DNA of 31,522 bases from a virus (taxonomy: Duplodnaviria; Caudoviricetes): positions 1-31,522 of the IMG/VR virus record IMGVR_UViG_3300028138_000009; one strand, written 5' to 3'. A program made the position numbers and the translations under genes. The notes under the pieces were generated by a model, which was given only the letters and a program-made list of their open reading frames with translations, was not told where the DNA came from and searched no databases. This document shows positions 1 to 31,522 of the stretch, piece by piece. Positions within the stretch are counted from its first letter, which is position 1, and each line of letters begins with the position of its first letter.

Positions 1-60
1 GTTCTTTATTAGCCAAGTCTCAAATTTTACACACACATTTCGCGTGTTTGATTTGACACG

Positions 61-94
61 AAAAAAACAAGGCCCACACTTTGCGTATGAGCCT
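61..94 (-). terminator. Rho-independent terminator of the left operon
   Basis: Minus-strand RNA AGGCUCAUAC-GCAAA-GUGUGGGCCU-UGUUUUUUU: 10-bp stem (with G.U pairs) plus U tract, 50 nt after the stop at 144. Confidence 0.85.
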
Positions 95-143
95 CATGCT
101 GGATATTTTGAATGGTTATGTATCTTAATTTTGTATCGGTGCG

Positions 144-2345
144 TTACGCGGTAACTTCGTGAAACAATCCTGAGCCGATGTGTTTTTCTGCGTCCTGCAA
201 ATTCTTGACGCCTTCCTCCCAGTACGATTCCTTCAGCTCGATCCCCATGAACCTCCTGCCCATCTTCACCGCCATATACCCCTCTGACGCTATGCCGCCG
301 AACGGTGAGAATACCTGATCCCCTGGGTTTGTCCACAGGTTTATGGCCCGTTCGATCACGTCAAGCTGTAATGGGCAGATATGACGTTCGTCGTCGTCCT
401 CTCGTGCATCCTGCTTGTTCAGCGTGTTCGATGGGTTTATGTCCATCCATACTGGAGAAGCGTACCGCTGCCACACCTTGACCGGGAATGACTCGTTCGT
501 GTGTGTTACGCGCTCCGGGTTATCTCCGGGCTTCCGCATGGTAACCAGATAATCAGCAATTCCCTGGCGCGACATGCACGAGTCTTTCTTGATCTGTTTG
601 TGCAGCAACCCCAATGCCTTTGTCCGCTGCATCGCCGTTACAGGGTCTTTCCATATGCATACTTCAGAGTGATAGATCCACCCGGCATCCGTGAACATAC
701 GAATAAGATTCCCGCGAAAGTCTGTTATACCGATCACGCCATCCCGTTCTTTGCTGGTCGGCAGGTTCATGCAATGGAACGAAAGAAGCCTCCCCGGCAT
801 GGTGATTCGCAGAAGCTCCCCGGTCAAGAACTTGAAGTGCTCGTAAAACTCTGAATGTGTCTTGCAGTTACCCATATCGCGCTCACTCGCCGAATACGTG
901 TACAGGCTGGCAAATGGCGGGCTGAAAATGCTGTAGTGCATTGAATCTGATCGTATATCCTTGATCTTTTCGCATGAGTCCGCCAGATGATAAGTCCAGT
1001 CTTTGCTCTGCGCCATCCTAGGGATGTATGCATCTGAAGTTCTGCCCTGTCCTTTCAAGTCTTTCTGGTTCAATTCGTGCATGTTGTTTACCATCTCCTC
1101 CGCCATCCTTTGTGCGTCCGCTTCCTTCCGCTTGATATTGGCCACTACTGCGCCCTCGGTTGAACTGGTTACGATGTAACAGTCCACTGGATGCTTCTGC
1201 CCGAATCTCCAGCATCTCCGGATCGCCTGATAAAACTGCTCATATGAATCTGACAGCCCCAGGAATGCAACGTTGTGGCAGGACTGGAAATTCATCCCGA
1301 AACCTGCAATGCTCGGCTTGCTTACCAGTACACGGATACGGCCCTCTGCGAAGTCCAGCAATGATTTCTCTTTGAACTCAGTAGAATCTGAACCACGTAC
1401 CTCAACTGCTCCCGGTATCAGGCTTTTAGCCGCATCGCTTTCAACATTAAGATTGCACCAAATAAGCCATTGCTCTTTCGGTTTGGTTGCCACAATCGCC
1501 GCAACTTCCGCCGCCCTTTCTTCTGTGCTTACAGCTCTGGCCCTCTGCCGCTCTTGAAGTGTTACCGCTGGCAATGCAAACAGGAAACCGTCTGTACACG
1601 TCTCCGCTTCAACTTGCCTTTCATGGAGTCGCAATGCGGGCAGAGCAAATTGCGCGTCATCGTACCCCAGGTCGGAAGGTTTGCGGATCATCACAGCCCA
1701 TGTGCATACCCATTTCCAGAATTCCTTCTCCGCGTGTCCCTTGAGTCGCCACTTGGCAGTATCTCCGCCGTCATGCACAAAGAAAGTGCTCAACATTTCC
1801 GTGCGGGTCAGATTTCCCAAGAATTCAGAGTGATTGCCTAATTCCATGAAATCATTTGGGGCCGGAGTCGCGGTACATGCCAGTTTAAAATGGGTATCCT
1901 TGAATTGCTCGATGATCTGATTGCGCAGCTTTCCTTCAAAGTGCTTGATGATACTGGATTCATCGAGAATTACCCCGTCATAGTCCTCTGGCCGGAAGTG
2001 TTCCAACATTTCGTAATTGGTAATGCAGCTTTCAACTGTGGCCGATTGCTTGCGGGCATAGACAACATGGATGCTCAATTTCTGGCCTTCGCGCACGGTC
2101 TGGGGAGCTACCGCCAGCGGAGCCAATATGATGGTCTTTCCCGGTATCTGTTTGGCCCATTCCAACTGCATAAAGCTCTTGCCAAGGCCACAATCCGCGA
2201 ATATCGCCGCGCGGCCACGCCGAAGTGCCCATTTCACAATATCCCGCTGAAAATCGAACAGGATAGGGTTAGCGTCTTTCGGCTCAATACCTCTGGCAAC
2301 CGATGAAATCAGCTTAGACCGCAAAAACTCCTGGTACTGGCTCAT
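144..2345 (-). CDS. SNF2/SF2-like helicase fused to a C-terminal beta-class N4/N6 DNA methyltransferase
   Basis: Walker A ADCGLGKS, Walker B ILDESS, motif III TATP, motif VI QAIRRCWRFGQ; C-terminal IFSPPF (motif IV) precedes VFSPFGGIASE (motif I). Start moved to MSQYQ at 2345 (GGGAG upstream). Confidence 0.88.
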   Translation of the reverse strand: MSQYQEFLRSKLISSVARGIEPKDANPILFDFQRDIVKWALRRGRAAIFADCGLGKSFMQLEWAKQIPGKTIILAPLAVAPQTVREGQKLSIHVVYARKQSATVESCITNYEMLEHFRPEDYDGVILDESSIIKHFEGKLRNQIIEQFKDTHFKLACTATPAPNDFMELGNHSEFLGNLTRTEMLSTFFVHDGGDTAKWRLKGHAEKEFWKWVCTWAVMIRKPSDLGYDDAQFALPALRLHERQVEAETCTDGFLFALPAVTLQERQRARAVSTEERAAEVAAIVATKPKEQWLIWCNLNVESDAAKSLIPGAVEVRGSDSTEFKEKSLLDFAEGRIRVLVSKPSIAGFGMNFQSCHNVAFLGLSDSYEQFYQAIRRCWRFGQKHPVDCYIVTSSTEGAVVANIKRKEADAQRMAEEMVNNMHELNQKDLKGQGRTSDAYIPRMAQSKDWTYHLADSCEKIKDIRSDSMHYSIFSPPFASLYTYSASERDMGNCKTHSEFYEHFKFLTGELLRITMPGRLLSFHCMNLPTSKERDGVIGITDFRGNLIRMFTDAGWIYHSEVCIWKDPVTAMQRTKALGLLHKQIKKDSCMSRQGIADYLVTMRKPGDNPERVTHTNESFPVKVWQRYASPVWMDINPSNTLNKQDAREDDDERHICPLQLDVIERAINLWTNPGDQVFSPFGGIASEGYMAVKMGRRFMGIELKESYWEEGVKNLQDAEKHIGSGLFHEVTA

Positions 2346-2365
2346 AGTCTCCCTTTCCCGCCCCC

Positions 2366-3007
2366 TCACCCAGCTACTGATTTTTTCTGCTCAATAATTC
2401 TCTCAGCATACTCTGCTACACAATTTGCCAATTCTGGCGGGATCATTGCCGCATTTGCCGTGTGCTCTTTCCTGGCTTTTGATTTGCTTCCGGTGGACAT
2501 CATGGGATCTGATTTCCTTATCCGCTTACGATCTTCTGCGGAAATGCTTCTGAACCCACTGCCAGCTAGTTTTATCCCCTTCTTGATTCCCTGTGGAAGA
2601 ATCGGCGGTACAGAATTACCCCACAAATAGAACGGCCCGCAGTGATCTACCGCTATCCCCATGAACTGCTCAGCTCCGCGAACATTTTCCATCACGTGCG
2701 GGATGCCGCGAAACAAGTCCTGCGCCTTCATGAAAAGCTGTATTCCCATCTCTGGATACGGCGGATCGGGATGAAACATGCTCATCGTGAACAGAGAGAA
2801 ATTCTCACATGGAGTCGATGCACAGCCAAAGTCGAAGTTTGCCATTACCCAGCGCCAGTTAAGAGTCATAATGTCTGTCTGATAGAAGTCTATGCCCTCT
2901 GGCACTTCTGGAGGCCGAACCAGATCGACCGCCGTTACCTTCCACCCTCGTGCATGGAACGCCTTCGCCCATCCCAGACGCCCAGCGCATAGGTCAATCA
3001 TCCTCAT
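2366..3007 (-). CDS. Compact C5-cytosine DNA methyltransferase-like protein
   Basis: IDLCAGRLGW (motif I), STPCENFS (catalytic PC), MENVRG (motif VI), AMIPPELA (motif X-like). Start MRMIDL at 3007 has GAGG upstream and an ATGA overlap. Confidence 0.75.
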   Translation of the reverse strand: MRMIDLCAGRLGWAKAFHARGWKVTAVDLVRPPEVPEGIDFYQTDIMTLNWRWVMANFDFGCASTPCENFSLFTMSMFHPDPPYPEMGIQLFMKAQDLFRGIPHVMENVRGAEQFMGIAVDHCGPFYLWGNSVPPILPQGIKKGIKLAGSGFRSISAEDRKRIRKSDPMMSTGSKSKARKEHTANAAMIPPELANCVAEYAERIIEQKKSVAG

Positions 3008-3159
3008 TTTGGCCTCTTGGGACATACTCTTTTGTGTATTTCTAGTGGGTATCGCCGCGATTCTCCCCGCCCGCCGCTTGCATTTGCGCATGGGCCTACT
3101 CTAACTTCCTCGAAGGGCTTACCGCAGTACGGGCACGGACGGTTTGTATCTTTCATCAT
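3004..3159 (-). CDS. 51-aa C2HC zinc-finger protein (not in the ORF track)
   Basis: Hand translation MMKDTNRPCPYCGKPF...LEIHKRVCPKRPK; GAGG upstream; stop overlaps the MTase ATG (ATGA). Confidence 0.75.
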   Translation of the reverse strand: MMKDTNRPCPYCGKPFEEVRVGPCANASGGRGESRRYPLEIHKRVCPKRPK

Positions 3160-3322
3160 TCGGCTTCCTCAATTCTTCGTATTCTTCAAGCAACTTTTGG
3201 ACGCGCTTGATATTATCGCGGACCCGCCGCAAGTCGTTTTTGCCTAATGCGAGAATGGCCTGAGCCAGCGCATATGCTATTGCACTCTTTGGCGCAACTT
3301 CTGAATCAATGGTCTTTATCAT
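3119..3322 (-). CDS. 67-aa helical hypothetical protein
   Basis: ATGA coupling upstream; amphipathic helical sequence. Confidence 0.6.
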   Translation of the reverse strand: MIKTIDSEVAPKSAIAYALAQAILALGKNDLRRVRDNIKRVQKLLEEYEELRKPNDERYKPSVPVLR

Positions 3323-3368
3323 TTTTCAATCCTCCAGTACGGGCACGGCTTGTGCGTGTCCTTCATCA
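3125..3368. repeat. 34-bp imperfect direct repeat (3125-3158 and 3335-3368)
   Basis: 27/34 identical including a perfect 14-mer CAGTACGGGCACGG; copies 210 bp apart; both encode MKDTxxPCPY. Confidence 0.85.
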
Positions 3369-3701
3369 CTTTTTTATTCTCCAGATGGTACATGCTCTGC
3401 CACTCGCCGTCTTCCCTGTTCCCGCTGCCTCTACAAAGCCCATTTTTACTAGCTCGGATCGCCGCGAACGCAGACCGGATGCCGAAACTCTGGGATATGC
3501 CTGCTCTCCATATGCCCACTGCGCTTTCATGTACTGATCCGCCAATCGCTCATCTGTCATCGGATACATATTACGCAAGAGCGCCAATATCGCCTCTCTG
3601 GTTCTCCCCAAATTGACCACGCTTGCCGCCGCTTCATGGCTATGAACTGGATCGGTGCTCCGCGCTCTGGCTTGATCGAATAGACCTTCTTGTTTGTCCA
3701 T
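3366..3701 (-). CDS. Phage winged-helix DNA-binding protein
   Basis: ARSTDPVHSHEAA N-terminal motif, helix SGLRSRRSELVKMGFV and wing GKTASGRACTIW; ATG 3701 fits a leaderless promoter. Confidence 0.75.
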   Translation of the reverse strand: MDKQEGLFDQARARSTDPVHSHEAAASVVNLGRTREAILALLRNMYPMTDERLADQYMKAQWAYGEQAYPRVSASGLRSRRSELVKMGFVEAAGTGKTASGRACTIWRIKK

Positions 3702-3737
3702 GTGCGACAAGTTACCACAAATAATCTCTATTGACAA
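3699..3737 (-). promoter_or_regulatory. Leftward sigma70-type promoter, leaderless
   Basis: TTGTCA(3737-3732)-17 nt-TAACTT(3714-3709) with extended TG, then 7 nt to ATG; no Shine-Dalgarno. Confidence 0.7.
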
Positions 3738-3768
3738 CACATTTCTGCTTGTGTATGCTGCGGACATG
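3731..3768 (+). promoter_or_regulatory. Rightward sigma70-type promoter, leaderless
   Basis: TTGACA(3731-3736)-17 nt-TATGCT(3754-3759)-6 nt-ATG(3766). Confidence 0.8.
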
Positions 3769-4191
3769 AAGAAAACAGCAAAGAAGAAGCGGGCACGGCG
3801 GGCGACAAGCGGAGTAGCCCCTATCAGGTTCGATACAAGCGATAGAAAGCGCCTTGGGTGGCTTCAGGACGATTTAGGCGGTCTAACCCTTGCCGGAGCC
3901 GTCAAGTGGGCTGTAAAGGACGCCTATGACCGCCGCAAGGCACTCCAGAAGGTAGGCCGCATGTCTCAGGAGCTACGTGGCACGATGCCTTTTGAGGGAC
4001 ATGGCAGGGGGTCAGTTAGCCAGTTCATGGGCTGCAAGTGTGTTGAATGTGGCCCCGCCGATGCTCTCCAGTCCGACATCCGGCAGCGCGTCGCATCGGC
4101 TGTTACTCCGGAAGATGAGCCGGGAATTAGGGAAGCCTACAACAAAAACATGGAGCCTTACCGGGCGGAATCGAAAGGAAGTGACAAATGA
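3766..4191 (+). CDS. Putative ribbon-helix-helix regulator with a C-terminal His/Cys metal-binding motif
   Basis: Basic arm, strand PIRF, helices SDRKRLGWLQDDLG and TLAGAVKWAVKDAY; then HG...GCKCVEC. Start reassigned to MKKTAK from promoter geometry. Confidence 0.6.
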   Translation: MKKTAKKKRARRATSGVAPIRFDTSDRKRLGWLQDDLGGLTLAGAVKWAVKDAYDRRKALQKVGRMSQELRGTMPFEGHGRGSVSQFMGCKCVECGPADALQSDIRQRVASAVTPEDEPGIREAYNKNMEPYRAESKGSDK

Positions 4192-4391
4192 GCGGAAATT
4201 CAAGTTCTAGCAGTAGTGGGATCGGACTTTTGGGCCTGCTCGGAGTCGCCTTCGTGGTGCTCAAGCTCTGCGGCGTCATTCACTGGTCATGGTGGTGGGT
4301 TACTGCTCCATTCTGGGGCGGTGTGGCCTTGGTGCTGGTGATAATCGCCGTAATATTCGCAATCGCCTTAATCAAGGAGGTATTCGCATGA
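4188..4391 (+). CDS. Small two-TM phage membrane protein
   Basis: LKLCGVIHWSWWWVTAPFW motif typical of a widespread phage membrane family; AAGGA upstream; ATGA coupling. Confidence 0.85.
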   Translation: MSGNSSSSSSGIGLLGLLGVAFVVLKLCGVIHWSWWWVTAPFWGGVALVLVIIAVIFAIALIKEVFA

Positions 4392-4582
4392 GCGCCGTAA
4401 TAACCTACAGCCTGCCCGTTTGCGTGACCTGCGAGCGCCGCGCCGATGCCGAATGCAAGTGCGGAGACAACATCTGCCTGAAACACTCCTATGACGGTCT
4501 ATGCATGACCTGTGAGACGATCCGCCAAACAGAAGAGTACGGAGTCCAGCTTAATGGCGATGCTGGCGCAAGACCTTTTTGA
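4388..4582 (+). CDS. 64-aa Cys/His zinc-finger protein
   Basis: MSAVITYSLPVCVTC...CKC...CLKH...CMTC; AAGGAGG upstream; ATGA coupling. Confidence 0.75.
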   Translation: MSAVITYSLPVCVTCERRADAECKCGDNICLKHSYDGLCMTCETIRQTEEYGVQLNGDAGARPF

Positions 4583-4610
4583 TCGTTCGTGACGGTGGTT
4601 GACTGAGCAG

Positions 4611-4670
4611 CAAATGGGCCGCGCAGAAGGGACAGGATGAATCCCAAATCTGTTAGCGGCCCTTTGTGTT
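4611..4670. terminator. Long imperfect hairpin between convergent operons; possible terminator
   Basis: GGGCCGC(4616-4622)/GCGGCCC(4656-4662), inner GCAGA/TCTGT and GGGA/TCCC; followed by TTTGTGTT on the plus strand. Confidence 0.5.
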
Positions 4671-4671
4671 C

Positions 4672-4812
4672 CTACTCTGGATCTTCGTTTGGTTGTTCAG
4701 CGGTTGAGGGCGATCCGCCTGATGGCGCTGGATTCTGAGGCGGTGGCCCCGGTGGAGGCGGGGGTGGAGGCGGCGGCGGGAATCCGTCGTCTGGTTTCGG
4801 GTCGTCCGGCAT
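4672..4812 (-). CDS. 46-aa acidic polyproline micropeptide (not in the ORF track)
   Basis: MPDDPKPDDGFPPPPPPPPPPGPPPQNPAPSGGSPSTAEQPNEDPE; AGGAG 7 nt upstream; Pro run uses all four CCN codons. Confidence 0.75.
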   Translation of the reverse strand: MPDDPKPDDGFPPPPPPPPPPGPPPQNPAPSGGSPSTAEQPNEDPE

Positions 4813-5218
4813 TGGAGTTCTCCTGTGGGTGTTTTATTTGCCAAGCAATCCAGGTTCTTTGCCATGATGCATATGCGGCATCGTACTTTGCGAAACGTTC
4901 AGCAATTTCTTTGGCATCGCGCTTACTCTGAAGATGAATTCCCACCCCGTACCCGATGGCGGGAAGGATGAGTATCAGTACCAGGATTATCCAAGTCGCT
5001 GTCGAGGTCTTTACTGTGTACGGAGTTATGGGTTGATCCGTTGGGCTTGAGGCTGATGCGGCGATGGAATCCTGTACTCTCTTCTTCCAGGCGAGCTTTT
5101 TCTGCTCGTGCTTCTCTCTTAGCGGCGAAGTGATCGCGTACCCAGCTGTGCCCAAAATAGTAAGCCAGAGGAACGCAGATCCCCAAGACTGCCTTAGATA
5201 ACTCAACAAGAAATCCAT
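4697..5218 (-). CDS. Membrane protein with two hydrophobic segments and a charged helix
   Basis: AFLWLTILGTAGYAI and TWIILVLILILPAIGYGVGI; the C-terminal tail overlaps the polyproline ORF. Confidence 0.6.
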   Translation of the reverse strand: MDFLLSYLRQSWGSAFLWLTILGTAGYAITSPLREKHEQKKLAWKKRVQDSIAASASSPTDQPITPYTVKTSTATWIILVLILILPAIGYGVGIHLQSKRDAKEIAERFAKYDAAYASWQRTWIAWQIKHPQENSNAGRPETRRRIPAAASTPASTGATASESSAIRRIALNR

Positions 5219-5222
5219 TCAT
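4923..5222 (-). CDS. 99-aa single-TM protein overlapping the 173-aa ORF in another frame; holin-like candidate
   Basis: First ATG of ATGAATG, 6 nt after GGAAGGGA; hydrophobic FLVELSKAVLGICVPLAYYF then charged helix AKREARAEKARLEEE. Confidence 0.5.
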   Translation of the reverse strand: MNGFLVELSKAVLGICVPLAYYFGHSWVRDHFAAKREARAEKARLEEESTGFHRRISLKPNGSTHNSVHSKDLDSDLDNPGTDTHPSRHRVRGGNSSSE

Positions 5223-5295
5223 ACACCGTCCCTTCCGTTACTCCCCCGACGTTCCGCCCTCGCGGTCTACCTTCTCCGTATACCCTGAGAGCGCC

Positions 5296-5463
5296 TTACT
5301 TAGATTCTTTTCTTTCGATGTAAACCGACCATCGGATGCGCGGAACAGCCCCACCATTGCGCCAGATATTCAATCTGAACCTTACGCCGTGCATGTGAGC
5401 TACGATCAGCCCGATTATGGGCAAATGGCCCCATCGCATTGCGAAATCTACTGCATGATTCAT
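5296..5463 (-). CDS. 55-aa hypothetical protein (not in the ORF track)
   Basis: MNHAVDFAMRWGHLPIIGLIVAHMHGVRFRLNIWRNGGAVPRIRWSVYIERKESK; ATG overlaps the upstream stop (ATGA) and fills the gap. Confidence 0.6.
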   Translation of the reverse strand: MNHAVDFAMRWGHLPIIGLIVAHMHGVRFRLNIWRNGGAVPRIRWSVYIERKESK

Positions 5464-6764
5464 TTACTTCCTTGTTGCGCTGCCTTCTGCGCTAACCATC
5501 TCTTAAACTGTGCTGGCCCTGGACTGACATGGCGTGGAGTATTATTTGTTATCGCATCTTCAATGGGAGTACCGCTCAATGTCTGCGATTGGGAATCTCT
5601 CAAGTCCCAATGGTAACGGCCCGTATCGGGAGAGAACTTAACTTTGTCCGGATATTTTTCTGCTAATCCCTGCCATGCCCCTTCTGCTCCAGGTTTTCTC
5701 GAAACATCCGACATCATATGAGTAGCGCCTTGGTCTTTTGCATGTTGTGCCAATTGCTCGTAGAACATCTTGCCATGTCCCTGCCCCTGCAATGAAGGAT
5801 CGTCTATCTTGATGTTTTTTACTTCCATCCCGCCTTCGCCACCCGGAGCATAAGCATTGCCGCCGACATCGGCAGCTCCAACCTTTTCACCATTCAAATG
5901 CAAATCTACAGTTTTAAATCCTCCCGGCTGCCCATTCTTTTGGAAATTTAACGGCGCTCCTCCATCATCAGGGCGCGGGATAACTTGATAGCTATTAGAT
6001 GTCTGTGGCTGCGTAACGCCTTTCTCGGCAAGCGCATCAGCAATCGGAGTTGCACTTAATGCTGGCGCTTCTGGATAACCAGGAGGAGTCGGGCCATTCC
6101 ATACTGAAGGAGCCTGAGGCTTCATTTGTAGGACATTAGGTTTATTCATGCTCGAAAATCTTCCTTTCAGGCTTGCCGCAAGAGGCAGTATATCCGCAAT
6201 TCCTTCCTGTAATGCCTGATTTGATTTTCCCAGATCTTGGAGGCTATTAACATTCGCAACGGAAGCTGAAGCAAAAGGATTGAGCATCGAAAGCCCGGTA
6301 GTCGCCACTCTCGCATCTTCGAGCGATGGACCCCGCTTAAATATCTGCTGCATGATCGAATCCGATGGTTGCGTTTCGTGTGAAGCAATGGCTCCTTTGG
6401 CCTGATCCACTAATTGCGGAGCCAATTGCTTCTCTGCATCAATCTGTCCGGAGGCTAAGCGCTTCATTACCAAACCTCCGGGGCCAGCGAGGAAGGAGGC
6501 ATAATCACCTGCCGATTCCGGAGGCGTGGCAATTGTAGAAACAATTCCCTTGGCCGTTCTTCCCAGACGGTTGAAGAATGCGGCCCCCGGTGCATCCGCA
6601 GGCAGCAAATCATTTGAATTTTTACCAAGAAAATCATCCATGAAGTTTCCCGAAGGCTGGGACTGTGGCGGAGCGGCAGTCTGATACGCACCATACGGAT
6701 TAGCCGCTGGCGCTTGCTGCGCTGGTGCTCGATACGCCGAATATGGATCTTCTTGAGCCATCAT
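5460..6764 (-). CDS. Ejection (internal virion) protein with a C-terminal GNAT acetyltransferase domain
   Basis: DPYSAY/NPYGAY N-terminal motifs typical of ejection proteins; last of the pilot-protein cluster; NIKIDDPSLQGQGHGKMFY acetyl-CoA loop, later GAEGAW. Confidence 0.7.
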   Translation of the reverse strand: MMAQEDPYSAYRAPAQQAPAANPYGAYQTAAPPQSQPSGNFMDDFLGKNSNDLLPADAPGAAFFNRLGRTAKGIVSTIATPPESAGDYASFLAGPGGLVMKRLASGQIDAEKQLAPQLVDQAKGAIASHETQPSDSIMQQIFKRGPSLEDARVATTGLSMLNPFASASVANVNSLQDLGKSNQALQEGIADILPLAASLKGRFSSMNKPNVLQMKPQAPSVWNGPTPPGYPEAPALSATPIADALAEKGVTQPQTSNSYQVIPRPDDGGAPLNFQKNGQPGGFKTVDLHLNGEKVGAADVGGNAYAPGGEGGMEVKNIKIDDPSLQGQGHGKMFYEQLAQHAKDQGATHMMSDVSRKPGAEGAWQGLAEKYPDKVKFSPDTGRYHWDLRDSQSQTLSGTPIEDAITNNTPRHVSPGPAQFKRWLAQKAAQQGSK

Positions 6765-8539
6765 TTAACCTGAGTCGCGTTTGGATACTTTGCTTTGAAA
6801 TTGTTCCATTGGCTCTTGTGAATCTGCCCCGGTGCCTGTCCGGGGATTTGCACTTGGATCATGTCTCCGCCTGTTTTCGACTGGATATAGGCATTGTTTT
6901 TGCGGTTCAATTGCTGCTGTGCCTTGATTCCCTGTTGAGTCTCTGCCGATCCAGGGAACATGGGAATGTGCTGTCCTGCCAGATCAATATTCTTCTGAAA
7001 TTCTTCCGTTGTCATATTCGCAAAGTCTTTCGGCGCTATCGGCGGAGGCAACTGCTCTAACTGCAATTCAAGAATCTTGTCTGATGCACGGGATGAGTTT
7101 GTCAAAATCTGCTGGTATCCACTCAGGGATTCACGCGCCTGATTGAACAGAATGTAGCGTTTCATTCCTTCCGGAGAAAGCCCTTGCATCCCCTGAGCCT
7201 TCAATTGTGATTGGACATATCCCGGCAACACATTCAAACTCAATCCGTGAGCGCTTAGTCCAGCTCCAATGTTGTGATCCGCGAGATATGAGATTGCCAG
7301 CTTATCTTGATCGTCCAATTCTGGGCCATCGAATGTGGAGGCATAGTCTCCGACCTTGCGTTGCACATCCGCGAGACGATTCGAGAGTGATTCATCTTTT
7401 CGCACCTGAACCGGGCTTACTTTATTCGCCGTAATCTGTAAACCTTTCGCGCCAGCATCCTGCCGCGTTGTCGCAATCGTTTGGCCGCTCTGCTTATCGA
7501 AGGCATAGACCGTATCATTGGCCGTTGCACTCTGAAACGGCTGCCCATTTACCATCACGGGTTTTGCATTTATGCCCGGAGCGGCGGGTTGCTGGCCGGG
7601 TAGCGTTGGCGGTTTCAGGATGTTTCCCGAGGGTTTAGGCGGAGTATTGGACTGCGGCGGAGAGATCAGCTTATTGCTATTGGGATTCGGCGGAGCTGGA
7701 ACCATGGGCGCACTGGTGGAAGTTGTAGGAATGGCCTGCAAGGTTCCATCGGCATCAACTTTGAATTCTTGCCCATGGCGAATCTTCTCTAGATAGGCGG
7801 CGGGCACGACTGCATTGTCCGCATACCCCCGGAAATTACCCGCTTTGTCATACAGCCCGACTCCCAAGGTTCCATCCGGCATATATGCCGCTTTCATGCT
7901 AGTTTGGCTCATGCGGGCCAATGCCTGAACCTGCGCAGCCTGTAATCCTCTGCTCTGCAATCCCTGATTGATGCTGTTTTGCTTCAATATAGCGAACTTT
8001 TGAACCGGGGAAAGCATGGTTCCGATGTCTACGCCCAGCATCTTTGCTTCCTGCGGATCGGTAATCGGCCCAGCCGCATTCTGTGCGGTCATATTCTGCC
8101 GATAAAGCGCTTCTGACTGCTTTGCAAACAAATCAGCGCTGGCTTGCTGCTGTTTCATCTGCATATTCATCTGATTTTGCTGAATTTCGTAATCAGTTGG
8201 CAGCCCAATATGCTTTTTACCTGCCTCTCCCATGCCATAGAGCATACTGGCGAGATATCCCTTGATCCCGCTGCCCTGTGGCCCCGGTGGAGGTGGTTGC
8301 TGGAATGCCTGTTGCTGTGGCATCTGGGGCTGCTGTGGCGCTTGCGGCGGTACTTGAGGGGCAATCGATGCCGGAGACGAAACAGGAGCAGGAACGGCCT
8401 GCGGAGCGCTGGGAGTTGGCACATTAGGCGCTGATTGACCCGGCACAGTGTCAGGAGCAGGCGCAGTTGGGCTATATCCCGGCTGATAACCTCCGGAATT
8501 ACCCTGCATTGCCGCTAATAGGCTGGCTATTGTGCTCAT
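6761..8539 (-). CDS. Ejection/internal virion protein, Pro/Gln-rich
   Basis: 592 aa, no Cys, P/Q/A-rich low-complexity and helical segments; position after the pilot protein. Confidence 0.65.
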   Translation of the reverse strand: MSTIASLLAAMQGNSGGYQPGYSPTAPAPDTVPGQSAPNVPTPSAPQAVPAPVSSPASIAPQVPPQAPQQPQMPQQQAFQQPPPPGPQGSGIKGYLASMLYGMGEAGKKHIGLPTDYEIQQNQMNMQMKQQQASADLFAKQSEALYRQNMTAQNAAGPITDPQEAKMLGVDIGTMLSPVQKFAILKQNSINQGLQSRGLQAAQVQALARMSQTSMKAAYMPDGTLGVGLYDKAGNFRGYADNAVVPAAYLEKIRHGQEFKVDADGTLQAIPTTSTSAPMVPAPPNPNSNKLISPPQSNTPPKPSGNILKPPTLPGQQPAAPGINAKPVMVNGQPFQSATANDTVYAFDKQSGQTIATTRQDAGAKGLQITANKVSPVQVRKDESLSNRLADVQRKVGDYASTFDGPELDDQDKLAISYLADHNIGAGLSAHGLSLNVLPGYVQSQLKAQGMQGLSPEGMKRYILFNQARESLSGYQQILTNSSRASDKILELQLEQLPPPIAPKDFANMTTEEFQKNIDLAGQHIPMFPGSAETQQGIKAQQQLNRKNNAYIQSKTGGDMIQVQIPGQAPGQIHKSQWNNFKAKYPNATQVK

Positions 8540-8673
8540 TTATGGTCTTCGGTTTTTTCTTTTTCCATCTTTTCCAGCATTGAAAGCATAGAGTCAGCGC
8601 CATAAAGTACATGGACATAATCCATGCAGTATTTAGCGGGAAGATCGTGTTCCCAGCAATAATCATTATCCAT
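8536..8673 (-). CDS. 45-aa CxxH-x6-C-x4-H micro-protein (not in the ORF track)
   Basis: MDNDYCWEHDLPAKYCMDYVHVLYGADSMLSMLEKMEKEKTEDHK; ATG abuts the upstream TAA and its TGA overlaps the next ATG. Confidence 0.7.
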   Translation of the reverse strand: MDNDYCWEHDLPAKYCMDYVHVLYGADSMLSMLEKMEKEKTEDHK

Positions 8674-9306
8674 TTAGCTATCCTTTTTCCCCAAATTCAA
8701 GCCATAATGGCTGAACATGTTTGAAAGTCCTCCAGTTGCCATATCCCCTAATCCTTTTCCAACTCCGCCCGCGAAGCTGGTAGCAAGGCTTTGCAAGAAT
8801 CCCGGCGTATTGGCTGCCTTGATGTACTGATCGAGTGAATTATTGGCTCCCTGCCCGAATGTTTGGACATTGCTACCGAGCTGTGCAGATTGGCCCGCTT
8901 GAACTGACAGAGCATTGAATTTGTTCGTGAGCGCTTGCTGAAGATCGGCAATGTTGGTTCCTAGAATACCCTGCGATTGGCTTGATGCCCGCGCACCCTG
9001 CAAGGCTTCAAGTCCTCTGGTCAAATCTCCCCCGCCCGGTGAATCTCCGCCAGCTACGCCACGCGCACGAAGGGAAGACAGTACACTTGAACCAGCCTGA
9101 TTGAAGTTCTGCGAGTTCTGATTCAGAAACTGGCTCTGCATGAGCGCCAATTGCTGCGGATCGAAACCCTGCCCCGCCCCGGTTGTATATTGGGAGGTCG
9201 TAGCCATGATCTGATCCCTGATTTGCTTTTGCTGGTCAATGGCTTGTTGCTGGAGCTTGTTTTGCTCATCGAGTTGGGCTTGCGCTACTCCTGTTCCTTT
9301 GCCCAT
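8674..9306 (-). CDS. DNA pilot/ejection protein (P22 gp7-like by position and composition)
   Basis: MG start, Q/A/G/S/N-rich, SLRARGV motif, Gly-rich amphipathic C-terminus. Confidence 0.7.
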   Translation of the reverse strand: MGKGTGVAQAQLDEQNKLQQQAIDQQKQIRDQIMATTSQYTTGAGQGFDPQQLALMQSQFLNQNSQNFNQAGSSVLSSLRARGVAGGDSPGGGDLTRGLEALQGARASSQSQGILGTNIADLQQALTNKFNALSVQAGQSAQLGSNVQTFGQGANNSLDQYIKAANTPGFLQSLATSFAGGVGKGLGDMATGGLSNMFSHYGLNLGKKDS

Positions 9307-9720
9307 TTATAACTTCCTTTCAAACAATTGCATGTCCGTTTCTTTTTCAGCAGGCGTCACAGGAATGCAACCATGATGCCGCGCAAACTCTTTTGTCTGC
9401 GCATCGGAGCACAGAAAATATAATTCACCCTCACCGCGCACTCGCGCTTCATATTCCGCAACCTGCAAGAGTGCCCTGAATGCTAAAGCGCATTCCTGCG
9501 GAGATGCTTCCGGATTGATCGCCAGAGCCTCTAAAAAAGTGCAGCGCTGCCGTGGCATATACATAATGCCTTTTCCGTTGCTGGCTTTCAGTACATCTGT
9601 TGCAGGATAATTGAAGATGGCCGTATCAATGTTATTCCTATGGGATAGCTTACTCATCCAATCAGACATTTCCGGCAGATCATCCGCCTTCATTTTTTCC
9701 ACGCGAATAGGTTCTCTCAA
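9307..9720 (-). CDS. GNAT-fold virion assembly protein (P22 gp14 / T7 gp13 position)
   Basis: LEALAINPEA...ARVRGEGELYF...EFARHHGC pattern; directly upstream of the ejection genes. Confidence 0.6.
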   Translation of the reverse strand: MREPIRVEKMKADDLPEMSDWMSKLSHRNNIDTAIFNYPATDVLKASNGKGIMYMPRQRCTFLEALAINPEASPQECALAFRALLQVAEYEARVRGEGELYFLCSDAQTKEFARHHGCIPVTPAEKETDMQLFERKL

Positions 9721-10742
9721 CTGACGGCTCCCGCTTCAAGTTTGAAATTGTGACTCAAGAATCCATTAGCAAAGAACAGATGCCCGCGCTTCATATGCGC
9801 CTGTACCTTTGTGCAGCCCTTTATGAATTGAGCCGTTCTGATAACTTTTTCCTCTCCATTGTCCGTCATGATCCATCGGTTTTTACCGACAAATGAATCG
9901 GCTCTGACTTTGCCTTTTTCGGCATCATATAGCGGATGATCCGGGGTGCAATTCAGTCCACGCACAAAACACCCTCCCGGCTCAGTCTCAATTCTTACCC
10001 AATCTTCCCAGCGATAATTTTGTGTGTCGATTGGCTCACTTCCCAGCGGCTTTAAAGTAGTGCCAATCATGACACAACTTCCAGGGTCTGGGTTAGGTGG
10101 ATTGGTTGGTGGGCCGGGGCTTGTCGATCCGGCTGGCGCTGGCTGAGTCCATTGAATTGACCCTATTTCTTCACGGCCTGCGAAGTGTTGCTGCGCTACC
10201 GCCTGCTTAATCTGGGTTGCCGTTGCCGCCGCCGTGAATGCAATAAGTGGAGTTCCGGCAAGTCCGGATGCCCACCCTAATCCGCATTCATTGAATGGAG
10301 TCCAGTAAGCATATGCCGTATAAACTGCGCTTGAAGTCAATCCGGATAGAGAAATATTGTTCGGCGGAATCACGCTTACTGTTTGATCGGCACGGCGGAG
10401 CAAGAAGACGCGGCTGCTATTGGTTCCATCATAATAAATTGTCGCTGTCGAATCGGTTGCGGAGCCGACTGAAAAAACACCATCCACCACGGCTGGGGCC
10501 ATTGAACCCATGAAGCTAATGCTGCTTGATGTTGCTAGATTCAACTTGCCATCGATCAGCCCCCCTGAATCCAATGGGGAGAAATCTGAGGGCGCAAACA
10601 TCCCTCCGCCCAATCTGTAAGGCGTCACGCTCTCAATACGCGCAATTCTCGCGGGCAGGTTAGGCTGGCTCTGTTGCTGCATTGCGGACATGCCATTCAA
10701 TGCATAAATCTGATTCTGCTGAATCACATCATTTGCTGACAA
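9717..10742 (-). CDS. Tail protein with a C-terminal Hint (intein-like) domain
   Basis: Pro-rich linker then CVMIGT (block A, Cys223), CTPDHPLY (block B), HLFFANGFLSHN (blocks F/G). Confidence 0.85.
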   Translation of the reverse strand: MSANDVIQQNQIYALNGMSAMQQQSQPNLPARIARIESVTPYRLGGGMFAPSDFSPLDSGGLIDGKLNLATSSSISFMGSMAPAVVDGVFSVGSATDSTATIYYDGTNSSRVFLLRRADQTVSVIPPNNISLSGLTSSAVYTAYAYWTPFNECGLGWASGLAGTPLIAFTAAATATQIKQAVAQQHFAGREEIGSIQWTQPAPAGSTSPGPPTNPPNPDPGSCVMIGTTLKPLGSEPIDTQNYRWEDWVRIETEPGGCFVRGLNCTPDHPLYDAEKGKVRADSFVGKNRWIMTDNGEEKVIRTAQFIKGCTKVQAHMKRGHLFFANGFLSHNFKLEAGAVS

Positions 10743-12564
10743 GTTTTTCCTCCTTCATTGGAGGATTGACAATGATCGTGTAGCACACGAAATTATTATC
10801 GGCAGTGGGCCAGACAATCTTTGTCGCCACCCGTTCAGCATAAGGCTCTGATTCTGCGAGATAAACCTTCTTTACAAGATTTGTTCCCTGAGTTCTGCGC
10901 CCGACCACATTCAAATCCTGTGGCGCGGTCTTTGCTGAATCCGTAATCTCCTGCCATGTCGGGCTGCCAGTGGTCGGGTCTTCATCCGGCAGGAAATAGA
11001 CGTTCTGCGCAATGTGCGAATCTGTTTCAATTGCCGTTCCATAATACTTACTATCAGGCTCTCCTATGCGCAGCAAATTGATAACAGCGACGGGGGAGTA
11101 GGTTGCTCCCCCATCGTTGTAAGCCGTGGAATTCATTTTGTACAGTTTCGTCTTTCCCAGAGCGCATGTCAATGAAACAGTTGAGGATGCGCTTTCCCCG
11201 GAACTGAGCGCGGAAGCGGCGGCAGGAAGCACCTTGGGGGGCATCCAGAACTGAGTATCCATGTCGTAAATATAGAGTTTTCCGTTGGCTCCATCAAGCA
11301 GACAAATCCAATGGAAGCGACCCTGAATGTGAATGGCCATGTAAGCCTGCGAATGATCGATTGCTTTGATGTCATTCCGGATGTCGAATCCCACTTCCTG
11401 CCCGTCAAGAAAAATCTGTGAGGACGTATCCAACCAAGCCACTGAATTACCGAGCGCCGCCGTTGCTTGATGGCTGATTGCTCCGCGCCTGTCCAGCAAC
11501 CCACCATAAATGAAATTGTCGCGCTGCGTTCCCTGAATCTGATGCATCTTCCCGCGAGTGAACACGGCAACGCCATTTGCCATAGGCCGCTGGCTGGTTA
11601 CCTCAAGCGGCCACGAGTGATTGTTGCCGTCAAGTCCCGATGGCCAGCATTCTTCCGGAACCCCACGCGCCGGGAGTTCTTCATCTCCTGAGAAGTACGT
11701 CGTGGCGTCTGCGGACAGGAAGATTCTTCCGTTATAGGCAATGATGTTGACTCCTGGTGTTGGGGGATCATTTGAGGTTGTGCTTGGGGCCGTGTTGATG
11801 GAGAGATTGACATCGGTGGTTGTATCGTTTTGGGTCGTGGTCGTGTTGGCAAATGGACTCCCGGTAATCTCCTGCATCAATGTGGGATCGGTTGAGCCGC
11901 CGTCCGTCGTGCGGTAAACGTGAATCTGATCGACTTGGCCATCGGAAGAAGCCACTAACGGCAACGTCACAGTCTTATTGCTGACAATCCCGGTACAGGG
12001 GGATAGATCGGATGCGGAGGATTCATGTCCAGTTACCGAATTGCCATATGTCACACGGTAATACCATCCGACATAGGACGTGATTCCTGTTCCGGTTGTG
12101 CCGACTGATACAAGCGCGGCGGGCCTTGTGATACCCCATTTCTGCGTAGTGCTACCCGTGCCGGAATACTTCCTCATCTCCGTTTTGTTGCCCATGTAGA
12201 GCGTGTTATTGGAGACAACAAAATCAAATGGAATGGGAGTTGACGAAGTGAATATGATAACAAAACTGGTATCCACTCCGGCTTCATATTTGTAAACTTT
12301 GGCGAATCCACCCGAAATATCGCAGACAATATTGAGAAATCTTGCTCCGCCCCATAGTGCCCACCAAAAATTACGTACGGCTCCAGTAAAAGTTGTTGGC
12401 GTGGCCTCTACAGCATCAGAGAATCCCGGCATTTTCTCCATGATCTGCTGGGCAGTAGTGAGGATGTTCTGCGATCCAAGAACCATATTAGGAGCATCGG
12501 AGGTAATGTCCGCATAGCTCTTATAGGGTAAAGCTGTGTCGAGTAATTCTCGTTTTGCTCCCAT
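10729..12564 (-). CDS. Tail nozzle/stabilisation protein (P22 gp10 / tubular B-like) with an Fn3-like insert
   Basis: 611 aa beta-rich with propeller-like repeats; YYRVTYGNSVTGHESS and IHVYRTTDGG insert; follows the adaptor gene. Confidence 0.7.
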   Translation of the reverse strand: MGAKRELLDTALPYKSYADITSDAPNMVLGSQNILTTAQQIMEKMPGFSDAVEATPTTFTGAVRNFWWALWGGARFLNIVCDISGGFAKVYKYEAGVDTSFVIIFTSSTPIPFDFVVSNNTLYMGNKTEMRKYSGTGSTTQKWGITRPAALVSVGTTGTGITSYVGWYYRVTYGNSVTGHESSASDLSPCTGIVSNKTVTLPLVASSDGQVDQIHVYRTTDGGSTDPTLMQEITGSPFANTTTTQNDTTTDVNLSINTAPSTTSNDPPTPGVNIIAYNGRIFLSADATTYFSGDEELPARGVPEECWPSGLDGNNHSWPLEVTSQRPMANGVAVFTRGKMHQIQGTQRDNFIYGGLLDRRGAISHQATAALGNSVAWLDTSSQIFLDGQEVGFDIRNDIKAIDHSQAYMAIHIQGRFHWICLLDGANGKLYIYDMDTQFWMPPKVLPAAASALSSGESASSTVSLTCALGKTKLYKMNSTAYNDGGATYSPVAVINLLRIGEPDSKYYGTAIETDSHIAQNVYFLPDEDPTTGSPTWQEITDSAKTAPQDLNVVGRRTQGTNLVKKVYLAESEPYAERVATKIVWPTADNNFVCYTIIVNPPMKEEKLVSK

Positions 12565-13310
12565 CAGCCAAATACCCTCGGCCAGAAAACATCCTTTCCT
12601 TGGCCCAATGTTCCGCCTGCCGGATAAACTGTATCCTCGCCATCGCTGAAGTCTTCTGCTTTGGTCATATCAGTAAAGGCATCCATGAACACCGCGAGCT
12701 GCCCTGTATAGACCTGCCTTCCTTGTACGACCTGCACTACCCCAGCGCGTGAATCGTCAGTCAGTTCATAGAATTTCCAGCGCACTCCTTCAAGAAACAC
12801 ATTGAAGTAATGATCCGGAAGTACCAGCGCGGTTCCAAGATTGCTGACCGTTATTTTGGTCGGCATGATCTGAAATTCACCTTCCAGCTTGAGCACAGTC
12901 GCGGAAGGGACGGCGGCGGCATAATCCAGCCTGATTTTGTTGATGGTGGATTCCCACGAATAGAACCTGATCGAATCGAGTCCGCCCTTGGTCACAGTCT
13001 CTACGCTCAAATGATTTTTCTGCGTGAGAAAGCGGCGCGGCGTTGGCGTCTGCGATGTGTCTTTGATTTCAATATTCACAAATCGATAGAAGCTTGTCAG
13101 GTCTGATCCGCCCAAGGAATAATCTTGCGTCCCATCTACCAGCGTGATATCCGTGAGCGCTTGCTTTGTCCAGTTCCATGGGAACTTTGTCCAGATGCGC
13201 GAGTACATCAAATCGCAGGCGTAAATCTGCATGGTCTGTGATGGCGCTTTGTGATTTAGCGCCGTAGCCAGATTGATGGCGTCATTCGGGGTATATGTTG
13301 GGGCTGCCAT
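12564..13310 (-). CDS. Head-tail adaptor (tail tubular A-like)
   Basis: FPWNW, TLVDGTQDYSL and LPDHYFNV motifs; size and position. Confidence 0.7.
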   Translation of the reverse strand: MAAPTYTPNDAINLATALNHKAPSQTMQIYACDLMYSRIWTKFPWNWTKQALTDITLVDGTQDYSLGGSDLTSFYRFVNIEIKDTSQTPTPRRFLTQKNHLSVETVTKGGLDSIRFYSWESTINKIRLDYAAAVPSATVLKLEGEFQIMPTKITVSNLGTALVLPDHYFNVFLEGVRWKFYELTDDSRAGVVQVVQGRQVYTGQLAVFMDAFTDMTKAEDFSDGEDTVYPAGGTLGQGKDVFWPRVFG

Positions 13311-13311
13311 T

Positions 13312-13689
13312 CTATGTCCAAGCTGTCACTGATCCGCCTATTACTCCAAGAGCGTTAGCTACCGTTTCTGCTGAATTTCTCAATGTTCTCTGGTTTGTAT
13401 TCAAAGTCGTAAGCTGTGGCCCAGTCAATGTTCCACTCTGCCCTGTGCTGGCTGTCCAAGATCCATTCGCGGTGTTGACTGTAACGGAAGTGACTGCAGT
13501 TTGTGGCCCAGGGTTTACGCTCTGAACAAAAGAATTGGTTGCAGGGCTTCCATAGGCGAATGTGAAAGTTACAGTATTGCCGGGGAAGTTCATATTGATG
13601 CCCACGAGAGCGCACGAATCTCGCGTTTCAATAGTTACTCCATTTCTCTGTAAAGCCTCTATTGCCGATGCTGGTATAGAAATTGGCAT
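13312..13689 (-). CDS. 125-aa hypothetical virion-module protein
   Basis: In operon, Thr/Ser/Asn-rich beta sequence. Confidence 0.6.
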   Translation of the reverse strand: MPISIPASAIEALQRNGVTIETRDSCALVGINMNFPGNTVTFTFAYGSPATNSFVQSVNPGPQTAVTSVTVNTANGSWTASTGQSGTLTGPQLTTLNTNQRTLRNSAETVANALGVIGGSVTAWT

Positions 13690-13699
13690 GATTTTTATC

Positions 13700-14797
13700 C
13701 TAATAAACCCACATCGAACTTCCGCGATAGATTGTAAGTGCGTCTGAAGCGCTACCTGTAGCTATAGCAATTGAAAACTGCGTTGGAGAGGCATTACTTG
13801 GAGCTTCAACTGTTCCAAATATTTCCGCCTGAAACATGTCCGCATTAGTGCCTATAACGCCAAAAGCGGAAGGAGTCGCCGTTATAACTGTTGTGGAAGT
13901 AGCTGTGGTAATGATCGCATTATTCATCACACATGCTCCAGTATTATTTGTATTGACCTTACCCCAAGTCTGCAATTGAGTTGGTGCAGTCTGGGCAGTA
14001 ATGATTCCGAAAATGTTTGCCGCTGCTGCCGTATCTTGAGAATAGAGCAGATGACAATGGAAGCTCCATTTTGATGCAACAGAAGCAGGGCATGTAAATG
14101 TTAGCCCTGTAACTGCCACAAGCGTGGCCGATGTAGTAGTGAAGTTAGCTGTTACCTGAAGCGTTTGAGATGTTTTTATAAATCCAGCAGTGCTTCCCTG
14201 TGCCCCACTCCCTATGCCAATATAGTTCGCCGCAATACGCGACAGGTTGGAATCAGCTGTGGCGTTAAAAGCATTCGTAGATCCCCAATTGAGAGATTGC
14301 AGAGAGCCAAGATTGGCAAAAATTCCAGCGCTTGGATACAGAATAGAAAGTGGCCCTGATGATTCTCTAATCGTTCCAACACTTAAATTTGCGAATTGGC
14401 CGCCATCTTGAGTTTTAAATATTGCTACATTTCCTCCAGCAGTGGTAGCAATAGAAAATCCCTGATTCGTACCAGTTCCCAACATCAGGCTACGAATGGT
14501 ATCGACTGGAACGCTAATTGCATTGCTGGATACTATTGGATTCTGCGTTGTTCCCGCCGCCGCTGGGCCTGTGAGTGTCGCTGTTCCGCTTGTGGTTCCT
14601 TTCAGTCCTAAAACTCCGCTGCCCACTCCCACCGCGCCAATATCAAGCTCCTTGCTGCCATCCGTGGTAAATCCTGCCGCTACTTTTGTATCTGTGGTTC
14701 CTGCCCCAAGCACTACAGAATTGGATGTAAGCGCTCCTGCGGTCGCCGTAACCGATCCGCTTCCTCCGCCGCCAATGGCTATTACCTTTTTCGGCAT
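13700..14797 (-). CDS. Fibre/spike protein
   Basis: Gly-rich N-terminal hinge GGGGSGSV, G/T/A/S-rich shaft, C-terminal beta-sandwich-like knob. Confidence 0.65.
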   Translation of the reverse strand: MPKKVIAIGGGGSGSVTATAGALTSNSVVLGAGTTDTKVAAGFTTDGSKELDIGAVGVGSGVLGLKGTTSGTATLTGPAAAGTTQNPIVSSNAISVPVDTIRSLMLGTGTNQGFSIATTAGGNVAIFKTQDGGQFANLSVGTIRESSGPLSILYPSAGIFANLGSLQSLNWGSTNAFNATADSNLSRIAANYIGIGSGAQGSTAGFIKTSQTLQVTANFTTTSATLVAVTGLTFTCPASVASKWSFHCHLLYSQDTAAAANIFGIITAQTAPTQLQTWGKVNTNNTGACVMNNAIITTATSTTVITATPSAFGVIGTNADMFQAEIFGTVEAPSNASPTQFSIAIATGSASDALTIYRGSSMWVY

Positions 14798-15238
14798 TTA
14801 CTGAGTCTCCACATAAACGTCCAGCACGAAGGATGGAGTTGTTCCGCCGATCACAACCGAGAGCCGCCATGTGCTGCCAAATGCGACAGAGTTTATGGTT
14901 GCCGCCGCGAGTGATCCAGCCTGCTGTGCTTCTTCTTTGTTTCCTCCTGTCACCATGCTCATTACCCGATTTGCATTTCCTGTGAATTGCGTGAAGTGGG
15001 CTATATCGTGCCATGTAGTCGTATCCGGCAAAAGACGCTGCACGTAAATATCCATGGTCGGACTTGTACCACTAACGGATGAAGACTTGGCATATATCAC
15101 CGCCTGAGAAACCGCTGCAAACCCAACAAGGCCTACTGTCTGGTCACTCGATGTCAACGTCTGCGCTTTGACCCATTGGAAGCGTGAAGATCCATCGGTG
15201 CTGGGCTGAACCATCGTCGCATTTGTCGCAATAGCCAA
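14798..15238 (-). CDS. Small beta-sandwich structural protein, paralogue C
   Basis: SGTSPTMDIYVQ...WRL...GGTTPSF shared with 15249-15716 and 19437-19889. Confidence 0.75.
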   Translation of the reverse strand: MAIATNATMVQPSTDGSSRFQWVKAQTLTSSDQTVGLVGFAAVSQAVIYAKSSSVSGTSPTMDIYVQRLLPDTTTWHDIAHFTQFTGNANRVMSMVTGGNKEEAQQAGSLAAATINSVAFGSTWRLSVVIGGTTPSFVLDVYVETQ

Positions 15239-15248
15239 GGCCGTTCTC

Positions 15249-15716
15249 CTACTGAGTCAAATGTGCCACAACCGAAAACGTGAAGCTCGGAGTTGTAGCG
15301 GTAATCACATACTTTACACGCCATGTGCATCCGAGGTGACCAACCTTGCCCGTACCTGCGCTCATTGTGCCATCTTGCAACGCCAGAGAAACCGTGGCAA
15401 CAGCACCAGCCGCCGTGAATGCTGATGGATTAACGCGAGCAACCCAGCTCCCGGTATTTGTGGCTTGATTAAACGCAATAAAATCATCATAGAACTTTGT
15501 TCCGGTTGGACAGGAGTTGACCAAATCTGTAGATGCGGCGGCATATAGAACGTCCTGAATCTTCACATCAAGGGTCGGAGACGTTCCAGAAGCAGCCGTA
15601 ACATTGAGCAATACAATGCACCCCTCATACCCGCAAGGAATTGGAATCTCGCTGCCGACTCCGCTGGCCGTTGCTGTCCCATTGAAAAGAACAATCTTTC
15701 TTGGGTCTTTGCTCAT
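15249..15716 (-). CDS. Small beta-sandwich structural protein, paralogue B
   Basis: NVTAASGTSPTLDVKIQ...WRVKY...TTPSFTFSV. Confidence 0.75.
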   Translation of the reverse strand: MSKDPRKIVLFNGTATASGVGSEIPIPCGYEGCIVLLNVTAASGTSPTLDVKIQDVLYAAASTDLVNSCPTGTKFYDDFIAFNQATNTGSWVARVNPSAFTAAGAVATVSLALQDGTMSAGTGKVGHLGCTWRVKYVITATTPSFTFSVVAHLTQ

Positions 15717-15904
15717 CTTCTCCGTCTCCTTACCCAGACGATTTTATCTTGCGGCACTTCCCGTATAACTTCAATCTCTTTTATGACTTCGCGCACTTTT
15801 TCTGGGCATACATGATTCATTACAACTTCTGATTTTCCCGCCAGCTTGCCTATCAGGAACATCTTTACTCGCTCTGCCCATTGGCGCTTGTTGACGTTTG
15901 ACAT
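15713..15904 (-). CDS. 63-aa hypothetical protein with EVIKE/EVIRE repeats
   Basis: ATGA coupling to the next gene; VREVIKEIEVIREVP. Confidence 0.55.
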   Translation of the reverse strand: MSNVNKRQWAERVKMFLIGKLAGKSEVVMNHVCPEKVREVIKEIEVIREVPQDKIVWVRRRRR

Positions 15905-15936
15905 AATAAGAAAATTCTTAGATTCTAATTCCCGAT

Positions 15937-16296
15937 ATGAAACTCACATTCGCTCTGCTCTTACTGGCGCTTTCGTTACCGCTTCGCGCCCAAAACAATG
16001 GAGGCGTTGTCTGCACTTGGCCGCTGCCTAATACCGTGGTCTGCTGTGGCCCCTGTGCCTGCGTTGTTTGCAGCTCTTTCAGCACCGGAGACGCGGGAGC
16101 CTGCATTGACATGGTTCTGCAATGTCCCAACCCCCAGACTTTTAACCGTCCTCTCCGCTTTCGGGATCGCCTGCAAATGCCCACCTTAAGCAATTCTCTC
16201 GACAGTGACCGTGACCTTGGCCGCAAAGGAAGTGCCAGTGAAAGTCAGCTTTACGACAATGGCAGTGGCGCTATTATCGGTATCAATGTCGATTGA
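15937..16296 (+). CDS. Secreted cysteine-rich peptide, antisense to the late operon
   Basis: Sec-type signal MKLTFALLLLALSLPLRA|Q; 8 Cys in residues 26-63; occupies a gap in the minus-strand operon; AT-rich upstream with TTGACA at 15898. Confidence 0.7.
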   Translation: MKLTFALLLLALSLPLRAQNNGGVVCTWPLPNTVVCCGPCACVVCSSFSTGDAGACIDMVLQCPNPQTFNRPLRFRDRLQMPTLSNSLDSDRDLGRKGSASESQLYDNGSGAIIGINVD

Positions 16297-18003
16297 GCCA
16301 TAATAGTTTCCATTTGTGGACGCTGTCACTGTCAATGCAGGGGCAGCGGTTCCACTGGTGAATAACGAAAGATTGGTCGGCGCTTGCGCTGATCCATTAG
16401 CATCCTTCCATGTTGCTGTCCATCCCAAAGTAGCAGTATTTTGCGCAGATACAGCCATCGTGAAGCGTACTCGATAACTGCCCACCGTAGCATCCGGGGT
16501 GAAAGTTAGAACGTTTGTATCCGCTGCTGATTCTGCCTTTTGGGATGTGACTTTACGTACTGTACTCAGCCCTTGCCCTTCGGTGGATATTGCATTGTAA
16601 GTTGTAACTTTTCCGCCGAGCGATAGGGGATCAGTTCCAACTGTTTTAATTGCAAAAGTGCTTCCTGCGGTTGGCCCAGCCTCAATGCGAACGCCATTCC
16701 ATTCTGTGATGGTAGAAGCTGCGCCCTTCGTGGGGGTGAATACATGAATCCCGGTATTAAGCGCCTGAGTGAATGCAACGTTCGGCGTATCGCAGCGCAC
16801 CCAAAATCCAGATCCTTCTGCCGTCGCGTCACTCCCGGTTGTCGTAGCTATTCTCACGCCAATTTGAGTTGTGCCTGACAATCCCGTAGATGGTGAAGCC
16901 TGAAGAAACATCCCAGCAGCCGCGGACGTTCCGCCAGTCTGCCCGATCAGTCCATTGAAATTAGCTGTGCTTGAACAGATAACGTTGTCACCAAACTGGA
17001 CTTTTCCAATTCCCGTTTGAATTGCCCAATTATTTGTCGCTACGGTCTGATCTGCTACAAGTAATCCCCATGCATTTGTAATCGTTCCTCCGCCAGGTTT
17101 AATTGCAGCTTCAGCATAGAACGCGGCGGCATTAGTTACGGTTCCGGATGAAAGGTTCTTACATATACCATCGAATGCACGGAGGTTTGTAGCAGTTCCA
17201 TTATTAGTCGGAGTCTGGACAGGATTGCCAGCCGCAACTCCTCCATTATTGGCCGTGGCGGTGCATCCAGCTATCAATCCAGCGGCAGCGGGTCCGGAAT
17301 TGAATGCCTCGAAATCTCCGCCATATCCAGCCGTAAGCGCTCCGCTGCCAAAGTGCGAGAATGATCCGTAGATTGTTTGCTGTGATCCTGTGAATGTCTG
17401 GGAATTACTTGTCGGAGTGAACATCTCTCCGGCAAATATAAAGTTTAGATACCCTACCGCTGAAGTTGGGTTTATCTCCTGCTCAATATTGAATGTGATG
17501 ATCTGGCTGTTAAGTCCACCAGCATCCACAATCTGCATGATGTAGGGAGATGTGGATGTCCCTTTGATAAGTTTGGTCAATCCTGAAACAGTCAGCGATG
17601 TTCCATTGGGCTGCGCTACAGTCTGAGTTAATACTGGATTCAGGAGAACGACTCCCGGCAATGCTCCCGCCGAAGTAGTAACTATTGTGCTTAGATCGGC
17701 GGAGGCTCCCACAATTGACCAATAACCATAATCCTGCACAATGGTTGAAAGATTTGATCCGTACAGGATTGCCCGGTATCGCGGAGAGCTGGAAAGCTCA
17801 TCACTGAACCAAATGGCCGTGGTCGTGATTTTGGCATTTGAATCCAGCGGGAAAAGAAGCGGTTGCGTTGTAACCTGTCCGCCTGTGGCTATAACTTCTG
17901 AAGCAAACTCCAACTGCAAGGAAAGCAATCCATTTGCTACCAATGTTCCCTGTCCGTTCTGAAATCCTACAGATGTTGAAATCTGCTTCGTGGGAGTGGC
18001 CAT
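16186..18003 (-). CDS. Long fibre/tailspike-like protein
   Basis: N-terminal anchor-like GFQNGQGTLVANGLL; G/A/T/N-rich beta-helix-like repeats (TVTNAAAFY, TITNAWGLL, TITEWNGVR); C-terminal beta domain. Confidence 0.7.
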   Translation of the reverse strand: MATPTKQISTSVGFQNGQGTLVANGLLSLQLEFASEVIATGGQVTTQPLLFPLDSNAKITTTAIWFSDELSSSPRYRAILYGSNLSTIVQDYGYWSIVGASADLSTIVTTSAGALPGVVLLNPVLTQTVAQPNGTSLTVSGLTKLIKGTSTSPYIMQIVDAGGLNSQIITFNIEQEINPTSAVGYLNFIFAGEMFTPTSNSQTFTGSQQTIYGSFSHFGSGALTAGYGGDFEAFNSGPAAAGLIAGCTATANNGGVAAGNPVQTPTNNGTATNLRAFDGICKNLSSGTVTNAAAFYAEAAIKPGGGTITNAWGLLVADQTVATNNWAIQTGIGKVQFGDNVICSSTANFNGLIGQTGGTSAAAGMFLQASPSTGLSGTTQIGVRIATTTGSDATAEGSGFWVRCDTPNVAFTQALNTGIHVFTPTKGAASTITEWNGVRIEAGPTAGSTFAIKTVGTDPLSLGGKVTTYNAISTEGQGLSTVRKVTSQKAESAADTNVLTFTPDATVGSYRVRFTMAVSAQNTATLGWTATWKDANGSAQAPTNLSLFTSGTAAPALTVTASTNGNYYGSIDIDTDNSATAIVVKLTFTGTSFAAKVTVTVERIA

Positions 18004-18203
18004 TAAGTTCCCTTCTTCTTTTTATTTTTTCTTGCAGCGAGAGCTTGCGCGAGGGGGCCGGATGAAAGATTCGATGAAGCACTTGAAGCATTGGCTAGAG
18101 CGATGGCTAATTGAGCGCGGGGGTTCGTGACCGTCTGGCCTGATTGTCTGGGGCCAATTGGTTGCTTTGGCCCCGGTTTCTGATTGAAGTTCTCATTAAG
18201 CAA
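18003..18203 (-). CDS. 66-aa basic hypothetical protein
   Basis: Fills the gap exactly; TTG start abuts the upstream TAA; TAATG overlap downstream. Confidence 0.5.
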   Translation of the reverse strand: MLNENFNQKPGPKQPIGPRQSGQTVTNPRAQLAIALANASSASSNLSSGPLAQALAARKNKKKKGT

Positions 18204-18839
18204 TTAAGCGCTCAGTTGTTCCGCCAAAACTTTTCCATCCGGAAGAATGGTCGGCAATTCGTCCATCTTTCCGCGTTTGAATTCCCGCAGGTCGCGTACA
18301 GCACAGCCGCCACTCGCACAGTCTTTGCATTCGGGGAATGATTGAATGTGAGCTGTCCAGAGAGATTCCGCTGTAAGCGTTTTCAGGTTTTCCAGGTGCA
18401 TACCTGATTTCATGTTTTCCTGTGTAACCTTGAATGGCGAAAAAACCTTTGTGCAGCGAATGCATACAGCGCGGCAGCAATTGTCATTGCTCACTTGCCC
18501 ACGGAACGCATGATCTCTTTGCAGAACTCCTTCAGCGGTCTTCACATGGGAGCAATAGAACTGGCTGGTACGCCGCGCACGTTCATCTTGTACCGCTTCC
18601 TTGGCCCGCGCAACCCGGCGCTTATTCTCCTGCTCAATTTCCTTATCCAGCTTTTCTTGTTCACGCGCTGAAGGTTTTTTCATCTCGCGCACGGCCTCAA
18701 GCGTCTGCTCGTTGGCTTTCTGCATTACCGTGGCGATAAGGTTTTCCAGCATTTCCGGGGTGAATACGATCCCTTGCGGCTGTTCAGCCATTGTTTCCTG
18801 CTCCTTGATTTTTATCTTCTGATTTTCTAAAGGCTTCAT
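18204..18839 (-). CDS. Coiled-coil protein with Cys/His metal-binding clusters
   Basis: CSH...CCRAVCIRC...H...CKDCASGGC; start moved to MKPLEN (ATGA overlap). Confidence 0.7.
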   Translation of the reverse strand: MKPLENQKIKIKEQETMAEQPQGIVFTPEMLENLIATVMQKANEQTLEAVREMKKPSAREQEKLDKEIEQENKRRVARAKEAVQDERARRTSQFYCSHVKTAEGVLQRDHAFRGQVSNDNCCRAVCIRCTKVFSPFKVTQENMKSGMHLENLKTLTAESLWTAHIQSFPECKDCASGGCAVRDLREFKRGKMDELPTILPDGKVLAEQLSA

Positions 18840-19432
18840 GCTGCGCTCCGCTTCCCGGTAAGTACCGCCCAATGCGCGGATTGGCAGCTCGGTTGCCCGA
18901 ACATAACTTCCACTGATGGCAATGACACCATGCGCAGGCGTATCAAACGGGCAAGGATCGTGCGCCAGCCCTGCCGGAGAATCCCCACTCCTTCGCCATC
19001 TTGCCCCGGCTTACGCAGCAAAACAAATTCCGGCATGATTCCATCATGAAAGGCGAACAGATATTGCAGCCCTTCCGGATGGATCATGGATATGGGAACC
19101 TGCAAGTAAATCCCGATTTTTTCTTTGTCCGCATTGGCCCGCTCAAACCAGAGTGAAGGATTGAGCTTGGTTAGACGTTCAATGAATATGCTTGAGTGCA
19201 ACGGCATCCCGATACCGGCGTCCGCATTGGTTCTGTCCCTGCCATTGTCAGAAGCAAACGCCGCTTGTTTCTTTCCTTCAGCATCCGCGAAGATGGCCCG
19301 CTGGTGATCCCTCTTATAACCCCAGCGGTCATTGAGGTAACGCGCCATGGGTGAGAGCTTGGAGTTTGACTTGGAGGCTGCTACCGCCTTGTCAAACTCC
19401 ACGCTGCTAGGTACGTCAAGGATCAAGCTCAT
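18836..19432 (-). CDS. 198-aa hypothetical virion-module protein
   Basis: In operon, coupled at both ends. Confidence 0.7.
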   Translation of the reverse strand: MSLILDVPSSVEFDKAVAASKSNSKLSPMARYLNDRWGYKRDHQRAIFADAEGKKQAAFASDNGRDRTNADAGIGMPLHSSIFIERLTKLNPSLWFERANADKEKIGIYLQVPISMIHPEGLQYLFAFHDGIMPEFVLLRKPGQDGEGVGILRQGWRTILARLIRLRMVSLPSVEVMFGQPSCQSAHWAVLTGKRSAA

Positions 19433-19436
19433 GCAA

Positions 19437-19889
19437 TTACCATGCGGTCTGTGAGCCTTTCGGGAGGAAGAAAGCCGTCACGCTGAAAGTGAATGACGGA
19501 GTTGTGGCCCCAACCGTATAGGCTAGACGCATGTTGGCGGGGTCTACGACAACAGGCTTTACCAAAGTTCCACCCGTAGAAGCTGCCGCTCCCTCTGCGC
19601 CAACTTCTCCAATTCCAAGTCCCAGCCGCACGGTCAGGAAGTTGACCCCGGCAGCCGTGATTTGCGTATGCCGCCATGGGATGTTGACGAATGTGGTTCC
19701 GCCATCAATGGATGTCTGATAAACGATATCCAAAGTCGGAGAGGTTCCGGAAGCCGCAGTGCAGTTCACAATGAACGTATAGGCGTCGGCCAACTTCAGA
19801 GAAAATGCGGCGCTATTCCCGGTACCTGTTACTGCTGCGGAGGCGACGATTGTTTGCAGGATTGGTTTCTGATTTGTTCCTGAAGACAT
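19437..19889 (-). CDS. Small beta-sandwich structural protein, paralogue A
   Basis: NCTAASGTSPTLDIVYQTSIDGG...GATTPSFTFSV; start MSSGTN 1 nt after the upstream stop. Confidence 0.75.
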   Translation of the reverse strand: MSSGTNQKPILQTIVASAAVTGTGNSAAFSLKLADAYTFIVNCTAASGTSPTLDIVYQTSIDGGTTFVNIPWRHTQITAAGVNFLTVRLGLGIGEVGAEGAAASTGGTLVKPVVVDPANMRLAYTVGATTPSFTFSVTAFFLPKGSQTAW

Positions 19890-19890
19890 T

Positions 19891-20442
19891 TTACATAGCC
19901 TCGATGTAGAAGTCATCGAGCGTAGCCACGTTCGATGCGTTGGTTGATCCGAAAACGCAGGAAACAACAAACCCGCAAGTTCCGGTGGAAAGATCAATGG
20001 AGGTCAAGGCCGTAATCGCAGCATTGGCCGTCTCGATTGTTTCTGCATTGAATCCGTTCGCCTGCCCGCTTAGCCGCTTGGAAGTTGAATCCCAAACCAC
20101 TTCAAGATCAATGTACCAAGGCCGCGTAATGGTGGCATAGGAACGGTTCGAAAGAGCGAGAAAGTCCGTGTTGTTTGCCGCCGTAATGGATGTCGATGCC
20201 GATGCTGGCGTGATGTCCTTATTGAATTGGATGGTAGCCAGAAAGTTTGAAGTCGTTCCGGTGGTTGCTCTGCCCTTTGCGGAAACAAAGAAACGGAGAT
20301 TGGTAGGCGCGGCAATGTCTGGCTTGATGTGAACGAATGCCGACTTAGTGGCCACATCGCTTTGCACAAACACGGTTGCCGATGTCGGATTGGTGAGGCT
20401 TGCCGCCTTCTTGGCTTTGAAAAATGCAATTCCACTTGCCAT
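19891..20442 (-). CDS. Putative capsid decoration / minor head protein
   Basis: Directly after the capsid gene; strong AAGGAG; Ala/Ser/Thr-rich beta sequence. Confidence 0.6.
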   Translation of the reverse strand: MASGIAFFKAKKAASLTNPTSATVFVQSDVATKSAFVHIKPDIAAPTNLRFFVSAKGRATTGTTSNFLATIQFNKDITPASASTSITAANNTDFLALSNRSYATITRPWYIDLEVVWDSTSKRLSGQANGFNAETIETANAAITALTSIDLSTGTCGFVVSCVFGSTNASNVATLDDFYIEAM

Positions 20443-20459
20443 GTTTTTGTCTCCTTCTG

Positions 20460-21419
20460 TTAAACGAGGCTGCTGTCCGCGGTTACGATCCGATAACGGT
20501 AAGTTGTCGAATCAAGGGTCTTGAAGGCGGTGGCGAACCAATAGGAAACGTACTGCCCGATGTTTCCTTCCGGATCTGCTGGCGACGGGCCTCCCGGTAC
20601 GATGTTCAGGTTGAAGCGTTCATTGCGCGGATCAACAACCTTATCTGGGCCTTTGCCAGAGATGTTAATCATGCCGACTGCGCCCTTGCCGACAATGTAG
20701 GTCGAATACAGGACGCTAGGAGCCGTTCCAGTGCTGTTCACGTTTGTGGTTTCGAGGAAGCGTACGCCTGCAATCTTGCCGACTTCGCCATTGATGAGCT
20801 GGGTGTTGTTCGTGTACTTCAGCACGTCAATGAATCCGCCTGCAGTGTTGTCCGAAGTCAGGTCATAGGAGATGAACGGGTGAATGATCCCAATCATGTC
20901 CGACCCTTCACGGGAGCGAACGTCACGGCCAGTCAGGTTGTATTTGGATGCGCGGGCATCGGCGGCTGAGAAGGTTGCACCGATGGAAGCACCTGAAGGG
21001 CTGGAATTGCTATCAAACTCGATGCGGGCCAGCGTGTCCACCGTCTTTGATGCACGGTAAGACATATCTTCCACCATGCGCTGCGTGGTTGGGCTGATAT
21101 CGGTCAGCATCAACATCTGAGATGAACTGGTGAAGTCCGAATACTGCTCAACGGTTGCGGAAACCGTGGTGCTGGTCTGCGTAAACGGAGTACCTACAAC
21201 GCCTTCAGCCGAAGGAACGGTATTCGCTCCAGGCAGGGTGAAGCGGTACATCTGGATTGTTTTTCCTTGGCCTTGCGGGATGTTGTGATCCGTCTCGCAA
21301 ACATTGGCGAACCGGAACATCTGTTCAAGCCGATCCAGCGACAGAGAATCATAGTATGCCGCAGGAAAATGGGTTAATGACCCTGTTTGTGTGGTATTTG
21401 CTGCTGGTGAAATAGACAC
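20460..21419 (-). CDS. Major capsid protein, HK97 fold, N4-gp56-like family
   Basis: IPQGQGKTIQMYRF, SAEGVVG, TVEQYSDF, IIHP, GEVGKIAGVRFLETTN, DPEG..GQ motifs; GTG start with AGGAG. Confidence 0.9.
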   Translation of the reverse strand: MSISPAANTTQTGSLTHFPAAYYDSLSLDRLEQMFRFANVCETDHNIPQGQGKTIQMYRFTLPGANTVPSAEGVVGTPFTQTSTTVSATVEQYSDFTSSSQMLMLTDISPTTQRMVEDMSYRASKTVDTLARIEFDSNSSPSGASIGATFSAADARASKYNLTGRDVRSREGSDMIGIIHPFISYDLTSDNTAGGFIDVLKYTNNTQLINGEVGKIAGVRFLETTNVNSTGTAPSVLYSTYIVGKGAVGMINISGKGPDKVVDPRNERFNLNIVPGGPSPADPEGNIGQYVSYWFATAFKTLDSTTYRYRIVTADSSLV

Positions 21420-21562
21420 AAGCGTCTCCTGTAAATGGGAATCAGTGTTGCATTCGCCATCTCAGAAGGAACGCTTCTGGATTGCCTGCAAGTCGACGTG
21501 GGGAACGCCCAATCCAACTTGGACTTACTGGTTATGCGTTTGCTCGCGGGAACGCCGCTTAG
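21420..21562 (-). ncRNA. Candidate structured 5' leader RNA with three G[CGUUC]C-capped hairpins
   Basis: GCGG[CGUUC]CCGC (21558-21546), UGGG[CGUUC]CCCA (21511-21499), CAGAAG[CGUUC]CUUCUG (21479-21463). Confidence 0.65.
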
Positions 21563-21567
21563 ATGCT

Positions 21568-21596
21568 ATTAACGCTTAAAGGTGTTGCGTTGTCAA
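21568..21596 (-). promoter_or_regulatory. Putative capsid promoter with an internal inverted repeat
   Basis: TTGACA(21596-21591)-17 nt-GTTAAT (imperfect -10); AACGC-N11-GCGTT spans the spacer. Confidence 0.55.
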
Positions 21597-21603
21597 GAAC
21601 TTT

Positions 21604-22098
21604 TCATGGTGCCTGAAAAACTGTAATGCCTTGGATAGTGGGAATATGCCATATTGCCTTCCACGGCCTGATTGTCCAGATGGTCTGGTACTGCGGTCGG
21701 TTGGAGTCGTGGAGTACAACAACAGCCCCTGGCGCAAGCTGAAGCGCCGCAACTTCTTCTACTCGATCACCAGATGAATCGATGAAGGCAAAGTCTACGG
21801 AATTAAGATGCTTGGTTATAAAATCTATTCCGGAACAATGCAGGATATGACAGTGAAGCTGAATGCATTTACTCTCAGCCTCTTTTACCATATCAGAATC
21901 AGTATCGCACGACCATACATCTCCAATTCCGTTCATCCATGCCGCTTTTGACAATCTTTCCGTTGCTCCACCTTTATAGCATCCTGTCTCCATGATAACT
22001 TTGGGCTTTAGCAGACGCACCAATCCATATAGGAAATCGTAGACTTCATGCTCTGAGGCCATTTCATCATCGGCGGTCAGCAGTCCATATTTAATCAT
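21604..22098 (-). CDS. Class I SAM-dependent O-methyltransferase-like protein
   Basis: KPKVIMETGCYKGGAT, DFAFIDS, LAPGAVVVLHDS. Confidence 0.85.
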   Translation of the reverse strand: MIKYGLLTADDEMASEHEVYDFLYGLVRLLKPKVIMETGCYKGGATERLSKAAWMNGIGDVWSCDTDSDMVKEAESKCIQLHCHILHCSGIDFITKHLNSVDFAFIDSSGDRVEEVAALQLAPGAVVVLHDSNRPQYQTIWTIRPWKAIWHIPTIQGITVFQAP

Positions 22099-22448
22099 GC
22101 TATTTCCCTTGGATGCTTTGATGTTTGGAATTCAAATTCCCTGATCGCCATTTCAACAGATTGGCACCCAATATTTCCATTTATCTCAGGTTTGAATTCA
22201 TAGGCTAATTGACATACTCTTCCATCGTGAGTACGCAAATACACTAGTTTAATAAGCGCTGGGCAAACCAGATTTGATTGTTCCCTGAATGGCGGGCCAT
22301 CAGAGCCAATATATTGCCACGCACTGCCCCACTTCTCCCATTTTGGACGCATATCCCAAAAACTTATTACAGGGGTACCGCGCCGTCCAATGGTTTCTCC
22401 TAGTGCAAGTTGCTTTATAGCTCTTCTGACATTATCCGCAAGTGTCAT
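22095..22448 (-). CDS. 117-aa hypothetical protein
   Basis: ATGA-coupled on both sides. Confidence 0.65.
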   Translation of the reverse strand: MTLADNVRRAIKQLALGETIGRRGTPVISFWDMRPKWEKWGSAWQYIGSDGPPFREQSNLVCPALIKLVYLRTHDGRVCQLAYEFKPEINGNIGCQSVEMAIREFEFQTSKHPREIA

Positions 22449-22993
22449 GCGATTTGTGTCACTCCGCTTTTGTAATCATCCGGCCAAACCGTTGACAGTC
22501 CATCTCCAAAGTGATTGCGCCGAACGTCTCTCATGCGCCCGACTTTGTAGCCCTTGGCCCGTATCTGTTCTCCCTGCGCACAGGAATCCCACGTCTGTCC
22601 ATTGAACGGAGGTACTTCAATGATTCCTTTGCGGATCACGTTTATGCCTCCGCCTGTTTTGGTTTCATAAATCTCGGTCGGCCCGAACGGAGCGCAGTAA
22701 TCTTCCGTTCCCAGCAGAGCATATTCTGGATATCGGCGCATCAGATCTTCGCAACGTTCAAGGAAGTTTTTTCCAAGCGGCATACAGTCATCATCGGCGA
22801 TGATATAGAAATCTGTTTGGGCTTTATCTTCCGCCATTCTACGACGCTCCTGCTGAAACTCCCGACCTGACATGGCTATGGGTAAAATTATCTTAGGACG
22901 ACAAAACGATTCCCACATCATCAGGCAAGGGGCAGCAATAGCTTCACGCAATCGGTCACGAGGCTGCCAGCAACAGTAAAACACATCGATCAT
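22445..22993 (-). CDS. GT-A fold (GT2-like) glycosyltransferase
   Basis: DFYIIADDDC (DxD), GGGINVIRK, IRAKGYKV, C-terminal HFG..S. Confidence 0.8.
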   Translation of the reverse strand: MIDVFYCCWQPRDRLREAIAAPCLMMWESFCRPKIILPIAMSGREFQQERRRMAEDKAQTDFYIIADDDCMPLGKNFLERCEDLMRRYPEYALLGTEDYCAPFGPTEIYETKTGGGINVIRKGIIEVPPFNGQTWDSCAQGEQIRAKGYKVGRMRDVRRNHFGDGLSTVWPDDYKSGVTQIA

Positions 22994-23850
22994 ACGTCAT
23001 ATCCCAACTTCTTGGCCTCTTGCCATTTGCGCATGACTTCTTGCGGAGAATCACCCGGTACGGCTTTCAGGTTTTCTGGAATGCCTCCGGTTGTCGGCGG
23101 ACGAGAACCAACGGGAACGGGCGGTATAGGCATAGGCGGCTTGGGATTGTTCCCCGCCTGCTTTGTCGTGTAAGACTTATCGTTCTGCACAAGAAACGAG
23201 TGCGCCATTTGGAGCATGTTCACTTGCTGTTTGGGACTGGCGCGGTCGAAGGCTTCACCTAATCCCGCATTGACGATATTGCCCAGCAGCTTTTCATTGT
23301 TCTCTTTGGTGTTATTGAAGTCCGGCTGCGCGGTCAAGAACTGGAGTTCAATGTTCTGCGCGGCGAACGTGGAAGATGTTTCCTGAATCATTCCCAGAGC
23401 GCGGCGCATGGTCTGTGCATCTGGATAACCCAGAGACTTTGCCACAAGTCCGGCTGCATATTCCGCCGCCGCCTGCTCCTCTGCATTGGCGAAAACTGAT
23501 TGCGGCGCTTCTGGCGTTGCGGGAGTGGCGGGCTGCGCAGCCTTTGTGACCTGATCTTTGGCCCATAGCTTTGTGCTGACTTGTGCCTGTCCCTGCTTGG
23601 CAAGAATCTCCTGCGCTGTGCCTTCAAAAACTTCGCCAGTCAGAAGCTCTGTTTTGAATCTTCCGCCGCCTAGATCGGTAACGACAACGGGATTTTCTGG
23701 TGTTGGCGCTGTAATGACTGGCGCGGCTAGTTCGGCTGCTACTGGCGGCTGACCCGGTGTTGGCGTGCTCTGCGATGCGGCATTAGCCGCTGCAATCTGC
23801 TCTGTGGTCAATGGTATTGCTGGTGTTGCGGGAATTGCTGGTGTGCTCAT
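22990..23850 (-). CDS. Probable capsid scaffolding protein
   Basis: Pro/Ala-rich ends, helical core, C-terminal short helix; between portal and capsid genes. Confidence 0.65.
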   Translation of the reverse strand: MSTPAIPATPAIPLTTEQIAAANAASQSTPTPGQPPVAAELAAPVITAPTPENPVVVTDLGGGRFKTELLTGEVFEGTAQEILAKQGQAQVSTKLWAKDQVTKAAQPATPATPEAPQSVFANAEEQAAAEYAAGLVAKSLGYPDAQTMRRALGMIQETSSTFAAQNIELQFLTAQPDFNNTKENNEKLLGNIVNAGLGEAFDRASPKQQVNMLQMAHSFLVQNDKSYTTKQAGNNPKPPMPIPPVPVGSRPPTTGGIPENLKAVPGDSPQEVMRKWQEAKKLGYDV

Positions 23851-24152
23851 TATCCCCCTTGTGCCGCCATGCGTTCGAGGTCGGCTTTCATTTCTTCTGT
23901 GATTTCTTCAAGTCCCTTTGTTGCTGATTCGATCCAACTATCTACCGCTTTCTTGAGTAACAAACTCTGCTGATAACGAATCGTAAAAGTGCGATACACT
24001 TCCGCCGACCCCGATATGCAATCAGTCAATGCATCGTGCGATTCGCGGACGAGACCATCAAGTAGCTTGCGGAGATCATCTCCAGCTCCAGACTTGGAGA
24101 ACTGGACAATATCCTGAAACAGTGACAGATCAGATTGCGCGGTTTCCAGCAT
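23850..24152 (-). CDS. 100-aa helical protein in the portal-scaffold position (Bbp19-like by synteny)
   Basis: Position and size; coupled at both ends. Confidence 0.6.
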   Translation of the reverse strand: MLETAQSDLSLFQDIVQFSKSGAGDDLRKLLDGLVRESHDALTDCISGSAEVYRTFTIRYQQSLLLKKAVDSWIESATKGLEEITEEMKADLERMAAQGG

Positions 24153-26294
24153 TTATCCCTTTAGCGCTTTCGGTGGATTGTGTTTTGCTTTGGCCGCTTC
24201 TGCTACTTCTGTAGGATGTTTCATGCCAAAAGCGGACTGGAATAATGCGTGTACGGCCTCCGGCGTGAGAACTTTGGCCAGCGCAGCCGCGAGAACCTTC
24301 GTATCGTCTTTTTCTGCATTGATGGTTTGATTCGATTGTAGGCGTTCTGTCTGCATCTGCATTTTCATCATCATCTCCGCCTGATGTTGCTGCTGCAAGC
24401 TCTGTTGTTCCTGCGGTGTCATTTGGCGCATGAGCGTCATTGCTGGCAGGTCATATGCATCAGATACGAGCTGATCTATATTCTTAAGGTCGGCTGTCAT
24501 GCCGATCATGTTCGCCTGCGCTTGGAATGCTGGGTTCAGGTAAGAAGTAAGAATGAAATTTATCCCGCCTGATTGCAAATTCTGTTTTGTCTTCATGCGC
24601 TGCGATGCTGTCACTTTGAAATGCACGTCCGCATTCAGAACGTCCAGAGGATCTAGTTCAAACAGTTGCGCGTCTGGCCCCAAGATTTGCTGCACCTGAG
24701 ACGGATCAAGGTAAATCTTATTGAGCGCCAGAAGGATGTACAGGAACGGCTCTAATACCTGGTCTTCAAGGTTTGAAACCTGATAACCAATTCTTCCAGA
24801 TGCAGCAACTTGCTTGGATTGGATTCCTGTGGCTGTTCGTCCGCTGGAGTCTCCGCCTGCGGTTGCGACTCCATAAGCGGCGGCGTCTGTATTTCCTGTG
24901 AGCTTTTGGACTCTTTGATCGATTGCACTGATTTCGGCAAAGGCTTGCGGATTGACCGCGCCCATCTCCATTCTTACGATGTCTTCTCTTGGATTGTCCT
25001 GTACTTCCCAGCTTGCTCCGGGGTGAAACCGCTTCCCGCTTGTTCCCATCATTGCCCCGCGTTTGCGGATGATCGGAGGATGCAGAATGATATTCAATTC
25101 ATCGATGCGGTCATTCAAGATCGACATGGCCAGCTTGTGATCCCCTTCGACTAAATCAGGAATGCTGTATCCAAGGAAACGGCCCAGCATGTCGATATAG
25201 AAAACATTAAGGTGAGGAATGATCCCATAGGGATTGCATTCGTTGAAGAAAGTCCACTCGCGGCCCAGCACTTCAACATGTCGATTTGGACGCCAGTAAC
25301 GCAGAACTTCAATCTTGGCAAGAGCAGGATCGACAGACTTGTTCATCGTAGGGGTATATGTGTTGCCGCGATATGCTTCCGCCGTCTGCTTTGATTGATC
25401 GCCTTGCGTGTAAAATTTCTTGGTTGCCAAATTCTGCAATGCCTTATCATCTGGCAACTTGAATCCCGACTCTGGATTGCTGGCTATGCTCTTGATTTCT
25501 TCAATAGTCAACATGTGCCGCGTAACGGTATAACGTGCCTCTTGGGGATTGGGGCTGGGGCAGTCAGGCTCCCAATAGAAATCTCTTGTGTCGATGTTCT
25601 GCACAAGTGGGCGAGATATGACGCGCTTATCCTGCCGCATACTGGAAACCATTTTCAGTTTCCCTGTTGGGAATTGCTGTGTTTCGCCAGTCTGAGGATT
25701 GATTACGTCGGTGGTTTCTGCTACCGCATGACGGTAATATACATTGCGATTTACTTCCTGCAAAAACCAGCCCATTTCAGGGATTCCAGCGCCATACGTG
25801 AGAGCTGATTTATTAGCGCGGCGAAATACTTCGCGCACCGTCAAGAACTGCCCCGGTTTTCCCAGATCTCTCAACTGAGAAGCCAACAGATTACGCACAG
25901 CAAATGCCTGCGCAAGAGTGGTTCCAGGTTGAGGCGTAGCAGCGAACGGAGGATCTTCTCCGAAAATAGAATCAATGAGGCGGCTTTGCAGGACTTCGAT
26001 TTCTTGCAGCGCAATGAATACGGGAACAGATGAACGCTGGACTTTAGTTCCTTCCCAGAATTTCTTTTCAACCCAGCCCGTCAGAAGTTTTTCAGCTTCG
26101 CGGAAACGCCGATCATGATTTGCTGATCGATAAGCCTCTGCAATCTGAAAATCTCGCACGGCCACCTTAAGCGCGAAATCATCTTTCCATTCCTGCGGAT
26201 CGGTCTGAACGGTTTTTTCTTCTTGGGATGTAAGCGCTAGATTGGGCGGCGCATTCAGGGTTTGCGGATTGGGGGTAATTGGTTCAGTGGCCAT
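24153..26294 (-). CDS. Portal protein (podovirus type)
   Basis: 713 aa after TerL; DFYWEP, FLGYSIPD, RTATGI motif, Gln/Met-rich C-terminal barrel helix. Confidence 0.88.
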   Translation of the reverse strand: MATEPITPNPQTLNAPPNLALTSQEEKTVQTDPQEWKDDFALKVAVRDFQIAEAYRSANHDRRFREAEKLLTGWVEKKFWEGTKVQRSSVPVFIALQEIEVLQSRLIDSIFGEDPPFAATPQPGTTLAQAFAVRNLLASQLRDLGKPGQFLTVREVFRRANKSALTYGAGIPEMGWFLQEVNRNVYYRHAVAETTDVINPQTGETQQFPTGKLKMVSSMRQDKRVISRPLVQNIDTRDFYWEPDCPSPNPQEARYTVTRHMLTIEEIKSIASNPESGFKLPDDKALQNLATKKFYTQGDQSKQTAEAYRGNTYTPTMNKSVDPALAKIEVLRYWRPNRHVEVLGREWTFFNECNPYGIIPHLNVFYIDMLGRFLGYSIPDLVEGDHKLAMSILNDRIDELNIILHPPIIRKRGAMMGTSGKRFHPGASWEVQDNPREDIVRMEMGAVNPQAFAEISAIDQRVQKLTGNTDAAAYGVATAGGDSSGRTATGIQSKQVAASGRIGYQVSNLEDQVLEPFLYILLALNKIYLDPSQVQQILGPDAQLFELDPLDVLNADVHFKVTASQRMKTKQNLQSGGINFILTSYLNPAFQAQANMIGMTADLKNIDQLVSDAYDLPAMTLMRQMTPQEQQSLQQQHQAEMMMKMQMQTERLQSNQTINAEKDDTKVLAAALAKVLTPEAVHALFQSAFGMKHPTEVAEAAKAKHNPPKALKG

Positions 26295-26297
26295 TTA

Positions 26298-28094
26298 TTA
26301 CCAAGGCTGAAAAATTGTCGAATATTCCGGGTCTTCTTCTGGCAGTCCATTCAGCGCGGCCATGCTCAGATTTGCGGTTGGAATGCCTTTCCATTCTTTC
26401 ACTTGTCCGTCCGCGTCTGGTGGCGAGTCTAACTCACTTGCCTGTCTTCCTTCAACATCAAAAGTTATGCCGTCTCTGGATTGGAGGGCATCAGCGATAG
26501 TGTCGAGGATGTCGTCATGGTTATACTTTGGGAAATATAGAGCCTCCAGTTCGAGTTGGTTACGAGCTGCGGGGTCGATATCATCACAAAATACGAAGGC
26601 TGATTGCTTCCAGTACGGCTGAGTTCCTCTGATTCGGTGGACTTTGGACGCGATATTGTCACGGTTTAGCTCCATTACAGGCAGGAATATCCCACGCTTT
26701 GCCATCACTTTGCGGAGAAATGGTAGGAGGACGCGGGCATGGGCCTCTTTCTCGATCTTGAAAAACATGATACGCGGCTGATAAGCCCAGAGGGAGAACA
26801 TTTCCTCAATCACCTGATCCGGCGTCATGCGGCCCCAGCGCAGCTTATCGAAATAGCAGCGGCCATCTGTACCCCAGCCGTGCAGGTTCAGGCAGCAATA
26901 ATCAATGTCTCCTCCCTGCTTTGGCTCCATTCCGTTCAAGTCGATGGTGCAATTCCAGTTGATACGCGGAGAGAGGTTATCCAGCACTTTGCGCGGAATC
27001 CAGCGGATATCCGACTTCGATGTAATCAGGCCGTCTTTATCCTGCAATGGCTTCAAGAGGTATTGCGGATACAGGACTCCAGGGCCGAGGGCTGGATCAC
27101 GTTCAATCTTTTGCAGCGCTTCAATGCTGATACGCTTTGGCCACCAGACATGCTTTTTCACCAGCAATTGAAACTTCGATTCTGCCTGTAGCCACATCGC
27201 CTCCGATCCGCTGCGCTTTGCTTCCCGTGCTTTGTCTAGTGCGGCGGAGCAAGTCTCATAATCTGAACAGGCCGGGATATGCAGAACACACCATTCCTGA
27301 TCTTCTCGCGGCTTTTTCACTTCTGATTCATAGATGGTGTGATGTGGATCACTGAAATTATAGATTGTTCCGGTGAGGTTAAACCAGCCATGCCCCGGTG
27401 CAAGTTCTGAAGTTTCCACGAGCGGCCAGAGCGATGAAATAAACTTGCGCGTCTGTTCAATGCTGCCCGGTGTGCGCGTGTTCTGATCTTCTACGCCGTC
27501 ATCAATGTCCACCATTTCATAGTGACCACCAGCCACGGATGAGTCAGCGGACGCAACGCGGGCGGTCGGCTCTTTCAGTTCTTTACGGCGGCATGGAATG
27601 ATGAACTGTTCTGAGTCTCCAAAGTCTTCTAACTTTCCGGATGCGGAAACTTTTGGGCAGTATTCAGGGAACAGCCAGCGGAACAATTGATTCTTTATGA
27701 ATGGCTGCTTGATGCCTCGCAGGAAATCCTTTGCGCGTCCCATCTGCGCGGAGCCAATCAAAAGGCGGATGTCGGGATAATTGAGGATTGCCTGAATCTT
27801 GTGATCTTGCGTAATGATTGTGGTTTTGAGTCCGCCGCGAGTGACAAGCGTGAGAGTCTTGCGCGGCCCCTGCAATTCCCAGATGGAGCACTTCGGAGCA
27901 TATCCGGACCCGGTTTCAACGCTCACATAATTTAGCGGCTCTGTGCCGCCTTGAAACTTTTGCAGGTGATTGATGATCCGCATGTGAGGCGCGGAAACAT
28001 CTTTGTGGCCCAAGACCCTGCATAATCTCCAAAGGTCGGTTCTGCACTCTTGGCGCATACGCTTCCAATCGGAGATATTGAATTGTTCAGCCAA
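26298..28094 (-). CDS. terL: Terminase large subunit
   Basis: TRGGLKTT (Walker A variant), GGHYEMVDIDD (Walker B), GT coupling motif, nuclease IDLNG...DY and FPKYNHDDILD. Confidence 0.92.
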   Translation of the reverse strand: MAEQFNISDWKRMRQECRTDLWRLCRVLGHKDVSAPHMRIINHLQKFQGGTEPLNYVSVETGSGYAPKCSIWELQGPRKTLTLVTRGGLKTTIITQDHKIQAILNYPDIRLLIGSAQMGRAKDFLRGIKQPFIKNQLFRWLFPEYCPKVSASGKLEDFGDSEQFIIPCRRKELKEPTARVASADSSVAGGHYEMVDIDDGVEDQNTRTPGSIEQTRKFISSLWPLVETSELAPGHGWFNLTGTIYNFSDPHHTIYESEVKKPREDQEWCVLHIPACSDYETCSAALDKAREAKRSGSEAMWLQAESKFQLLVKKHVWWPKRISIEALQKIERDPALGPGVLYPQYLLKPLQDKDGLITSKSDIRWIPRKVLDNLSPRINWNCTIDLNGMEPKQGGDIDYCCLNLHGWGTDGRCYFDKLRWGRMTPDQVIEEMFSLWAYQPRIMFFKIEKEAHARVLLPFLRKVMAKRGIFLPVMELNRDNIASKVHRIRGTQPYWKQSAFVFCDDIDPAARNQLELEALYFPKYNHDDILDTIADALQSRDGITFDVEGRQASELDSPPDADGQVKEWKGIPTANLSMAALNGLPEEDPEYSTIFQPW

Positions 28095-28698
28095 GGGTCA
28101 ATTCTGACACTGTTACAAATTTCTTGTGCGAATATTTTTGCAGGATAATTTCAACGGCTTCGACCGTGTGCGATCTGTCCGCGCCCAACTTGTCTGGTGC
28201 TCCATCGTGCATGAGTACTATTTCTCCTTTTTCGGTATCCAGGTTGATGCTGTTTACAATTTCTTCAACTGGAGGAGAAACCCAATCGCCGCAGGACTGT
28301 GACCACAGGACAGTGTTCATATTCCATAGAACCGAACCAATTTCATCTACCACACATGGAAATCTTCCGAACGGGGGGCGCACTAGCACTGGAAGCATTC
28401 CTCCAGTCGCATTAGTGATAGCAAATTGGCATTCATTTATCTCTTTCGCCAATTGCTCACGGCTGACGGAATCTGCCGCCGCATGATTCATGGTGTGATT
28501 GCCGATCTCATGGCCATCATCATAGACTTGCCGCGCAATGTCGGGCTGTTCTTTGACCCATTTGCCGAGCATGAAAAATGTTGCCTTGGCTTTGTGCTTT
28601 GCGAGTATATGCAAGAGCATGGATGTATCGCACATGTTTGGCCCATCATCAAACGTGAGCGCTACCTGTGATGGATCGGAGCCATGAGTGATTATCAT
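28087..28698 (-). CDS. NodB/CE4 polysaccharide deacetylase
   Basis: All five CE4 motifs: TFDDGP, HTMNH, RPPFG, DW, LMHD; no signal peptide. Confidence 0.95.
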   Translation of the reverse strand: MIITHGSDPSQVALTFDDGPNMCDTSMLLHILAKHKAKATFFMLGKWVKEQPDIARQVYDDGHEIGNHTMNHAAADSVSREQLAKEINECQFAITNATGGMLPVLVRPPFGRFPCVVDEIGSVLWNMNTVLWSQSCGDWVSPPVEEIVNSINLDTEKGEIVLMHDGAPDKLGADRSHTVEAVEIILQKYSHKKFVTVSELTLG

Positions 28699-28919
28699 GC
28701 TGTACGTCCAGATATTAGGGCCGCCATTCCCTGTTTATTTTCCTCGCGGAATTCTGCCCATGCCTGATCTATATCAACGCAGTCCCATCCGGCATAGAAC
28801 CACCAATCCAACCAGTAATTCTCATAAAAGGGAGAGGCGCGCTCGAAACCCTTGGCCTTTGCCATTTTGCCGGATTCATACGCTTTGCGATATTTTATCG
28901 CTGTCTTTTTTTCGATCAA
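28695..28919 (-). CDS. Ribosome modulation factor (Rmf/CrpP)-fold-like protein
   Basis: AYESGKMAKAKG...SPFY...WWFYAGW matches the AY..G..A...G....PY....W..GW pattern. Confidence 0.6.
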   Translation of the reverse strand: MIEKKTAIKYRKAYESGKMAKAKGFERASPFYENYWLDWWFYAGWDCVDIDQAWAEFREENKQGMAALISGRTA

Positions 28920-29164
28920 TGGCTTATCATCCGCGTTATTTTTTCATCCTGTGCCGCCTGCGCGGACATGGCCCGACTCTGCCCGAAGTGATATTGCGCT
29001 TCACAATAGCGTGTGGCCTGCGCGAGAACATTCAACACCAAATCCAGGTTGTGCATGTCTCCGCCGAGCGCAAGTTTTCCGGTTGTAAGGTCATACTCCA
29101 GAGTGAGCCGCGTGACTTTTCCGGTGCCGACTGGAGTTCCGTTTAGAGTGGTAATCTCAGGCAT
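28916..29164 (-). CDS. 82-aa hypothetical protein
   Basis: AAGGA upstream; overlaps neighbours at both ends. Confidence 0.65.
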   Translation of the reverse strand: MPEITTLNGTPVGTGKVTRLTLEYDLTTGKLALGGDMHNLDLVLNVLAQATRYCEAQYHFGQSRAMSAQAAQDEKITRMISH

Positions 29165-29669
29165 TTTTTCCTTTCAGCATGAATATTCTGTGCTCATGCT
29201 CTCCATAGCTCAGGTGAAAATCTTCGAGCACTTTGAACTGCAACTCTATCCATGTAATCAGTTCGGCGGTAGACGGCATAACCGAAATTGAAATTGCGGA
29301 AAATCGCGCAAATCCCAAATATCTCTGGAGCAGAAAAACTGGTTCCGGCATGTAATAGAGGGATTCGCAGAATACGATGCAGTCATACTGCCTCATCGGT
29401 GTAAGGGTGCCGACATCTTCCTTGATTCCATATGGAGGATCAATTCCTATGTCGATGCCGAAATATTCAGCGCGCAAATTGTAAATAAAATCTCTCAATA
29501 TGCATTGCCCGCAACCCAGATCGAGAATAGATTGGCATTTATATTTACGAATTAGCGCGGCAATGATGGCATAATGCGCGGTAAATTCTTTCAGCCGATC
29601 CCAGGAGCCGGAGCGGTATTGCTCATCCCACTGCTCTGGAGTGACGCGGATAATTGGCTCACTCGCCAT
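29157..29669 (-). CDS. Class I SAM-dependent methyltransferase (small-molecule/sugar type)
   Basis: WDEQY, ILDLGCGQ, YFGIDI, YDCIVFCESLYY; start moved to MASEP (GAGG upstream). Confidence 0.85.
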   Translation of the reverse strand: MASEPIIRVTPEQWDEQYRSGSWDRLKEFTAHYAIIAALIRKYKCQSILDLGCGQCILRDFIYNLRAEYFGIDIGIDPPYGIKEDVGTLTPMRQYDCIVFCESLYYMPEPVFLLQRYLGFARFSAISISVMPSTAELITWIELQFKVLEDFHLSYGEHEHRIFMLKGKNA

Positions 29670-29946
29670 CTGCGGGCCTCTCTTCTCCGAAAACTTGTTT
29701 GAGGGAATCGGCGGACGGAGCAGGCATTGAGAATGTTCCGCCAGCAACTTTCTTTTCTGGGATGTAGCGGCCATTGGTGCATATCCAATCAATATAGGAC
29801 AATCGCACAGAGTAGTCGGGTATAGCTCCATCCTTTGAAGCTTTCTCCGCCTTCAACCCTTCGAGTAGAAGCTTCCCCAAATCTTCCACTTTTATTTCGG
29901 CCTGTATCCAGCTTTCAATTTCTTTGTGGACTTTTTTCGCGCTCAA
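29659..29946 (-). CDS. Possible terminase small subunit
   Basis: Helical 95 aa with EGLKAEK...PDYSVRL; near the operon start upstream of TerL; no other TerS candidate seen. Confidence 0.4.
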   Translation of the reverse strand: MSAKKVHKEIESWIQAEIKVEDLGKLLLEGLKAEKASKDGAIPDYSVRLSYIDWICTNGRYIPEKKVAGGTFSMPAPSADSLKQVFGEERPADGE

Positions 29947-30131
29947 GGCTTCATCGCTTTCGCAATAGCGGCAGCTTCATGCATATCTTGCCAAGTTTGT
30001 TGACGTTCAAGCAGAGAGCGGAGAGGAGAACCGCGAGAGAGTTTTCCGAACCACAGCCCAGCCGCGCCGCAATCAATGGTCATTTCGGTGTCCTCCGGTA
30101 AGTCGAAGATGCTGAATGTATTTGCGGACAT
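29943..30131 (-). CDS. 62-aa hypothetical protein
   Basis: MSANTF start 1 nt after the upstream stop; ATGA coupling downstream. Confidence 0.55.
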   Translation of the reverse strand: MSANTFSIFDLPEDTEMTIDCGAAGLWFGKLSRGSPLRSLLERQQTWQDMHEAAAIAKAMKP

Positions 30132-30132
30132 T

Positions 30133-30285
30133 TTAAACCTTCTTCCGTTTCGCCCATCTCGCGGTAACGGCAATTCGCGCAATCTCGCGTCGGCGGGCAG
30201 GACTCAGCTTCGCAGCGCGGGCCAGACCTCCCAATCTTGCTCCCTTAGCCGAAAGTACCTTCCCTGCCTCACTTGTCGTTACCAT
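30133..30285 (-). CDS. 50-aa basic GGxARA/RRxEIA small DNA-binding-like protein
   Basis: GARLGGLARAAKLSPARRREIARIAVTARW, a recurrent mobile-element small-protein motif; leaderless start. Confidence 0.75.
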   Translation of the reverse strand: MVTTSEAGKVLSAKGARLGGLARAAKLSPARRREIARIAVTARWAKRKKV

Positions 30286-30322
30286 GCTTTGTTTTCTATC
30301 ACAACATACTTGCACTAGCAAG
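30283..30322 (-). promoter_or_regulatory. Putative leaderless promoter of the packaging/virion operon
   Basis: TTGCTA(30321-30316)-17 nt-TAGAAA with extended TG-7 nt-ATG; CTTGC-N4-GCAAG (30309-30322) overlaps the -35. Confidence 0.5.
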
Positions 30323-30543
30323 GTAAAATCTCCAAAAACGCTGCGCTCTCAATCTAACCCTTGGCGGCAGGATTTCAGCCCCGGCAGGGGTGATCCCGGC
30401 GCGGGCCAATAAAAGGTACCGGGAAAAGTAGTACCTATAAGTTAATTCAATGAGATAGGAGCGCATCGCAAACAGTTCGCGGAGGTGGATGAGGGTGAGG
30501 TTGGCCTGGATTCCGTTAAGGGTGTGGGGTGCTGGGCTGGAAA

Positions 30544-30559
30544 TGTTCTACGTGGAACA
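30544..30559. promoter_or_regulatory. parS-like centromere palindrome
   Basis: TGTTCTACGTGGAACA, one mismatch from the parS variant TGTTCCACGTGGAACA; in non-coding DNA. Confidence 0.7.
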
Positions 30560-30598
30560 ATTTGCCGGACGTGGCTGGGTCAAGTGGTCAGGATATGC

Positions 30599-30636
30599 TT
30601 GACTTACAGCAAAAGTGCGCTATAGTTACAGCCATG
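30599..30636 (+). promoter_or_regulatory. Sigma70-type promoter, leaderless
   Basis: TTGACT-16 nt-TATAGT-7 nt-ATG(30634). Confidence 0.75.
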
Positions 30637-30861
30637 ATGACTTTTGATAAATACTGTAGCCGTGAACAGGTAGCCGTGCGCCGCGCTGAATTGGCTGCAA
30701 TGCTAGAGGCCAAGGAATTGGTCGGCAAGCTCGAGGGGTCATTTGATTCTTATCGCAGCCAAGGGGCGAGAGTGCTCCGCTCGGTTCGCCTGCGCTTATT
30801 GGGCGAGATTAACTCCGCAAGATGGTCGCTGGATAACGGCGGCAGAATGAGCGGCGAGTAA
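30634..30861 (+). CDS. 75-aa helical hypothetical protein
   Basis: MMTFDKY start fixed by the promoter; TAATG coupling to the next gene. Confidence 0.65.
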   Translation: MMTFDKYCSREQVAVRRAELAAMLEAKELVGKLEGSFDSYRSQGARVLRSVRLRLLGEINSARWSLDNGGRMSGE

Positions 30862-31043
30862 TGGCCATGCAGCGCATTCAGGTTTATCAGTGCTGGTGCG
30901 AGAACCCCGCCTGCAAGCGCGGCAAGAAGGGCTGGATTAGCCGCATTCCCATCGCCGCCACCTCTCATCCGCCCAAGATGTGCCCTTACTGTGGGGATAG
31001 ACGCTGGAATGTGCCGCGTAGTGATGCAGAATCGCCCAATTAG
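30861..31043 (+). CDS. 60-aa zinc-ribbon protein
   Basis: CWCENPAC...W...PPKMCPYCGDRRW. Confidence 0.7.
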   Translation: MAMQRIQVYQCWCENPACKRGKKGWISRIPIAATSHPPKMCPYCGDRRWNVPRSDAESPN

Positions 31044-31141
31044 CCTCATTCGACTGCTTGGTAGTGGTAAGGTGGCCTGAAATTGGCTGGGCCGCTTAAA
31101 TCGAATCCTGACAAGGCTTAGAGGCTAGGGGATTACCGCTC

Positions 31142-31501
31142 TCAGATTGGGCTTATTGTGAATTCCGTCCGCGGCGCATACCAATCGCGGTGTTTTTCGA
31201 TGTTTATCCGTTTGACCGCGGCATCTGACTTGATTACGCCGCAATCTACCAGGGAATCCAAGCAAACCTTGCCGAAATTGTCCGCATCCCCGCGGCCACC
31301 CTTGCCCAGATAGACCCTGATTCTGACTTCGCAATCCGCGGCCCCAAATACTGCTCCGCGGCGGAATATCCCAACCGCGGCTTTGAATGCCTTCGCTTCC
31401 GCGGTCACATAGAACCCGCGGCGCTTCCATATGGGGACCTTGTAGTGATTTACGCTCGGCGGAACCAGCGGCACCGTAAATCTGACCGCGGCGCAGCTCA
31501 A
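31142..31501 (-). CDS. rusA: RusA-family Holliday junction resolvase
   Basis: PPSVNHY N-terminus and the catalytic pattern DADNFGKVCLDSL...VIKSDAAV. Confidence 0.9.
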   Translation of the reverse strand: MSCAAVRFTVPLVPPSVNHYKVPIWKRRGFYVTAEAKAFKAAVGIFRRGAVFGAADCEVRIRVYLGKGGRGDADNFGKVCLDSLVDCGVIKSDAAVKRINIEKHRDWYAPRTEFTISPI

Positions 31502-31522
31502 TTGTGTCTCCTCACTCGCTCA

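Follow-up and report, generated by a model that had tools for sequence, protein, structure and literature searches.

Covarying pentaloop hairpins in the leaders of N4-gp56-type phage capsid genes, and a putative scaffolding protein as their candidate reader

The locus studied here raises the question of what reads a set of hairpins that precede a phage capsid gene and display the same five-nucleotide loop, and what such a reading would be for. The hairpins lie in a DNA stretch of 31,522 nucleotides (hereafter the window), which is a partial, linear virus record of the Caudoviricetes (IMG/VR record IMGVR_UViG_3300028138_000009). Among the genes of the window are those for terminase and portal, for a putative scaffold and an N4-gp56 capsid, and for an adaptor and a nozzle of podovirus-like type. 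No relative of this phage was found in species genomes, and the best cultured match to its capsid protein showed 26.7% identity.

Some further features of the window and its relatives were recorded. Methyltransferase-like genes, a polysaccharide deacetylase and a possible glycosyltransferase (our own reading, with no profile match) are inserted in and before the head module (minus strand, 21604-22993, 28087-28698, and 29157-29831). Just past the capsid module, two proteins of unknown function (minus strand, 18204-18872 and 18836-19432) are kept in 17 of 17 genomes; searches for both returned no family match and no ESM Atlas match, and conserved Cys/His pairs in the first one suggest zinc binding. 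In three near relatives (window 30412-30427 on the minus strand, L283 4127-4231, and L294 17563-17667), the late region is preceded by a non-coding element made of a conserved core followed by GC-rich hairpins, possibly a packaging or promoter site. In addition, GATCC is nearly absent in genomes G016 and G027 (10 in 45 kb and 5 in 20 kb, respectively), which suggests GATC restriction-site avoidance in some relatives.

The hairpin array of the capsid leader and its family

A first-pass annotation, made from the sequence alone, had described three stems carrying a G[CGUUC]C loop on the minus strand, and all three were found where it had placed them (Table 1). When the 184-nt intergenic region was shuffled 20,000 times with its dinucleotides preserved, three identical stemmed 7-mers never arose; GCGTTCC by itself is common enough window-wide (8 found vs 4.4 expected). 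The location that had been proposed for the array, between a TTGACA promoter and the capsid ribosome-binding site (RBS), was borne out by position, with the hairpins placed between the TTGACA box and the GGAG (21429-21426) and GTG (21419) of the capsid gene, though the −10 element is weak; a promoter scanner gave no call at this TTGACA. A TTG(A/C)(C/A)H box was present about 40-54 nt upstream of the first loop in most of the relatives listed. In the capsid promoters of five loci (L152, L156, L219, L227, and L242), TTGACA and a TANNNT box are separated by as little as 7-8 nt, so that the usual spacing is shortened by one helical turn.

Table 1. Coordinates of the leader elements and associated genes in the window.
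Feature	Position	Strand	Remarks
Likely sigma70-type capsid promoter	21566..21596	-	TTGACA 21596-21591, weak -10 near 21572-21567
Hairpin 1, GCGG[CGUUC]CCGC	21558-21546	-	4/4 pairs kept in 10/10 near-clade leaders, double changes in 3/4
P2 helix (CAAG/CUUG), tip = hairpin 2	21489..21521	-	Basal helix 100% paired, double changes in 3/5 pairs
Hairpin 2, UGGG[CGUUC]CCCA within CAAGTTG/CGACTTG (21521-21489)	21511-21499	-	Apical stem 79.5% paired
P3: basal GC/GC pairs + hairpin 3, CAGAAG[CGUUC]CUUCUG (21479-21463)	21453..21488	-	Double changes in 3/4 apical pairs
Predicted alternative helix, would hide SD GGAG and exclude hairpin 3	21426..21469 (21469-21457 with 21438-21426)	-	Folding only
Major capsid protein, N4-gp56 family, 319 aa, regulated gene	20460..21419	-	TIGR04387 (E 2.9e-28), phrog_1357
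Putative scaffolding protein, 286 aa, proposed reader	22990..23850	-	Between portal and capsid, found in 17/17 genomes
Scaffold N-terminal beta3-alpha domain, residues 55-105	23536..23688	-	Mean pLDDT 92.9; E73, F75, Q90, T93, K94, W96, A97 track loop

Capsid homologues yielded 160 loci, from which 82 leaders with a clear start and enough upstream DNA were retained after removal of duplicates; 76 of them were non-redundant, and 73 of these were long enough for testing. With no motif assumed, the 73 leaders contained 230 five-nucleotide loops on stems of at least 4 bp vs 117 ± 10 in shuffles, and 3- and 4-nt loops showed no enrichment over shuffles in the same leaders. The pattern G[NRWHC]C with a stem, written after inspecting the leaders, gave 27, 29, and 30 copies in 10, 21, and 42 leaders of falling capsid identity, respectively, with control values of 0.2, 0.5, and 0.9 in shuffles and 0, 0, and 1 on the opposite strand. 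At least one stemmed pentaloop was found in 48 of the 73 non-redundant N4-gp56-type capsid leaders, and at least two in 27. Motif copies carried a stem of at least 4 bp in 86 of 154 cases in leaders vs 6.5% in 888 kb of flanks. The family consensus consists of covarying stems of 4-6 bp with an HRWHC pentaloop; looser stems, A-U closing pairs, and loops of 6-7 nt explain further leader hairpins, and in L145, L146, L156, L242, L250, and L262 the loop is longer by one or two bases on the 3′ side of the conserved C. A late-gene regulon was rejected, since in the scanned genomes no gene other than that of the capsid is preceded by the array, bar scattered single matches; short spurious ORFs masked some leaders, the window's included, in this gene-start scan.

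The stems of the window differ in sequence and yet pair, which had been taken as internal covariation, and a comparison of homologous capsid leaders had been suggested. In these leaders the stems covary, keeping their pairing while their sequences change: among the 10 nearest ones, double-sided changes were found at 12 of 19 pairs, and the covariation score was 0.535 vs 0.235 in shuffled and at most 0.172 in slid alignments. The CAAGUUG/CGACUUG extension put forward for hairpin 2 also held, with CAAG/CUUG fully paired in the same 10 leaders. Two other early proposals did not survive this comparison. The loop, described as invariant, is so only inside this phage, bases 1-4 differing between phages, and the AACGC linker, credited with pseudoknot, alternative or intermolecular pairing to GCGUU, is lost in nine near relatives, so that the pseudoknot was rejected.

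The array could not be assigned to a named family, in line with the first-pass annotation. Rfam 15 (including GP20-a/b, TwoAYGGAY, guanidine-II, T-box, and pRNA) gave no matches in the window, eight genome pieces, and 16 loci, with best E-values on the leader of 0.43-4.1, far below the gathering threshold. A scan of IMG/VR for the triple GCGTTCC pattern returned 120 loci, mostly tandem repeats and none with this capsid.

Wobble pairs are uninformative on the strand (19 A-C vs 11 G-U in the stems, so that the sense strand is not marked by them), and the RNA reading therefore rests on position and orientation. The array faces the capsid gene downstream of the promoter, and where the capsid gene is interrupted it remains 630-830 nt upstream, with the true 5′ start. 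No helical phase was detected in the spacing between hairpin copies. Altogether, sequence comparison indicates that the RNA leader is real and widespread, without a catalogue match and with a specific candidate reader.

Two peculiarities of the capsid genes themselves were also observed. Those of L137/L138, L155, L172, L175, L183, and L194 contain insertions of 600-800 nt near the N-terminus, which gave no Rfam match at gathering score and some of which end in what we take to be a group I intron-like motif. The capsid frames of L130, L133, L135, L220, L223, and L264 seem to be N-terminally extended by about 30-40 mostly hydrophobic codons, and matching proteins of 344-356 aa exist in the sequence collection.

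The loop code and its candidate reader

Agreement between loops was quantified in 61 labelled leaders with at least two exact loops (164 loops, 151 within-leader pairs). Hairpins of the same leader agreed at base 4 in 143 of the 151 pairs, at base 3 in 141, and at base 1 in 77, base 5 being fixed by the pattern. Base 4 toggles between U and C in sister phages (L204/L207, L210/L126, L177/L249, and L216/L219), and inside three toggling clades the agreement at this base was complete (36/36, 50/50, and 25/25; p ≤ 2e-4). Copying between hairpins would homogenise base 1 too, and thus the uniformity of bases 3 and 4 within each leader, together with their switching between sisters, points to selection by one sequence-specific reader.

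Several candidates for this role received no support. No capsid residue follows the loop sequence. Restriction-site avoidance was set aside, the two loop types showing no difference in the frequency of GTTCC (p 0.74) or GTCCC (p 0.69) and a borderline one for GTCC (p 0.05). Regarding phage tRNAs, the four tRNA calls in 57 loci included none matching the loops and none in the window. For a complementary guide RNA, no excess of complementary sites was found before genes; the best homologous site, present in 7 of 17 genomes and equalled in 12 of 200 permutations, corresponded to a Gly-Thr codon pair in portal and was absent in further genomes. No covarying nucleotide was detected in sister pairs or in the capsid gene, no complement changing with the loops was seen in the core module, and hairpin loops of 27 genomes or genome pieces showed no excess of complements (p 0.11). 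The plus strand of the window (4763-4795) does contain a 9-bp hairpin whose loop, CGGGAAT, is complementary to hairpin 1; since proline-rich coding DNA runs opposite to it and no relative has an equivalent, it is probably due to chance.

We infer that the protein encoded between portal and capsid is a scaffolding protein from its position, its Pro-rich composition, and a confident C-terminal helix (residues 269-281) in the model; in profile searches one of 17 homologues matched, weakly (phrog_648, E 0.025). AlphaFold confidently predicted three strands and a helix for residues 55-105, a small conserved domain for which Pfam, PDB sequences, and Foldseek gave no meaningful match. When its structure was compared, a release-factor domain and HPF/pY-type chains led (Z 3.5-5.0, rmsd about 3 Å over 50-58 residues); these dsRBD-like neighbours (best Z 5.0) are weak, within the range of common arrangements, and none is significant. 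From the predicted topology we infer that residues 73, 90, 93, 94, and 97 would share one surface.

In a first screen of twelve core proteins, the highest score was shared by scaffold residues 73 and 75 and one terminase column, the latter scored on fewer rows. Columns were then ranked for their tracking of each base over 61 pairs and 2,465 protein columns, leaving out relatives whose capsids were more than 65% identical. For base 3, ranks 1, 2, and 4 went to scaffold residues 96, 93, and 94, residue 73 came first for base 4, and the top four columns for both bases jointly were scaffold 96, 94, 90, and 75. Ala or Gly at position 93 accompanied A3, and Thr, Ser or Asn at this position accompanied U3 or C3, in 59 of 61 phages; such a correspondence in size is chemically sensible. 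On well-supported tree branches, only 2 independent pairs bear on this rule. Its two exceptions are L145 and L146, with extra bases in their loops. A post hoc rule based on residues 73 and 90 parted UU from UC loops in 33 of 33 cases (7 of 7 independent pairs, p 0.016), the top ten columns for this distinction being free of any single scaffold column. Both rules were derived from largely the data they describe.

Four residue-to-loop rules were also written before further loci were fetched, and the new pairs were scored by eye. Twelve of 13 new pairs agreed, L146 being the failure; five of the 12 successes are close kin of training phages and two have mixed loops scored by majority, and six new loci with unclear loops and eight with no capsid leader were left unscored. 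Under stricter lineage blocking, only residue 93 beat every other protein (0.89 vs 0.85), with residue 73 dropping to 0.70 vs 0.74 and the joint code to 0.41 vs 0.50.

If the scaffold reads the loops, its own message might carry one, and hence hairpins were searched for at the start of the scaffold gene. Hairpins of the phage's own type within 150 nt of this start numbered 14 in 61 loci vs 1.9 expected (p 7e-4 when counted as 8 lineages), and those of other types 8 vs 6.6 expected. Same-type hairpins were present at the scaffold start in 7 of 56 cases, vs 0-1 of 21-51 at six other genes. In one clade of seven phages, six have hairpins with differing stems that cover or abut the scaffold RBS. 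The remaining one, L219, carries a 3-bp hairpin across the scaffold start codon, and the loop of this hairpin has switched to UC together with those of the capsid leader. The contig L348, with no capsid leader, carries a UU hairpin at the scaffold start, as its Q90 predicts. No scaffold-start hairpin was found in the window and its six nearest relatives, and 47 of the 61 loci are without one. Taken together, these comparisons make the scaffold the probable reader of the pentaloops.

Ribosome-binding-site coupling and the proposed control of capsid synthesis

Folding of the free RNA of the window predicted that hairpin 3 is not formed (closing-pair probability 0.0) and that one of its arms is paired instead with the SD region (probability 0.75). 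When all three hairpins were imposed, the predicted cost of RBS opening fell by 5.2 kcal/mol, from 12.0 to 6.8, and an equivalent RBS-hiding helix was predicted in L209 and L210. Over 50 leaders, forced hairpins made the RBS easier to open by more than 1 kcal/mol in 24 and harder by more than 1 kcal/mol in one, and 26 gained at most 1 kcal/mol. Hairpin formation freed the RBS by a mean of 1.97 kcal/mol when the downstream parts were native and by 0.64 kcal/mol when they were swapped (native higher in 34 of 50 leaders, p 1.8e-4). Duplex strength exceeded that of swaps in 29 of 50 leaders, which is not significant (p 0.077), and in 16 of 20 cluster representatives (p 0.002); the anti-SD signal is absent in one large clade, and 15% of swaps do as well as the native window leader. 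Long helices between a hairpin arm and the SD were predicted in scattered lineages (L136, L147, L225, L227, and L239). These predictions support activation by refolding for part of the family, including the window phage, docking or stabilisation being also possible.

The following model is proposed, which we consider somewhat better than evenly balanced as a whole: the scaffold domain would bind the pentaloops, hold hairpin 3, free the RBS, and so turn capsid translation on. Late in infection, the capsid message, transcribed from a promoter of its own, would have a partly hidden RBS. Scaffold not yet assembled would bind two or three loops, keep the hairpins folded, and open the capsid RBS; in phages with a hairpin at the scaffold start, such binding would also turn off the synthesis of scaffold, in a P22-like repression. 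Coat drawing scaffold into procapsids would relax both effects. The purpose may be that coat is made only with free, unassembled scaffold, keeping both proteins in ratio. Sequence comparison establishes that the hairpins covary, that each leader has one uniform loop code, that this code matches scaffold residues 73, 90, and 93, and that hairpins of the same type occur at the scaffold start of some phages; physical binding, the direction of control, and its purpose are the proposed parts of the model. In a fuller formulation, whose chances we judge to be even, the scaffold would be a sequence-specific RNA-binding activator of the capsid gene and repressor of its own, with residues 73, 90, and 93 forming a code for pentaloop bases that diversifies into orthogonal pairs between sister phages.

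The earlier view of the array as a multivalent protein-binding RNA on the capsid mRNA is thus retained, the covarying stems and the lack of an Rfam family agreeing with it, without the pseudoknot, the fixed loop, and the pRNA-like packaging role, to which nothing in the analysis points.

The scaffold could instead bind the loops with no gating of initiation, the array being a docking site or sponge that tethers scaffold beside nascent coat, protects the 5′ end, or titrates scaffold off its own operator. All the evidence linking scaffold and loops fits this reading, as do the presence of two to three copies, the end of the last hairpin 23-116 nt upstream of the SD, and the little RBS coupling predicted in about half of the leaders; the stronger coupling of native leader/RBS pairs relative to swapped ones and the long arm/SD helices of scattered lineages argue against it, and we consider it rather unlikely.

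It is more doubtful still that the reader is another factor, either a host protein or RNA (for instance, tRNA anticodons on the NNC triplet) or an unsampled phage protein or guide RNA, and that the correlation with the scaffold stems from the common descent of linked genes. The weakening of the scaffold signal under strict lineage blocking would fit such a reader, as would the scope of the screen, in which only nine core proteins were covered and many genomes were partial. However, the C-terminal half of the scaffold, encoded nearer to the leader, carries less loop signal, the enrichment of same-type hairpins seen at the scaffold start does not extend to six other genes, and neither a complementary guide site nor a matching phage tRNA was found in the genomes searched.

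Repression of capsid translation by loop-bound scaffold would agree with the mostly repressive nature of known phage translational operators and with the same-type hairpins on the scaffold RBS of one clade, but no hairpin overlaps the SD in capsid leaders and forced hairpins hinder the RBS in just one of the 50 leaders and ease it in 24, which makes this reading very improbable. That the repeats act as DNA, as operator sites or extruded hairpins, is the least credible reading. It would agree with the lack of a sense-strand bias among wobble pairs. Against it, the sequences of the arms change under conserved pairing and spacer, the opposite of what operators would require, the copies show no helical phase, and the array always faces the capsid gene downstream of the promoter and stays with the true 5′ start of interrupted genes.

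Comparison with known systems

In a search of the literature outside subscription papers, neither this leader nor an activation of capsid translation by scaffold was found described, and capsid leaders are not mentioned in the accessible portions of PMC5737381 and 10.64898/2026.09.22.753630. Structured RNAs have been predicted upstream of phage structural genes, such as GP20-a and GP20-b (RF02991 and RF03003) and the candidate viral RNAs of Fremin et al. 2023 (PMC10690425). According to the supplement tables of that paper, DNAVirus_3698 (37 times) and DNAVirus_865 (4 times) precede capsid_maj_N4 genes, the former being mostly aquatic and the latter flagged as coding-like (PMC10690425). Our leader may overlap with these two candidates, and so may already have been detected computationally. 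As far as the available text of PMC10690425 goes, no reader is proposed for its candidates, whereas the scaffold is proposed here.

The sense-strand loops described in this work follow HRWHC, unlike those of CsrA/RsmA leaders, which display GGA. The boxB element of lambda is a pentaloop hairpin and the pRNA of phi29 presents several loops; the loops here are pyrimidine-rich and end in C, unlike the GNRA-like purine pentaloop of boxB, and have no conserved loop-loop complement, unlike pRNA. A parallel is offered by the coat-protein operators of MS2 and PP7 and by T4 gp32 and RegA, in which a virion or replication protein reads a short RNA with a specific loop. These are mostly single repressive sites on the RBS, in contrast with a tandem array upstream of it, and in MS2 and PP7 the reader is the coat, whereas the array is probably read by scaffold. 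In phage Mu, binding of Com upstream removes a structure that hides the RBS and activates mom translation. The unmasking of the RBS by an upstream-bound protein proposed here is similar, although protein, target, and loop differ and there is no homology.

To our knowledge, control of the coat/scaffold ratio in tailed phages has been explained mainly by autorepression of the P22 scaffold. The locus analysed here suggests a two-sided control, in which free scaffold would also license coat synthesis. With RNA, protein domain, and residues named, the proposal is testable with a protein of 50 residues and hairpins of 13 nt, and natural variants with different loop preferences would constitute a small set of orthogonal RNA-binding pairs.

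Among the precedents named in the first-pass annotation, the P22 scaffold turned out to be the closest, the scaffold being now the best-supported reader. The N-terminus of the P22 scaffolding protein has been implicated in translational autoregulation, according to the portion of 10.1101/2022.12.13.520362 available. As with P22 gp8, an N-terminal region of the scaffold is proposed to act on mRNA and to balance scaffold and coat; the scaffold residues that covary with the loops cluster at 73-97, and one clade has a cognate hairpin at the scaffold RBS. Unlike in P22, the main target here would be the capsid leader, with two to three sites and a predicted activating switch, and the residue-base code changes between phages. 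In its proposed function, the system would resemble a P22-type scaffold autoregulation extended to the coat gene.
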